DNA of 64,000 nucleotides, from contig CAYFHS010000019.1 in the NCBI GenBank assembly GCA_964342815.1, positions 1-64,000 of the forward strand, given 5' to 3'. Position 1 is the first letter of the stretch; each line of letters starts with the position of its first letter. This stretch comes from an uncultured archaeon. GTDB lineage: Archaea; Thermoplasmatota; Penumbrarchaeia; JASLWR01. Shown one piece after another: positions 1 to 64,000 of the stretch. A model generated the notes under the pieces. That model was given only the letters and a program-made list of their open reading frames with translations. It was not told the DNA's origin and searched no databases. The translations under genes were made by a program, and so were the position numbers.

Positions 1-3000
1 CCCCCCAGGCCCCCCCCCCCTGACGCCCCCCCGCCAGTCAGCTCATCATATGGTTCCCTGGCGATTCCCATTCCCCCACAGTACTCATACAATGACCCTC
101 CCGTTTCTCCCCCCCCTGTCAGCTCATATGGTTCTAAGGCCGTTCCCGTACCTCAAAAATACTCCTATAGCACTCCTGCACCCGATCTGGACCGCGGTTA
201 CAATTCCGAAAAACCGAAATCCCCGGGACCCGATCCCGCAGCCGTCAATCTACGGGTGAAAGAAGCCTTTCACTGGATCAACAAGATGAAAAGTGCCGGG
301 ATGGAGCCAGCACCGGCATTTGAATTGCTTCAAAAAGCCCAGGCTCTGCTCTCCTCCGATCCCGCTGGAGCCATGGAGAGAGCGAATGAAGCTCAGGATT
401 GGTGTGAAAAGACCTTCGGAGAAGCAAAGGAGCTGCATACATCCGAGCTGGTGGAGACACAGACTCTCCTATCCTCGGCTTTGGACGAGGGAATAAGATA
501 CGATGAGGGTTCCGGTGAAATGGAAGCGGCTGTATTGGCATTCAAGTCAGATGATTTCTCAGATTTCTCTTACCGCATTGGCGTTATCAAAAAGAACGTC
601 GAAAATAAGAAGAACATGAGAAAATACAACAGTCTCTTGAGAGAGTTCTCAACCAGGGTCAACTCTGTGAAAGGAATATTGGGTACGGCAGTGGCCGATT
701 TCGGCCTGGATGAGAAAGTAAGCGCGGCTGCAGATGGCCTGGTGGGGGGAACGTTCACCGAACTGGCGGAGATACTGGAGGAAGGAGATCGAATTCTCTC
801 AGACCTGGAAGAACTTGGAGAATCTATACAAGAAATTCCCATCCTGAAAGGAGAAATAGAAACCCTTCGGGATTTTGGGGTGGATGCAGATGGGATATTG
901 GGCGAGCTCTCAATGGCGGAAGAGAGTATTGGCCATGATAAATTTCGCTTCACCGCCCATTTCGAAAACGCGAAAGCTCAGATCCAGGGGGCTAAGGAGA
1001 AGCAAAAAGAGGAATACTTGGCCCAGCTTCTCATTGAATGCACCGATGCCGTAGGAAAACTGAATAACCTGGGAGTCAAAAACGACGAAATGGAAGGTGC
1101 TTTCGAGAGTATCACTGCTGGTATCGATAAAGGGGAGCTCGTGGAGGCCGAAGAAAAATTGAGTCGACTAGCTACCGATATTCTGACCACATATACCGGA
1201 GAACTGGGACAGATCGGAGCACGTATCGAGGAAGCTCAATCGAAAAATATTTTTATCCCGGATATAGAGGATACGCTTTCATTGACCGTTCAAGCGCTGA
1301 ATTCGAGAGATATCAAATCGCTTTCCGAGCATTTCGAGGTTGTATCAACAATAGTAAATGACTCTTTTGCTTCAGGAGATCTCAATGCAAGGCTAGCCGA
1401 GCTTCAGGAGAACCTTACAAAGAAAGAGTCGCTCATGGGAGAAAACAAGGCGGTAATGACCATAAAAAGGTTGTTTGAAAGGGTCATGGTGTTGGTCGAA
1501 CGGGGACAGAGCGACGGTGCGAAGGAGATAATGGAGGAGGCCGCAACTCAGTTAGAAGGACTCCGTGAAATGGAAGAAATGTTCGTAGAAATATCGGAAT
1601 TGAAGCGGGAGATGGTGGAGGGAAATTATCCCGATGATGCCTTGAAGAATCTAAAACGGGAACTGACCTTAGCTGAAAGGATGATGGATACAAATATTGA
1701 ATACGCAAAAAAATATCTTGGAAATGCAAACAACATGATGATGGAGCTGAGAGAGAGGTTCGTCGAAGAACGCATTGAGGGTCACATCGAAAGATGTCGT
1801 CTCGAGATAGAAGAACTGTGTGAGAGTGATGCCGACCTTTCCTTTGCCGGAGCCCTTCTAGAGAAAATATCTGACATATCAAAGGAAAAACGATTTGACG
1901 AGGCCGAGGTTCTTTTCAACAAGCTGGACGAAGAGATAGCCGAGCTGCAGAAAAAAATATTGAACGTAAAGTTCCAGGAAAGAATGGTTCAAGTGCAAGC
2001 CCGAATGGAAGCTCTAGCTGAAGAAGGTGTGGACCTTTCCTTTCAAACACCAATACTCAATGCCGCCATGGAAGCTATTCAATGGGGGGAGTTGGATAAG
2101 GCAATTTCATTATTGGAAGAGATAGATAATTCATTGGACAATCAGAAAAACTATGAAGAAACGATACAAATATTGAAAAGCATCAGAAAAGAACTCAATG
2201 AGATGGAAGAACGAGGTTTGGACATCAGAAAAGCCGAGGAAATATTATTGCTGGCTCGTCCCGAATTGGAGAAAGGAAATTATGATACTGTAAAAAAATA
2301 CGCAGAAGAGTGCCGAAAGACAATGAAGGAATGCCGCCATCAGGGAGAGATGTTCGAATCGCTGGAACGCCTCCACGAAGAAATTGAAGAAGCAAAAAAG
2401 GCTAAAATATATGTGAAAACGGCTCTTGAAATCGCTCAAGTCGCCCAAAATGCCATTGTTGAGTTCGACTTTTTACGGGCATCGAATTCCATTGAGAGTG
2501 CTAGAAAAAGCATACGGGATTCGGTGAAAGAATTTCATGAACTTACCGAACTGGTCAAACTATCCCGGCTCAAAATAGACGAAACGAAGGAATTGGGGGC
2601 GGATGTGCGAGAACTGGAAGGTCATTTCAATGAGATCAATATTTTTTTATCACAGGGTAGATATGAGGAAGCAAAGGTAATAGCCAAGAATATTGTTGAA
2701 CGTTCGCTGTCGGTACAATTGAAGCACATATCTAACAGAAGCAGCCCCGAACCTGCTCCTCCTCCCCCTTCCCATGAAGTCCCGATCCCCTCCCCATTAC
2801 CCCCCCTGGGAACACCTCCTGTTTCATCGGGCAGACCGATGCCGGTTCAATCTCGCCCGTCGCAGGTCCCTATCAGAACCGCAGGGCTTCCAACCCAAAA
2901 CAGGGAATGGGCTGGGACGGGTTATAAGAATCCCTCACCTCCAGAAGAAGTGCATAATGATCCACTTATGGTGGGACTTGGAAATTCTGCTCCGGGAAAT

Positions 3001-3186
3001 CCCGGTCAAGCAGCTGCTCCACCTGCAGCCAATACAGGTAAGTCAGGTGCTACAACTGATCTGTTGGCTGAGATAAGAAACATTTACAGTAAACTCGACA
3101 GCACTTCTATGAGCTGCCCCTTTTGCTCAGGCAACATCCCGCGAAACAGCACTTTCTGCTCACAATGCGGTAAAAGTCTTAAATAG
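1..3186 (+). CDS. Large coiled-coil/helical-repeat protein with Pro-rich segments and C-terminal double zinc ribbon; 5'-truncated at window edge
   Basis: ORF track gives 256..3186, but the same frame has no stop from position 1 (PPRPPPPDAPPPVSSSYGS...AVNLRVKE). Long E/K/L/A-rich helical region, Pro-rich linker, C-terminal CPFC...CSQC. Confidence 0.8.
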   Translation, partial: PPRPPPPDAPPPVSSSYGSLAIPIPPQYSYNDPPVSPPPVSSYGSKAVPVPQKYSYSTPAPDLDRGYNSEKPKSPGPDPAAVNLRVKEAFHWINKMKSAGMEPAPAFELLQKAQALLSSDPAGAMERANEAQDWCEKTFGEAKELHTSELVETQTLLSSALDEGIRYDEGSGEMEAAVLAFKSDDFSDFSYRIGVIKKNVENKKNMRKYNSLLREFSTRVNSVKGILGTAVADFGLDEKVSAAADGLVGGTFTELAEILEEGDRILSDLEELGESIQEIPILKGEIETLRDFGVDADGILGELSMAEESIGHDKFRFTAHFENAKAQIQGAKEKQKEEYLAQLLIECTDAVGKLNNLGVKNDEMEGAFESITAGIDKGELVEAEEKLSRLATDILTTYTGELGQIGARIEEAQSKNIFIPDIEDTLSLTVQALNSRDIKSLSEHFEVVSTIVNDSFASGDLNARLAELQENLTKKESLMGENKAVMTIKRLFERVMVLVERGQSDGAKEIMEEAATQLEGLREMEEMFVEISELKREMVEGNYPDDALKNLKRELTLAERMMDTNIEYAKKYLGNANNMMMELRERFVEERIEGHIERCRLEIEELCESDADLSFAGALLEKISDISKEKRFDEAEVLFNKLDEEIAELQKKILNVKFQERMVQVQARMEALAEEGVDLSFQTPILNAAMEAIQWGELDKAISLLEEIDNSLDNQKNYEETIQILKSIRKELNEMEERGLDIRKAEEILLLARPELEKGNYDTVKKYAEECRKTMKECRHQGEMFESLERLHEEIEEAKKAKIYVKTALEIAQVAQNAIVEFDFLRASNSIESARKSIRDSVKEFHELTELVKLSRLKIDETKELGADVRELEGHFNEINIFLSQGRYEEAKVIAKNIVERSLSVQLKHISNRSSPEPAPPPPSHEVPIPSPLPPLGTPPVSSGRPMPVQSRPSQVPIRTAGLPTQNREWAGTGYKNPSPPEEVHNDPLMVGLGNSAPGNPGQAAAPPAANTGKSGATTDLLAEIRNIYSKLDSTSMSCPFCSGNIPRNSTFCSQCGKSLK

Positions 3187-3270
3187 GGCGAAATAGAGAT
3201 GGGCGTAACCAGAATAATTCATCACTTTGCTTATTGGGAGTTCAGGGGTAATAATAATTATTATTGTTCT

Positions 3271-4014
3271 TTATTGCTGAGATGGGGGTCGTGGCGGACC
3301 CTGAGGTGGCATTTGACCGGCTGGAGGAGCTTGCTGTCCGGGGGGTGGTCCCTGTGGTCCGGGCTGCTGACCTGGAGGAGCTTGATACTGAATGTCCCGT
3401 CTTGGGGCGGCGGCCCCCATGGCCATCTGGATCTCTCTTTCAAGCAATTCCATCTGTTTATTAACTGCTTCTTTTTTTCTCGAACGCTCTTTTGATTTGT
3501 CGATCTTTTTCTTCAGATCTATAGAGAGGAGAAATATTCCGACAAAAGCAACACCAAGTCCCAGGATTATCACGCCTATCCCAGGCAGTCTGTAGGTGAA
3601 AGTTCCGGAAACTGCATCCGAGGCTGACCCTTCTATACAGGGTTGATTATAGGGTAGATTCCCTTCATCCAAATTTACCTGGCTGTACCTGAGATTGATC
3701 ACGTAATAGGAACCAACGTCCACGGTTAAAGGTTCATCATTGGAGGCATAAAAAACATATCCCCCCTCGAATTCATATTGATATGCAATCCAACCACGTC
3801 CATTCTCATCGATTTCCTTTCCATTGGTGGTATTGGTCGGAGCCTTGCTTATTTTACCGTATACAGTAAGAAAATCGCCTTTCGACATGTTCGGGATAAC
3901 TTCCGGCGTATCACAGACAAAATCGATAAAGAAGATTACTCCAGCGATTCCCAGGATAAATATCAATCCTCCCACAGCGATCAGTATGATGGGCAGTATC
4001 TTCATAGTATCCAT
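3271..4014 (-). CDS. Membrane protein with two TM segments and a Pro/Gln/Gly-rich cytoplasmic tail
   Basis: 247-aa ORF; hydrophobic N-terminus, second TM (GIGVIILGLGVAFVGIFLLSI), short coiled coil, PPGQQPGPQGPP tail. Confidence 0.8.
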   Translation of the reverse strand: MDTMKILPIILIAVGGLIFILGIAGVIFFIDFVCDTPEVIPNMSKGDFLTVYGKISKAPTNTTNGKEIDENGRGWIAYQYEFEGGYVFYASNDEPLTVDVGSYYVINLRYSQVNLDEGNLPYNQPCIEGSASDAVSGTFTYRLPGIGVIILGLGVAFVGIFLLSIDLKKKIDKSKERSRKKEAVNKQMELLEREIQMAMGAAAPRRDIQYQAPPGQQPGPQGPPPGQQAPPAGQMPPQGPPRPPSQQ

Positions 4015-4313
4015 ACCTCTATTTATCTTATCAATAAAGTTATATTCCTGTCCAGAGCGTGGTAGTTATTATGACAATCCATTTATAAAGATTTCGGAGA
4101 CATATTAAAAATTTTTAATCGATGAATCACCCACAGATGAATCTGAGGGTTTCATCATCGATGTCAGCGAACGTACCGCTCCGCTACATCCTGCGGATAG
4201 CCATCTTATCGTTGGGACAACTTCTGGTCAATATATTTATATCATATGGATAATTGTCCGATGAACGAGAACCAGTTTTACTAGGTTTTCAAGATTAGCC
4301 ACCGTGTTCGAAA

Positions 4314-4571
4314 ATGGGAAATTATTACGGTCCGTTGCGGAAGGACGGTGAAATTCTCAATAATGAAGAGGAAAAGACCATGTACACGATGTATCCGAAT
4401 TGCGGATTATGCGATAAAGGGATTCTGCTGCCTGTGAACATGGGAAACGAAGGTGAAAGAAGCGTCCTGTACAGATGTACGAACCCAGAATGCAATGCCT
4501 GCTTTAACGAGCACGGCTATCAGCTCTATGACGAGGAGACTCATGAATGGGTTCCCGAGATGAGGAAGTGA
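4314..4571 (+). CDS. Small putative zinc-ribbon protein
   Basis: 85 aa with CGLC and CTNPEC cysteine pairs; co-oriented and closely spaced with the next ORF. Confidence 0.7.
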   Translation: MGNYYGPLRKDGEILNNEEEKTMYTMYPNCGLCDKGILLPVNMGNEGERSVLYRCTNPECNACFNEHGYQLYDEETHEWVPEMRK

Positions 4572-4575
4572 CCCG

Positions 4576-4803
4576 TTGCTTTTAGACCCTATTCTGGACC
4601 AGGTGATGAAGGATCATTTGGACCTTTACGGCAGTGATAAGGGCGATTCGGGTTACGTGTGTTCGCATTGCTACAGGCGGATATTCGGAAGGGTTCACCG
4701 TATTGAGAACTATTACTTCGATGCATTTTGTTATTCCTTGCGTTTCAGTTTAGGATATGAGAAAATAAAGAGGGAACGGATTGAAGGATCTGAGACACCT
4801 TGA
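4576..4803 (+). CDS. Small putative zinc-binding protein
   Basis: 75 aa, CSHC...FDAFC; starts 4 nt after the previous stop; exact start codon uncertain. Confidence 0.6.
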   Translation: MLLDPILDQVMKDHLDLYGSDKGDSGYVCSHCYRRIFGRVHRIENYYFDAFCYSLRFSLGYEKIKRERIEGSETP

Positions 4804-4887
4804 GAGAAGATTGGGGAAAACATTTATCTACAACCTTTATTTATCCAATAATATTAAGAGCCATTATGGTGCTGGAGCGGTGGTCCC

Positions 4888-5163
4888 ATGAAAAAGATGG
4901 ATAAACTGAATAAGATGATACAGAAAAGCGAGGATAAGATAGGAGTTCACCAGGAAAAGATATTCAAGGCCAAGGAACTATCTTCTTTAGGAAAGATAAC
5001 CAAGGCCGAGTTCCACAAGATCAAGAGCAAACACTCCAATCTTATTCGAGAATTGAGAGATGAGATACGACGGAAGAAGATGGCGCGCCAGAATATTATG
5101 AAGAGGGACAAGGAGAAAGAAAAGGAGAAGGAAGACAAAAAGAAAAAATCCTTTTTTTTCTGA
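4888..5163 (+). CDS. Small basic coiled-coil protein
   Basis: 91 aa, Lys/Arg-rich helical; GGTGG-like RBS upstream (ggagcggtggtccc ATG). Confidence 0.7.
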   Translation: MKKMDKLNKMIQKSEDKIGVHQEKIFKAKELSSLGKITKAEFHKIKSKHSNLIRELRDEIRRKKMARQNIMKRDKEKEKEKEDKKKKSFFF

Positions 5164-5209
5164 TTTTAGATTATAATATGATGAACAATCGCAGCGAAAG
5201 GTGGTAAAA

Positions 5210-5377
5210 ATGCAAAAGCAACTTCTTTATGAGATCGAGATAGTCCGTGATGCCAATAAACTGGTCGCAACCATGAATTCACAAAGAAAACCTATAAGGA
5301 TATATGAGAGCAGGTCCTTCGAGGAACTTTTAGAACAGGTTGCAAAGGACATTCAGGAAGAAAACGAGGATAAGTAA
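5210..5377 (+). CDS. Small hypothetical protein, 55 aa (not in ORF track)
   Basis: Read by hand: MQKQLLYEIEIVRDANKLVATMNSQRKPIRIYESRSFEELLEQVAKDIQEENEDK*, preceded by RBS aaaggtggt. Confidence 0.7.
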   Translation: MQKQLLYEIEIVRDANKLVATMNSQRKPIRIYESRSFEELLEQVAKDIQEENEDK

Positions 5378-5430
5378 GGTTGGGATTTACTACTTCTCAT
5401 TTTTTCATTCGCCGTGCGTATAATAGGATA

Positions 5431-5622
5431 TCACATTGAAAAATCATCATCGTTGAGCATTAGGTGCAGACCGGAAAATTCATCACTGGGAGCTTCGTCA
5501 TCAAAGGGAATCCCGCCATCAAGTACCATGGCATATAGTGCTCTTACAATTGCCTTCAATTCCCGCACTTCTCCTCTCAGTTCATCGAGGGACTTGGTAA
5601 TCTCATCCTTTTGTTCAGGCAT
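5431..5622 (-). CDS. Small acidic protein with N-terminal coiled coil
   Basis: 63 aa; heptad pattern (LDELRGEVRELKAIVRAL) then acidic tail. Confidence 0.65.
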   Translation of the reverse strand: MPEQKDEITKSLDELRGEVRELKAIVRALYAMVLDGGIPFDDEAPSDEFSGLHLMLNDDDFSM

Positions 5623-5806
5623 TTTTTATCAACTCTAGATTATACTTACTCTGCTCTTTTCCAAAGAGCATATGACCTTCAGGTATATAAAGTCATTTCC
5701 ATGCTATTGCCATTTGTGAAAACCCGTTTCCCTATAAGGTTATGTGCTATCTAAACTTTTACTACAATAGTACGCATCTTCCCTGCTCACCAAACAGGAC
5801 AAGTGG

Positions 5807-6204
5807 TGACTTTACGTGTAAAGCCGTCCCATTCTGGTTCAACTTTACCAATAAGTCAGTCCAAATGTTCCTGACTTTACGTGTAAAGCCGTCCCATTCT
5901 GGCACGTCTTTACCAATAAGTCAGTCCAAATGTTCCTGACTTTACAAGTGAAGACACACCCCTTGGCGTGTCACACTTTCAAGCCGGAGTAGTACCCGAC
6001 TTTTCAAGTAAAGGCGACCCTGCTGGCTCCCGTAAGGAGCTTGCTCCTGAGGGAGAAGATGCATTTTCAATGCATCGGAGCGCAGTGTACTCGCCACACT
6101 TTCAAACCAAGCCAGAAGGACTTGGCTTTATGTGTAAAGCCGACCCATTCTGGTTCAACTTTACCAAGAAAACAGTCCAAATGTTCCTGACTTTACAAGT
6201 GAAG
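5807..6204. repeat. Three copies of a 65-bp non-coding repeat (5807-5871, 5872-5936, 6123-6187), copies 2 and 3 followed by TGACTTTACAAGTGAAG
   Basis: Direct reading: tgactttacgtgtaaagccgtcccattctggttcaactttaccaataagtcagtccaaatgttcc and two variants. Each unit begins with the near-palindrome GRCTTTAC-GT-GTAAAGCC. Unit length is not a multiple of 3. Confidence 0.95.
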
Positions 6205-6215
6205 TGCGGGCGCGT

Positions 6216-8573
6216 TTATCCTCGGCGGTGAATTACCTTCCACACGTTCTCGGGGGAAGCAGGGGTTCTCCTAACAGCCTTTCCTATAGCATGCCCCACG
6301 GCGTTCAACACTGCGGCGGGGGTGGGTATCAATGATGGCTCCCCGATACCCTTTGCACCATAGGGTCCAAAGGAGTCGGGTTCTTCGATGATCAAGGAAG
6401 TTATTTGCGGTGCATCCAGCGACGTGGGAATGTGATAATCCACGAGGGAAGGATTTAAAATTCGACCGTTCATGGTGACGAGTTCTTCCATGAGCCCATA
6501 GCCCATACCCTGCAGGGCCCCTCCCTCGATCTGCCCTTCGACGGTCTGAGGATTTATGGCCTTTCCCACATCATTGGCGCATGTCAATTTCTTGACCGTC
6601 ACCCGACCGGTATCCATGTCCACCTCTACTTCAGCAATGTGGCATGCAAAAGAGTAGGTGTAATAATCTCTGTATTTACCGTTCTCGAGGAGGGTGGGAG
6701 TGGAACAGAATCCGACTCCAAGGAGTCGTTTGGCCTCGCCGTAACAGTTTCGTACCAGCTCTTGGTAGTTCGCCTTGGTGGATATTTTATCGATATCGAC
6801 CGTATTGATCGTAATATCCGGTGGTACCATGTAAGGAGTGCCATTGGAGGAGATGACCGACCTGACTTTATCAACTCCCAGAACCCTGCATGCCATTTTC
6901 CTTATTTCGCAACCGGCCTCTTCCGCCCCTCTCCGCGTCGCTTCACCCATTACCGGGGTAACCCTAGAAGCAACGGACGGGCCGCTGTTCTGTATAATGG
7001 AGGTGTCCGCATCAAGTATCGTTACATAGCGTAGTGGGACACCAACCGCCTCGGCAGCTATTTGCGACAATACGGTTTTCGCCCCCTGGCCCATCTCCGT
7101 CCCCCCGGTTGTGATAATGACCGACCCGTCCTCTGTTATCTGGCAGGTGCTGGTTGCCGAATCGGGCGTTGGTCCTCCAAGGGCCACGCCGTACATAATG
7201 GTAGACATCCCGATCCCTTTGCGAATATTCGCGGCGCCGGTGGATGATTGTGCCATTTTCTCATTGAATTTTTCATATTCGCCTCTTCTCTCATCCCATT
7301 GGCTTGCATTAACGGCTTTTTCGATACACTCACTGAGACCTGCACCGCAGTTATCGAGCTTTTGTCCCTTTGCCGTAATTCCGTTTTTCCTGATTATGTT
7401 CTTCATGCGAAGTTCCAATGGATCCATACCTAGACGTCGGGCCAACTCGTCTATCTGCAGTTCGCTGGCCACTGCAACCTGGGGGCCGCCGAATCCCCTG
7501 AAAGCCCCGGTGAGAATGTTATTTGTATACACGAAGCTGGTATCCACTTTGGTGTTTGGTATTTCATATGCACCGCAAGCGTGTACCATGGCCCGTTTTT
7601 GAACGTATTTCCCAACGGAGCAGTACGCCCCCTGGTCGGATATGACCTCAACCCGGGCAGCCACCAGTTTCCCCTCAAGGGTCGCTCCCAGTCGATGCCG
7701 AATTACCATGGGATGTCTCTTGGTATGCATTACCATGGAATCCTCCCTGCTCCGTATTTTTCGGACCGGCCTCCGAAGAACATATGCTGCAAGGGCGGCT
7801 CTGGCGCAGAGTTCCGAGGGCACGTCCTCCTTTCCCCCGAAGGCGCCGCCAATTGCCGTCTGTATTATCCGCACCCTTGAGCGGGGAATTCCCAGTGCCC
7901 CCGCCACGGCATCCCTAACGTAGAAAGGGCACTGCAGAGAGCCGTATACTGTCACATTCCGTCCATCGCTGATGGCAACACATCGCTCCGTTTCGATAAA
8001 GGCATGTTCCTGATAACCGGGCCGGTATACCTCTTCTACAATAATCTCCGATTCCTGAAATCCTTTTTCCAAATCCCCCCTTTGAAATCCCATTTTCGAT
8101 AGTATGTTTCCGTTGTTGCCGTATTTACCGTCGGGGTGAACAAGAGGACTATTTGGTAACATTGCCTCTTCGGGGTCGAAAACACCCGTTAGCACTTCGT
8201 AGTCCACTTTAATAAGGTCAACTGCCTCGCGGGCGGTATCCTCCGTTTCCGCCACGACCATAGCAACACCATCGCCGAAATGCCGCACCTCATCTTCTGC
8301 GAAAACAGGTTGATCGGGTACTATTACACCGACGCTGTTCTCGCCGGGGATATCCTTGGACGAGAAGATACGAATAACGCCGGGCAATGCTTCAGCTTGG
8401 GAGGTATCAATCCGTACTATTCTTGCGTGGGCGCGCTCGCTTCGCTTTACCTTTGCATGCAGCATATTAGGGAAGTTCAGATCACCGGTATAGATACCCT
8501 CTCCCGTCACTTTCTCGAGAGCGTCGACCCGCTGGAGCGGTTTACCAACAACGAGCATTTCTTCTTCCGCCAT
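6216..8573 (-). CDS. Xanthine dehydrogenase family molybdopterin-binding subunit
   Basis: 785 aa; RVDALEKVTG, GGAFGGKE, GAFRGFGGPQ, EMGQG, GQIEGG...QGMG, AKGIGEP motifs. Confidence 0.95.
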   Translation of the reverse strand: MAEEEMLVVGKPLQRVDALEKVTGEGIYTGDLNFPNMLHAKVKRSERAHARIVRIDTSQAEALPGVIRIFSSKDIPGENSVGVIVPDQPVFAEDEVRHFGDGVAMVVAETEDTAREAVDLIKVDYEVLTGVFDPEEAMLPNSPLVHPDGKYGNNGNILSKMGFQRGDLEKGFQESEIIVEEVYRPGYQEHAFIETERCVAISDGRNVTVYGSLQCPFYVRDAVAGALGIPRSRVRIIQTAIGGAFGGKEDVPSELCARAALAAYVLRRPVRKIRSREDSMVMHTKRHPMVIRHRLGATLEGKLVAARVEVISDQGAYCSVGKYVQKRAMVHACGAYEIPNTKVDTSFVYTNNILTGAFRGFGGPQVAVASELQIDELARRLGMDPLELRMKNIIRKNGITAKGQKLDNCGAGLSECIEKAVNASQWDERRGEYEKFNEKMAQSSTGAANIRKGIGMSTIMYGVALGGPTPDSATSTCQITEDGSVIITTGGTEMGQGAKTVLSQIAAEAVGVPLRYVTILDADTSIIQNSGPSVASRVTPVMGEATRRGAEEAGCEIRKMACRVLGVDKVRSVISSNGTPYMVPPDITINTVDIDKISTKANYQELVRNCYGEAKRLLGVGFCSTPTLLENGKYRDYYTYSFACHIAEVEVDMDTGRVTVKKLTCANDVGKAINPQTVEGQIEGGALQGMGYGLMEELVTMNGRILNPSLVDYHIPTSLDAPQITSLIIEEPDSFGPYGAKGIGEPSLIPTPAAVLNAVGHAIGKAVRRTPASPENVWKVIHRRG

Positions 8574-8574
8574 A

Positions 8575-9072
8575 TCAATCCCCCTCCCTCAATGACTCTG
8601 CAGCCGCTTGCACGGCGCGGATTATTTTTGAATAACCGGTACAGCGGCAGAGATTTCCCGACAAGGCCAGACGGATATCGTCTTCGGTTGGTTCCGGATT
8701 ATCGGAAAGGAGCTGAACTGCACTCATTATCATGCCCGGCGTGCAGTACCCGCACTGGACCGCTCCTTCGTCGATAAATTTTTCCTGTAGGGCGTGAAGT
8801 TTTTCCCCGGTTGTGATCCCTTCCAAGGTCGTTATTTTCTTTCCATCGATCTGCGGCACCAGCAAGATACAGGAGCACATGTTCTTGCCGTCCACGAGAA
8901 CCGTGCAGGCACCGCACTCTCCCGTACCGCATCCTTCCTTCACTGATACCAATCCGTGAGTCTCCCTGAGTTGGTCGATAAGCCGCCTCCCCGTTATTAC
9001 CCTGGTACGAATAAAAACGTTGTTCAGGATGTATTCGACATCCACGGTGTTCTTGTTGCCGTCGCCGCCCAT
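8575..9072 (-). CDS. Xanthine dehydrogenase family 2x[2Fe-2S] subunit
   Basis: EGCGTGECGACTV...SC and QCGYC...NLCRCTGY motifs; abuts both neighbouring subunit genes. Confidence 0.95.
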   Translation of the reverse strand: MGGDGNKNTVDVEYILNNVFIRTRVITGRRLIDQLRETHGLVSVKEGCGTGECGACTVLVDGKNMCSCILLVPQIDGKKITTLEGITTGEKLHALQEKFIDEGAVQCGYCTPGMIMSAVQLLSDNPEPTEDDIRLALSGNLCRCTGYSKIIRAVQAAAESLREGD

Positions 9073-10095
9073 TCAATCTACCCCCGTTCTGTTCAGCTCG
9101 ATATCTCTTTTCAGCGAAACGAAAGCCTCGCGGAGAGATCTCAATGCGCTTACCTTTACCATTTCCTTGCGGTATTCTTTAGATCCCCTCACATCGGTAA
9201 TGGGTTTCGACATATCTCGTGCAAGTTCGGCTACCTCGTTAAAACAACCTTCCGCTTCATCTATACTTTTTGACACGAGGATATTTCTTATACCGTCTAT
9301 TAAAAGAGGAGTTACTGCTACCGCACCGGTAGAAAGCGAGCCGTCGGTGATCCTCTTCCCATCGCTGCGCAGTGTAGCTCCCGAGTTGACAACAGCAAGG
9401 GACAGGGCTTCACGCCGTTTCAATTTATAAAAACCGGTTCCCACATATGGAGTGGGAGGCGGCAGCAGGAAATAGGCCACTAATTCACCACTTTCGGCAC
9501 ATGTCCTGCAAACACCTGTGAATAGATCATTAAGCGGCAATATCCTTGCTCCTCCCGGACTTAAAAGGACTGCCCTGGTGTCCACCGCAAGAAGCATGGT
9601 GGCCATGTCGGCTGCAGGTGAGGCATTCATCACGTTACCGCCTATTGTGGCGGCATTCCTGATAAGGGGCGATCCTATCTCACCGGCGGCCTTTACTACG
9701 GATGGAAGATAGGAATTTAGAAGTACAGAGCGACAAATTGCGTCCATGGTGACTGCAGAACCAATGACGATGAACGAGTGATCTTCCGGAAAATTATCAT
9801 AAATCTCCTTCATCCCCGGTAATTTAATTATGTCATTCCATTCCTTGTGGGATATCTCATCAAGTCCTTCTATCCTGGTAATATCGAGAATAGAATGGGG
9901 TATCACCTGGCTGTCTCTGATCCTGATGTTCAGGTCCGTACCTCCGGCCAAGATTGTCGGAGGGTCATTTTTATTGTCTTCAAGTATTTCGAGAGCGTCT
10001 TCCACGGTGATTGGTGCGTACCATCTTGGATTGAAATCATAATGCAAATCTATGCCTCCGCCTTTCCTTGGTGGGAATTTCACAGGGCCCGTCAT
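9073..10095 (-). CDS. Xanthine dehydrogenase family FAD-binding subunit
   Basis: ILAGGTDL, IRNAATIGGN...ASPAAD and ITDVRGSKEYR motifs. Confidence 0.93.
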   Translation of the reverse strand: MTGPVKFPPRKGGGIDLHYDFNPRWYAPITVEDALEILEDNKNDPPTILAGGTDLNIRIRDSQVIPHSILDITRIEGLDEISHKEWNDIIKLPGMKEIYDNFPEDHSFIVIGSAVTMDAICRSVLLNSYLPSVVKAAGEIGSPLIRNAATIGGNVMNASPAADMATMLLAVDTRAVLLSPGGARILPLNDLFTGVCRTCAESGELVAYFLLPPPTPYVGTGFYKLKRREALSLAVVNSGATLRSDGKRITDGSLSTGAVAVTPLLIDGIRNILVSKSIDEAEGCFNEVAELARDMSKPITDVRGSKEYRKEMVKVSALRSLREAFVSLKRDIELNRTGVD

Positions 10096-10309
10096 TTACC
10101 GTTTTCCTTCGAACGTTCAATATCGAATATAATTGTTAAGGTTTTTTCTCTGCAAATATTCAGAAAAGAAAAAATGAGGTCATTTTTGCCAGGTCAATAA
10201 TTGTAAATACGTATTCATGAGAAAATAACTCAAATTATACACCCATATATTTTCGTCTAAAAAGTGGTGAGATAGGAAAAGGAGCGCGAAATAATAACGA
10301 ACCGTTGTA

Positions 10310-11590
10310 TCATTGAATTTTCAAGTTTTCAACGGAATCAAAATCACTGATAATAAATAACGATGTGCATGAATCTCCTATGGGATAATTTCTAAGCACA
10401 TTATTTACGTCTTCAACAGTCTTCCTGATTCCTTCAGCTTCTAAATCAGAGATTAAAACGAATATTACTGCTTTAGAGAAATCCTCACTTACAAACAAAT
10501 CTCGGATCTCGTCAGTTATTGCATCGTAGAATGCGTTTAACAGATCTGTTCTCACGCTATTGTCCAGGTTTGGCTTATGAAGTATCCCCCAAAAATTGTC
10601 GTTATTAAATAAAGTGTAAAACAACTCTTTCAATATAGGGACGTTTTCGAATAATTCCCCGATCTGCTCGATCCCCGTGATATTCGGCATCTGTATGGCC
10701 TTCATGATGTCGATTATACCGATGGATACTGCATTTGCTATTCCGTGATCGTCGGGTTTGTTGGGATTGCCGTTTATCTGAACCTGGAGATAATCCAGGT
10801 TGTCCAACAATTCAACGTCCTTCAAACTGTACCTGGCCTCAAACTGATCGATCCGGCCATTGTTGTCATTGTCCTCAACAGGTCTTGCCCTAATTAAAGA
10901 TAATCTCAATCCACCCTCTCCAATACTATTCGAATATTCACCAGGCCGATTTCTCATTCCCTTGGCCATAGAAATACCACCGGTCGAGGTAATTGTGCAG
11001 AATTTTGTATCTGCGATTCCTTTTTTAATCATCTTAGTTAACATACCTGAATCCGTTTCAGGAGATGGGGCTATTATAACAAATGATGAATCATAGATTC
11101 CATCATTATTAGTATCTGAAACGAAAGAATCTCTTAATTCAAGAGGTATCTGTTTGAACATAATGTCTACCAAATACTGGTTATCAGGTATTTCGTATTC
11201 TCCTGGTATCAATAGATGCTCAGGATTGTCGAACTCAGGGGGAAGAATCTCGTTAATGATGGCGTTAGTGAGCCTTGAAGGAGTAGAATTCAGTTCCTTG
11301 AGTAGAGTGGATACCGAGAGGATAAAAAGCACCCCATCGTTCTTCCCCTTATCTCCTCTATGTAAGTTTATTGTTTCTTCTATATCGGAAATTTCCTTTA
11401 ACACTTTTACATCAGTGATGTTAGTCTCGTCCATACGGTCGTTCACATTGTTTGTTTCCACATACAACATTATGATATTTGGTGCATCTAAATCCGAATC
11501 TTGTAGATACCACCAAAAACCCCATAAAATTCCACCTATTATAAGTAACACCACAGAGAGAATTACTAATACCTTATTTCGGTCGTTCAC
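10310..11590 (-). CDS. Single-pass membrane protein resembling the two fused extracytoplasmic loops of an archaeal RND/MMPL permease
   Basis: ORF track 10310..11710; GTG at 11590 is the likelier start. One N-terminal TM only, then two related soluble halves (TDVKVLKEISDIEE / KDVELLDNLDYLQ; RDSFVSD / RDLFVSED). Confidence 0.6.
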   Translation of the reverse strand: MNDRNKVLVILSVVLLIIGGILWGFWWYLQDSDLDAPNIIMLYVETNNVNDRMDETNITDVKVLKEISDIEETINLHRGDKGKNDGVLFILSVSTLLKELNSTPSRLTNAIINEILPPEFDNPEHLLIPGEYEIPDNQYLVDIMFKQIPLELRDSFVSDTNNDGIYDSSFVIIAPSPETDSGMLTKMIKKGIADTKFCTITSTGGISMAKGMRNRPGEYSNSIGEGGLRLSLIRARPVEDNDNNGRIDQFEARYSLKDVELLDNLDYLQVQINGNPNKPDDHGIANAVSIGIIDIMKAIQMPNITGIEQIGELFENVPILKELFYTLFNNDNFWGILHKPNLDNSVRTDLLNAFYDAITDEIRDLFVSEDFSKAVIFVLISDLEAEGIRKTVEDVNNVLRNYPIGDSCTSLFIISDFDSVENLKIQ

Positions 11591-11937
11591 ATAACTTAGC
11601 AATATAATAAGGATATAATAAGTTATCGCATTATGTGTTTTCCTTATAACAAAAAACCTTAAGGTTTGCTCTATTAATATTACATGAGCATTTTTAATAG
11701 CATGTGCCACTTATTTTTTTCTTTTTACTGATTAAACGAAGTGACAAAATGCTTAGATTTTCGGTGTTAACCTGTAATGCAATTCAGGTATTTTGTATAA
11801 CCTTCTGGGAACTTGCTTGGGCTGGTACAAAGCTGTTTAATAGTATTGGTGCTAAAGCAATTTGGAATGCAGAACAAGATTTACTTAATCGCTGGAAATG
11901 CCTTTAGAATTAGGATAACACGTGGATGTTCCAGATA

Positions 11938-13299
11938 TCATTTCCTAATCACCTTTTCAAGCCATACGATTGCCAGTAAACCCGCCATACCGAAAGCGAT
12001 TGCCACACCAATGAATACACCCCTCGCACCCATAAAAACAGCCCCCATCAGCGCAAGGGGCAGCAGCAGCACAACGACCCTGATAATGGTAATAACGAAG
12101 GAAGGAAACGGTTTTCCAAGAGCATTGAACGAGTTGGTCACGATGTAACTGATCGCGAGACCCATCCACCCCAGGCCGCCCAGCCATAGGTAGTAGCAGA
12201 AATTTCTTATTACTTCCGGGTTCGAGCTGAACATACGGGCTGAAAGGGGAGCGGTAACGGAGAAAATGGAATATACTATTATCGCATAGGCAAGTCCAGC
12301 TTTGTAACCCAGGCGAATGGCTTTTCGAACCCGATGTATTTTTCCCGAACCGAAATTCTGCCCTACAAATGGAACCAGAGCAGTACAGAATGCTATTGTC
12401 GGCATAATCACTATGGCTTCCAGCCGTGTTGCGGCTCCGTACCCTGCAACCACGTTCTTACCCATTGATGATATTACGCCGGTTATCACACCCAGGGAAA
12501 CCGGCGTCAAAGCACTTACAAAAGCATTGGGTCCACCGACATATAATACGTCCCACCACGACCTAATCAATTCGCGGAACGTAGGAAGTTTCCAATTGAC
12601 CATTTTTTTTATCTTTACCAGAACGTATATCGAAAGGAACGTTGTGACCATCCTGGCGCTTACCGTGGCCACAGCGGCGCCCCGAATGCCCATACGCGGA
12701 AACGGGCCGATACCGAATATCAGAAAAGGGTCGAGTATGATGTTCAGTCCCACGGCGAATAACATTATCTTCATGGGGATCTTGGTATCGCCTGTGGCCC
12801 TGATGATTGCGTTCCCAACCATGGGGATGACAACGGCCGGTATGCCAAAATACCAGATTTCCATGTAACTTTTCACCATAGGGAATAGGTCCGGATTGAC
12901 GTTCAGAATCCTGAAAAGTGGTTCGATCGTGGCCAGGCCCACCAACATGCTGATGACCGCCACGGTGATTGCCAACAAAAGCGAATCTGTTGTTAAACGA
13001 GCGGCGCGCTCCTTGTCGCCAGCACCCAGGGTCCGGGATATAATGGAGGTGGCGCCCATGCCCAGCCCTCCCATGATGGACGCAAAGAAGAAAACTACCG
13101 GAAACGTGAAAGTGATGGCTGCCAATTCATCCCTTCCAAGCTGGCCTACATATACAGCATCCACGAAATTAAAGAGGACCATGGCCATCATGGCGAATAC
13201 CATTGGAATTGTCAACTTCCACATGGTGGTGGAAACCTTACCGTTAAGAAGGTCCATGCTTCCTTTTTGGGGCTTTCCGCCATGAGAATCCTTACTCAT
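11938..13299 (-). CDS. MATE family efflux transporter
   Basis: About 12 TM; two-fold internal repeat; RATGDTKIPM, NIILDPFLIFG, GAAVAT and VGQNFG motifs. ATG at 13299 overlaps the marR stop and follows a GGTGAGGG RBS. Confidence 0.95.
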   Translation of the reverse strand: MSKDSHGGKPQKGSMDLLNGKVSTTMWKLTIPMVFAMMAMVLFNFVDAVYVGQLGRDELAAITFTFPVVFFFASIMGGLGMGATSIISRTLGAGDKERAARLTTDSLLLAITVAVISMLVGLATIEPLFRILNVNPDLFPMVKSYMEIWYFGIPAVVIPMVGNAIIRATGDTKIPMKIMLFAVGLNIILDPFLIFGIGPFPRMGIRGAAVATVSARMVTTFLSIYVLVKIKKMVNWKLPTFRELIRSWWDVLYVGGPNAFVSALTPVSLGVITGVISSMGKNVVAGYGAATRLEAIVIMPTIAFCTALVPFVGQNFGSGKIHRVRKAIRLGYKAGLAYAIIVYSIFSVTAPLSARMFSSNPEVIRNFCYYLWLGGLGWMGLAISYIVTNSFNALGKPFPSFVITIIRVVVLLLPLALMGAVFMGARGVFIGVAIAFGMAGLLAIVWLEKVIRK

Positions 13300-13762
13300 T
13301 TCCCTCACCGGAGAACCCCCCAAATGTTACATTCTCGTGAACCCTGGTAAGAAATAAAATGAATTTCTCCCGCTCATCTGGGGCGAATCCCTTAACCATT
13401 CGCTCTGTGCTTTCCCCAAGAATTCTTAGAATTACCGGAACTAGCTCACGCCCCTTTTTCGTCAGATGGATTAAATAGGAACGGTTGTCTGAGGGGTCGG
13501 TTTCTCTCTGAACGATACCGAGAGCCAGAAGTTTGGCCACTGCCCGGGCGGTGGTGGTCTTGTCAAGTTCGAGAAGCTGGCTTAGCTGCTCCTGGTTGAT
13601 TCCCTCGTTTCGGGATAGTAACAAAATATAGCGGAACTGACCCGCTCCGATGCCATGTGGAGCCAATCGTTTCTCTATGTAGGCTATGTTGTGGCGGTCG
13701 ATCATCCAAATCCATTTGCCTATGGATTTATTTGGGTCGTGTTGTTTTGGTACGGGACTCAT
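13292..13762 (-). CDS. MarR family transcriptional regulator
   Basis: EGINQEQLSQLLELDKTTTARAVAKL...RETDPSDNRSYLIHLTKKG. The track start at 13780 lies inside the operator palindrome, so ATG 13762 is preferred. Confidence 0.93.
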   Translation of the reverse strand: MSPVPKQHDPNKSIGKWIWMIDRHNIAYIEKRLAPHGIGAGQFRYILLLSRNEGINQEQLSQLLELDKTTTARAVAKLLALGIVQRETDPSDNRSYLIHLTKKGRELVPVILRILGESTERMVKGFAPDEREKFILFLTRVHENVTFGGFSGEGNE

Positions 13763-13810
13763 ATTTAGTTGTATATGCAACTAAATTATATATAGTTGTA
13801 CGTGTAACTG
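13763..13810. promoter_or_regulatory. Candidate MarR operator pair flanking a TATA-like box
   Basis: ATTTAGTTG-tatatg-CAACTAAAT (13763-13786) and degenerate TAGTTG-tacgtg-TAACTG (13793-13810), with TTATATATA between them about 28 nt upstream of the marR ATG. Confidence 0.8.
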
Positions 13811-13995
13811 TTTGGGGTGGTGAATATGAGTGGGATATACATCGGAAATTAATATAATGTGTGGAATAACAGACTTCCAATTTCGTTACAAAGTATTAGT
13901 TTTCCTTTTAACTAATAAATGAGAAATGTATCATATAAATGTAAAAAAACATTTATATCATATATCTTAATAAATATCATATGGGGGATTGAATA

Positions 13996-14313
13996 ATGAA
14001 AGAAACGTCTTTTGAGAACAAGGAAAAAAGTAATACAATGTTGAAAATTTGTGTAATAATTGGTCTTGCAATTTTTAGTTTCGGTCTATTAGTTCATCAA
14101 TTTGGGACTAATTTTGAACAATCAAATCTGCTAAATGATGGAAGTGTTGTGGATTTCATTGGAAAATTTATTATTTTAATTGGTATGATTATGACTTCAA
14201 TTATACTGATGTCAATAGCACTATTTAAAACGAAAGTTGATGTTACTATTCGATTTGGTTGTTTACTAGTCGGGGGAATAGTAATTGCCTTTGAAATGAT
14301 CGCATTTGTATGA
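13996..14313 (+). CDS. Small membrane protein (about 3 TM), AT-rich gene
   Basis: 105 aa with three hydrophobic segments; GGGGA RBS. Confidence 0.7.
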   Translation: MKETSFENKEKSNTMLKICVIIGLAIFSFGLLVHQFGTNFEQSNLLNDGSVVDFIGKFIILIGMIMTSIILMSIALFKTKVDVTIRFGCLLVGGIVIAFEMIAFV

Positions 14314-14332
14314 TCGCAAGGTGTGAAATCTA

Positions 14333-15397
14333 ATGATTAATCAAAAATTGCTTCAGATATATTCAGGTACTTTTATCGTATTATTTGTAATTATTAGTGG
14401 AATGTCTTTAACTCCTGGTTCTGTAATGAAAGGAATTTTCATAAGTTCACAAGATGAATATGAAGCCGGTCAGATTCTCGATGAAGGGAATAAATATTTT
14501 GAGAAAGAGGATTACGATAAAGCGATTGAGATTTGGATGGTAGTCTACGATAATTATATAGGAACAACATCTTGGGGGAAAGCTGCATGGAATATCGGGC
14601 TTGCATATTCACGATTAGGGCAATATGAAACAGCAATTGATTATTATATAGCAATACTTGAAAGCGATGTTAATGATTTCGAACCGGGTGCTTCTGTAAT
14701 GGAGGCATATAGAAATTATCGACATAAAGCCGCAAGTAGCATATCTCAATGTTATGAGATGTTAGAAGAATATGATTTAGCTATTGAATATGCAATATTG
14801 GCTAGAGATGTATATAGATACGAAAGCTGGTGTGGTACTTGCGCCAGTGGTGCCGCGAGACAACAGAAATTGTTGATAGATCGTCTGACATTATTCAATG
14901 AATGGAGCTTTAATAAAGAAATAATATGTGATTTTGAACTAACATACAGCATTTCTGTTGATACTGATATCCAATATAACTTACATCTTCCTGCACCATT
15001 GGCAGTTGATAATAGTACCTCTTTCTTTATGAATATATCAAAGGTTATTGAAGGTAACCCGACCTATGAAATAATTGAAACTAAGTGGGGTACTGCTCTA
15101 AATATATCATGTATGGGTCCTTTTTCAATTCAGATGAAATATATGATATCAGCAACAGAAGAGTATAATGAAAGTAAGCTTTTTCAAGGTTTCTCAATGG
15201 AGGTTTGGGAAAGGTCAAACCAATTTTTTACATTTTCTTCATATGGTGGTGAGACTTGGAGAGATAACCTTAAGCTTTCTTTAAATGGCCATTGGATAAA
15301 ATATCCACCTGATTGGGAATATGATCAATGGGAAGGAAGAGAATATTCCATAAGCAAGGGATGGGATGAATCCAGGATTTTCGATGATTATTGGTAG
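14333..15397 (+). CDS. Membrane-anchored tetratricopeptide-repeat protein
   Basis: N-terminal TM; TPR-like helices (GNKYFEKEDYDKAIEIW, IGLAYSRLGQYETAIDYY); WCGTC motif; GGTG RBS. Confidence 0.8.
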   Translation: MINQKLLQIYSGTFIVLFVIISGMSLTPGSVMKGIFISSQDEYEAGQILDEGNKYFEKEDYDKAIEIWMVVYDNYIGTTSWGKAAWNIGLAYSRLGQYETAIDYYIAILESDVNDFEPGASVMEAYRNYRHKAASSISQCYEMLEEYDLAIEYAILARDVYRYESWCGTCASGAARQQKLLIDRLTLFNEWSFNKEIICDFELTYSISVDTDIQYNLHLPAPLAVDNSTSFFMNISKVIEGNPTYEIIETKWGTALNISCMGPFSIQMKYMISATEEYNESKLFQGFSMEVWERSNQFFTFSSYGGETWRDNLKLSLNGHWIKYPPDWEYDQWEGREYSISKGWDESRIFDDYW

Positions 15398-15548
15398 AAT
15401 TGTATAACTTAAATGAGTCAATAGTCGAAAAACCCTTTGCTAATCCGGCGTATATTCAGGATAAGCAATAATTTCTCGTTGAATATTTTGTATTCTATTC
15501 TTCGTACAGTAAAGAAGGAAAACAAGGGCACCCAACCCACAAACCCTT

Positions 15549-16391
15549 TCACCCGCCGATCATCCCGTTTAGTACCATCATTGTAATAGCGATTACCAAT
15601 CCGATCACTGCTGGCAGGATTCCCACCGCGCTCAACATCAATTTCTTTGTGAATATCCTCTTTTCATATATTTCGCCTTCCACCTGATAGGGAAGGTAAC
15701 CCGCCAGGAGTGAAGGAACGCAACTGGCGGCGAATATCAGACCGATGGTCTCTGCCTCGTCCACATTGGTGGCGTTGATGGCAAACTCGTTGTCGATCAC
15801 AGTTTTATTGGATGAGGATGCATCGGCGTCCACCTCCCTACTTGCTCCCCAAAGCCCGACACCCATAAATAAAAATAATGTTATCAAAAAGGCGAATACC
15901 GCAATGCATTGTGGCATAACTGCCACCACCAGATGTTTCGGGAAAGTATACTTCTTCATTGCTTTTTTATTCTTCCTCATCCATTCGTTCCTTTTCTCGA
16001 AGTCAGTGGGCATTTTCATATTGATCTTCGCGTCTTGGGGAATATCTGCGACCCCTTTCGATATTAAAAGTCCCTGGGCAATGAGTGAGATTACGCCGGC
16101 ACTTCCCAATATATACCCGCCGGTTAAAGCAATACGGCCCTGAGGGGCATCCGCTTGGGGCGCCATCATGTAAAATATAATAAAAAGGATTCCGTAGATC
16201 ACGGCCGGGGCAAGAAGGTAAAGGAACACAATTATCTTTGAGCGGGTGTAAGGGCGTGCTTTTTCCCAGAATGGTTCTCTTTGTAACTTTTCAATTGCAT
16301 CGCGGTACTTGGAAAATATCCACATACCGAGCATTACAGCTGTCACGAGAGGGAGAGCTACGTAAAGCACCAGCAACAATAGAATATCCAT
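15549..16391 (-). CDS. Polytopic membrane protein with degenerate ATP synthase c/K-subunit-like hairpins
   Basis: 280 aa; GSAGVISLIAQG resembles proteolipid helix 1, and FPKHLVVAVMPQCIAVFAFLI, FTKKLMLSAVGILPAVIGLVIAI and SKIIVFLYLLAPAVIYGIL resemble helix 2. Confidence 0.55.
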   Translation of the reverse strand: MDILLLLVLYVALPLVTAVMLGMWIFSKYRDAIEKLQREPFWEKARPYTRSKIIVFLYLLAPAVIYGILFIIFYMMAPQADAPQGRIALTGGYILGSAGVISLIAQGLLISKGVADIPQDAKINMKMPTDFEKRNEWMRKNKKAMKKYTFPKHLVVAVMPQCIAVFAFLITLFLFMGVGLWGASREVDADASSSNKTVIDNEFAINATNVDEAETIGLIFAASCVPSLLAGYLPYQVEGEIYEKRIFTKKLMLSAVGILPAVIGLVIAITMMVLNGMIGG

Positions 16392-16747
16392 TTTTCCAAT
16401 TCATCCCAACGGTTTAGTCTGTTTCGAAATTCAGGACGTTGAACAGCAATATCAATATAATTCTGCAATCTATATCAATGTTCACATCGTTTCGCTCGGC
16501 CATGGAATCTGATAATCCTGGGCCTGGGAATTTATGTCGAACAATCACCTTATCCCTGACACTGCGTTATCTCTAGGTACTTTCACCCATTAAGACGTTC
16601 TTCCACAAGGGTGGCGAATATCCTGTTCATTTGTTGAAATGTTCACCGTGGAAATAACAAGGCAAATTTTATCTTTCCCCATGAACATAGAGCCGACGGA
16701 ACAACAAACTCCAGCGCCAATGATATTATCCGCCCTTTGGTGTCGTT

Positions 16748-19700
16748 ATGAAAAAGAACGTGAAAATAACGATCATGTGCTTTTGCGCATTCCTTCTACT
16801 TATGACGCAGATCGAGATGTTTGTCCTCGACGGTCGAAATACGTTCGATTCCGAGCTTACCGTACGAAATTATGATATTCGGAGCGCAAAGTCCACAGAG
16901 GATGTGAGATCCGTAGAGTATTATCCCGAAAAACACACAGGAGACACCTTCAATCATCGGGCAATATTCGTTCGTCAGGATGACTCGACATATCTCGATG
17001 ACATGCTCTTTTGCGCAGCGGTTCCGGCTGCTGTCCACTGGGAGGGCGAAACGCGATCGAACTCAATGATGATATCCGATGAACGTACAAGAGAAAACGG
17101 AAACCTCATTGGGGATTATTCGGAATATCTTCGGAAAATTGAGGCGCGCCCCGATATAGATTTCATCGGTAACGTTACTGAGGAGAGGAAATCTGCTCTT
17201 GCCGGTTATTTTTCGGACGTGGAAAGTTCCAATAATATTACCACTGCCAGTAATATATATGACGGCGCCTGCGATATAGCAAAGTATTACTGGATGAACG
17301 AGAGAAGATTGGGTACGGATACTGCGGTTCTTTCTCATGTCCCCAACTCTGATGGCGGAGTTGAGGTCCAGCGTGACACTTCTGGCGCGAATTTCGGCCA
17401 ATTCGAGGTCAACACCGATCTTAATTCCGACGAGGTATCGTGGCTGAAATTCTCAATCGACTGGTCTGACCCTGAGGCGGATACGGATTACCGCATCGAG
17501 ATTCGGGATCCCCTTGCATTGCACGAGCGCAGTTATTCCAATGCAGGGAATGTAGGGCAGGTCAATCCCACCAATAACCGACTGTATTCCAATGCCGGAC
17601 ATTGCGAGGTGGGGGTGTCGCCATATTATTCCTATTTACCCTATTCGATAGATAACGACCCTCAAGGATATGAACAGGTAGCTTACAGGGGAGAACTCGT
17701 ACAATCTGACAGGTCCGTATATCCCATCGAAGGTGCGGCGGATCACAAAACTTTCCAATTCGGCCCTGTAAAGGCCGGACAGTGGATAGGTGTCGTGACC
17801 AACTGGACCCATTATGTTGTTAATGAATCCAAATACCGGGACTTTGATACATTTGTGTACCGACCAAACCAGGGGCCCGGTGATGATCATCTGCTGGAGA
17901 TCGCCTACAATCCCGGATTACCCGGCTACCATCTGGGAACCACCCCGGAAACGGGTTATTGTTATGCGGATGTGGACGGCTATTACTCCGTTACCGTTCA
18001 TCCCTATAATACGTCCATCGGGGGTTCATTTACCACAGGTGTTTACTGGGGCGGTCTGGATGAGGAGTCCATGTGGACCGCGAAACAGATAAATCACGGC
18101 ACCGATCCCGTTCAATACCACCTGGAGGAATACGCCATGACAGATGACCATGTGATCGAATCGGTGACCAACGGCGCAGTTGTGGCGTCACTTAATAATA
18201 TTCCACTTTTTTACACCGCAGGAGGGCAGCCGGAACCAAACGTCGCAGCCACTCTTCAGGATATGGGTATTACTAAACTGATAGTTATCGACCCCGGAAA
18301 CAAGATTTCTACCCTAGAATGGGAGGGGAAGGGATTTTCCCTAGATCATGTGAAGGGAGACAAGGAGGTTTTCAATTACATTTATGATCTGTCCGTTACA
18401 AAAAAAATTCACAAGGGTACGGTAATTAATGCACAGGGAGGGCCGTGGTTCACCGGTGCGGCGCTGACCGGAGCCTATCACGGCGTTCCGATTCCGGCAC
18501 TGGACGATCCGGAGATGGTCCACATTCAGAATCAGGCGACGACGACCTGGTGGCAGATGATCCAGCTTACCGACGTATATGATTTTTATCCGTATAACCG
18601 GTACCAGGCTCCGAACCAGGCCAATATGGAGGACCTGGCCGATGACTTTTTCAGCTGGATCGAAGGATTCCATCCCGATTATAATCCTGATTGCGGCGAT
18701 AAAAATGGTGACGGCATCCCGGATAACGGTAATTACTGGGATTATTCCGAAGATGTGGAAATATTTGTGATCTCACCCCTGAACGCTCTCAAACCGGCAC
18801 TGGATCGGGCCATCAACGGAAAGGCTTCGGTTGGCAGGATCCCAATTGCCGATCCATCGGCTCTCTGGGCGGTAGTTAACCGTGAAATGCTCTATTGGAA
18901 AGTGGGATATTCGCGAGCCGACAATCCCGAGGACCCCGATGACAGCCCGCCGGTGGGGGACCACTGGAAACGAGCCGGGTGGACCTTCAATTCCTATGCG
19001 CACGACGATGGCATTATGGATAACGACAGCGGTGACCAGGACGACGACGATTTTTGCGGCATGGATGACGGGGGAGCTAATCATTTAACGTATCGGGGTC
19101 GAGAGACCTGGCCCACATTGGCCCAGAATTATGGCAAGATCAACGATTATAACACATATTACACGAACATAAGGGACATGCTTGAAAAAGGAACCTGTTA
19201 CTGGAGCAATAACGGTCACGGACATCATTACAACATGATGGAGACTGGTATCGGCGCAACAGCCACAAGTATGGATTCTTCCAATCCAAAATTTGCCGGC
19301 CCACCTCAATCCAACAGCTTCGTGGACCCACCTCTCGAGATGACGACCGGATGGGATTGGTATTATGGTATTGATAATATTCATTCTGCTTTTTCTACGT
19401 TCCAATCCTGCCAGGTAGGCGGCTCCTCGCTGCCGGAATACTTTCTGAGACTTGGGGGTATAGCCGTTGTGGGCGGTACCGTAACACGGTCGCTTATTGA
19501 AGCCACCATCCAGCACGACCGGACAGCAAGAGGGCTCTTTTCCGGTATGAGTTTTGGTGATTCCCATCGGTGGGGTGCGGACGAGACCGGCTGTATCTAT
19601 TCACTCAAGGACCCCGGAACGAAAAATAAAAATTACGGCGAGGCAGGATTCGCAGACGATATGTGGGTTAGATACGGGGATACGGGCCAGACCATTCTCT

Positions 19701-22153
19701 ACGGCGATCCCTCTCTCGTGATGATCGCGCCAACTTTGTGGACTGACGTGCGGTGGTCTTCGGGCGAATCGGCGGAGCACCTCACCATCACGATCACCAT
19801 CCGGGACCAGTACGGCCTCAAGGTGACCCCGGATTCCCTGGACATTAGCATGGATGGCGTTCAGACAGGATTTTCCGAGGAAGAGACCGGGATCTATTCC
19901 ATTGATTGGCTTCCCACGGATTACGGCTCGCACAGCTTAAAACTTACAATAAGCAAAGAAGGTTATACTTCCCGGCAAGGCTCGCCTGTAATTTCACAGA
20001 ATTACGATCTTTTTGTGCCGCGAGTACGGATCGACCCGTTTTCCATTTTATACACTCCTGGACTCGCCCAAACTCTGGATCTGAACGTAAAAATCAATTA
20101 TACGCATCCGGAGGATCGTCCCTTGACCGGGAGGGATTGTCATTACGTGAAGGCAGGAATTTTCAATGAAAATAATACCAATACCGAATTGAAGTCCGAA
20201 CTTATATATGACGATGATCGATGGGGGGTGAAAGGATGGAATGTTTCATCTCTTGCAACCGGTGATTATTATATCATGATAAGGGTATCTCCCCGCGACA
20301 GCTCATATTTAGAGAAAAAGACGGACATTTTTTCAGTGATTCATGGTATGCATTTCAACTCCCCCGAAATGGATTTCAATCACAGTTCGAAGCAGCTGAA
20401 CTTGTGGAACCTGACGGCTACAAGTACCTGGTCGATACATGGTCGTCTCTCCCCTACCGAAATTTCCTTGATACGTTATGAAGTTATTTCGGACGATCCG
20501 ACTGTTCCCGAAAATGTAAAGATCGAGGGTGAGCCGGACTACGATTATCGCTCGGAAAGTTTCGTAATCCTCAACGCGAGCATGGCACCGTTATTACCGG
20601 GCAGCTACCATCTGGAAATATTTATCTCAACCAGTTACTCTGAGGCTGAACCATTGAAGACAGAATCTTTTTCCATAAACAGCTCTTTTTATATATTCGG
20701 CCCAGATATCGAATATGTCGGTAGGATGACCCAGATGGTTTATCTTTCCAATGTCTTGTTGTCATCCAGCACCGATCCCCTGGATTCCGGGTATGTGGGT
20801 AATTTGACCGAATATGCTTATAAATTATTTTCAGACGACGAAGCTTTTCAGGGGATTTCCGGGAACCTCACATTACATGATGGATTATGGAACGCCAGTA
20901 TAAATGTTTCCGGTCTCCATGAGGGAAGCTACTACGTTGAGGTAAGTTTCGTGGATGCAAAACTCGGATCGGCAGCCGCAAGGTCCGGCCGGTTCAACGT
21001 TAGCCATTATATTCAATCGACGGTCCCGGAAGTGAATTATGATCGAACGGCCGGAAATGTCAAAATATTCGTATCTTCGGTGCGATCAAGTTACCGTTCT
21101 TTCCCCGTTATCGATGAGACCACGTCTGATTTGAACGATTTCAAGGTTTTCAATCAGGACGGAACGGAAACCGGTATCTTCGGGAAACTTTCCTGCGTAA
21201 AGGGAAAATGGTCTGCGGAGTTTTCCGCATCTGACCTGACGTTTGGAGCTTACTACATAAGCTGTTATTTCGGATATGCGGGTCATGTGACGGAAGTGAA
21301 CTCAAGCCTTTTTGATCTGGAGTTTCCGCTGCACGTGAACGAACCCCTGGTTATCTACAATCAGCTGGAGGATGAAATAAGGGTATTCGGTATAAGGCCG
21401 TATTCGGATACCGCTACTATCGGATATCTCGATCCATACGGCGCTACCGAGATGTCGGTAAGGATACTGGATTTAAAAGGCGAAGTAGTGATGGAGGGGA
21501 TTCTGGACTATGAGAACGGCGAATTTTACATAATATTCGGGAGGATTTCAAAAAGAGTTTTGGTTTCGGGTAGCTACTGGGCGGAGGTAACTTTCGCCAC
21601 GGTAAATATTGATCCCGTTAGCAATCTATCGAAACCGTTCTCGATCCTGTATGACGAGGATGAAGGCGATAAAGAGGAAATTCCCCAGGAGGAGGGCTCC
21701 CGGGTACTGGGGCTTATAGGGGCTGTTTTCATTTTATTGATATTATTGGCTGCAATAATTCATTTTTTCATACGCAGGGACGGGAGGGGTACGACATCAG
21801 GCGTAAGAGATGGCGCAGCAGACCCGAGGACGGATTCGGATATGGTTGAAGATATAGGCAAAGAACCGCATCTGGAAACGTTTGTACCGCGCAGGGCGGC
21901 AACAGACCATGAAGGGAAATCTTCTGGAATGACGGGTACCAGGATTAGGAAACGGGGAAAAAAAGTCGACCCGGCTTTCAATGAGTTAATTACTCCGGTT
22001 GGAACCGTACGCAAAAAAGAGATCCATCGTATTAATTCCCTATTTTCCAATCGTCCTGCAAAGGAGATCGTCCTTGAAGAAACCGGGAAAGACGGCGATG
22101 GCGTGGAGAAGTTCGGGGATGATCATAGTGAAGATGACGATATTTCCCGTTAA
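16748..22153 (+). CDS. Large secreted, C-terminally anchored protein with a C25 (gingipain-like) cysteine peptidase domain and Ig-like repeats
   Basis: 1801 aa; signal/TM at N-terminus; NNGHGHH, FQSCQVG...GGIAVVG and ILYGDPSL motifs; about 110-aa beta-rich repeats; TM at VLGLIGAVFILLILLAAIIHFFI; charged tail. Confidence 0.7.
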   Translation: MKKNVKITIMCFCAFLLLMTQIEMFVLDGRNTFDSELTVRNYDIRSAKSTEDVRSVEYYPEKHTGDTFNHRAIFVRQDDSTYLDDMLFCAAVPAAVHWEGETRSNSMMISDERTRENGNLIGDYSEYLRKIEARPDIDFIGNVTEERKSALAGYFSDVESSNNITTASNIYDGACDIAKYYWMNERRLGTDTAVLSHVPNSDGGVEVQRDTSGANFGQFEVNTDLNSDEVSWLKFSIDWSDPEADTDYRIEIRDPLALHERSYSNAGNVGQVNPTNNRLYSNAGHCEVGVSPYYSYLPYSIDNDPQGYEQVAYRGELVQSDRSVYPIEGAADHKTFQFGPVKAGQWIGVVTNWTHYVVNESKYRDFDTFVYRPNQGPGDDHLLEIAYNPGLPGYHLGTTPETGYCYADVDGYYSVTVHPYNTSIGGSFTTGVYWGGLDEESMWTAKQINHGTDPVQYHLEEYAMTDDHVIESVTNGAVVASLNNIPLFYTAGGQPEPNVAATLQDMGITKLIVIDPGNKISTLEWEGKGFSLDHVKGDKEVFNYIYDLSVTKKIHKGTVINAQGGPWFTGAALTGAYHGVPIPALDDPEMVHIQNQATTTWWQMIQLTDVYDFYPYNRYQAPNQANMEDLADDFFSWIEGFHPDYNPDCGDKNGDGIPDNGNYWDYSEDVEIFVISPLNALKPALDRAINGKASVGRIPIADPSALWAVVNREMLYWKVGYSRADNPEDPDDSPPVGDHWKRAGWTFNSYAHDDGIMDNDSGDQDDDDFCGMDDGGANHLTYRGRETWPTLAQNYGKINDYNTYYTNIRDMLEKGTCYWSNNGHGHHYNMMETGIGATATSMDSSNPKFAGPPQSNSFVDPPLEMTTGWDWYYGIDNIHSAFSTFQSCQVGGSSLPEYFLRLGGIAVVGGTVTRSLIEATIQHDRTARGLFSGMSFGDSHRWGADETGCIYSLKDPGTKNKNYGEAGFADDMWVRYGDTGQTILYGDPSLVMIAPTLWTDVRWSSGESAEHLTITITIRDQYGLKVTPDSLDISMDGVQTGFSEEETGIYSIDWLPTDYGSHSLKLTISKEGYTSRQGSPVISQNYDLFVPRVRIDPFSILYTPGLAQTLDLNVKINYTHPEDRPLTGRDCHYVKAGIFNENNTNTELKSELIYDDDRWGVKGWNVSSLATGDYYIMIRVSPRDSSYLEKKTDIFSVIHGMHFNSPEMDFNHSSKQLNLWNLTATSTWSIHGRLSPTEISLIRYEVISDDPTVPENVKIEGEPDYDYRSESFVILNASMAPLLPGSYHLEIFISTSYSEAEPLKTESFSINSSFYIFGPDIEYVGRMTQMVYLSNVLLSSSTDPLDSGYVGNLTEYAYKLFSDDEAFQGISGNLTLHDGLWNASINVSGLHEGSYYVEVSFVDAKLGSAAARSGRFNVSHYIQSTVPEVNYDRTAGNVKIFVSSVRSSYRSFPVIDETTSDLNDFKVFNQDGTETGIFGKLSCVKGKWSAEFSASDLTFGAYYISCYFGYAGHVTEVNSSLFDLEFPLHVNEPLVIYNQLEDEIRVFGIRPYSDTATIGYLDPYGATEMSVRILDLKGEVVMEGILDYENGEFYIIFGRISKRVLVSGSYWAEVTFATVNIDPVSNLSKPFSILYDEDEGDKEEIPQEEGSRVLGLIGAVFILLILLAAIIHFFIRRDGRGTTSGVRDGAADPRTDSDMVEDIGKEPHLETFVPRRAATDHEGKSSGMTGTRIRKRGKKVDPAFNELITPVGTVRKKEIHRINSLFSNRPAKEIVLEETGKDGDGVEKFGDDHSEDDDISR

Positions 22154-22242
22154 TGAAAAGATAGTATTTGCAGAAGATTACTATTCCTGAACGATCTCTT
22201 TCACTCGTTTGAAATCCATTGGCCAACTCTCGCGGTATTTCG

Positions 22243-22842
22243 TTATAATCGGTCCCACAGTTCGGTCATTCGGTCCGTCATCTCGTCGAAAAAACTTGAT
22301 TTGTATGCTGTTAATATTTTAAATACGAGCTTTGGGTTCCTGATAGTATAAAAGGTATTTCTCCCTCTGACCTCGTCTTTTAAAATATCAGCTCGAATCA
22401 TTTTTCTCAGATAGTAGGACAGGGTCGACGGCGGCATATCGAACTCGTTCAACATGTCCTTGTTGCATGAAAACGGATTAAAATACAAAAATAAAACGAT
22501 ATGCCTTGGAACCTTCAACCTTAAAAGCGATATAATTATTTTTTCCTGAGGGCTTATTTTATCTCTAATGAAGTATCTTGTGTAATATCCGTCCTTTTTC
22601 TTCACTATCAGTTCCTGTTTGTCAAGAATGTCAAGTTGATATTCTAATACACCTATCCTGATATCGAGCTTTCGCGCGATCTCTCTGAAATGCAGTCCCG
22701 GAGATTTGAATATCAGTTCGTAGATCCTTCTTCTGGTATCCAACTGCAGTACATCGCTTTTTTTCATGTTTTCGGAACTATCGCTCAGACTCCTTTTTGC
22801 ATTTCTGCGGGCCGTCCGTCCGGTGAAAAAGCGATCTTTCAT
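22243..22842 (-). CDS. Double winged-helix transcriptional regulator (COG3398-like)
   Basis: TRRRIYELIFKSPGLHFREIARKL...LEYQLDIL and a second HTH, PSTLSYYLRKM. Start moved to ATG 22842 (AAGGGA RBS) to avoid overlap with the upstream gene. Confidence 0.85.
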   Translation of the reverse strand: MKDRFFTGRTARRNAKRSLSDSSENMKKSDVLQLDTRRRIYELIFKSPGLHFREIARKLDIRIGVLEYQLDILDKQELIVKKKDGYYTRYFIRDKISPQEKIIISLLRLKVPRHIVLFLYFNPFSCNKDMLNEFDMPPSTLSYYLRKMIRADILKDEVRGRNTFYTIRNPKLVFKILTAYKSSFFDEMTDRMTELWDRL

Positions 22843-22861
22843 ACAGTTCCCTTTTTTATGC

Positions 22862-23128
22862 TTATTTTCTGGTAATGGCGGCATATATGCAGATAAGGAT
22901 TAGAAAATCGATGCCCAGCCAGTAGCTGTTTGCCGGGATATCCTCGAAAAATGAGTAGAAATTTCCCAGTAATAAACAAAGTCCTCTAATGAAGAACAGA
23001 ATGAAAGCCCCACTCAATATCAGAAGTTTCGAGCTCTTGGCAAGTCGATAAGATATCATGGTCATTATAAGGATCACAAGAGCAGCTCCCATTACTACTA
23101 TTTCCAGGAAAATTTCTATATCATTCAT
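22862..23128 (-). CDS. Small three-TM membrane protein co-transcribed with the regulator
   Basis: MNDIEIFLEIVV...; three hydrophobic helices; GGAGAG RBS before ATG 23128. Confidence 0.75.
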   Translation of the reverse strand: MNDIEIFLEIVVMGAALVILIMTMISYRLAKSSKLLILSGAFILFFIRGLCLLLGNFYSFFEDIPANSYWLGIDFLILICIYAAITRK

Positions 23129-23258
23129 GTCGATCTCTCCGCCAGTCCGCAATTTTTCGTCGATATATAAGGCTTATGGTACAAACGCTGTTCAGTCCAG
23201 CTTTTGTACCAAATCTGATTTATATACATAGATTAATCGGATTGTCAGGTGATATCCC

Positions 23259-25952
23259 ATGAAAAGAACGATAATAACGATTATTATGATAGCAATGTTG
23301 GCCTTGACCTTCGGACAATTTATTATTCCTGCCAGCTCCGCCCGGCAGGAAAACCACATTCCCGCTGCTGAGATCACAGATCCCAATCACGGTGCAAATG
23401 TGTTCGGGGTGATCGAGATAGGAATCCGTGCAACTGATCGGGACGGGGTCGAGGATATCGAGAACGTTCATGTAAGGATCGATGAAGGTGAGTGGAAATA
23501 TGCCGATTTCATCGAAGCGGATCAAGAACACAAGTTCTACCAGGCTGCGTGGGATACAAGTACTGTGGATAACGGTTGGCACCATATACATGCCAGAACC
23601 TACGACGGAAAGAACTATTCTGAAGTAAATATGATCGGGGTACAGGTAGGTAACGAGCCCCCCCATAATCAGGTTCCGAGAGTCGAGATAATGGAACCCG
23701 CAATGGATGAAACCGTCAGCGGAGAGGTGGAAATACTCCTTGCTGCCATGGACCCCGATGGTAATGATGAGCTTGAGCGGGTGCAAATTCGAGTGGGAGA
23801 TGGAGAATGGCTCAATACGGAGTTTATGGGACTGGAGGGAAATCACAGCTGGTGGTCACGTACGTGGAATACCGCCGAATTCGAGAACGGAGTATATCAC
23901 CTGCGGGCAAGAGCCTGGGACGGGGGGGACGAACATTCCGATGTTGACGTGGTTGAGGTCGTAGTCCATAATGGAGAGGAAAATCACATACCCGAAGCCA
24001 AGATAGTGGAGATACAGCAGGGAGCCACCGTCAGCGGGGTGGTCCAAGTATTTATCAGAGCATCGGACGCCAATGGGAGAGATGATGTCGAAAAGGTAAT
24101 GGTTAGGATCGATGAGCTGTATTGGAACGAGGCGGAATTCCATCGAAACGGTGACGCTGAAGAAGTTTCAATATGGATTTACGATTGGAATACGACTCCT
24201 TTCGAGGACGGCGAGCACCATATTAGCGCAAAAGCATTTGATCAAGAGGATGACAGTGAGGCGGATGTAATCGGTGTGATCGTTGATAATATAGAGGAGA
24301 ATCACCGCCCGGTTGCGGAAATTGTCGAAATACAACAGGGAGCTACCGTCAGTGGTGTGGTAGAAGTGTGGATCAGGGCGGCGGACGCTAACGGGATGGA
24401 TGATATCGAGCATGTATTTGTCTGGATCGACGATAATGAATGGCAGAATGCAACCTTTGTAAGAAATGGCGAGGGGCATTCGTTCTGGGTTTACGAGTGG
24501 GATACCACTGCCTTTGAGAACGGTGAGCATCACATATGGACAATAGCTTATGATGGCGTTGATGAAGGTGAGGAGAACTGGGTCGGGGTCTTTGTGGAAA
24601 ATATCGTGGAGAACGGGATTCCAAAAGTCGAGATAATAGAGCCAGGTCGGGGTGCGCAGCTTCACGGCGTAGTTAGAGTGTCAGTAGCGGCTTCGGATCC
24701 TGACGGCAACGATCATCTGGAAATGGTTTTCGTAAGAATCGATAACGGTGAATGGCAAAATGCGACCTTCCATGATCATGAAAACGGAAATGCAGTGTGG
24801 ATAATTGAGTGGAATACGAGCGCCGTTGAGAACGGCGAGCACAAGATACATGCAATTGCCTTTGATGGGGAGGACGAATCTGAGGTACATGCCGTGGGAG
24901 TATTGGTTCATAATGAGATCCATGAGAACCACCCCCCAACAGCAAGAATAATTGACGTGGAGCCCATAATCGACGGGCATTTACAGGGTGTCGTAAACGT
25001 ATGGATTCGAGTGTCAGACCTGGACGGCCTTGATGAGATAGTGCTGGTGGAAGCACGTATCGACGAGGGACCGTGGCAGCCGGCCCGGCAGGTTGCACAT
25101 GATCGCGAATTTACATTGTGGAGCTATGTATGGGACACCACAACCGTACGGGATGGGCGGCACTTGATTTCTGCAAGAGCTGCGGACGGAGAAAGCCTTT
25201 CTCGTGTGTCTACTGAAAATTACATGGTTCGACAGGCAAACGACGACGAGCCTCACCATGACGAGAGATTCAGCAGGCTTGACGAGACCTGGGAGAATAT
25301 TTATGAAAAACCTATCGAATCAGGTATCGAGAATGGAACCGTGGGCGCTGAGATGACCATTTCCAAGGACCTGGGGAAACCTGCATCGAATTTTGTCAGC
25401 TATCTGCCGGGAATGGAGATGGAGATGGAATTGGTTTCGGATGGGCGGATCGATATCACCGTACGAGGTGATTTTAGTACCGGGAAAGTTGTAATTCTGA
25501 ATATCGACGAAACCATGCTGGATATAACAAACTTCGAGGATATAATCGTTAAATTCGACGGCTCAGAGATAGATTATTCCAATGTAAATGTCGTTCTTGC
25601 GGAGGATGGAAATGAACCGATATACTGCCTGACCATGGGGAATGACGGTCTACGGGTATTGATCTACATACCGCATTTCTCGGAGCATGTTATAACCATC
25701 GAATCCGGTTCATTCATATCGGCACCCTTGACCTTGGCAGCCGAGGGATCCACGGTGTCATTTTGGATAGTCGCCATTATCGCTGGTGCTGTAATCGTCA
25801 TATTACTGATCGTAAATGTAATGCGCATCGGGAAAAGAGAACATAGATTGATCGCAAACGATGAAAGAATACCAGGCTTGTCACCCATGTACAACCTGAT
25901 GGATCGAAACTTTGATGACGAAGAAGAGCCCGAAGATGAATGGGAATTTTAA
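23259..25952 (+). CDS. Surface protein with six tandem Ig-like (Big_7-type) repeats and a C-terminal TM anchor
   Basis: Signal peptide; six ~100-aa repeats (N.xP...I..P/Q.G..V.G...WDT...NG.H.I.A.A.DG); YIPHFSEHVITI domain; TM; acidic tail. Confidence 0.85.
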   Translation: MKRTIITIIMIAMLALTFGQFIIPASSARQENHIPAAEITDPNHGANVFGVIEIGIRATDRDGVEDIENVHVRIDEGEWKYADFIEADQEHKFYQAAWDTSTVDNGWHHIHARTYDGKNYSEVNMIGVQVGNEPPHNQVPRVEIMEPAMDETVSGEVEILLAAMDPDGNDELERVQIRVGDGEWLNTEFMGLEGNHSWWSRTWNTAEFENGVYHLRARAWDGGDEHSDVDVVEVVVHNGEENHIPEAKIVEIQQGATVSGVVQVFIRASDANGRDDVEKVMVRIDELYWNEAEFHRNGDAEEVSIWIYDWNTTPFEDGEHHISAKAFDQEDDSEADVIGVIVDNIEENHRPVAEIVEIQQGATVSGVVEVWIRAADANGMDDIEHVFVWIDDNEWQNATFVRNGEGHSFWVYEWDTTAFENGEHHIWTIAYDGVDEGEENWVGVFVENIVENGIPKVEIIEPGRGAQLHGVVRVSVAASDPDGNDHLEMVFVRIDNGEWQNATFHDHENGNAVWIIEWNTSAVENGEHKIHAIAFDGEDESEVHAVGVLVHNEIHENHPPTARIIDVEPIIDGHLQGVVNVWIRVSDLDGLDEIVLVEARIDEGPWQPARQVAHDREFTLWSYVWDTTTVRDGRHLISARAADGESLSRVSTENYMVRQANDDEPHHDERFSRLDETWENIYEKPIESGIENGTVGAEMTISKDLGKPASNFVSYLPGMEMEMELVSDGRIDITVRGDFSTGKVVILNIDETMLDITNFEDIIVKFDGSEIDYSNVNVVLAEDGNEPIYCLTMGNDGLRVLIYIPHFSEHVITIESGSFISAPLTLAAEGSTVSFWIVAIIAGAVIVILLIVNVMRIGKREHRLIANDERIPGLSPMYNLMDRNFDDEEEPEDEWEF

Positions 25953-25964
25953 TCTAACCTTTCA

Positions 25965-26969
25965 TCATCCGTAGAATTTCGCAAGTACGCTGAGAGCTCG
26001 CAGGGTGACCCACTTGCTGGGTTTACCCTTTTTTTCAATATTCGCTGCCATTCGGCCGTTCATTGAGTTCTGCAAGAGCCATCTGCCCTGTTCATTTTGT
26101 TTTTCTGCCGCCATGTCCATGGCATCCTGCATCCTGGGATCCCGGTACCCAAAGCCGGTGAGCAAGTCCAGTAACTCGAGAACGTCGGACTGGTACATGA
26201 GAGGGAATCCGAATCTCAGCCATCCCGGTTTGCTGACTTTCGAAAGATCGTGGCTCCGTTTATATATGTGATGAAGAAGGAAGTACTCTGCACCATTTTC
26301 CAGAGTTTTTTTCATCCCTTCCGTTCTCTTACCCGGGTGTACTTCTATAAGAGCTTTCAATGCTTTAGCCGCACCCATGTGACAAGTGTGTTTGCCAAAG
26401 CAGTTCTCATATCTGTTATACGGCCATTCATCCGGAGTTTCGCTGCAATCGTCGAAGCGCTGGTAGGTGCTTATGTAATCAATGGCCCTTTGGGTCCGTG
26501 GATCGTTCTCATACCCGAAGCGGAGCAAACTGAAGACCATGTTCCCGGTAAGGCACGGCAGAACCCCGCTGTGCCTGCCTCCGTTCTTTTCCATCCCCAT
26601 ATATGAAAAACCACCGCTCTGTCTATCCTGTGACCATGCGAATATGAACTCCGCAGCCTTCCGTATCCTCACGTCCTCTCCATGAGCACCCAGCTCCGCA
26701 AGTAGCAGAAAAGACCAGACGGTACCCTTGTATTTTGATCGTACATAGAAATCCTCGGGTTTCCCCCAATGGCCACCTGGTTCCTGCTTTTCCATTATCT
26801 TCGTCACGGGCACTGATTCCATAATTTTCATTCGTGCATCTTTTACTATAGAATCGTTTTCTTTTTTGCCCAGTAACTGTTTCAATGCTAAATATCTAAC
26901 CGACGGATTTTCCTCTTCCAGCAGCCATTCCGTTGGGTCCGATTTCAAATAGGATTTCCAGTTTTTCAT
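25965..26969 (-). CDS. Prenyltransferase/squalene-cyclase-like alpha/alpha-barrel protein
   Basis: QEPGGHWG, QDRQSGGFS, QRFDDC and QNEQGRW QW-type repeats. ATG 26969 overlaps the upstream stop (ATGA). Confidence 0.8.
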   Translation of the reverse strand: MKNWKSYLKSDPTEWLLEEENPSVRYLALKQLLGKKENDSIVKDARMKIMESVPVTKIMEKQEPGGHWGKPEDFYVRSKYKGTVWSFLLLAELGAHGEDVRIRKAAEFIFAWSQDRQSGGFSYMGMEKNGGRHSGVLPCLTGNMVFSLLRFGYENDPRTQRAIDYISTYQRFDDCSETPDEWPYNRYENCFGKHTCHMGAAKALKALIEVHPGKRTEGMKKTLENGAEYFLLHHIYKRSHDLSKVSKPGWLRFGFPLMYQSDVLELLDLLTGFGYRDPRMQDAMDMAAEKQNEQGRWLLQNSMNGRMAANIEKKGKPSKWVTLRALSVLAKFYG

Positions 26970-27478
26970 TTTGCCGCGCTCCCCGGACAAATATATTTCA
27001 TCTTGCATCGCTCGCAACTCTTCTTTCTTCCGATGGCACCACTGTATGACGAAACAGACAACAGGAGAACCAACACGATAATTTTTATCATAGAAAAACT
27101 CACTATCATTGAGATGATGGTGGATGCAAGCGGTATGACGAGGAGCAGTCCATAGGTCAAAGGAGGTAGTGTTTTGACAACGCCGGTGCTGAAATTTTCC
27201 ATGTTAACTTTCTTGAAAAACAGTGCCGAGAGTTTACCCCACCCCGAATGACACCATTTGTCGTAGTAATAACACTTGGTGCAGACGAGTTTTCTAAGAA
27301 CGAAGTAGATCATTGTAATTGCCCAGGCAAGATATATTGCTGCCAATAACGATGAAATGAAACAGCACCCCATGAAACCCAGCCCTATCCACAGAATCAT
27401 CATTAAATTATCAACAATAATTCTTCCGGCCGGACTTTTTTCTAATCCCTCCTCGAATAATTTAACTTGATTTTTCAA
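26966..27478 (-). CDS. Four-TM membrane protein with two Cys clusters
   Basis: CTKCYYYDKWC and CERCKMKYIC motifs in loops between TM segments. Confidence 0.75.
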   Translation of the reverse strand: MKNQVKLFEEGLEKSPAGRIIVDNLMMILWIGLGFMGCCFISSLLAAIYLAWAITMIYFVLRKLVCTKCYYYDKWCHSGWGKLSALFFKKVNMENFSTGVVKTLPPLTYGLLLVIPLASTIISMIVSFSMIKIIVLVLLLSVSSYSGAIGRKKSCERCKMKYICPGSAAK

Positions 27479-28180
27479 TTAAGCCCGCCTCGCTTCCTTC
27501 TCTTGTAACCGTTTATGAATCTTCTCGCTGGTTAACTCCCGCAACACGTCTGAAGCGATCCATCTTGCTGCCTTCGAATCCAATTTTTGTATCTTTCCCC
27601 CCACCTCGATAGCCTCCCGGTTCAGCTCCATATTCTTTTTTCCTATATTTCTAAGAGCCCAGCTAATGGCCTTTTTTACAAGAATTCTCTCATCGTTGGA
27701 TTCCCTTACCATCAACGGATAGAATTTTTTAAATCGTTCGTTATCTGCCGCCTTGTCTTTCCATCCGAAACAGGCCATAAGAGCGAAACCGGCCCTTTTT
27801 TCGAATTCCTTTGTCCGAGCACTCCACTCCACTGCCTTTTTGTCGGCGAATGGAAGCCGCCAAAAGAGGTTCATACAGCATTGGTCGCATATTTCCCAGT
27901 AATCGAATTCTTTTATCCATGCATCCGCTTGCGCCTCGCTAACAAGCAGGGGATCGTCGATGATGCTTGCCAGTATCCTGGTTTCGCGGTAACCGGCTTC
28001 CCACAATTGTTGTGCTAGGTCATGGTCAATCCCGATCTCCTTGCCGAGCTTTCTCAGATTTGGCATGGAGACTCCAAATGTTTTATCGGGGGTGATACCA
28101 AACCTTGCCATACCCTCTATTGCTTCAGGGGTTCCAAGAGCTTTCAGCTTTGCAAGAATATCTGTAAGGTTCATTTTCAC
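27479..28180 (-). CDS. alkD: DNA alkylation repair protein (AlkD family)
   Basis: GVSMPNLRKL, LW..GYRETRILA, DYWEICD, KRAG, VKKAISWALRNIGK motifs. Confidence 0.88.
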   Translation of the reverse strand: MKMNLTDILAKLKALGTPEAIEGMARFGITPDKTFGVSMPNLRKLGKEIGIDHDLAQQLWEAGYRETRILASIIDDPLLVSEAQADAWIKEFDYWEICDQCCMNLFWRLPFADKKAVEWSARTKEFEKRAGFALMACFGWKDKAADNERFKKFYPLMVRESNDERILVKKAISWALRNIGKKNMELNREAIEVGGKIQKLDSKAARWIASDVLRELTSEKIHKRLQEKEARRA

Positions 28181-28191
28181 ACCGGCTCTAA

Positions 28192-29241
28192 TTAATCAAC
28201 TTTAACGAGCTTGTATTTTCTGGTACCCAACCCAATCTTCTCGGCGTACTCCAGCAGATGCCTTCCCCCGAATTTCTTCTTCCCGGCCCTCTTGTCGATC
28301 AGGTCTAGGCATGCCTGGTCTATTGCAACCGGATCGGTGGAAGCGAACACTCCAAGGTCCGGCAGTATGATCTTCATCTTCCGACCCATACAGTCGCAGC
28401 CTCTGGTTATGTTGAATACAAATGTCATGTAGATGTTACGCTTGTCTTTCTGAGCGGCTAATGCATATTCGGCAAGTCTTTCCCCGAAGGTCTTGAACAG
28501 ATTAATGGAGGTCCACCGCACCTTTGCGGCTTTCACGGGGCAAACTGCAATGCAGGAAGCACAGCCAACGCATTTATCAAGGTCGATCCTGTGCGCCTTT
28601 CCCTTCACGTATATTGCATCCACGGGACATTGTTTAGCGCAGGTACCACAATTATTGCATTTTCTGCGGACTATCTTTGGTTTCGAGGAATGATGCATGG
28701 TCAGCTTTCCGCCTCTAGCGGCACATCCCATTCCCAGCTGTTTTATGGCTCCGCCAAAACCTGACAGCATATGCCCTTTGAAATGGGCTATAATTAATAA
28801 TTGGTCATGATCACCGATTAATTTTCCAACCTTACAGCGTTTAAAATGTTTTTCATCGATAGTAACTTCATCGAAATCATTCCCGTGATCTCCATCGGCG
28901 ATCACCACCGGAACCCGTGTGAAACCATGATCCTTTGCGAGTTTGATATGCTTATCCCGGGTCATGCGCTGTCCGGAATACAGCACGTTCGTGTCAGTAT
29001 AGAATGTGCTTATCTCGTTTTCATCGAGATAATCGATGATACCGTCATAATTATCTGCTGACAAGTAAGTTATGTTCCCCTTCTCTCCGAAATGGACCTT
29101 CAGGGGGATTTTCTTTGACAACTCCACTTTTTCTTTCTCCACCAGCCGTTCCAGAAGAAACCTGCCTGCGGCACTTATCTCCTTCGTCTTTGAGTAAGAA
29201 TCGATCGCTTTAAAGTAGACCGTCGCCATTTGACCGCTCAT
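28192..29241 (-). CDS. DUF362 Fe-S protein with inserted 2x[4Fe-4S] ferredoxin domain
   Basis: LKVHFGE, AHFKGH...GFGGAIKQLGMGCA, CNNCGTCAKQCP, CVGCASCIAVCP, CDC and ASTDPVAIDQAC motifs. Confidence 0.9.
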   Translation of the reverse strand: MSGQMATVYFKAIDSYSKTKEISAAGRFLLERLVEKEKVELSKKIPLKVHFGEKGNITYLSADNYDGIIDYLDENEISTFYTDTNVLYSGQRMTRDKHIKLAKDHGFTRVPVVIADGDHGNDFDEVTIDEKHFKRCKVGKLIGDHDQLLIIAHFKGHMLSGFGGAIKQLGMGCAARGGKLTMHHSSKPKIVRRKCNNCGTCAKQCPVDAIYVKGKAHRIDLDKCVGCASCIAVCPVKAAKVRWTSINLFKTFGERLAEYALAAQKDKRNIYMTFVFNITRGCDCMGRKMKIILPDLGVFASTDPVAIDQACLDLIDKRAGKKKFGGRHLLEYAEKIGLGTRKYKLVKVD

Positions 29242-29471
29242 TGGACGAGAAATAATGGATTATTATAAAGGTTTTATCTATCTATTATACGTGCTTCCGG
29301 AGATTCGAATCCAGAGCTGAAATCCTTGATGGCAGGTTCTCTGTCGCATTAACTTGATGTGGATACTGATAAGGAGATTTTCTATTCCAAAACGTAAAAT
29401 AACACGAATGCGATTCAGCCGCAGCTGCACTGATCAATTAATCAAAACATTGAATTGAGCGGGGTTCACCC

Positions 29472-31196
29472 ATGTCTAAGCAAAGCAACTCAACGGATTC
29501 AGGAAATCAATATACTCCTATAATATCCTACGAACACGGCGCATACACCGTACCTCTCCTTGGTGAGAGCGTACAGCACTGTCTGTTCCGCATTGCGGAT
29601 CGTTATCCCGACCGAGATGCTCTAATATCGATCCATCAGAACCGGCGCTTCACCTACCGAGAGATCAAGAAGATAGTTGATAATGCTGCCAAAGCGTTTC
29701 TCGCTCTTGGTATCGGCAGGGGCGACCGGGTGGCCATATGGTCGACGAACAACTATGAATGGTGGGTCACGCAGTTTGCCACGGCCCGTATAGGTGCAAT
29801 TCTAGTTACTATCAATCCCGCCTACCGCACTCACGAGCTGGAATACGTTTTGAAAAAATCCAAGGCGAAGGCATTACTCCTTATCGAATCGTTCAAAACC
29901 TCCAATTATGTGGATATGTTGTACAAGGTATGCCACGAGATCAAAGAGGCGGAACCCGGTCGCATCGATTCATGGCGTTTCCCTCATTTGAAATCGGTAA
30001 TATTCATCGGCAGTGACCAGCATCCTGGTATTTTCACCCGGCGTGAGTTCGCCGAGCTGGGGCCGACCATGTCCGACGAAGAACTGGAACGAGTTGCCCA
30101 TGGGCTTGAGATAGATGATGCAATCAATATTCAGTACACATCCGGTACAACGGGATACCCAAAGGGGGTTGTACTCACCAACCATAACATAATAAACAAC
30201 GCCTATCTCACCGCACTCGAAATGGGTCTTACGCATGAGGATCGCCTGTGTATGCCGGTTCCGCTCTATCACTGCTTCGGCATGGTGCTCTCGAGCCTCT
30301 CTTGTGTTACTGTTGGCGCCGCTCTCGTCATCCCCGGCCCGGTATTCAATGTCGAGGAAACTCTCATGGCGATCCACCAGGAGCGGTGTACTGCTCTTCA
30401 CGGAGTACCCACCATGTTCATAGCCGAACTGGAGCATCCAAACTTCGAAAAGTACGACCTTACAAGCTTGAGAACAGGAATAATGGCCGGGGCGCCGTGT
30501 CCCATAGACGTGATGAAAAAGGTACATGACAGCATGAACATGAAAGAGATATTGATCGGGTACGGGCAGACGGAGTGCTCTCCGATTGCCACACTTACGC
30601 GGCCGGACGACCCCCTTGAAAGACGTGTCAGCACTGTTGGGAAGGTGGCACCGCATGTAGAACTGAAGGTCGTCGATCCTGAGACGGGCTGGACGCTTCC
30701 GAGGGGCAAGAAAGGAGAAATTTGTTTTCGCGGATATAATGTTATGAGGGGATATGATAACATGCCCGAGGCCACCGCCGAGGCCGTTGACGAGGATGAC
30801 TGGCTTCATTCCGGAGACCTTGGTGTAATGGAGATCGACGGTTTTGTAAAGATCACTGGACGCTTGAAAGAGATGGTCATTCGAGGCGGGGAAAATCTAT
30901 TTCCCAAGGAGATCGAGGAGTATTTAAGAACCCTGGATATAATTTACGACGTCTACGTGGTTGGTATTCCTGACGAGAGAATGGGTGAGGAACTGCTGGC
31001 CTGCGTGAAGCTTCGGAAAGGTGTGGAAGTGCCGGAACCTGAAGAATTCCGCGCATTGTGCAGGGGAAATATAGCGCATTTCAAGATACCGCGATACTGG
31101 CTGGTTGTGGATGATTACCCCATGACGGTGACTGGCAAGATACAGAAGTTCAAGCTTGTGGAGTGGGGAATCCGGGAACTGGGACTTCAGGGCTGA
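29472..31196 (+). CDS. AMP-binding acyl-CoA synthetase
   Basis: YTSGTTGYPKG, GYGQTE, SGDLG, GRLKEMVIRGGEN and TGKIQK adenylate-forming motifs. Confidence 0.95.
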   Translation: MSKQSNSTDSGNQYTPIISYEHGAYTVPLLGESVQHCLFRIADRYPDRDALISIHQNRRFTYREIKKIVDNAAKAFLALGIGRGDRVAIWSTNNYEWWVTQFATARIGAILVTINPAYRTHELEYVLKKSKAKALLLIESFKTSNYVDMLYKVCHEIKEAEPGRIDSWRFPHLKSVIFIGSDQHPGIFTRREFAELGPTMSDEELERVAHGLEIDDAINIQYTSGTTGYPKGVVLTNHNIINNAYLTALEMGLTHEDRLCMPVPLYHCFGMVLSSLSCVTVGAALVIPGPVFNVEETLMAIHQERCTALHGVPTMFIAELEHPNFEKYDLTSLRTGIMAGAPCPIDVMKKVHDSMNMKEILIGYGQTECSPIATLTRPDDPLERRVSTVGKVAPHVELKVVDPETGWTLPRGKKGEICFRGYNVMRGYDNMPEATAEAVDEDDWLHSGDLGVMEIDGFVKITGRLKEMVIRGGENLFPKEIEEYLRTLDIIYDVYVVGIPDERMGEELLACVKLRKGVEVPEPEEFRALCRGNIAHFKIPRYWLVVDDYPMTVTGKIQKFKLVEWGIRELGLQG

Positions 31197-31199
31197 TTA

Positions 31200-32306
31200 T
31201 TATAGGTTAATCTTTATCTCATTTAGTCCTTCGCCAAGCGCCGCAAGACCCGCCTTTACTTCATTTACCGGGCCCACAGCCGTAAGCCGAAAATGGCCAT
31301 CGAGCCCAAAATATTTCCCCGGTGATATTAAAACTCCGGTTTTATCCAGCAGTTTTCGACAGAGCGTGACAGAATCAATTTCGAGAGAATACCTGGGAAA
31401 GCACATAATCCCACCTGCAGGCGAAACATAGTTCATTATGTCTTTTCTTTCGTCCATCCAGTTCTTCACTATGGCCATGTTCCTGTTTGCGATATTTTTA
31501 AACCGTTCTAACAATTTTTCTCTTGCTGTCAACACGACTGATTTACTAATAACTTCCGAGATGTATGGTGATGCTGCGCTTGCCATTGACTTGGCCTGCT
31601 GGCACAGCTTTGCCGTTTCCTTTTCGGCGATTATCCATCCTGTCCGGAATCCTCCCAGCCCGTAGAGTTTCGTCACGCTGCAGGTGACAATGATCCCCTC
31701 GATTCCCGCCGCTGAACTACAGGGAAAATTCGAGGCATCGAGGAACATCTCGTCAATGAGAACGTGGGCTCTGTTATCCCGGGCGATCCCAGCCACTGCT
31801 TCCATGGTCTTCCGGGAAGTGAGAACGCCGCTGGGATTGTGAAGGTTCGTAAGGACTATCAATTTCTTACTGGGGGATATGATCTCGTTCAATTCGTCGA
31901 GGTCCAGCTGAAAATCATCGTCGAATTTCCTTTCCCACTTTTCGATCTTCCCGCCGAGCATGGCCGGGACCCTATACATGGGTTCGTAACCGGGATTCTC
32001 AACTATGACCTCGTCACCTGCTTCGATAGTTGCAAGATATGCAAGAAAATTAGCCTCGCTGCCCCCGGTTGCGGTTACGATATTATCTGAATCCCATTTG
32101 TATATCCCAGCTAGAGCCTCGCGAAGATTTTCCTCACCGAAATGGTCGTTCTTCCCGAGATCGAAATCGGCCGGAATCTCATAACCCGTAAGCTCCTGAA
32201 GTTCCGAGAAAAGCAGGCCGGGAATGTTGCTAATGCCGAAATCGTATCTTGCGTCCTTTTCGTTTTCCAGCAGCCAATCCAGAAGTTCGAAGGGAGGTAT
32301 TTTCAT
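31200..32306 (-). CDS. PLP-dependent aminotransferase class I/II
   Basis: TNLHNPSG, DEMF, SVTKLYGLGGFRTGW (PLP lysine) motifs. Confidence 0.92.
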   Translation of the reverse strand: MKIPPFELLDWLLENEKDARYDFGISNIPGLLFSELQELTGYEIPADFDLGKNDHFGEENLREALAGIYKWDSDNIVTATGGSEANFLAYLATIEAGDEVIVENPGYEPMYRVPAMLGGKIEKWERKFDDDFQLDLDELNEIISPSKKLIVLTNLHNPSGVLTSRKTMEAVAGIARDNRAHVLIDEMFLDASNFPCSSAAGIEGIIVTCSVTKLYGLGGFRTGWIIAEKETAKLCQQAKSMASAASPYISEVISKSVVLTAREKLLERFKNIANRNMAIVKNWMDERKDIMNYVSPAGGIMCFPRYSLEIDSVTLCRKLLDKTGVLISPGKYFGLDGHFRLTAVGPVNEVKAGLAALGEGLNEIKINL

Positions 32307-32386
32307 ACTTGAGTTATCTACAGTTATGTATTTTTGATTTGTCGTTTTTTAGGCTTGTGCGAGTGATCGTTTCTCCAATAATCCAT

Positions 32387-32420
32387 AGAGGGCCTGCGAG
32401 CTCCAGCCAAACGCAGGCCG
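32387..32420 (-). repeat. REP-like hairpin, copy A
   Basis: Minus strand cggcctgcgtttggctggagctcgcaggccctct; related to copies at 33722-33752 and 59086-59119. Confidence 0.8.
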
Positions 32421-32621
32421 GGTCTAAAAAATAGTTACACATAAAATAAATTCAAATCCTGATTACCTACGATTCCGAGCAGACTCTGGGGGTGAGGCGT
32501 CTTACAGCACACCTGCTGGAAGATACAGGGCCGTTTGCGGAGCAAATGGACCAGTATGAGCCGGCGCAGGAATCGGGTGGGGGCTTGGGATGGCTATTCC
32601 TCCGCTTCACATAACGAAGTA

Positions 32622-33542
32622 TTATTTTTCCTCCCGGACGAGTCGGAAACCTATGATAATGAACACGGCGTCGGGGGAGTCACCGTTCCTCCGAGATGAA
32701 AAGGAAAATTTAACATCATTTTGGTTCCAGTCACTACCACGAAAAACCCGATTAGAACCCGATGTTGGTCCCTGCGGATCGTTATTAGTCGAGTTCTCAT
32801 AATAATATTTATCATACCAATCCTGGCACCACTCGCATACGTTACCATGCATATCATACAGACCCCAGTCATTAGGTAACTTTTCACCAACTGGGTGTGT
32901 TTTACCTTTTGAATTTAGACCATACCATGCATACATATCTATTTTTTCTTCATCATCCCCAAAGCTATAGTCACTCTCTCTCCCTGCACGGCAACAGTAT
33001 TCCCATTCCGCCTCTGTTGGTAATCGATAAGTATAGTTAGTATCAAGCTTGTTCAGCCTTGAACTGAACAATTGGCAGTCATTCCAGGAAACCGAATAAA
33101 TTGGATGATTATCGCCAATTCCATATTCAAAATCGTTATATGGATTTAAATCCCATTTCCCCATAACCTCTTCCCATTGAGACTGTGTTACCTCGCAACT
33201 TAGCATTTGAAAACCTTTGGAAATCGTTACTTGATGTGCCGGTTTTTCATATGAATAACCTTTTGAATTACCCATGATGAAAGTACCTGGTGATATATCA
33301 ACCCAGTTGAAATCGTCTGGGAATCGAGGCGTATGGGAAGGTTCTTTTGGAAAAAGAAATAGATATCCACCAATCCAAACAGCGATCAACACAAATATGA
33401 CTATATGCCTTCTGACAAACACCTTTTTACCTCTTTTCTTATGTTGAGCTAGTTTATCCTCCCCATTTTCCCTTTCAGGCTCCGGTTTTGCACCTGGTGA
33501 TAAGGATTCCTCTGGACAATTAGAAGGGATTTCATTAGCCAT
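32622..33542 (-). CDS. Membrane-anchored FGE-sulfatase/SUMF1-type (C-type-lectin-fold) domain protein
   Basis: GTFIMG, EVTQSQW, HPIYSVSWND, RLPTEAEWEY, GLYDMHGNVCEWCQDWY and GFRL motifs; one TM. No catalytic FGE Cys pair is apparent. Confidence 0.9.
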   Translation of the reverse strand: MANEIPSNCPEESLSPGAKPEPERENGEDKLAQHKKRGKKVFVRRHIVIFVLIAVWIGGYLFLFPKEPSHTPRFPDDFNWVDISPGTFIMGNSKGYSYEKPAHQVTISKGFQMLSCEVTQSQWEEVMGKWDLNPYNDFEYGIGDNHPIYSVSWNDCQLFSSRLNKLDTNYTYRLPTEAEWEYCCRAGRESDYSFGDDEEKIDMYAWYGLNSKGKTHPVGEKLPNDWGLYDMHGNVCEWCQDWYDKYYYENSTNNDPQGPTSGSNRVFRGSDWNQNDVKFSFSSRRNGDSPDAVFIIIGFRLVREEK

Positions 33543-33721
33543 AGATACAAATATGTGTTATACATATAAAAAGTTGTTCGAAAGTTTGTATATTCCAGTC
33601 ATATCCGGTTAATACATTGAAGAAAGGAGGCGGATTTGATCCCCAAAATTAAGAAGAAAGGGGGCTTACCCCCTTGGTCGGTACCGACCTTATGCAATAT
33701 TCTAAATATTATTTTTATGTC

Positions 33722-33752
33722 GGGCCTGCGTTTCTTACGTCGCAGGCCCTCT
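33722..33752 (+). repeat. REP-like hairpin, copy B (inverted relative to copy A)
   Basis: gggcctgcgtttcttacgtcgcaggccctct; 33740-33752 is the exact reverse complement of 32387-32399. Confidence 0.8.
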
Positions 33753-33801
33753 TTTGTTTTTTTAGTCCGCACTGGCCAGCGCAGCACCAACCCAAAAAGG
33801 C

Positions 33802-35148
33802 TTAGATTTCGCGCCAGATCGCCAATACCTTTTCAAGCAGCCCTCGGGAAGAATCCGCCAGCACCCTTATCATGGGTTCCTTGCCAACTCCTCCCTCGTC
33901 TATCACTATATCCGGCGCCTTATCCCGACCTTTCATTACGTAAGCCGCTGCCCAATCCATAGTCCGGCGTTCCCTTTCTGCTGACGAAGCGGGTTCCTCA
34001 TCTCTCGGTGCGAAGGCGATATCAAGATCCAGTTCCTCGCATATTTTCCGGGTCTCTTCGTTAAGTTTGATGTTCATTGAGCTTCTAACCGATCTATCGT
34101 GCGTTTGAATGGTCAGCAGAAAACGGGCTACATGATCCGATACCCCGTACCACGGAACGTGGGCGTGAATCCGCTCCTTCAAGCGGACGATCCGCCCCTC
34201 GACACCTACGGCTTCTTCCGGACCGATAGCATAAGGCAGCGTCGTGACAAAGTTGGATGCCACTTCTGGAATAAGCTCAAATATATTTTTTGCCTCCAGC
34301 TCCCGAACACATTCACGCACCTCCTTCAAAACCGGGTAGCGGGCAGCTTCATTAATCAAATGGGTCAGAGGGCTCACCATTGTCCCGCCTTTTGTTTCAA
34401 AGGGAAAACGGATGGACCTGTTAACGTGATTTGCAGCGTGCTCCACGGCATATCCAAGATCACTTCCCTTGGCAAGATATGCCGTGATACCTGCGGATAA
34501 CATACAGCCGGTACCGTGGGGATCATTTCCGGGAATAAATTTCCGTTCGTATTCCCGCACTCCTTTCTCATCCACAAGTAAGTCCGTAATCCGGTCATTT
34601 TCAAAATGACAGCCGGTGACCAGCACAGCATCGGCTCCGGTCTCCATTATCTTCCCAGCGGCTACTATGGCATCATTCTTGTTTCTGATCGGTACGCCGG
34701 AAAGGAGTTCCGCCTCCCTTATATTCGGTGTAACGAGAGCCGCCATTGGTAATAACAATTTTTTTAGCTCCATCACACCGCTATCGTCCAGCAAAGAATG
34801 ACCGGTGCTCGATCGTATCACGGGATCGATTACCAGCCGTACGTTATATTTCTCAAGAGTTTTCGACACCGCCTTTACTATTTCTCCGTCCACCAGCATC
34901 CCCGTTTTCACCGTATCCACCCCGATATCCTCCATGACTGATTCTATCTGTCCGGAAACTATACGTGGCTCTATTCGGACCACTTCCCGTACACCAAGCG
35001 TATTCTGGACCGTTATGGCCGTAACTGCGGAGCTTGCGTGTACGCCAATAGATTCAATGCTCAAGATATCAGCCTGAATGCCTGCTCCCCCGCTGGGATC
35101 GGAGCCTGCGATTGTCATGGCCGAGGGGTTTTCTCGCTTCCGGATCAT
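33802..35148 (-). CDS. thiDN: Bifunctional hydroxymethylpyrimidine(-P) kinase / thiamine-phosphate synthase (ThiD-ThiN)
   Basis: IAGSDPSGGAGIQAD, VKTGML, TPNIREA, HGTGCMLS; C-terminal ThiN-type LIPEVASN...GGVGKEPMIRV. Confidence 0.93.
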   Translation of the reverse strand: MIRKRENPSAMTIAGSDPSGGAGIQADILSIESIGVHASSAVTAITVQNTLGVREVVRIEPRIVSGQIESVMEDIGVDTVKTGMLVDGEIVKAVSKTLEKYNVRLVIDPVIRSSTGHSLLDDSGVMELKKLLLPMAALVTPNIREAELLSGVPIRNKNDAIVAAGKIMETGADAVLVTGCHFENDRITDLLVDEKGVREYERKFIPGNDPHGTGCMLSAGITAYLAKGSDLGYAVEHAANHVNRSIRFPFETKGGTMVSPLTHLINEAARYPVLKEVRECVRELEAKNIFELIPEVASNFVTTLPYAIGPEEAVGVEGRIVRLKERIHAHVPWYGVSDHVARFLLTIQTHDRSVRSSMNIKLNEETRKICEELDLDIAFAPRDEEPASSAERERRTMDWAAAYVMKGRDKAPDIVIDEGGVGKEPMIRVLADSSRGLLEKVLAIWREI

Positions 35149-35449
35149 ACTTTTCCAACCTTTCCTTCATACATATTGAGGGTCGTATAATGAATAATTC
35201 GGGGATTATTCCTTAGAACTACCGCCAACCGAGGTCAGCAGGGTTGGCAGCTTGGATCGGGGATTTCGGGATAATAATTCACTCATATAACAAAGCATCG
35301 GCGTAACTCCTATGCAGCCATGTCGAATATGAAATAGCTCTTTTCGGACACAGCATACATATAACAATATTTTAGTATTATGAGATTGTATATGGATTGA
35401 GTATTCTGTTGAATTAACTCAATTAGTCTCACTTAATAACGGTGTTCAT

Positions 35450-38236
35450 ATGGCTGTAGTATCCGAGAAACCAAATAGAAAGACTCTAAACATCGATGGT
35501 ATGAAAACCTTGATAATAGTTGCATCGTTGATATTATCGGCCATAGGAATACTTGCCGTATTTTCTCCGTTACTGGCGGAGCCGGGCACACGAACCGTGC
35601 ATCCTCCCGGAAAACCATCTAATCCTATGCCTGCAAACGATGAGAAAGGGATTACGGGCAGCACCATCTCCTTATCATGGTCCCCAAGTCCGGCCTACCG
35701 AGGCGATCACTTGGCCATAACGGACAACTGGTTAAAAATATCGACACAGGGTCCCTGTAACAGCGATGGTGCCACAGCGAACGTGTTCAATGGAGCGTTA
35801 GGACCTTCATCCAGCTACCAGATATCCGGCTCTGCAGTGAAAATGGGTACTACCTACTACTGGGCAGTCAAGAACCAGGACGAGGACGGCTGGAGTCCCT
35901 ATTCCAATTGGAAGTTCTCCACCAACGCACTTCCCGTGGCTTCGATCACCTCCATTACTCCATCCCAGGCAAGAGAGGGACAGGAAGTTCTTTTCGTCGG
36001 GGAAGGTGCCGATAATATCGATAATGACGACATCACCGCTTACAAATGGGAATCCAATATCGATGGAGAGCTCAGCGCGGAGAAGAGCTTTTCCAGTCTG
36101 GATCTTGATAAAATGTTAACCCCTGAAGTCCACAAGATCACCTTTCAGGTCCAGGATAGTAACGAGCTGTGGTCGGAGATAACCTCCCAGTGCAAACGAA
36201 ATCTTGAAATCACGGTCAACACACCTCCGAGCAAACCCACTGCTCTCGAGGTGGACGGAGATTCCGTGATCGATGATGGTGAGCTGTCGACCCACAAGCT
36301 TTCACCAAGGATCAAATGGAGGGCTTCAACAGACCCGGACCCAGAAGATTCCGTGACTTATTTTATCAGCATCAGCGCTCAGCGAACTTACGAGCGGTCG
36401 ATCGCAGACGACGAACAGGTCAACGTGCCGGAATACCCAGTGCCGTCAGTGCTATCCTATGGGACTCTGGATAGCTATACCAACACAATGACCAATACAT
36501 ACTATCTGGAAATATATTCGTCCGACGGCTACAAGAAATCAGAAATTAAAACCGAGGAGTTCAAGGTGGTCAACCATCCGCCGGATGAACCGATTATCGA
36601 GATAGAACCTTCAGCCCCCACCAGCAGCGACTACATATTATGCCACATTGGAGAGGAAACGGCTTCGGAAGACATGGATGGCGACAAGGTCCAGTACACT
36701 TACAATTGGTACAAGAACGACAAGTTTCAGGATAAACTCTCCGGCAAGGGGATCGACTATGCCGGGATCGATAAGAAAGAAACGAATCATTTTGACTCGT
36801 GGAAAGTGAGGGTGACTCCCAGCGACGGATTCATCGACGGTGAAAGCGCAGAGATGGAGATAGTCATCGGGAACGAGCCCCCGGTGGCAAGGATCACCAA
36901 TCCATACAAGATATCCGGCGGCCCCATATATCTCGAAGACGCATTCTATACTATCGAGGAAATAAGTTTCGACGGTACTGGCACTACCGAGCCGGACAAC
37001 GACCCCATTGTGGAATACCTGTGGACATCCAACATCTCGGGGCAGTTGGGCAAAGGAGATTCCCTGAAGCGTAAACTCGAAAAACCAGGTCATCATCTCA
37101 TTACGCTGAAGGTTACTGATCAGCAAGGCGCCAGCAGTAACGCCACAGTGTTGATCCAGGTGGTAGAGCCTCCCAAACCGGTCCTAACACCCGAATTCAT
37201 CGTGGAATCCACGGGTCCCTTCAAAAAGGGAGACAAGGTGGGACCTATAACCATTATGATACACAACCGCGGTACCGACATGGCTAACAGCCTTACCATA
37301 AGCATTACCAATAACGGCCTGAAAGCGGCTACAATACCGGCGCGCACCGGTGTATCGATTGCCCGGAATATGACATATCCGTTGGAGATTCCCGAGTACT
37401 TGATCAGGACTGATATCGTAAAGCTGGAGGTGAAGATCGTTGGGAACAACAGTTTCGGCGTTCCTTTATCCGAGAGCCGAGGCGAGTTGAACTATACCAG
37501 GAACGTCTGGTCTCCTGTTATCAGCGGTTCGGGAAGCGGTGGGGAAACCGGATCCAAGGGAGCCCTGATCGATAACTGGGTCTGGATAGTACTGGGTGTC
37601 CTGGTTCTCTTCCTGATAGTGGCGATTATTGTTTTCATATTAATTCGATACAGGGAAAAGGAAGAGGAGTATGAGGACCAACCGGTACCCACCAGCGTTG
37701 GATTGGATGGACAGGGTCCGGTGGAGGGTTATTCCATCGGTTCGGGTGGTTCAGCTCAACCTTTACCCCCTTTTCCGGGTGCTATGCCCCCCCCATCTAT
37801 GTTCATGCAGCCTCCCTTTGGGCCCATGCCGCATGGAGATCGAGACCCAGGACGTGGAATGATGTTTCCCCCACCCCATCAACTGGCTTTGCCAGCTGGG
37901 CCTGAAGGTTCCCAACCTCCTCGAGGAGTATTGCCCCCGCGTCCCTTTCCTGCTCTTATGCCTCCAATGGGAATGATGCCTGGGATCCCGGGTTTTCAGG
38001 CAGGTCCCCCTGCCCCATTTTCCATGCATTTCCCTCCACCCCCCTATCGGGATATGGAACCTTCGCGGCCACCTTCCCAATTCCCTTCCGTTGAAAAACC
38101 TGAAATACCGGAAATATTCGCGGAAATTTCACCAAACGATAGGACAAATACGGACTCCCCATCCTGCCCGAACTGCGATGCAGGGGTTCAGGAAGGTTGG
38201 TTGATGTGTCCTCAGTGTAAAAAACGGCTAAGATGA
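35450..38236 (+). CDS. Surface protein (FnIII/Ig/PKD-like repeats) with TM, Pro-rich tail and C-terminal zinc ribbon
   Basis: 928 aa; N-terminal TM; YKWESNIDGEL and YLWTSNISGQL PKD-like repeats; second TM; Pro/Met/Gly-rich tail; CPNC...CPQC. Confidence 0.85.
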   Translation: MAVVSEKPNRKTLNIDGMKTLIIVASLILSAIGILAVFSPLLAEPGTRTVHPPGKPSNPMPANDEKGITGSTISLSWSPSPAYRGDHLAITDNWLKISTQGPCNSDGATANVFNGALGPSSSYQISGSAVKMGTTYYWAVKNQDEDGWSPYSNWKFSTNALPVASITSITPSQAREGQEVLFVGEGADNIDNDDITAYKWESNIDGELSAEKSFSSLDLDKMLTPEVHKITFQVQDSNELWSEITSQCKRNLEITVNTPPSKPTALEVDGDSVIDDGELSTHKLSPRIKWRASTDPDPEDSVTYFISISAQRTYERSIADDEQVNVPEYPVPSVLSYGTLDSYTNTMTNTYYLEIYSSDGYKKSEIKTEEFKVVNHPPDEPIIEIEPSAPTSSDYILCHIGEETASEDMDGDKVQYTYNWYKNDKFQDKLSGKGIDYAGIDKKETNHFDSWKVRVTPSDGFIDGESAEMEIVIGNEPPVARITNPYKISGGPIYLEDAFYTIEEISFDGTGTTEPDNDPIVEYLWTSNISGQLGKGDSLKRKLEKPGHHLITLKVTDQQGASSNATVLIQVVEPPKPVLTPEFIVESTGPFKKGDKVGPITIMIHNRGTDMANSLTISITNNGLKAATIPARTGVSIARNMTYPLEIPEYLIRTDIVKLEVKIVGNNSFGVPLSESRGELNYTRNVWSPVISGSGSGGETGSKGALIDNWVWIVLGVLVLFLIVAIIVFILIRYREKEEEYEDQPVPTSVGLDGQGPVEGYSIGSGGSAQPLPPFPGAMPPPSMFMQPPFGPMPHGDRDPGRGMMFPPPHQLALPAGPEGSQPPRGVLPPRPFPALMPPMGMMPGIPGFQAGPPAPFSMHFPPPPYRDMEPSRPPSQFPSVEKPEIPEIFAEISPNDRTNTDSPSCPNCDAGVQEGWLMCPQCKKRLR

Positions 38237-38283
38237 ATTTGAAAATTCATCGCACTAGGCAATTGAACTCTTGAAGGTCTGTA

Positions 38284-38559
38284 CTACCAATCCTTATTTT
38301 TCTGACCTTTACTCTTTTTAACGATCCATCCTACAATAAAAATGGGGATGAATAGACCAAGGCAGATAATCTCGATCCAGTCCGAGTCCCAGTAACTGTC
38401 TTCCTCGTCATCGTCATCATCACTTCCGGAACGGTAATAAACACCACCACCTGTATTGTAGCTGCTTCCCCCGCTGCTCCCTCCTTTCGCAGCCGCTATT
38501 GGTATGAGTAAGGAAGCCAGAAGAAGTAATACAAATGCCATCGTTACAGTTCTCTTCAT
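38284..38559 (-). CDS. Small secreted/anchored protein
   Basis: Signal peptide, Gly/Ser linker, DDDDDEED patch, TM, basic tail; GGAG RBS. Confidence 0.7.
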   Translation of the reverse strand: MKRTVTMAFVLLLLASLLIPIAAAKGGSSGGSSYNTGGGVYYRSGSDDDDDEEDSYWDSDWIEIICLGLFIPIFIVGWIVKKSKGQKNKDW

Positions 38560-38845
38560 GGGCTGGCTCCGTGTTTGGGATTATTAATGTTCATTATCTT
38601 TTTGTCTTTATCCGCAGGAAACAGCAGAATACCCCTGTTTTTAAACGAGGGATGAATGCTCCTCCGGTCGTTTCCGAGGATGATTCGAAAGATGTGCATC
38701 TTTCTTCATCCTCGGCTTGTGAGCCTGCGGATGCAGTTGCATCTTGATGCAACGGAGTGATAACGGGCAAATGTGGGTTGTTCATTAAATTTCGTGGTAC
38801 ATTTATAAAAGGATTCTCTCACTTCATCATATAAGGTCCTTCTGG

Positions 38846-39421
38846 TCAAAGTTCTTCATCCTCATCCATTTCATATATGTATTCTATTACGCTGGTCTTG
38901 GCCTCTCTCCGTTTTCTTTCGAGGTACCCGTATACCGAAGCATGCTTGGATCCGGACAGCACCATGTCCACGGCCGTTCGGGATATATCAATACTTACAT
39001 AGTCCCCAATTATGGCAACCGTGTGACCGTAAATCGATAATTTACAGTCACCCAATTGCTCGATTATACGTTTGGTCTTCCCCTCTTTTCCTATCATGCG
39101 GCCCTTCATCTCTCTTATGCGTTTTGGTTTCTTTCCCGTATACTCTCTAATGTCGACAAGTGCGAAATACAGGTCCCGGTCTATTATATCCATGGCCTTT
39201 TCAGGACTGAAACCCCTTGCAATGGCCTTCACAACATCCCGCACCTTTAGGGCGAAAAGGGGATCTTTGACATTGGTTTCATCAAGATCAACAGTCCCTT
39301 CCTCCGAATCGATGGTCACTCTGATCCCGGTCTTTCTTTCGATCTCTCGTTTCACCTCACCGTTGGTACCGACAAGTATTGGAATCCGCTCATGAGGGAT
39401 CTTTAGATACAGCATTTTCAT
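38846..39421 (-). CDS. KH-domain rRNA-processing protein (Dim2/Pno1 family)
   Basis: IPILVGTNG and KGRMIGKEGKTK KH motifs; typical neighbour of rio1. Start trimmed to ATG 39421. Confidence 0.92.
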   Translation of the reverse strand: MKMLYLKIPHERIPILVGTNGEVKREIERKTGIRVTIDSEEGTVDLDETNVKDPLFALKVRDVVKAIARGFSPEKAMDIIDRDLYFALVDIREYTGKKPKRIREMKGRMIGKEGKTKRIIEQLGDCKLSIYGHTVAIIGDYVSIDISRTAVDMVLSGSKHASVYGYLERKRREAKTSVIEYIYEMDEDEEL

Positions 39422-39440
39422 CGCCTGATATATTATTGGA

Positions 39441-40244
39441 TCAAATCGAAAATATTTTTTTATCATCACCGGCCATTATATATTTAACAGCTTTTTTCCA
39501 GTCTGTAACAGCTCCTCTTCTTTCGAAAAATCGGGAAATGTTCTTCATATCCCGGAGGAACCATCTTCCCGCTTCGGGATGTTCTCTTACCACACATTGA
39601 CCTATGTCAATTATTACCATTCCCCCTTCCTCGGTGAGAAGTATATTGTATTCACTGAGGTCGGCATGGACGAGGAGGGCGTGGTTGTAAACTTTGAAAT
39701 ATTCCCCGATGATTTTCCTGTAAAGGTCGTCAGGATCTTCCATGATTACGTCTTTCAACATCGGCGCCGCCCCAAATTCATTCCCTATGTACTCCATCAC
39801 CAGGATATTTTTTGACACGTGAACCGGCCGGGGCACACGCACATTATTTTTTATCAATCTCGAAAGATTGTTATATTCCTTTTTTGCCCATACCGAGATC
39901 AATTGACGTCTCTTTCGTGGGATGTTCCTGTAACGTGGATTTCCGTCTATGTATTTCAATATATTTTTGAATGTTGCTGTAGAAGTGCGATATATTTTCA
40001 CCGCAAGAAATTCCCCGTCCGGGCTCGTTGCACGATAGACGTTCCCCTCCTTGCCAGTGGATATGGGGTGATCTAGGCTTCCTATAACCTCATTTGTGAT
40101 AAGCTTGTAAAGACAAAGAAGGGCGGCATGGTCGAATACCTCGTCGTAGGTCTTCCGTTGATTTGCATCCTTCTTTCTCGATTCAGATTTGGTATAACCG
40201 TCGATCCTTTCTTCAAGGATGTCGTACATTTCTTGAGAAGACAT
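39441..40244 (-). CDS. rio1: RIO1 family serine kinase/ATPase
   Basis: ISTGKEGNVY, AVKIY, LVHADLSEYNIL and IDIGQ motifs. Confidence 0.95.
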   Translation of the reverse strand: MSSQEMYDILEERIDGYTKSESRKKDANQRKTYDEVFDHAALLCLYKLITNEVIGSLDHPISTGKEGNVYRATSPDGEFLAVKIYRTSTATFKNILKYIDGNPRYRNIPRKRRQLISVWAKKEYNNLSRLIKNNVRVPRPVHVSKNILVMEYIGNEFGAAPMLKDVIMEDPDDLYRKIIGEYFKVYNHALLVHADLSEYNILLTEEGGMVIIDIGQCVVREHPEAGRWFLRDMKNISRFFERRGAVTDWKKAVKYIMAGDDKKIFSI

Positions 40245-40281
40245 TCATTCCACCGTTTTAGTGATGGATGGCGGATCAGGC

Positions 40282-40605
40282 CTAAAATACATCTATGATC
40301 TCCGGAAGCTTTCTTTTCTTGGACAGATAATACGCTTGGGTCTTCGTGTATCTGTATGCGACATCGGCTTTGTCGTCCTGAAACTCCCATGGTTTGACGA
40401 TGAGGAGATCTCCCACACGTATCCACATGCGTCGTTTCATCCTGCCAGGGATCCTTGCCATCCTGGATTTCCCGTCCTCGCACATGGCAATGAGCCTTGA
40501 GCCACCCAACAACTGCTCCGCTACTGCAAAAATCTCGCTTTTCTTTCTGTTCGGCAGTTTTACCCGGATGTACTCCGGTCGCACTTCGGTTTTCGGCTTT
40601 GCCAG
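40282..40605 (-). CDS. eif1A: Translation initiation factor aIF-1A
   Basis: QLLGGSRLIAMCEDGKSRMARIPGRMKRRMWIRVGD..IVKPWEFQ. Start uncertain: CTG 40605 after a GAGGG RBS, TTG 40644, or an internal GTG. Confidence 0.93.
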   Translation of the reverse strand: MAKPKTEVRPEYIRVKLPNRKKSEIFAVAEQLLGGSRLIAMCEDGKSRMARIPGRMKRRMWIRVGDLLIVKPWEFQDDKADVAYRYTKTQAYYLSKKRKLPEIIDVF

Positions 40606-40779
40606 ATAAATCCCTCTATTTTTAGTTTCTAATATTAAAAACAAAATCTATTCGACATTGTAAAGAGTATATTAGTAGTTTTGGTCCGGACTATCTCCCT
40701 TGCAGCGGCGTGAAGCTGGCACAAGAGCCGCCAGACAAGGATGCAGTATGGAGAATTACTGCAAGTTCGACGGATAATG

Positions 40780-41163
40780 TCATTCGAATCGGTCTATCCT
40801 TTCAAGCAGTTTTCTAGTTTCGGCCATCCGAATCTTGGGCGTTGTCTTTCCATACCACAGTACGAGACGTTTACCTAGTATTCTTAAAAGCCGCTGCTTG
40901 GATATCCTCTTTCCCTTTATCGTGGGTCTCCTCAGAAGTACTCTGCTGCATTTTTCCCAAGGAAGCGATGGGTGTGTGGCCTTTTCGTCCAGGCGGGGCG
41001 ACAGTTTGACGTATCTGCTGATAAGGGCGATCTCGGCCGTCGAAGGGGATGGAACTGAATTTAGCTTCGAAACCCTTCTCCCGTCCTTCCGGGATCTGGT
41101 AGCATCGAAATACTGGGGCCATATAACAAGGTAGCCGTCCCTCTTTGAGACCGTGATTATCAC
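40780..41163 (-). CDS. srp19: Signal recognition particle 19 kDa protein
   Basis: VIWPQYFDATRSRKDGRRV...P and HP..PWE motifs; directly after rps8e. Confidence 0.88.
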   Translation of the reverse strand: MIITVSKRDGYLVIWPQYFDATRSRKDGRRVSKLNSVPSPSTAEIALISRYVKLSPRLDEKATHPSLPWEKCSRVLLRRPTIKGKRISKQRLLRILGKRLVLWYGKTTPKIRMAETRKLLERIDRFE

Positions 41164-41179
41164 CTATCTATTATGACGA

Positions 41180-41599
41180 TTATTTCTTCTTCCCTCTTTT
41201 CTTGGTCTTATCGCGTTGACCGGTGTATATGGCGTTTATTATGCCGTGCTGCCCGGGTCGTGACGTTACCTTTGCCAGTTTTTCACCTTCCACCTCTATT
41301 ACCGCGCCTTTGGTAATGATGTTCCTTCTAACGTAATGAGGATTGGCCGTGTTTTCCACAACCCCGATGATCCTCAATTTCTCGGACCGTTTATTCGTCT
41401 GATCCACAACGTTGGCCCAGTGGGCTCCCAATAGACGGAGTTTTTTACCGCCTCCCGTTGTTCTGATCCTCTTTTTTCTCTCGTCTCGTACGAAGGTATG
41501 CAGTATTTCTCTGCCTATCTCAGTTTTCCGTTTTTTCCGTAAACTACGGTAACGACCGCCTGTAGGTTTCCTTCTTGATCGCCCTTGCCAAATTCCCAT
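41180..41599 (-). CDS. rps8e: 30S ribosomal protein S8e
   Basis: MGIWQGRSRRKPTGG...ENTANPHYVRRNIITKGA...SRPGQHG; AGGTGA RBS before ATG 41599. Confidence 0.97.
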   Translation of the reverse strand: MGIWQGRSRRKPTGGRYRSLRKKRKTEIGREILHTFVRDERKKRIRTTGGGKKLRLLGAHWANVVDQTNKRSEKLRIIGVVENTANPHYVRRNIITKGAVIEVEGEKLAKVTSRPGQHGIINAIYTGQRDKTKKRGKKK

Positions 41600-41902
41600 T
41601 GCTTTCACCTGCAAGTTTTTCCCAAGAACAATAAATTTCATATTAAAAGGTTGTTGCACGCTTTATTTATAAGGAAAAAGAAAGGAAATCCTCTTTTTTA
41701 GCCATACTCAATCAAGAAAGGGAACCTAATATGTCATGTGAGCGCCAGGAAAAAATCTATACTAATCCTTGTGTCTTGAAAAAAAATTAATATCTGAAAT
41801 TCAAAGAACAATATTTCTATAATTTAAACGGGTTTCTCCCCGAGTTCAGTTGATCAGCTTAGGTTACACGAATAAAATAAATTCACATCGATGTGAAAAA
41901 AA

Positions 41903-44900
41903 ATGACCAAAGCAGTTGTCGTAAAAAAAAATAAAATCCTCGCAGGTATCGACGCCGGCTCAACCACAGCCAAGATATCGATTCAATCAGCAGAAGGTGA
42001 AGTGCTATTCAGTGATTATAGAAGGCATCTTGGTGATATTCCCAAGACCCTGATTGACATAATTATGAGAGCGAAACAGGAAATGGGCGACATCGAAATA
42101 TCTCTAGCCGTTACAGGTTCAGCTGGAATGGGATTAGCCGAGCGCATGGGTTTCCCTTTCGTTCAAGAGGTGGTTGCAACAGCCAGCTACATCAGGAAAT
42201 ATCATCCCGAAGTAAGAACCCTTATCGACATTGGGGGGGAGGATTCCAAGATAATATTGTTCGATGCGGAGGGAAGGCCCGATATGCGAATGAACGGGAA
42301 CTGCGCTGGCGGAACGGGTTCCTTCATTGATCAGATGGCCTCACTTCTAAATGTAGAGATAGGGGAGATGAACGATCTGGCGGAGGAATCGGGAACTGTT
42401 CAGACTATAGCTTCGAGATGTGGTGTTTTCGCCAAGACCGACGTACAGAACCTGCTTTCCCGGAGAATATCCAAGGAAGATATCTCGGCCTCCATCTTTC
42501 ATGCTGTAGCGGTCCAGGCTGTCTCTACCCTTGCCAGGGGTTACGATCCGGGACCGAAGGTAATGTTCTGCGGCGGTCCATTAACATTTCTTCCAATGCT
42601 CAAGAAAGCCTTCCTTGATTTTCTCGGTTTTACAGAAGAGGACGAACTTATTCCTGAAAATCCCCTGTTCATTCCTGCCATGGGAACTGCGTTATACAAA
42701 GAGACCCCTCACCTTGAAATCAAATTATCCGAACTGGGTGCTGTTATAAAGGCGGCTTCCGAGATTGACAACAAGGTGGAAGGGCGCCTTGACCCCCTCT
42801 TCACCGATGAATCTGAATTCATGGATTGGAATGCGGCAAGAATGGTGGAGATCGGGGAGAACACCGACATCTCGACCCTGAACAATAAAAATTGCTTTTT
42901 GGGTATTGATTCTGGTAGTACGACCACCAAGATAGTGATCATCGATGAGAGGAGCCGATTGGCCTTTGGCTATTATGAAGGAAACAAAGGAGATCCGGTG
43001 GGTGCCGTAATCAAGGGTCTCGAAAAACTTTCCCGGATCTGTGATGATGGTGGGATCGAGCTGAACATCGTAAATTCATGCGTCACCGGTTATGGGGAGG
43101 ACCTAATAAAGGCAGCGTTTTCCGTTGATATGGGGATAGTGGAAACCCTTGGACACTTCAGGGCAGCGTCCAAATTTATAAAGGGCGTTTCATTTATATT
43201 AGATATCGGCGGCCAGGACATGAAGGCCATATTCATCGAGAACGGCGTCATTACGGATATCGAGATCAATGAAGCATGTTCTTCGGGTTGCGGCTCATTC
43301 ATTGAGACCTTTGCAAGGTCTCTAGGTTACGAAGTGGAAGAGTTCGCGAGAAGAGCGGCGTATTCCAAGGCTCCGTCGGACCTAGGGACTAGATGCACGG
43401 TCTTTATGAATTCCAAGGTGAAGCAGTCCTTCAGGGAAGGGGCGACGGTTGAGGATATCTCTGCCGGGCTTGCTTTCTCGGTGATCAAGAACTGTCTTTA
43501 TAAGGTGTTGAAAATAAAGGATACTTCAGTTCTGGGTGAAAAAATTGTGGTGCAGGGCGGTACCTTCCGTAATCCAGCGGTCCACAGGGCATTGGAGCTT
43601 ATTCTTGGGCAAAAAGTTGTCTGCTCTTCTGCTCCCGAACTTATGGGTGCGTACGGGGCTGCCCTAAAAGCTCTGGACCGGTGGAAGGAAGATTCCAGCA
43701 TGATTTCCACTTTCGTGGGGATGAAGGGTATCGATGGGGCGCGAACGTGCGAGGCAAAACACGTTAGATGCAAGGGATGCGAGAACCGCTGTACCGTTAC
43801 AATGCTGAAATTCGATCCAAAACATTTATTCTATACCGGCAATAAATGCGAGAGATACTTTTCGAACAGGGGGGCGGATCACAGGAGGGGTGAGAATCTG
43901 CTGGCGTACAAATTGGATCTTCTGTTCGGCATCCAAAAAGAACCGGAGGGAGAGCCTCTGGCAACTGTGGGTATTCCCCGCGTGCTCAACATGTTCGAAA
44001 ATTATCCTTTCTGGCACACTCTTTTTGTGGAATCTGGTATCAAAGTGGTTCTTTCACCTCCCTCCGAACAAAAGATATTGGAATTGGGCGCCCGGACGGT
44101 GATGTCGGAGAACATATGTTTTCCTGCGAAGTTGACGAACGGGCATATATTCGCCCTCGCGCAGATGGGCGTGGACCGAATATTCTACCCGATGGTTGTG
44201 TTCGAGGAACAGGAGTACGACGATTCTCTGAACCAGTTCAACTGTCCCATCGTGACCAGTTATCCTGACGTGATAAGGAATGCCATAATGCCAGATGTGA
44301 AATTCGGCATACCCTTCGATACACCACCGGTCTCCTTCGGGAGCATGAAACTACTCAAGGCCGTATGCTGGAAATACCTTAAGGGATTGGGAGTAAGGAA
44401 AAAAAGTTTCGAGAGAGCCTTTCGTGAAGCCTTAACGGCAAAACGGGAGTTCAAGGAGAAGCTGCGAAAACGCAGTTCCGAGATAATTGATAAGGCGCGG
44501 AAGGAGGGACGGATGGTTGTGCTGCTTCTGGGAAGACCGTATCATCTGGATCAGTTCATCAATAAGAAGGTACCTGAAATGATCGCCGACCTTGGTGTCG
44601 ATGTAATAAGCGAGGATTCGATCCCTTCTGACAGCGGTAAAGGATTGGATGATGTGGATGTGCTTACCCAGTGGGAATATCCGAACCGAATATATGCTGC
44701 TGCAAGATGGGCGGTCACAAAGCCGGGTGTCGAGGTTGTTCAGCTTAATTCTTTCGGCTGCGGGCCGGACGCCCTGATATGTGACGAGGCCAAGACGATA
44801 CTGGGGCGAAAAGGGAAAACCCATACGCTCATCAGGATAGACGAGGTTTCGAGTCCGGGCTCCATTAAGCTAAGGCTGCGTTCAATGATGGAATCGCTGG

Positions 44901-46189
44901 ACCAGAGGCGCTCGGGTTCAGGTGCCGCTTTGTTGCCTGATCAGAAGAACAAACCCTTTTTGGAAGCCGATAAGGAGAAGACCCTGATTATACCGTACTT
45001 TTCTCCTTTCCATTCCACCCCTCTCGAGGAAGCCCTGAAAACTATGGGTTATAATTTTCACACACTTCCACCACCCGATCGGGAAAGCGTTGACGTGGGA
45101 CAGAAATATACCAATAACGAGATCTGCTATCCGGCCACCATTGTAATAGGCGATCTGATAAAGGCACTTCAGTCCGGCGATTGGGATCTAGACAAGGTTG
45201 CAGTGGGATTGTCCCAGACCGGGGGGCAGTGCAGGGCGTCGAGCTACCTGTCCCTTCTTAAAAAGGCGTTGTTGTCCGCGGGTTTCGGCGACATTCCCGC
45301 CGTTACGGTGCATTTTTCAGATGAAAAATTGAACTATCAGCCCGGATTCCAGATCAGCAAGAAGAAGCTCGCACGTCTTGGTCTTTTGGGTGCGTTACTT
45401 TCCGATTCCATAATGCAGTTCCACCAGGCCACGGAGGTCCGTGAAAAGAAAAAAGGCAGTACACAGAAACTTACCGAACGCTGTCTCGATAGAATGAGCA
45501 AGATGATCACTGGAGAACTGAAAACAACACACTTGGCCTTGCTGCGTGAGGCGGTTGACGAGTTCAATCGTATCGAGACCCATGACGGGGATTATCCGGC
45601 AGTAGGATTTGTTGGTGAAATTTACGTGAAATACAATCCTTTCGCCAATTTCCGGATGTGCGATTGGCTGAAGGACAAGGGTATCGAAGTGGTTATCCCT
45701 CCCATGGTTGATTTCTTCACACAGGGTCTGATAAATACGCGGGAGAACCATAAAGCCAACATTCAACGTAGCAACAAGAATTATTTCATGTCCTACCCCG
45801 TTCAATGGTTTATCAACTATCATCATAATCGCTTCGAGAAGATCAAAAAGAATTTCAAGTATTACAGGCGAACCCACAAGATCGACGAACTGGCAGAGAA
45901 GGCATCGAAGATAGTCAGCCTTACCAATCAATTCGGCGAGGGATGGCTGATACCTGCGGAGATCGCCGCCTTTTACGAGGACGGAATTAAAAATATAATA
46001 TGCGTTCAACCCTTCGGCTGCATAGCGAACCACGTGATAGGCAAGGGAATCGAAAGAAGAATGAAGGAGATATACCCGGACCTGAACATTTTGTACCTGG
46101 ACTGCGACATGGGCTCTTCCGAGGTAAACGTCTTTAATAGATTGAATTTTCTCATCGAGTACGCGAGAGAGACCGTGGGGATGGTTTAA
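41903..46189 (+). CDS. Acyl-CoA dehydratase activase-related fusion protein (2x BadF/BadG/BcrA/BcrD ATPase plus DUF2229-type/dehydratase-like domains)
   Basis: Two GIDxGSTTxK...DIGGxDxK ASKHA domains with CAGGTG and CSSGCG Fe-S ligands; ENICFPAK, SFGCGPD, EICYP and PFGCIANH motifs. Confidence 0.9.
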   Translation: MTKAVVVKKNKILAGIDAGSTTAKISIQSAEGEVLFSDYRRHLGDIPKTLIDIIMRAKQEMGDIEISLAVTGSAGMGLAERMGFPFVQEVVATASYIRKYHPEVRTLIDIGGEDSKIILFDAEGRPDMRMNGNCAGGTGSFIDQMASLLNVEIGEMNDLAEESGTVQTIASRCGVFAKTDVQNLLSRRISKEDISASIFHAVAVQAVSTLARGYDPGPKVMFCGGPLTFLPMLKKAFLDFLGFTEEDELIPENPLFIPAMGTALYKETPHLEIKLSELGAVIKAASEIDNKVEGRLDPLFTDESEFMDWNAARMVEIGENTDISTLNNKNCFLGIDSGSTTTKIVIIDERSRLAFGYYEGNKGDPVGAVIKGLEKLSRICDDGGIELNIVNSCVTGYGEDLIKAAFSVDMGIVETLGHFRAASKFIKGVSFILDIGGQDMKAIFIENGVITDIEINEACSSGCGSFIETFARSLGYEVEEFARRAAYSKAPSDLGTRCTVFMNSKVKQSFREGATVEDISAGLAFSVIKNCLYKVLKIKDTSVLGEKIVVQGGTFRNPAVHRALELILGQKVVCSSAPELMGAYGAALKALDRWKEDSSMISTFVGMKGIDGARTCEAKHVRCKGCENRCTVTMLKFDPKHLFYTGNKCERYFSNRGADHRRGENLLAYKLDLLFGIQKEPEGEPLATVGIPRVLNMFENYPFWHTLFVESGIKVVLSPPSEQKILELGARTVMSENICFPAKLTNGHIFALAQMGVDRIFYPMVVFEEQEYDDSLNQFNCPIVTSYPDVIRNAIMPDVKFGIPFDTPPVSFGSMKLLKAVCWKYLKGLGVRKKSFERAFREALTAKREFKEKLRKRSSEIIDKARKEGRMVVLLLGRPYHLDQFINKKVPEMIADLGVDVISEDSIPSDSGKGLDDVDVLTQWEYPNRIYAAARWAVTKPGVEVVQLNSFGCGPDALICDEAKTILGRKGKTHTLIRIDEVSSPGSIKLRLRSMMESLDQRRSGSGAALLPDQKNKPFLEADKEKTLIIPYFSPFHSTPLEEALKTMGYNFHTLPPPDRESVDVGQKYTNNEICYPATIVIGDLIKALQSGDWDLDKVAVGLSQTGGQCRASSYLSLLKKALLSAGFGDIPAVTVHFSDEKLNYQPGFQISKKKLARLGLLGALLSDSIMQFHQATEVREKKKGSTQKLTERCLDRMSKMITGELKTTHLALLREAVDEFNRIETHDGDYPAVGFVGEIYVKYNPFANFRMCDWLKDKGIEVVIPPMVDFFTQGLINTRENHKANIQRSNKNYFMSYPVQWFINYHHNRFEKIKKNFKYYRRTHKIDELAEKASKIVSLTNQFGEGWLIPAEIAAFYEDGIKNIICVQPFGCIANHVIGKGIERRMKEIYPDLNILYLDCDMGSSEVNVFNRLNFLIEYARETVGMV

Positions 46190-46311
46190 TCCAGATCATT
46201 TCTGTAATGGGATGGATCCCAGTGGCAGTTCTGGAAGATGAATAAAATTATGATAATGAACATGTGTGTATTAGAAAACGGTTGTTGTCAGTATATTATT
46301 CTATATTTATT

Positions 46312-47289
46312 TCAGGGTAATTCAATCATAACCTTTATGCAAATATAATCGAAATATATGACAGGTGTTGAAACGAGTCCACCATGATTTTCATACCTTA
46401 AATCAATGTCTTCGATATTTATTGTATGCAAATCAAGTCTTTCGGAAATGTCAATCCTTACTTCAATCTCGTTTTCAGTGGAATTAAACGAATATCCCGT
46501 ATCAATAATAGAATCAGAATATATTATTTTTAGTGTATTCAAATTTGAATATGAAGGATCAGTTTTATATTTTATTTGTATTGTAAGTCCTTCTATCTTA
46601 CCAGAGAAGGAATCATTGCCAAAATCCGTTACTTGAAGAATATGAGGGCCTAAACCCCCCCCTCCGACATAATAATATATATCATCATCTTCAATCAATC
46701 TTTGTTCATTTTCTGGGGTGAAATAATAAACACCTATGTTAATCGATTCAGAGTCTAATACTTTTATCAAATCGCTACAAATCTTATTCAAATTTTGATA
46801 TCCCTTCTGAATATCGTTATTTCCTTCGATCCATACTCGTGTATACTCCTCTTCGACATCTACATGAAATTTATGACTATTGAACTTTCCCTCGACAACC
46901 ACATTTCCATTATCATCTATCATCTCGATGGGCCTATCAGCTATGCACATACAAAATAAATCCGGATCATTCCCCTTTTTTTCCAATAATCCTTTCACCA
47001 ATGGGAACCAGATGTCATTTCCGATGGAACAATTGTAATCATTTTTTATTTCATATAATACTATTTCCGAAGTCCTGTTAAACATTTTAGCTGTGATCTC
47101 AATAATATCAGTTTTAAAAATGATTGCGAAATCATAGGACATATCAGATGAGTAATTGTCATATTGAATATGGATTTCACCAGGATTTGGTATGATTATA
47201 TCCTCCTCCGACCAAAATACAGAAAACCCAACTATTAGCAGAGTGACGATAAGCAAAGAGGGCAGTAAAACCATTAACTTCTTATTCAT
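46312..47289 (-). CDS. Membrane-anchored hypothetical protein, AT-rich gene
   Basis: 325-aa ORF with N-terminal TM; no family recognised. Confidence 0.7.
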   Translation of the reverse strand: MNKKLMVLLPSLLIVTLLIVGFSVFWSEEDIIIPNPGEIHIQYDNYSSDMSYDFAIIFKTDIIEITAKMFNRTSEIVLYEIKNDYNCSIGNDIWFPLVKGLLEKKGNDPDLFCMCIADRPIEMIDDNGNVVVEGKFNSHKFHVDVEEEYTRVWIEGNNDIQKGYQNLNKICSDLIKVLDSESINIGVYYFTPENEQRLIEDDDIYYYVGGGGLGPHILQVTDFGNDSFSGKIEGLTIQIKYKTDPSYSNLNTLKIIYSDSIIDTGYSFNSTENEIEVRIDISERLDLHTINIEDIDLRYENHGGLVSTPVIYFDYICIKVMIELP

Positions 47290-47549
47290 AAATCCTTCCT
47301 CGGTAATAAATAATTACAGGTCATGTAGAACAGGAATCCCCTCTTTTAATATTTTATGCGGAATCAGCCCTCCGGCCACTATTCATAGACTTCCTTCCAT
47401 TTACTATTCTGTATAATAAAGTTCATAAAGATAAAGTTTTTGGGTTTAAACCGTATGGCGATGCTGAAATTGCACATAAATTCTTCGAACTCTGCTAGAA
47501 TATCCCACTTTGCACTTTGTTATGTCCAAGCTCATTCCTGCGGAAGGAA

Positions 47550-47975
47550 TCAGGGTACGCAGATAGTTTTTACTTCGGGTTCTTTCCGGGGGCGGGCGCA
47601 ATGTTCAGCAAACAGGTTAACGCCATGATAAACATACCACGCCCTGAACGAACACATTTTATCTTCAAGACAGATATCTTTCAAGATTTGATCTGCGCGC
47701 TTCCTGTGACCCTTATGATCCAGTGCGCTTAGACGCATTAATTGATACAAAGCGTCATGGACCAGAGACCCACGCATGAAGGTCTTTGTATCAAAGGTAG
47801 GTCCGCTAGGTCCATCCCATGCGTAACCCTTCTTGATAGTTAAAATCCCTTCGGCAGACAATGAGATAAATTCGAATTCTTTATGTTCACTTGGCTTGAT
47901 ATCAATTTGAATGACATAATCTTTCATCAACTGATACTTGTAGTTCCCAAGTTCTCTGTAGCAAGCCTTGTCCAT
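47550..47975 (-). CDS. DUF1353-like protein
   Basis: GYAWDGPS and GSLVHDALYQ...ADQIL motifs; GGAGG RBS. Confidence 0.75.
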   Translation of the reverse strand: MDKACYRELGNYKYQLMKDYVIQIDIKPSEHKEFEFISLSAEGILTIKKGYAWDGPSGPTFDTKTFMRGSLVHDALYQLMRLSALDHKGHRKRADQILKDICLEDKMCSFRAWYVYHGVNLFAEHCARPRKEPEVKTICVP

Positions 47976-48194
47976 CGATATATCCTCCTGTATTGAAACT
48001 CTAAGTAATTGTAGAAGTAAAAAAACTTATGTCATAAATAAGTAATTACCTTTAATAACTTTTGATATTTCGGGCCGAAATAAGAAGAGGGGTCGTGCGA
48101 GTAATCGTGTTGTTCCAGTATCTTAGGTAAAGTAGGTTAAGCTATATCATAAAACTCAGCTTTGATGAACAAAGCTCTCCCCTTTATTCCATTT

Positions 48195-50402
48195 TTATTT
48201 TATTACTCCGTGGTCAGATAACGTGAACCATACCTGGTTCCCATTCATCTTTTCCGAGTTGACGATGCCTTTTGTAGAAAGATTTCCAAGATGATAGTAT
48301 ACTGTTCGAATGGAGGTTCCGTATTCATCCGCGACCTCCTTTGCGGATGAGCCGGGTTTTTTCCTAATGATCTCTATAATCCGCCTTTCAGCAGGTGTTA
48401 GATTGAATGGGTTTTTCTGAGCATTTGTAGGATAAAAATACCTGAATTTTCCGCCATTCGTAGAGCTTATCATCTTTCCCTTGTCTAACTTCCCAAGGTG
48501 ATATGTCAAAGTCCCCCTTGACATGTCCAACTCTCTCTTCATTTCCGAATAATGTTTTCCCGGATTATTCTCAATATATGTAAGGATGCGCTTTCTGGTC
48601 TTATTACCAAGTATTGCCCTGCCTTTTATCCTGCTATAGATAAAAAGTCCCCCGAGAACGAGAACAAAAAACAGACCCAAGTACAACCCGATCTCCAATT
48701 TTTTGCCACTCTTTTCCTTTACCCATCTGGTCGAATCGCGAGGATAAGCGTCATTTTCATTGGCCACTCCGTCGCCATCCCAGTCGAGTGGGGTGGAGTT
48801 CGGGTCATTCGGGTCACTCCCTGCTTCCTTTTCTTCAGCATCGGTCCAACCATCACTGTCGGTATCATTTTGAACACCAGGCGGCTCGTTTTGATTTCCT
48901 TCGAGAACGGTAACGATAAGGTCATCCATGTCTTTGAGCCCTGTTGCATCCGTGACGGTGAGGGTAACGGTAAAGTTCCCCGTTTTTTCAAATTTGAATG
49001 AACTTTTTACACCACGAAGGGAACGAACATTCCCGCTATAGTAAAAAGACCATGTATAATTTACGATCCCAACATTATCATAACTGTCATTTCCGTTAAA
49101 ATAGGCGGTACCACCCTGAATAATGGTAACGTTGTGGCCCGCTCTTGCAATTGGAGGGGTGCTATCCGCCTCCAATACAGTGACCATAAAGGTATCTGTG
49201 GCCTGGTTTCCAGCATTATCAAAAATAATCAGACTTATCGTAAAGTTTCCTGTTCTGGTGAACGTGTACTGCGCTGTAATACCATACCGAAATTGTTTCC
49301 CCCCGTCATCCAGGGACCACGTATAGTTCGTCACACCCACGTTGTCCGAACTGCCGCTGCCGTCGAAGGTTACGGTACCCCCTTGTACCACAGTAAGGTT
49401 CACCCCTGCATATGCCAAGGGTTTTGTGATGTCCATTACCGTGACGACTATCGAATCGGTTCCCTGGTTTCCCGCCACATCAGTAACTTTCAAGGCAACC
49501 GGGAAGCTTCCGGCATTGAAGAAAGAATATCCGGGCGACACTCCGAAGAGGGTAACTAGCCCTTTATCGTTAAAGGTCCATGAATAATTCACCAGTCCAT
49601 TATTATCGGTACTGCCATTAGCTATGAGATGTACCCTGTCTTTCTGGTTGATCGTCCTGTCCGGCCCGGCATCTGCTACCGGGAGGATAATGTCATATCC
49701 GCATTTAGTGTAGTTTAGCTTGGGTGACTGTTCCTTATTTCCAGCAGTATCGTTTGCTATCGAATAAAACCTGTAATGGCCATTACCGTCGGAGAAATTA
49801 AATTGAAACGTCCATGGTGAAGAATTTTTCGATCCATAAAGAGACCAATCCCCCCAGCTTTTATTATCGGGACTGAATCGATACCTTAGAGCCACATCAC
49901 CTACCGCGGCATTTCCGGGAACGGCGTTCACGGTAATATTCAGGGAGGGTGAGTTGGTCCAGTATGGATAAATAAAATTGGCCCAGGATCTCGGTCTGAT
50001 AGCGTTATATCCACATTCCGCATCCTTGAAGGCCGGGGCGTCCTCCCGGTTACCCTGCGCATCATTGGCTACCGAATAAAATTCATAATTACCGCTGCCG
50101 TTCGGAAAAATAAATTCGTAAGACCACGGCGGTAGAAAGTCTGTTGCAAAGAGTCTCCATTCACTCCATGTCGAGTTGTCAACACTGAATCGGTACCAGA
50201 GTTCTACGTTTTTGATAATGCTAAGATTGTCCCTTGCCGTAACGGTAATCTCGAACGGAACAACTTCTCTCAAATAAGGGATGATGGGATCAACCCATGA
50301 GCGAGGGGGTTCATTATCCTGAACAACATCTTTATGCGCATACTTCAATCCACTGTTGGAATAATAACTGACATGAGGGCTGTTCGAGAGGTCTAATGCC
50401 AA
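48195..50402 (-). CDS. C-terminal part of frameshift-split surface receptor: last propeller blade, 2 Ig-like, 3 PKD, Ca-binding DxDxDG repeats, TM, double winged-helix HTH
   Basis: Begins mid-repeat (ALDLSNSPHVSYY); PVADAGPD-type PKDs; TM; cytoplasmic TRKRILTYIENNPGKHYSEM... and a second HTH. Confidence 0.85.
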   Translation of the reverse strand: MALDLSNSPHVSYYSNSGLKYAHKDVVQDNEPPRSWVDPIIPYLREVVPFEITVTARDNLSIIKNVELWYRFSVDNSTWSEWRLFATDFLPPWSYEFIFPNGSGNYEFYSVANDAQGNREDAPAFKDAECGYNAIRPRSWANFIYPYWTNSPSLNITVNAVPGNAAVGDVALRYRFSPDNKSWGDWSLYGSKNSSPWTFQFNFSDGNGHYRFYSIANDTAGNKEQSPKLNYTKCGYDIILPVADAGPDRTINQKDRVHLIANGSTDNNGLVNYSWTFNDKGLVTLFGVSPGYSFFNAGSFPVALKVTDVAGNQGTDSIVVTVMDITKPLAYAGVNLTVVQGGTVTFDGSGSSDNVGVTNYTWSLDDGGKQFRYGITAQYTFTRTGNFTISLIIFDNAGNQATDTFMVTVLEADSTPPIARAGHNVTIIQGGTAYFNGNDSYDNVGIVNYTWSFYYSGNVRSLRGVKSSFKFEKTGNFTVTLTVTDATGLKDMDDLIVTVLEGNQNEPPGVQNDTDSDGWTDAEEKEAGSDPNDPNSTPLDWDGDGVANENDAYPRDSTRWVKEKSGKKLEIGLYLGLFFVLVLGGLFIYSRIKGRAILGNKTRKRILTYIENNPGKHYSEMKRELDMSRGTLTYHLGKLDKGKMISSTNGGKFRYFYPTNAQKNPFNLTPAERRIIEIIRKKPGSSAKEVADEYGTSIRTVYYHLGNLSTKGIVNSEKMNGNQVWFTLSDHGVIK

Positions 50403-50407
50403 AGATA

Positions 50408-52486
50408 TTATCTTTCAAACCCCTTGGAATCCACTATTTCCTTCTGCCATACGCTGCCGTTCCAGAAAGCATATTTCAAATAATAATTGGGCCAGTAATC
50501 ATAGTAAGCTATATGCGGCCGGTCGTTAGAGTCGACGGCAATGGAAGTATACTCTCCGACATAGCCATTTGAATCCACTGTCTCAATTATCCATGCACCA
50601 CCGTTGTGGTGAGCGTATTTCAAGTCCCGGTTGGGAAGGCCGTCGTAATAACTGATATGAGGCCGATTGGCTGAATCCAATGATAAGGAAGAGAACGCAC
50701 CTACAATGCCTTGTGCATCCACGGTCTCTACAGACCATGAATTACCGTCGTAATAAGCATATTTCAGGTCATCATTATTGCCCCCATCCTGATAACTGAT
50801 GTGGACATTATCGTTCTGGTCCACCGCAATCGAACTCCACATCCCAACCCGACTCTCGGAATCTACCGTCTCGTTATGCCAGGACAAGCCATCCCAATAT
50901 ACATATTTCAGATCGCCTTCGGGCCATTCTCCCACACAGCAACTGAAATGGGGCCGGTCATTGGAATCCAACGCGATAGAGGTGGAATAATAGGTCTTTA
51001 TACCCAAAGAAGTAATATTCCAATTATTTCCGTCGTAATAAGCATATTTCAAGTAACTATTCTCCCAATCACCGGTACAATAAACGATATGGGGCCGGTC
51101 ATTTGAATCTATAGCAATGACGCTGGTATTGTATGTATCACCTATGGAATCTACTGTATCCGTATGCCACTGGGCTCCATCATAATAAGAATATTTCAGT
51201 TTGTCATCTGAACCATTGTAATAGGTGATATGGGGCCGGTTGCTTGAATCCATGGCAATGGAGGAAAACTCCCCATATCGATCGTCTATCGATAGAATGG
51301 TCCAATCGTTGGGAGGATTGTTGTATGCGTATTTTAGCCATGTATCCGGCCAATCGGAATCATCACTATAACAAATATGCACTTGGTCACTTTCATCTAT
51401 GGCCAAAGAAAAAAATCCCAAAACCTCGGAATCCTCATCTACTGTCTCGATATTCCATACTCCCCCATCCCAGTATACATATTTCAGATAAAAATCGGGC
51501 CAGCGATCTAAATAAGCTATATGCGGTCGGTCATTAGAGTCAATGGCTAAAGAAGTATGACGATCAACATAACTATCGGAATCGACCGTTTCATTATTCC
51601 AAACATTTCCATCGTAATATGTATATTTCAGATCATAGTCGGGCCAATACCTGAGATAACTGATATGCGGTCTGTCGTTGGAATCAAGAGCGATGGAAGT
51701 ATAAAACCCCACATTCATCCGCGGATCCGCAGTCTCGTTATGCCACGTATTCCCATCGAAGTAGGCATATCTCAGTTTGAAATAATTCCAAACACCGGCA
51801 CTATACGCTATATGCGGCCGATCGTTAGAATCCACAGCAATGGAATTATAACCTCCCACATCCCATTGGGTTTCAAGTGTTTCATTTTGCCACGCTATAC
51901 CATCCCAATGCGCATACATCAGGTTGCGATCAGGCCAATTACCGATACAATAACTTATATGAGGTTTGTCGTTCGAGTCCAATGAAAGTGAGGCTGAATC
52001 CACATAGATATCTAAAATAGTAATATTCCACGAATTATTGAAGTGTGCATATTTTAAGGATTGATTATACCATCCACCTGTGCAATAAGTGATATGCGGC
52101 CGGTCATTCGTATCCAACGCGAGGGTTGTGCTATTGTATTTCAGGCCAACATTGTCCACAATTTCGATTTGCCACTGAGCTCCATCGTTATAAGCATATT
52201 TCAATTTGGAATTTTGATGATCTAAATAACTGATATGCGGTCGACCATTTGAATCAAGAGCTATGGATGTATAATCACTATAAGTATCTACCGTATTGAT
52301 CGACCAGCCACTGGCCTTGACACTGCTTCTGAGGTTTTTTTCACGATTCTGACTGTCAGGATACTCTTTGATATTTGACGATTGATCTTTTTCATTTCCA
52401 ATGATTGGTTGGCCGATTCCAATAAAGATAAGGAGGAGAGCGATCAACAGCCCCCCGATTTGGGATTTTATTTTTATCATCTCCAT
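50408..52486 (-). CDS. N-terminal part of frameshift-split surface receptor: signal peptide plus 13 beta-propeller-like repeats
   Basis: 13 copies of S[IL]A[LV]DSNDRPHI[SA]Y...LKYAY.DG..W..E.VD; ends mid-repeat at VDSKGFER*; GGAGG RBS. Confidence 0.88.
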   Translation of the reverse strand: MEMIKIKSQIGGLLIALLLIFIGIGQPIIGNEKDQSSNIKEYPDSQNREKNLRSSVKASGWSINTVDTYSDYTSIALDSNGRPHISYLDHQNSKLKYAYNDGAQWQIEIVDNVGLKYNSTTLALDTNDRPHITYCTGGWYNQSLKYAHFNNSWNITILDIYVDSASLSLDSNDKPHISYCIGNWPDRNLMYAHWDGIAWQNETLETQWDVGGYNSIAVDSNDRPHIAYSAGVWNYFKLRYAYFDGNTWHNETADPRMNVGFYTSIALDSNDRPHISYLRYWPDYDLKYTYYDGNVWNNETVDSDSYVDRHTSLAIDSNDRPHIAYLDRWPDFYLKYVYWDGGVWNIETVDEDSEVLGFFSLAIDESDQVHICYSDDSDWPDTWLKYAYNNPPNDWTILSIDDRYGEFSSIAMDSSNRPHITYYNGSDDKLKYSYYDGAQWHTDTVDSIGDTYNTSVIAIDSNDRPHIVYCTGDWENSYLKYAYYDGNNWNITSLGIKTYYSTSIALDSNDRPHFSCCVGEWPEGDLKYVYWDGLSWHNETVDSESRVGMWSSIAVDQNDNVHISYQDGGNNDDLKYAYYDGNSWSVETVDAQGIVGAFSSLSLDSANRPHISYYDGLPNRDLKYAHHNGGAWIIETVDSNGYVGEYTSIAVDSNDRPHIAYYDYWPNYYLKYAFWNGSVWQKEIVDSKGFER

Positions 52487-52674
52487 TCCTCCTGGACACC
52501 TGTTTGGCGGGTGCCGACGTCAGTTGGATTATTTAATTTCTAAACCCTTTCTAATCTCTCTATGCAAATATTGTATATATATGAAAATTGGTCCAATCTT
52601 ATCATTGGCAACTTTTTTGCTTCTGTCAATGTCCAATTTCATCGAAAGTTCGACTCCATTCACTTGAAAACGGT

Positions 52675-55362
52675 CTATTTCCTCCTTCGTATTATTGTAA
52701 AGAGTATCGCCATCATTGAAAAGAAAAAAATAATTCCGATCGACCACCACCATACCGCGGTATTCCTCGAAATCTTTAGCTTCCCCCTGTCGGGGTCGTC
52801 CGGGAATAAATCATCTTCATTAGAAATATTGTCGCCGTCCCTATCGGGATCAAGCGAATCGGGTATACCGTCTCCGTCCGAGTCCCGCGGGACCGAGAGC
52901 TTGTTCCGGGGATCCGTACCCACTTGAGTTTCGATGGTGTTCTTCCATCCGTCCCCGTCGATATCACTATCCATATAATCAAGAATCCCATCATCATCTA
53001 TATCTGTATAATACACAATAATCGCTAGGGTTGTATAATTCGTGGAGTTGTCATCATCCATAATGGAGAGATTTACATAATATACTCCGGCATTTGGATA
53101 GGCATGCATCGGGTTTATTGCATAGCTAAAGGAATCGTCTCCAAAATTCCACGAATAATTTAGAACCTCGCCGTCCATATCATAAGAGTTTGAACTAAAT
53201 TGTATTATCTCGTTTTCATATACTGCAAGATTATTGGCAGTGACATTGACTATCGGCGGTCGATTGAGTACCGTTATCAGCATTTTTGAATAAACCTTCG
53301 AGCCATCATCATCTTCAATTTTTAGATGTACCGTATAAACGCCATTATCGGAGTAGCTATGTACCGGATTTGGTGATGTGCTGATATTTTCATCTCCGAA
53401 GTCCCAACTATATGTCATAGTTCCATCAAAGTCATTTGCATTTGCTTTAAATTCTATTGGAACATATGTGTAAACGATAATTTCATTTGCCGTAGGCGAG
53501 ACAGTAGGTGGTCGATTAAGTACAGTTATCGCTTGCGTGATCCAATCACTTTCAATGAACAGGTCTCGTACCTTTAGCTTTGTTTCATAAACCCCATCAT
53601 CGGAATAGTTATGATTTACAATAGAATTGTTGATCCAGCTAGTCGTATTTCCGTCACCAAAGTCAAAATAATACTGTATCGGGCCATTATCAGTTGAGTT
53701 AGATGCGTTGAAATTAACTTTTTCCAGGGTATGTACTATTTGAGGATAGACCGTAAAAAGAGGAGTTGGGATTGCATTGACATTGATATTTAATACGAAT
53801 ACATTATTATCTTCATCGCTTTCATTAATATTGTTATCGCGATCCACCATAATTTCTAATTTATGTTCTCCTGCTACGGCTACCCATTGAAATGATATAA
53901 ATTGTGAAGTATTTACATGCAGAAAATTTACCGTTGTCCTGTTGATGGTTTTATTATCCACTGCGAACTCAACCGGAATTTCCATAGCATCCAAGCGGCC
54001 CAAATTCCGTACTGTTGTATTTATATACACTAGCTCATTCTCGGTTACATTATTGGGTGAGTGTGAGATACGATCAGGTTTAAGGTCCGGTTTGCGTGTC
54101 CGAACACCAAAGACATAAAGATGTTCTTTACCACCAATAATAACTTCTTTTCGAGAATCATCATCAACATTCCCGGTGGCTACAACAGGGGTAAGATATG
54201 GATATTCGCCATAAAAAACGTCCAAGTCATATTCCCACAATATTTCAAAATTCGTTGCGTCAAAAATGTATATCTTCTCATTACCGCTGCCATTGGTAAT
54301 ATTGCTTACAGTCCCAACGATAATTTCATTTTTAGTGTCATTATCCAGATCATCAACAACTAAATGGCCAGTGTGATATAAATTATCACTTCGCCGTTCC
54401 AGGTCATGTGTCGACCCGTTTAACAGATAAATATATCCTCGTTGAGGGTAAACATCTACAACACTGATCAATATCCCGCCCGAAATGGTCATACCCATAC
54501 ATCGGTCCCCGTAGAAATCTCCAGCCATATACAAAGGGTAGATCCATTCGGGTTCATGGCTTATACCATCAAAGACATATAAGGATACACCGCAACCACT
54601 TGTTGCTGCAATAATCTCGCAAACACCATCGTTATCCACATCGGCAATCTCTATTTTTGCTGCGATCAGACCAAAACCACAAGGATCAGTTCCCATACCC
54701 TCAAGATGTACTTCCTCTAAACTGGGACTCTTCCATTCGAGAGTGTGGTTAATAGCGTCGAATATATAGATATAACCCTCCTGATCAGAGTATTCCCCAT
54801 GCCCGGTAGCCAGGATGAGTTCTTTTGCACCGTCAGAATCAACATCGCCTACAGCAATATCATAAATGGGATCCAAGGATCCATTTACGTTGTTACTATC
54901 GATCACCCATTTTTCCGTATAGCCAGTACCATTATACTCAAAACCACGTATCCAACCCGACCAATAGTAGACACCATAAATAATAATTTCCGGAGTTCCA
55001 TTGTCGTTTATGTCTTCTACTAAAATACCGCGACATTGCCGGTTACGTTGAGAGATGTACTTCCATTTCACACTACCGTTTATACCATCCCAAACATAGA
55101 TATATGAAACATCCTCTCGACGATTAAAGTCACCTGTAACTATGTCATTTATACCATCCTGATCTACATCGCCCAATGCTAAATAACTAACATTTATCTT
55201 TTTCTGCCATTTCAATGCCGCATATTCCTCTAGGGCGCGTACCCGGTTTAACTCATAAGGTATTTCATCATTATCATCCGATCTTACGGTTTTAAAAGCA
55301 AACAGTTGGAGTAATATAATTAGGAGGCATAGGAATACTTTTCTGTTAGTTCCCATATTCAT
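52675..55362 (-). CDS. Surface protein: FG-GAP/VCBS repeats, CARDB, 3 PKD, DxDxDG repeats, TM anchor
   Basis: GDVDQDGINDIV and GDVDSDGAKELI repeats; KPDLKP CARDB start; three Y.[FW].FGD PKD motifs; WWWSIGIIFFF TM plus RRRK. Confidence 0.9.
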   Translation of the reverse strand: MNMGTNRKVFLCLLIILLQLFAFKTVRSDDNDEIPYELNRVRALEEYAALKWQKKINVSYLALGDVDQDGINDIVTGDFNRREDVSYIYVWDGINGSVKWKYISQRNRQCRGILVEDINDNGTPEIIIYGVYYWSGWIRGFEYNGTGYTEKWVIDSNNVNGSLDPIYDIAVGDVDSDGAKELILATGHGEYSDQEGYIYIFDAINHTLEWKSPSLEEVHLEGMGTDPCGFGLIAAKIEIADVDNDGVCEIIAATSGCGVSLYVFDGISHEPEWIYPLYMAGDFYGDRCMGMTISGGILISVVDVYPQRGYIYLLNGSTHDLERRSDNLYHTGHLVVDDLDNDTKNEIIVGTVSNITNGSGNEKIYIFDATNFEILWEYDLDVFYGEYPYLTPVVATGNVDDDSRKEVIIGGKEHLYVFGVRTRKPDLKPDRISHSPNNVTENELVYINTTVRNLGRLDAMEIPVEFAVDNKTINRTTVNFLHVNTSQFISFQWVAVAGEHKLEIMVDRDNNINESDEDNNVFVLNINVNAIPTPLFTVYPQIVHTLEKVNFNASNSTDNGPIQYYFDFGDGNTTSWINNSIVNHNYSDDGVYETKLKVRDLFIESDWITQAITVLNRPPTVSPTANEIIVYTYVPIEFKANANDFDGTMTYSWDFGDENISTSPNPVHSYSDNGVYTVHLKIEDDDGSKVYSKMLITVLNRPPIVNVTANNLAVYENEIIQFSSNSYDMDGEVLNYSWNFGDDSFSYAINPMHAYPNAGVYYVNLSIMDDDNSTNYTTLAIIVYYTDIDDDGILDYMDSDIDGDGWKNTIETQVGTDPRNKLSVPRDSDGDGIPDSLDPDRDGDNISNEDDLFPDDPDRGKLKISRNTAVWWWSIGIIFFFSMMAILFTIIRRRK

Positions 55363-55440
55363 TTCTTTTACTCCTTTTATCCATATCGAATTATACTTCA
55401 GTTATATTGTAATAAGATTTTGTTCTTTCTCTAGTACCGT

Positions 55441-58400
55441 TTATTCCTCTCTTCCAACCCTCCCGAGTTCTTCCTCCACACAATCCAAATTATCCTCCTC
55501 ACCTATCCTCTCTCTCCTTTTCGTAACCAACACAACTCCCAAAACTATCCCAAGCACCAATACCAAAATCCCAACTCCCACGAGCCACCACATCCCGCTA
55601 TTTCCTCCTTTCATATTTTCCGATCCTTCCCACCGCTCCCTGTCATCCGGATAAGCGTCGTCCACGTTCGCCACTCCATCTCCGTCCCTATCGGGATCAA
55701 GCGAATCGGGTATGCCATCAGCGTCCGAGTCCCGCGGGACCGAAAGATTACTCAGAGGATTCGTGCCCACTTGCGATTCGACGGAATTATTCCAGCCGTC
55801 GCCGTCCCAATCTATGGGTGTGGAGAGTGGGTCGTAGGGATCACTGCCCTGTTCAAGTTCATAAGTGTCGTTGTAGGTGTCGTTGTCGGAATCAGCATCA
55901 GGAAATGGATTAATTTCACTTTCAACCATAATAACAATAGAATCCGTTACGGTAATGCCGTTATCCACAATAATCGACAAAGTTACAGTATAGTTTCCAG
56001 GACTTACAAATACATGGATAGGATTCGACTCAAGGCTCGTATTCCCATCTCCAAAATTCCAGAAATACTGGACATCCATATTTCCGTTAGTATTGTTCAG
56101 TATGCCTTCGAAGGAAACGTTCAATGGGCTAACACCATGCGTTGGATTTGCTATAATTTCTACAATTGGTGTATTATTGGGAGATTCCCTTGCTACGGAT
56201 ATCGCCATCTCGGCCTTACCAAAATCTCCATCGTCATCGGTAATGTTCAACGATACAAAATATGTTCCTGGTACTGAATAAACATGTGATGGATTTTGCT
56301 GGTGACTCGTATTTCCATCTCCAAAGGACCAATTCCAGGAGACAATTGTACCGTCCGGATCAATGGACCCTGTGCTGTTGAACTCGACTATCTCGTCAAT
56401 ATCCGGGTGAATTGGTGTGAAAGAAATATTAATGATTGGAGGAACATTCAGAACCGCTATTGATTTTGTTGTATTATTTCCCCATCCCTCATTATCACGT
56501 ACCGCTAGGGTCACATTATATTCTCCGTCATCATTGAATAAATGCACCGGGTTCTGATCATAGGATATATTTTCGTCCCCAAAATTCCAGGTCCAATTTA
56601 CAATAGAATTTGTATCATTTGCATCGGGGTCTACGGAAGTATCTAAAAATTGAATTTCATCCATATCGGTAGGATCTATCGGTAGGTATGAAAAATCAGC
56701 CATAGGAGTGACATTTACCACTTCAATCTCTCTTGTTAACTTGACAGATAAACCATCATTATCCGTGACCACCAGTTGTACTGCGTAAATGCCTTCATCA
56801 GAATACTGATGGATCGGATTTTGAAAAGCGGAGGTATTTCCATCCCCGAAATTCCAGAACCATGATTCTATGGATCCATCAAAATCTGACGAAGTATCGC
56901 TGAATCTCACATTTTTCATGGCAATTAGTATGTGGGGATCATAAGAAAAGTTGATGGCGGGCGGAATTAGCGGCCAGACTACATGGATATCAACGGGGAT
57001 CATTAATGGATACTCATCTCTGTTATATCGACCGTCACTAATATTATACGGCGTATCTCCTATACCATCACTTTCCGGTTCATCTTGATTCACACCGGAG
57101 AATGTGTCATTACCGGAATAATTACTCCAGTAATTACCTCCCGATGGATAAGTATCATTCCAGTAATTCTTGCCACCAAAGTCGCCTGCCTGCCCATTCT
57201 CATCCAAATTGCCGATTATATTATTGTGATGTATGATATTGTTTTCACCACCGCCAATGCATCTCTCCAATAAAATTGCCAAGCCATCATTCCGGGATAT
57301 ATTATTGTATTTAATAAGATTATCAGAAGAAGTGATCATATAGATCCCACGTCCATTATATGAGATATTATTATATAAAACAACATTTTCACTATGATGA
57401 GCACCGCCGAGATGGGTGAAGTGTATACCATCGTATGTATTAAAAATAATTGAATTATACTGAATTATGTTGTTATCACTATTTTCTTTACCATCCATTT
57501 GACTGCCAAATATAATGCCAAATCGGTTCTTTATAATTGTATTGTTTTCAATACAGCCGTTTGTTACATTAATGAAGACTATGCCATCACTGACATTATT
57601 TCCACTATGGATGCAGCAGTTTTTAATTACAAAATATTTGCTAACGTTTCGAATTTCAATTCCCGCTTGGTTGGATGCATTAATAACCCAATCCTTAATT
57701 ATGTAGGGATCATTCGGTGTACCTCTGCCTGAGCTAACGCCATTTTCCAATGTGAAATTTTCATGGCCGACGATCCTTATCGGCTCATGGGCCCAATATA
57801 TAGGGACATTGATTTGAGCATCGTTTTCAGGTACATTTGGGTCGGTACCTTTAACATATTCTTCAAGATTGGTCTCTCCATCGTTGTCGGGGTCTTCATT
57901 TGCATCGCTGGAATCATTGGGATTCAATCCATGGTCGATTTCCCAATTATTAGGCATCCCGTCCCAATCCAGGTCCTCTGGAAGAAATGGCTCAATTCGT
58001 TCACTCCAATTCGTATCACAATAATCTATTGAATCAGAAGGATTGATCAGCGGATAATAATCGACATCATGCCAAGGGAGGTTTGTATCACCGATGCCAT
58101 CTTCGTTTTCATCAGTTCCATTGTAATCAGACCAATGGTTACCATGCCCTGCTGTATCATTCCATGTGTTAGACGATTGTGGCCATCCGATCTTTTTATT
58201 ATAAGTACAGTTAATAAAGTTATTAAAAAAAGCTTTATTACCCGCAGATTGTATTATTAACGGATCAGTATTGTTAATGAAATTACATTCAATGACAGAA
58301 TTGTTCCTCGGACCAGGGATGCAATCCAAATCAGGGTCTTCATCCATTACGATCCCCTTACAAGAATAGAAGTTACATCTATAAAATAAAATATTCGACG

Positions 58401-58875
58401 TACCTCGAAAAAGAAAATTCATATTAAAGAAGTCACAATAGTTATAATTTAAAGTCCCAGGTGAGATATTTCCGCTTAGGTCCTTACTATAAGAAAAAAG
58501 AAAAATTCTATTGCTTTGCGTTCCATTTAGTACTATTGAGTCCGGCCGTCCGAATCCAAGGCTCGAATGAGGATAAAAAATTATTACTGTTCCCGGTTCA
58601 ATCGTTAGAGTAGAATTGTTTTTTATTCCGATAAAATCAATAATGTAATATGGACTATTTTCCTTTGTCCAGGTCGTGTTTTCGATTATTTTTTCAAAAA
58701 CAATCGTTCCCGGATCACCACGGGGGACCATGGATTCTGTGTTGGGAATCGGTTTGAAAAAGGATGGGTCATTTTCCGATTTTTTCGTTATATCAAAGGT
58801 TGAAATGAGATTGAATACCAGAATGACAGTTATGAGTATGTTTAGACCGTGTCTCTGCATTTCGCCTCTTGTCAT
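55441..58875 (-). CDS. Surface protein: two NosD/parallel beta-helix regions, 4 PKD, DxDxDG repeats, TM anchor
   Basis: Two GN[HY]WS.Y.G.D...DGIGDT motifs; NN-rich helix rungs; four W.FGD PKD motifs; C-terminal TM. Confidence 0.9.
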   Translation of the reverse strand: MTRGEMQRHGLNILITVILVFNLISTFDITKKSENDPSFFKPIPNTESMVPRGDPGTIVFEKIIENTTWTKENSPYYIIDFIGIKNNSTLTIEPGTVIIFYPHSSLGFGRPDSIVLNGTQSNRIFLFSYSKDLSGNISPGTLNYNYCDFFNMNFLFRGTSNILFYRCNFYSCKGIVMDEDPDLDCIPGPRNNSVIECNFINNTDPLIIQSAGNKAFFNNFINCTYNKKIGWPQSSNTWNDTAGHGNHWSDYNGTDENEDGIGDTNLPWHDVDYYPLINPSDSIDYCDTNWSERIEPFLPEDLDWDGMPNNWEIDHGLNPNDSSDANEDPDNDGETNLEEYVKGTDPNVPENDAQINVPIYWAHEPIRIVGHENFTLENGVSSGRGTPNDPYIIKDWVINASNQAGIEIRNVSKYFVIKNCCIHSGNNVSDGIVFINVTNGCIENNTIIKNRFGIIFGSQMDGKENSDNNIIQYNSIIFNTYDGIHFTHLGGAHHSENVVLYNNISYNGRGIYMITSSDNLIKYNNISRNDGLAILLERCIGGGENNIIHHNNIIGNLDENGQAGDFGGKNYWNDTYPSGGNYWSNYSGNDTFSGVNQDEPESDGIGDTPYNISDGRYNRDEYPLMIPVDIHVVWPLIPPAINFSYDPHILIAMKNVRFSDTSSDFDGSIESWFWNFGDGNTSAFQNPIHQYSDEGIYAVQLVVTDNDGLSVKLTREIEVVNVTPMADFSYLPIDPTDMDEIQFLDTSVDPDANDTNSIVNWTWNFGDENISYDQNPVHLFNDDGEYNVTLAVRDNEGWGNNTTKSIAVLNVPPIINISFTPIHPDIDEIVEFNSTGSIDPDGTIVSWNWSFGDGNTSHQQNPSHVYSVPGTYFVSLNITDDDGDFGKAEMAISVARESPNNTPIVEIIANPTHGVSPLNVSFEGILNNTNGNMDVQYFWNFGDGNTSLESNPIHVFVSPGNYTVTLSIIVDNGITVTDSIVIMVESEINPFPDADSDNDTYNDTYELEQGSDPYDPLSTPIDWDGDGWNNSVESQVGTNPLSNLSVPRDSDADGIPDSLDPDRDGDGVANVDDAYPDDRERWEGSENMKGGNSGMWWLVGVGILVLVLGIVLGVVLVTKRRERIGEEDNLDCVEEELGRVGREE

Positions 58876-58912
58876 ATATTCATCTATTGTCCTGGTATTA
58901 TATAAGATTTGT

Positions 58913-58950
58913 AGAACAAAGTTCGAACCCCCCTAGAACAATTTTCGAAC
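58913..58950. promoter_or_regulatory. Tandem 16-bp direct repeats upstream of a TATA-like box
   Basis: agaacaaagttcgaac (58913-58928) and agaacaattttcgaac (58935-58950), 22 bp apart, beside TTATATAAG about 25-30 nt upstream of ATG 58875. Confidence 0.5.
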
Positions 58951-59085
58951 AAAAACAAATTCTTTTCCATGTTGGTCATCCCGATCGTCTATGACAGTAT
59001 AAAAAAAAACCATGAATACTGCTCGGTCCACACCGACCGTGGGAGCAAGCTCCCCACTATGTTTTTCACTTTTATATTATTATAT

Positions 59086-59119
59086 CGGCCCGCCGTTTGC
59101 TGGAGCTCGGCGGCCCTCT
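59086..59119 (+). repeat. REP-like hairpin, copy C
   Basis: cggcccgccgtttgctggagctcggcggccctct; 30 aligned identities to copy A. Confidence 0.8.
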
Positions 59120-59140
59120 TTATGAAGAGAACCCAACAAA

Positions 59141-59779
59141 CTATGGAATAAAATCGAATAGCTCGGGCCCGATCATAACGGAGATCATATACTTGTTGTC
59201 ATAAATATGGAAATCCTTCATTTGTACGTTCTTCATCTTCGCTATCTCGAATGAGAATTTATTCATTTCCGGTATCGAACTGAAACTGAACATCAGTTTT
59301 TGTTCCGAGAGGACCTTGTCCCGCAGATCGTTAACGAGCTTCAGCGCGGCTTTGACCTCGTCAATGGTGGTAACTTTCTCCGATTCCCGCTGGTCCTTCC
59401 GCTTCAATGCCTCGGAAACCGTCAGCATCAGCTCGTCGTTATCCCAGGGTTTGCCTATGTAACTGTATACGTGGGCCTTGTTAATAGCTTCCTTTGCTAT
59501 GTCTATGTCTGAAAAACCAGTAACTAGTATTCTTATTGTGCTGGGCCAGATCTCCTTTGCTCTTCCCAGAAGTTCCACGCCGGTCATTCCCGGCATCTTG
59601 TAATCAGCGAGAATAAGGTCATATTCCTTTTCCACCAGCTTTCCGAGAGCTTCATTTCCATTGGATGATGTGGTAACCTCACATTTAAAATCATCAGAAA
59701 ATTCCAGAATCTTCGATAGAGAGTCCAAAATATTCTCCTCGTCGTCCACTACCATTATACGATAGGTTTTCTTGGCCAC
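59141..59779 (-). CDS. Response regulator: receiver domain plus unrecognised C-terminal domain
   Basis: IMVVDDE, DLILADYKMPGMTG (phospho-Asp), TG and GKPW motifs. Confidence 0.92.
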   Translation of the reverse strand: MAKKTYRIMVVDDEENILDSLSKILEFSDDFKCEVTTSSNGNEALGKLVEKEYDLILADYKMPGMTGVELLGRAKEIWPSTIRILVTGFSDIDIAKEAINKAHVYSYIGKPWDNDELMLTVSEALKRKDQRESEKVTTIDEVKAALKLVNDLRDKVLSEQKLMFSFSSIPEMNKFSFEIAKMKNVQMKDFHIYDNKYMISVMIGPELFDFIP

Positions 59780-59816
59780 TTGATCCGCTCCTAGGTCGCT
59801 TATCTACTATAGTTAT

Positions 59817-60986
59817 TCAGGACGTTATTGGAACTTTAATCGTCATTGATGTCCCCTTCCCTGCCTTGCTTTCCACCTGAATGTCGCCGTCATGGTCCTT
59901 TATTGTCCGATAGCTTATACTGAGTCCGAAACCGGTACCGCTGTCCTTGGTGGTGAAGAAGGGATCGAATATCTTGCTTATTATATCCTCGGGTATTCCC
60001 TTACCGTTATCTCGTATCTGGATATAAATATTTTGGCCATCACGCCAGGTTTTTATCCATATGTCTCCCTTTCCCATGGACTGGGAGGCATTGATGATCA
60101 CGTTCATGAACACCTGGTTCAGTTGGCCAATGTTGCACTTGGTCTTGGGAATGTCGCCGTAATCGTCGTGTATCTCGATCCGGTGTTTCAACCGGTTGGT
60201 CAAGATTATAAGAGTGTCGGCAATCCCCTCGTTTATATCGGCAGATGCCTTTCCGCCCGTATCCGGTCTCGCAAATCTCTTCAATGTTTGCGTTATCTTC
60301 GATATCCTGTTGATCCCCTCTATGTTAATCTTAATGTCCTTGTCGATCTGCTCCAGGATCTCCGTATCTATCTTCTTTCCGTCCCAGCGCCTTTTCAATA
60401 CCGATATCTTCTTTTCTATGAACTGGGTGTTGGATTTGATGTATGCCAGAGGATTGTTCACCTCGTGTGCGACGCCTGCCACAAGCTGGCCAAGTGCCGC
60501 CATCTTTTCCGATTGAATAAGACCGTATGTCTGCTGCCTTACTTCCTCTTCCAGGTGTTCGGTGTATTTGATAATTTTTTCTTCCATCTGTTTGCGCTCG
60601 ATTGCATATCGTATGGACCGCACCAGAAAATAGCTGTTGACCTTTCCCTTGATGAGATAGTCCTGCGCTCCCACCTGTACGGCTCGTAGACCCAGCGATT
60701 CATCCTCGAAACCGGTCAGGACTACTATAGGTACGGTGGGTTCCCTTTCGTATATCCTTCCCACGGTCTCAAGACCTTGACTGTCCGGTAATGTGAGGTC
60801 CAGAAGTGTCACGTCGAACCAATTTTCCTTGAGTTTAAGGAGAGCTTCATCGAGACGCTCCACGTGAACCAGTCTGAACTGGGCCGCGGGTTTCGCATCC
60901 GCCAGCATTTCCCTGATCAATCGGGCGTCCCCGGGATTGTCTTCCACCAGCAGTATCCTGATCGCCCTCACCGTCATATAATTCAC
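59817..60986 (-). CDS. Hybrid receiver-histidine kinase (REC-HisKA-HATPase, NtrB-like kinase core)
   Basis: LLVEDNPGD...LLDLTLPD; [10 protein letters not shown]; [23 protein letters not shown] and GTGFGLS motifs. Confidence 0.95.
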
Positions 60987-61429
60987 TCCTTTGGCAGTCG
61001 TACTATGGTCAGCCAGAACTCTTCAATGGACTTTACCACCTTGATGAACTGGTTCAGGTCCACAGGTTTTGTCACGTAACAATTGGCTCCAAGGCCGTAA
61101 CTCTTCAAGATATCGATCTCCGCGTTCGAGGTAGTCAATACAACCACGGGTATACGCTTCAAATTATTATCACCCTTTATCTCGGCCAGAACCTGCCGCC
61201 CGTCCATTTTTGGCAGGTTCAGATCCAGCAAGATAAGGTCGGGACGAGGAGCTTTGTCATACTTGCCTTCACACCGGAGAAATGTCATTGCCTCTTCACC
61301 GTCTCTCACCACACAGAGATTGATCCGCATCTTTCCTTCTTCCAGCGCTTCGATGGTAAGACGCACGTCCCCGGGATTGTCTTCCACCAGCAGTATCTCG
61401 ACTATCCTGCCGTAATCATCAACGTTCAT
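60983..61429 (-). CDS. Single-domain response regulator (Rcp1-like)
   Basis: [54 protein letters not shown] 61429 overlaps the kinase stop region. Confidence 0.95.
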
Positions 61430-63155
61430 ACTCGTTCGCCTCTTTCCTTTTAGGTATGGTGAAGTAGAAGGTGGAGCCCTCACCCGCTTTCGAAATCACC
61501 CATATGCGTCCACCGTGCCGTTCCACGATTTTCTTGCAGACCGCGAGGCCGATACCTGTTCCTGGATATTCCGCTTTTGTGTGTAGGCGTTGGAATACCT
61601 GAAATATCCTATCGGCGTGCTGGGTTTCGATCCCTATGCCATTGTCCCGGACGGTGAAACAGTACGCCTCTTCATTCTCCTTTACCGAAATGTGTACGCT
61701 GGGACTCTCCTTCCCCCGGAACTTTATCGCGTTTCCAATGAGGTTCAGGAATAGCTGGGCAAGCTGGGTGTCATCGGCCATAACAGTGGGCAACGTACCC
61801 CGGGTTACAACGGCACCGTTCTCCTTAATTGACATTTCCAGATCGCTCAAAGTTTGATCCACAACCTTTGAACAGTCAGTTGCTAAAAACGGCTTTTTAC
61901 GCGTTCCTACCCGGGAGTATGTCAATAGGTCATTGATAAGCCTTTTCATTCTCGTAGCCCCGTCCACGGCGTAAGCTATGAATTCGAGGGCATTCTTGTC
62001 CAGTTTGTTCTTGTATCGACGCTCCAGCAACTGAACGTAACTGGCCACCATTCGCAGAGGTTCCTGAAGATCGTGAGATGCGATATAGGCAAACTGCTCT
62101 AACTCCTTATTAGACCGGCTCAACTCCTCGGTTCGCGCTTTGATCTCGTCCTCGAGGTGGCTCCGGTGCTCCATCAATTCTTCTTCGGCCCGCACCCGTT
62201 CACCTATCTCGAGTTGCAATTGGACATTGGCTTCCGTCAACTGGGCGGTACGCTCCTTCACCATATCCTTCAGTGCATCCCGATACATCTTCAGTTCCGC
62301 TTCAGCCTGCTCCCGCTCGTCGATCCCGCTTTGCATTTCCGCCTGAATTCGCTTTGATGCTTTATACGATATAAAAAGAATGACTAAACCCGATATTATG
62401 AAAATTATGGATAGTATTTCTGGATAGCCGAAGTAATTATTTTTTTCCTTTTCAGGGAGGTCCATGGGAAGAGTGGGACAATCGAGCATGGTGAATATCT
62501 CTACCGCCGCGTAAGTGGAATACATATCCCTGCCGTACTGACCTGGACCCGCTTTCTGATCCATGATGAAGTGGAGAATGGGTAAGCGCTCCAGTGCCTT
62601 TGTTTGTCCGGAATTCTCAAAAAAACGCACCGCGGCATATGTACCGTGAAGCGAAACATTCCCATCAATTTCATGAATATATCCCGCAAAAGCACCTGTT
62701 CCCGAGCGCTGATATTTTTTTATTATATAATCTGTGATTTTTTCCAGTGACATTTTCCCCTCCACAAAATCCAATTTCTCGGTTTCGTTATTACCACCGA
62801 GCCACCACAGGGCATTAAAGGCATTATATGTTCCGTAGATCTCGGAGGCTTTTTCTCCAGGTTTGTCCGAGTATCCGCCATCAACAGAAGAAAGACTGCT
62901 GTCGACGAAACTTGCCACGTTGATAATATAGCTTGACTCGAAGTTCTTACCCTGGTGCCCGTTTATTATTCCCAATGCATTTATGGCTTTAGAGGTGCAT
63001 TTCATGGTTGAAGTCATTCCATCTTCCGTGTATTCCTCATCCCAGAAACCCCCGTCGGGATTCCTGTGAGCATTGATGAAATTTTCGATGCGGGTCAGGT
63101 TCAGTTCCGGCTGGTCCAATCCACCAAGCATTTCAAGTGACTTCAATGCCTCCAA
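61419..63155 (-). CDS. C-terminal part of frameshift-split sensor kinase: prenyltransferase-repeat-like outer domain, TM, coiled coil, phytochrome-type HisKA-HATPase
   Basis: [19 protein letters not shown] and [10 protein letters not shown] repeats; TM; [14 protein letters not shown]; [19 protein letters not shown] and GTGIGL motifs. The frame is open upstream to 63215. Confidence 0.9.
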
Positions 63156-63655
63156 TGTTGTCCTGATTCCCGGTGAGTTCTCATAGCTTCCCCGAAATCC
63201 TGCAAAACGTTCCCTTCACCCGGCTTGTGATAGCTTATGTTACCAAGCAAACTATGGGTAAATTCGATATTTGGAACATAGCAGTCCATTAGATAATTCA
63301 AAGTAGCTTTGTGGTCTATGGACTCGAGGGAATCGAATAAAGAAAGAATGGATATGGCAAATCTCGTTGTTATCAAAGTCTTTGAATTTCTTTCATCCGG
63401 CTCATTAACAAGATCCGGATTATTCACGAAGTAACCCTGGGAGTTCTGACAGGACGCGATATATTCCACGATCTCTCCGGGATCATAATGAACATTTTCC
63501 TGCCTGTATTTTTCCATAGCTTCCCGGTACTCGGCATCTTCGTCCTCATCCTGTGACTGACGCACGGATGAATAGGCCCAAAGGTAAACTCCGGAAAATA
63601 TTAAGCTCAACGCCAGCACAAGTGCATACATTGACCTTGATTTCAATTTCACCAT
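63143..63655 (-). CDS. N-terminal part of the same sensor kinase (TM1 plus first prenyltransferase-like repeats)
   Basis: TM (ALVLALSLIFSGVYLWAY); IVEYIASCQNSQGYF; overlaps the kinase ORF in another frame. ATG 63655 preferred over track start 63724. Confidence 0.75.
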   Translation of the reverse strand: MVKLKSRSMYALVLALSLIFSGVYLWAYSSVRQSQDEDEDAEYREAMEKYRQENVHYDPGEIVEYIASCQNSQGYFVNNPDLVNEPDERNSKTLITTRFAISILSLFDSLESIDHKATLNYLMDCYVPNIEFTHSLLGNISYHKPGEGNVLQDFGEAMRTHRESGQHWRH

Positions 63656-63738
63656 GCAATCGACTCTTCCTTCCCTTTGTTCTTTCCCCCGCCGGAGAAC
63701 TTTTGGGAAGCTTATTCCCAACAAATTGTACCTTTATA

Positions 63739-64000
63739 TTAATAAAGAGCATGATCCTTTGCTCTCTTGTAAGACTTTTCGGCCTCTTCCAATCTCACCT
63801 CGTCACCAATCTTTCTTGAAATGGCCATCTCCTGCTCGAAACATTCCATTGCCTGGGGGAACATCAGCCAATAAATATAGATCTCACCTTTGAAATGAAG
63901 TATCGAAGCCAGTTCCATTTGGGATATGTCCTTATCCTCGAGAACTTCGAGGATGTTCAAGAACTCCTCGAAATGATGATCTGCCATGATGTCCATTCCC
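63739..64000 (-). CDS. TPR-like protein, possibly 5'-truncated by the window edge
   Basis: LASILHFKGEIYIYW...AMECFEQEMAISRKIGD TPR-like helix pair; frame is open to position 64000. Confidence 0.65.
   Translation of the reverse strand, partial: GMDIMADHHFEEFLNILEVLEDKDISQMELASILHFKGEIYIYWLMFPQAMECFEQEMAISRKIGDEVRLEEAEKSYKRAKDHALY

Follow-up and report, generated by a model that had tools for sequence, protein, structure and literature searches.

Few folds are catalogued as extracytoplasmic sensors, and most of these are Cache/PAS-like, four-helix-bundle and PBP-type domains. The classical sensor modules (Cache/PDC, 4HB, CHASE, PBP-type and NIT) share one layout, TM1–sensor–TM2–output, and one sensor can serve several outputs (histidine kinase, GGDEF and others). 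Protein prenyltransferase beta subunits (RabGGTase/GGTase-II and -III, GGTase-I and FTase; PF00432; 3dss_B, 6o60_B and 1n4p_B) are cytosolic proteins, each forming a heterodimer with an alpha subunit of PPTA repeats. They fold as an (α/α)6 toroid of six helix-hairpin repeats with GGF-type turns. Their catalytic Zn2+ triad of Asp, Cys and His sits where two consecutive inner helices begin.

Here we describe a prenyltransferase-fold input module that is apparently new to signalling and is present also in a few archaea and bacteria with other outputs. It belongs to a protein of an uncultured marine archaeon, encoded in a 64,000-nucleotide stretch of DNA (the window). We consider it likely that this protein is a membrane sensor kinase, that its ectodomain is a non-catalytic relative of the prenyltransferase beta barrel travelling as a mobile cassette, and that it relays to the receivers encoded downstream. 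The catalogue of input modules thereby gains a confidently modelled and structurally unrelated member, one that has no catalytic metal site and is joined to at least five outputs across archaea and bacteria.

Once two open reading frames are joined, positions 63655..61419 of the minus strand encode a membrane sensor histidine kinase of 745 residues (148 + 1 + 596), colinear with intact homologues and of the length (~745) given by an earlier sequence-only reading. Its parts are, in order, TM1, a ~340-residue toroid of six α/α repeats, TM2, a long helical linker, and HisKA and HATPase_c domains. The ATG at 63655 is the true start of ORF-A (63143..63724, minus), in agreement with the homologue P0001; the resulting N-terminus agrees with those of P0001 and of P0168, the sensor of the same species from another assembly of the same population. 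The 5′ piece of the kinase gene, in this frame (63212..63655, minus), encodes TM1 (63572..63631, minus; predicted from sequence and preceded by a K/R-rich cytoplasmic N-terminus), a stalk helix and toroid repeats 1–2, and beyond 63212 the frame continues for 23 wrong residues to a stop at 63143. ORF-B (61419..63155, minus) lies in a frame open back to 63215. The 3′ piece in that frame (61419..63209, minus) supplies toroid repeats 2–6, a Pro-rich tether, TM2 (62364..62417, minus; at the same position in all homologues and followed by the K/R-rich start of the cytoplasmic linker), a helical linker of ~85 residues, HisKA, HATPase_c and the stop. The predicted extracytoplasmic, prenyltransferase-beta-like toroid as a whole spans 62472..63490 (minus), with 12 helices in six repeats, and the frameshift falls inside it.

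The kinase core is of class I, with a phospho-acceptor His box in its DHp domain and N, G1, F and G2 boxes in its CA domain. Its sequence shows the motifs [23 protein letters not shown] and GTGIGL, HisKA (DHp; 61905..62102, minus; H-box SHDLQEPL) scores 43.3 bits and HATPase_c (61446..61775, minus) 104.1 bits, and solved kinases match at E 5e-49. The proposal of a phytochrome-type kinase holds as a resemblance to bacteriophytochrome kinase modules (E 4e-37); the photosensory module is absent. A Pfam search of the locus returned Prenyltrans, HisKA, HATPase_c and three Response_reg domains, all clear except Prenyltrans (PF00432), which matches both pieces of the kinase at 27.0 and 28.4 bits, barely over the cut-off of 26.5. 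All six prenyltransferase-type repeat motifs that had been quoted for the outer domain are present.

The outer domain had been expected to fold as an α/α barrel, and in both AlphaFold (AF2) models it does: an archaeal homologue (L025; pLDDT 95.7, pTM 0.92) and P0168 (pLDDT 91.4, pTM 0.84) each form a single-barrel (α/α)6 toroid. Judged from these models, the nearest solved structures to the ectodomain are protein prenyltransferase beta subunits (RabGGTase and GGTase-I). They are the best matches in Foldseek (E 3.7e-10) and in VIA-align (Z 29.5–30.4, rmsd 2.2–2.8 Å over 281–289 residues), where the L025 toroid aligns with 1n4p_B at Z 29.5 and the P0168 toroid with 3dss_B at Z 30.4 (rmsd 2.2 Å over 281 residues, 16% identity). 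The toroid shares with the beta subunits the six helix-hairpin repeats and their GGF-type turns, and the structures are colinear over ~280 residues at Z ~30, with identity of only 14–19%. Sequence comparison points the same way: a profile of the toroid family finds RabGGTase beta (E 3.5e-7), and Prenyltrans is the only Pfam family that matches the toroid, in the window and in all homologues. Other barrels score lower in VIA-align, with terpene cyclases at Z 18–22, glycosidase-type barrels at 16–19 and thioester domains at 16–17. Class II terpene cyclases (squalene-hopene cyclase 1gsz, MstE 6sbb and drimenyl diphosphate synthase 8zg0) share the superfold and repeat type, but they have a beta-gamma pair of barrels where the toroid has one, and the toroid lacks their DxDD motif.

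The toroid differs from prenyltransferase beta subunits in its setting. Whereas they are cytosolic, it would lie outside the membrane between two TM helices, a location that fits the K/R-rich flanks on the non-toroid sides of both TM helices (positive-inside) and four N-x-S/T sequons. It has no adjoining alpha-subunit gene, and it has extra features of its own: an N-terminal stalk helix, the conserved loops GYFVxNPD..EP and [11 protein letters not shown], and fused signalling outputs. With two flanking TM helices and alternative outputs across lineages, it has the hallmarks of a modular extracytoplasmic sensor. Its fold is nevertheless wholly different from those of the classical modules, being a closed, all-helical toroid of 340 residues, and so is its connection to the membrane. 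TM1 runs on as a single long stalk helix into the ectodomain (helix 23–76 in the P0168 model), but the toroid joins TM2 through an extended Pro-rich tether where classical sensors use a continuous helix.

The toroid family is tiny, with ~19 clusters among 1.84 billion representatives, and its TM1–toroid–TM2 cassette is a mobile input module. Marine Gammaproteobacteria carry it fused to GGDEF; in archaea its partner is a HisKA or HisKA_2 kinase, PAS-DUF835 or a multi-TM domain. The outputs in all are GGDEF, HisKA+HATPase, HisKA_2+HATPase, PAS+DUF835 and multi-TM. All non-GGDEF forms group together with support (100/99), and the outputs switch within that single clade. Among the bacterial members are some assigned to the genera Kangiella, Sedimenticola and Thiolapillus, which have cultured representatives; the toroid is a concrete target for ligand discovery, and the c-di-GMP output of its GGDEF members is easily read. 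The archaeal genome itself has a single Prenyltrans gene. Among forty relatives, same genus and family included, this query found no orthologue, returning weak generic repeat matches in ORFs of ~916–944 residues and one ORF of 314 residues.

The sequence-only reading could not place this sensor–kinase pairing in the literature, and our full-text searching likewise found no description of a prenyltransferase-like toroid as a sensor, though papers may exist beyond the set searched. A JGI automatic annotation calls one homologue 'histidine kinase/prenyltransferase beta subunit'. A census of c-di-GMP sensory domains (PMC8846402) does not mention the toroid fold, and the word 'prenyltransferase' occurs in it 0 times.

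The kinase gene is inactivated in this assembly by a one-base deletion. At the frameshift site (GGG AA, 63210..63214, minus) one G is missing from the G-run at 63212–63214, leaving only two bases (AA) where homologues hold one codon; joining the pieces takes a −1 shift between GGG (63214–63212) and CGT (63209–63207). That the ORFs are one gene, as had been proposed, is borne out by every homologue found: all 22 fetched homologous loci have one continuous ORF, and ~12 database proteins are likewise the product of a single gene. Both pieces are colinear with intact proteins of 744–870 residues and 72–80% identical to P0001, so the gene is split and the pairing is not due to chance. P0168 reads ...GEGERFAGF... 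at the G-run, implying GGGG AA. It is broken elsewhere: a run of seven As (62440..62446, minus), in frame here, is one A shorter in P0168, which breaks that gene just before TM2.

Broken here, and broken at another place in the only other allele seen, the kinase gene may therefore not function in this organism. On balance we lean towards a decaying pseudogene, in which the break is genuine, not introduced by assembly, and leaves the system without its head. The truncated 193-residue ORF-A product is recorded on 6 contigs (NCBI, Logan and ENA), with the same tail on a seventh; P0168, the only allele that reads through the G-run, is interrupted at a different homopolymer; and an intact allele was not found among those seen. 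Three gene-call variants that might occur, one for ORF-A and two for ORF-B, gave no match in an exact look-up. Against decay, the alleles are 100% identical over 257 residues except for the two indels, with no further damage, the genes downstream of the kinase are intact, and the contigs that carry the truncated product may be re-assemblies of the same reads. The genome gives a documented example of a sensor gene inactivated by homopolymer indels.

In a 26-row family alignment the catalytic Asp/Cys/His zinc triad is absent, as judged by the inferred residue register. The colinear structural alignment would place S358, K360 (His in the window protein) and S/T403 at the equivalent positions. No Cys column is fully conserved in the 26 rows, the sole partly conserved one being C243 (77%) in repeat 3, and the sole invariant His, H220, lies in a loop. 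The DxDD motif of terpene cyclases is missing too, as none of the 26 members has D.DD. Since both the triad and DxDD are gone, the toroid is probably a non-catalytic binding module. Where the inner helices start, or close by, the family conserves other residues: R92, R121, R188, R249, R301, K360, Y297, Y402 and Y405 (P0168 numbering). By repeat register and colinear structural alignment, conserved Arg, Lys, Asp and Tyr would cluster in a funnel that the six inner helices build with their N-termini. The window protein deviates, with His for K360 and Tyr for the usual H363. Asp, Asn, Trp and Tyr abound in the most conserved motifs, GYFVxNPD..EP and [11 protein letters not shown].

Two kinds of ligand come into question for such a module. 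The first is a polar, non-isoprenoid one, such as a glycan, a peptide, a corrinoid or another metabolite, for which the fold would be a mere scaffold. The abundance of Asp, Asn, Trp and Tyr in the two motifs speaks for it, as does the fact that many hydrolases and epimerases bind carbohydrates through (α/α)6 toroids; these enzymes too match our models, at Z 16–19. However, prenyltransferase beta subunits match ~10 Z units above any glycan-active barrel, and Prenyltrans stands alone among Pfam families in matching by sequence. We regard a polar ligand as possible, and hold it tentatively.

The second, a sharpened form of the earlier reading's hypothesis, is an isoprenoid that carries an anionic head and would be bound at the membrane's outer face: a polyprenyl or dolichyl phosphate or diphosphate carrier, a prenyl diphosphate or a prenylated peptide, through which the sensor would monitor the state of the envelope lipid carriers. 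The closest folds are beta subunits that bind isoprenoid diphosphates, five Arg, one Lys and Tyr are conserved at or near the inner-helix starts, where the equivalent region in prenyltransferases holds the diphosphate, and the short Pro-rich tether would keep the barrel close to the membrane. Yet the zinc site is lost, the conserved Asp, Asn, Trp and Tyr would be equally fitting for a sugar or a peptide, no isoprenoid genes were found conserved beside the kinase gene, and the window protein has changed both K360 and H363. A receptor for isoprenoid lipids, phosphorylated carriers or prenylated peptides strikes us as unlikely. If the toroid were one, prokaryotic two-component and c-di-GMP signalling would gain its first input domain dedicated to sensing isoprenoids, common to archaea and bacteria and derived from the fold that eukaryotes use for prenyl diphosphates; with an isoprenoid carrier as ligand, the domain would form a new link from envelope lipid-carrier status to signalling. 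Gene context offers no clue to the ligand, since clustering of neighbours across 22 loci found none conserved family-wide; synteny is confined to close Sedimenticola relatives (CbbQ-like AAA, MoaE and DUF533).

It is very unlikely that the toroid is instead an extracytoplasmic enzyme fused to signalling domains. The fold has enzymes among its relatives and the invariant polar residues H220, D224, D229, E108 and D104 could make an active site, but the zinc triad and DxDD are missing, and a domain that sits between two TM helices and is followed by any of five different signalling outputs bears the hallmark of an input module. Nor does an alpha-subunit gene adjoin the kinase: a search for PPTA alpha-subunit repeats (PF01239) gave no match near the locus, and borderline TPR-like matches on other contigs (the best at 29.9 bits, cut-off 29.5), of a kind that control archaea give too. 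Programmed −1 ribosomal frameshifting or transcriptional slippage as a bypass of the break, for which one could cite the homopolymer location of the −1 shift and the A-AAA-AAT heptamer at the A-run (known as slippery in one archaeal gene), we reject, because GAA-GGG-AAC does not fit the X-XXY-YYZ slippery pattern, no homologue requires a shift, all being unbroken, and an allele with the extra G exists (P0168).

On the reading we prefer, that of a non-catalytic sensor heading a relay, the genes downstream of the kinase would be its partners. Three follow it on the minus strand, all with clear Response_reg domains. The first encodes a single-domain receiver (60983..61429), with an 11-nt overlap between its start and the kinase stop. 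It had been called Rcp1-like, rightly so: RcpA matches residues 11–146 at E 2.2e-46 and Rcp1 matches at E 1.5e-42, and the protein stands alone and is closely similar over its full length, C-terminal extension included. The pair thus recalls Cph1–Rcp1. At the other archaeal loci a receiver gene likewise lies 3′ of the kinase. The second gene (59817..60986), predicted earlier as REC-HisKA-HATPase, encodes just that, a receiver-controlled kinase, and its GTG start overlaps the stop of the receiver gene (GTGA). It matches the Leptospira LvrB model end to end at 147 bits. The NCBIfam scores for LvrA and LvrB are far under the cut-offs (179 against 1200, and 147 against 500), so that the resemblance is one of layout and not of membership. 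The third gene (59141..59779) encodes the receiver with a tail that had also been predicted, an RpfG/HupR-type REC followed by ~90 residues without an assigned function. Tightly linked and with two junctions overlapping, the four genes would form an operon.

In the mechanism that we propose, a ligand would probably bind in the funnel at the N-terminal ends of the inner helices, and TM1/TM2 with the long helical linker would carry the signal on to the DHp/CA core. The next step would be phosphorylation, by the kinase, of the adjoining RcpA/Rcp1-like receiver, the receiver of the REC-controlled second kinase, or both; the second kinase in turn may feed the third receiver with its small tail. An Atlas search with that tail gave no feature match, and returned weak matches to small α/β proteins (TusA- or RraB-like, TM 0.5–0.6). 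The first receiver is found as the exact 148-residue protein on 8 contigs.

The kinase locus comprises five ORFs on the minus strand of the window. ORF-A (63143..63724, 193 aa) and ORF-B (61419..63155, 578 aa; frame open upstream as far as 63215) are followed by a receiver ORF, REC1 (60983..61483), a REC-HisKA-HATPase gene (59817..60986) and a REC-plus-tail gene, REC3 (59141..59779). The prenyltransferase-type repeats claimed for the outer domain were borne out by Pfam: Prenyltrans (PF00432, cut-off 26.5 bits) matches both kinase pieces (ORF-A 27.0 bits, ORF-B 28.4 bits). HisKA, HATPase_c and three Response_reg domains are also matched at the locus. Joined, the pieces encode a 745-aa kinase, in agreement with the ~745 aa that a sequence-only reading had assembled across a frameshift, with a K/R-rich N-terminus, TM1, ectodomain, TM2, helical linker (~85 aa), HisKA and HATPase_c, colinear with intact homologues. 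We place its start at ATG 63655 because P0001, a close homologue, and P0168, the same population's sensor from another assembly, begin there. The kinase stop overlaps the receiver start by 11 nt, the receiver stop and REC-kinase start overlap as GTGA, and a 37-nt gap precedes the REC-plus-tail gene; from this spacing, the kinase and the three downstream genes look like one operon.

Three-frame translation of 63000-63305 located the break. Frame A reads ...HKPGEG and nonsense thereafter, whereas frame B gives (R)ERFAGFRGSYENSPG..., which is a typical repeat. Two bases separate GGG (63214-63212) from CGT (63209-63207), where homologues have one codon. Querying a word index with the sensor part returned intact Prenyltrans+HisKA+HATPase_c homologues (744, 773 and 870 aa), with which both pieces align end to end, as well as Prenyltrans+GGDEF proteins (599-615 aa). 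Genome and metagenome collections were scanned as well: of the 28 loci obtained, 22 are distinct, and each of these (22/22) has one ORF extending from TM1 via sensor and TM2 to output. The two-gene reading was not borne out.

The truncated ORF-A product, frameshifted tail included, matches exactly on six contigs (NCBI, Logan, ENA) that may not be independent; an exact-sequence look-up placed the tail on a seventh. P0168, from one ENA contig, reads through the break (...KPGEGERFAGF...) and matches the window at 100% identity for the 257 residues that follow; the window therefore has the G4 run minus one G. P0168 itself ends prematurely, because the A7 run at window 62440-62446 (minus strand), in frame in the window, is A6 there and stops the protein just before TM2. 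This run is a second homopolymer hotspot within the kinase gene, and its A-AAA-AAT resembles a heptamer that is slippery in one archaeal gene. The two alleles carry two different homopolymer indels (G run, A run) and are otherwise undamaged. We lean towards a real, population-level inactivation of the kinase gene rather than an assembly error. Bypass of the break by programmed frameshifting is unlikely, because the site is not slippery and none of the homologues requires a shift.

The proposal that the outer domain is a prenyltransferase-like barrel held up in two models. The first, built from a 24-row sensor-only alignment, is of an intact archaeal homologue (L025) whose ectodomain is 47% identical to the window's (pLDDT 95.7, pTM 0.92). 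In this model a stalk helix leads into 12 helices arranged as six outer/inner pairs. Foldseek, the check suggested for this domain, placed prenyltransferase beta subunits first in the PDB (GGTase3/RabGGTase beta, E 3.7e-10), followed by GGTase-I and FTase beta and then class II terpene cyclases. A second, independent ranking, by all-against-representatives structural search, was headed by GGTase-I beta at Z 29.5 (18% identity; rmsd 2.8 Å over 286 aa), with GGTase3 beta at 27.9 and FTase beta at 26.6 next; squalene-hopene cyclase reached 21.9, barrels of the glycosidase and epimerase types 16-19 and thioester domains 16-17. The second model, of the species' own sensor P0168 (pLDDT 91.4), aligns with RabGGTase beta at Z 30.4 (rmsd 2.2 Å over 281 aa), its residues 79-418 colinear with beta chain residues 17-305. 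In this second model TM1 runs on as one helix up to residue 76, and a conserved Pro-rich extended segment connects the barrel C-terminus to TM2. The family profile finds RabGGTase beta from sequence alone (E 3.5e-7).

The toroid is apparently not an enzyme of known kinds (prenyltransferase, terpene cyclase). In place of the prenyltransferase zinc triad Asp/Cys/His, the register inferred from colinearity puts Ser358, Lys360 (His in the window) and Ser/Thr403 (P0168 numbering throughout). In a 26-row alignment, no member has a DxDD motif, the only invariant His is H220 (NPDGGFWDE loop) and, among Cys positions, C243 alone shows partial conservation (77%). A search of the own genome for a PPTA alpha subunit gave only borderline TPR-like matches away from the locus.

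Conserved toroid residues are mostly charged (R92, R121, R188, R249, R301, K360, D104, E108, D192, D224, D229, D400), polar or aromatic (W228, Y297, Y402, Y405). Many lie at inner-helix starts, which form the substrate funnel in prenyltransferases, and we regard the region as a putative polar, Arg-rich binding funnel. A polar ligand other than an isoprenoid is possible. An isoprenoid-type ligand is more doubtful: one with an anionic head would suit the fold and the predicted funnel, but the conserved Asp, Asn, Trp and Tyr suit sugars or peptides equally well. Bacterial gene neighbourhoods of family members were uninformative on the ligand. The window protein (about 62639-62650) departs from the family at two well-conserved funnel positions, Lys360 to His and His363 to Tyr. 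Lys360 is also absent from the closest relatives, P0001 (His) and P0002 (Gln). These changes may reflect a different ligand in the window's subclade.

The toroid sensor family is small, with sharp limits. Among 1.84 billion representatives, a profile search gave 406 matches, of which only 19 have E < 1e-30; most of these 19 align in a single stretch, complete ones span the whole profile, and the remaining matches are generic multi-repeat Prenyltrans proteins. Outputs are GGDEF (Sedimenticola, Thiotrichales, Chromatiaceae, Thiolapillus, Kangiella and one Krumholzibacteriia MAG), HisKA+HATPase_c, HisKA_2+HATPase_c (two 'uncultured archaeon' MAGs), a multi-TM domain, and PAS+DUF835 with a C-terminal end lacking a Pfam match (metagenome proteins P0011 and P0014). 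A maximum-likelihood tree built on just the sensor, midpoint-rooted for drawing only, groups all non-GGDEF forms, the window's protein included, in one clade (support 100/99) within which outputs change, and GGDEF forms fall outside. A constant TM1-domain-TM2 cassette with exchanged outputs usually marks an input domain. Because TM1-toroid-TM2 stays constant while outputs swap, we read the toroid as the input domain and the cassette as a probable sensor module. By eye, the C-terminal end of P0011 and P0014 resembles a winged helix; given this predicted fold, they would be membrane-bound one-component-like regulators.

The sequence-only reading knew of no such sensor-kinase pairing, and full-text literature searches found no paper on a prenyltransferase-fold sensor domain. 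A c-di-GMP sensory census (PMC8846402) never uses the word 'prenyltransferase'. Automatic annotation has already picked up the prenyltransferase and kinase domain pair.

The relay is much as first described. The nearest matches to the kinase core are an unnamed kinase (8f71) and bacteriophytochrome kinase modules, so 'phytochrome-type' stands as a resemblance, and REC1 is Rcp1-like (RcpA E 2.2e-46, Rcp1 E 1.5e-42). The REC-HisKA-HATPase gene matches the LvrB model over its full length but scores far under the cut-off. REC3 has an RpfG/HupR-type receiver and a 90-aa tail, which, as anticipated, gave no recognisable family and only weak likeness to small alpha/beta folds in family and fold searches. 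Nine close relatives from metagenomes, proteins of about 168-221 aa, share the tail (residues about 128-212) with 64-100% identity. Receiver genes directly follow the kinase in other archaeal loci too: REC then REC-PAS-kinase (L026), REC-PAS-kinase directly (L010, L012), and REC then REC-GAF-HD_5 (L025).

All three receivers of the window lack a DNA-binding domain. Adjoining the kinase upstream is a wHTH-STAND NTPase gene (minus strand, 63739..65559; window 63739..64000, on to G000:C19:65559 in the own genome; L045:240-2060). Its 606-aa product combines a Crp-like HTH at the N-terminus with a STAND-type NTPase (AAA_22/NB-ARC/NACHT matches) and a helical C-terminus, and might be the missing DNA-binding output. 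The gene is not conserved next to sensor homologues in other loci.

The own genome is archaeal (Ribosomal_S3Ae 238 bits; among controls, archaea alone match) and holds a single copy of the sensor gene; the window's sensor query found no orthologue in 40 relatives. Relatives G011, G026, G033 and G036 (L002-L008), and metagenome protein P0023, show 900-1250-aa surface proteins in which many prenyltransferase-type repeats stand in tandem; some of these proteins also have a C-terminal anchor, and they are separate from the sensor family. An IS200-like (Y1_Tnp) transposase gene (L025:6908-7291) lies directly upstream of the intact homologue on its marine-sediment metagenome contig.
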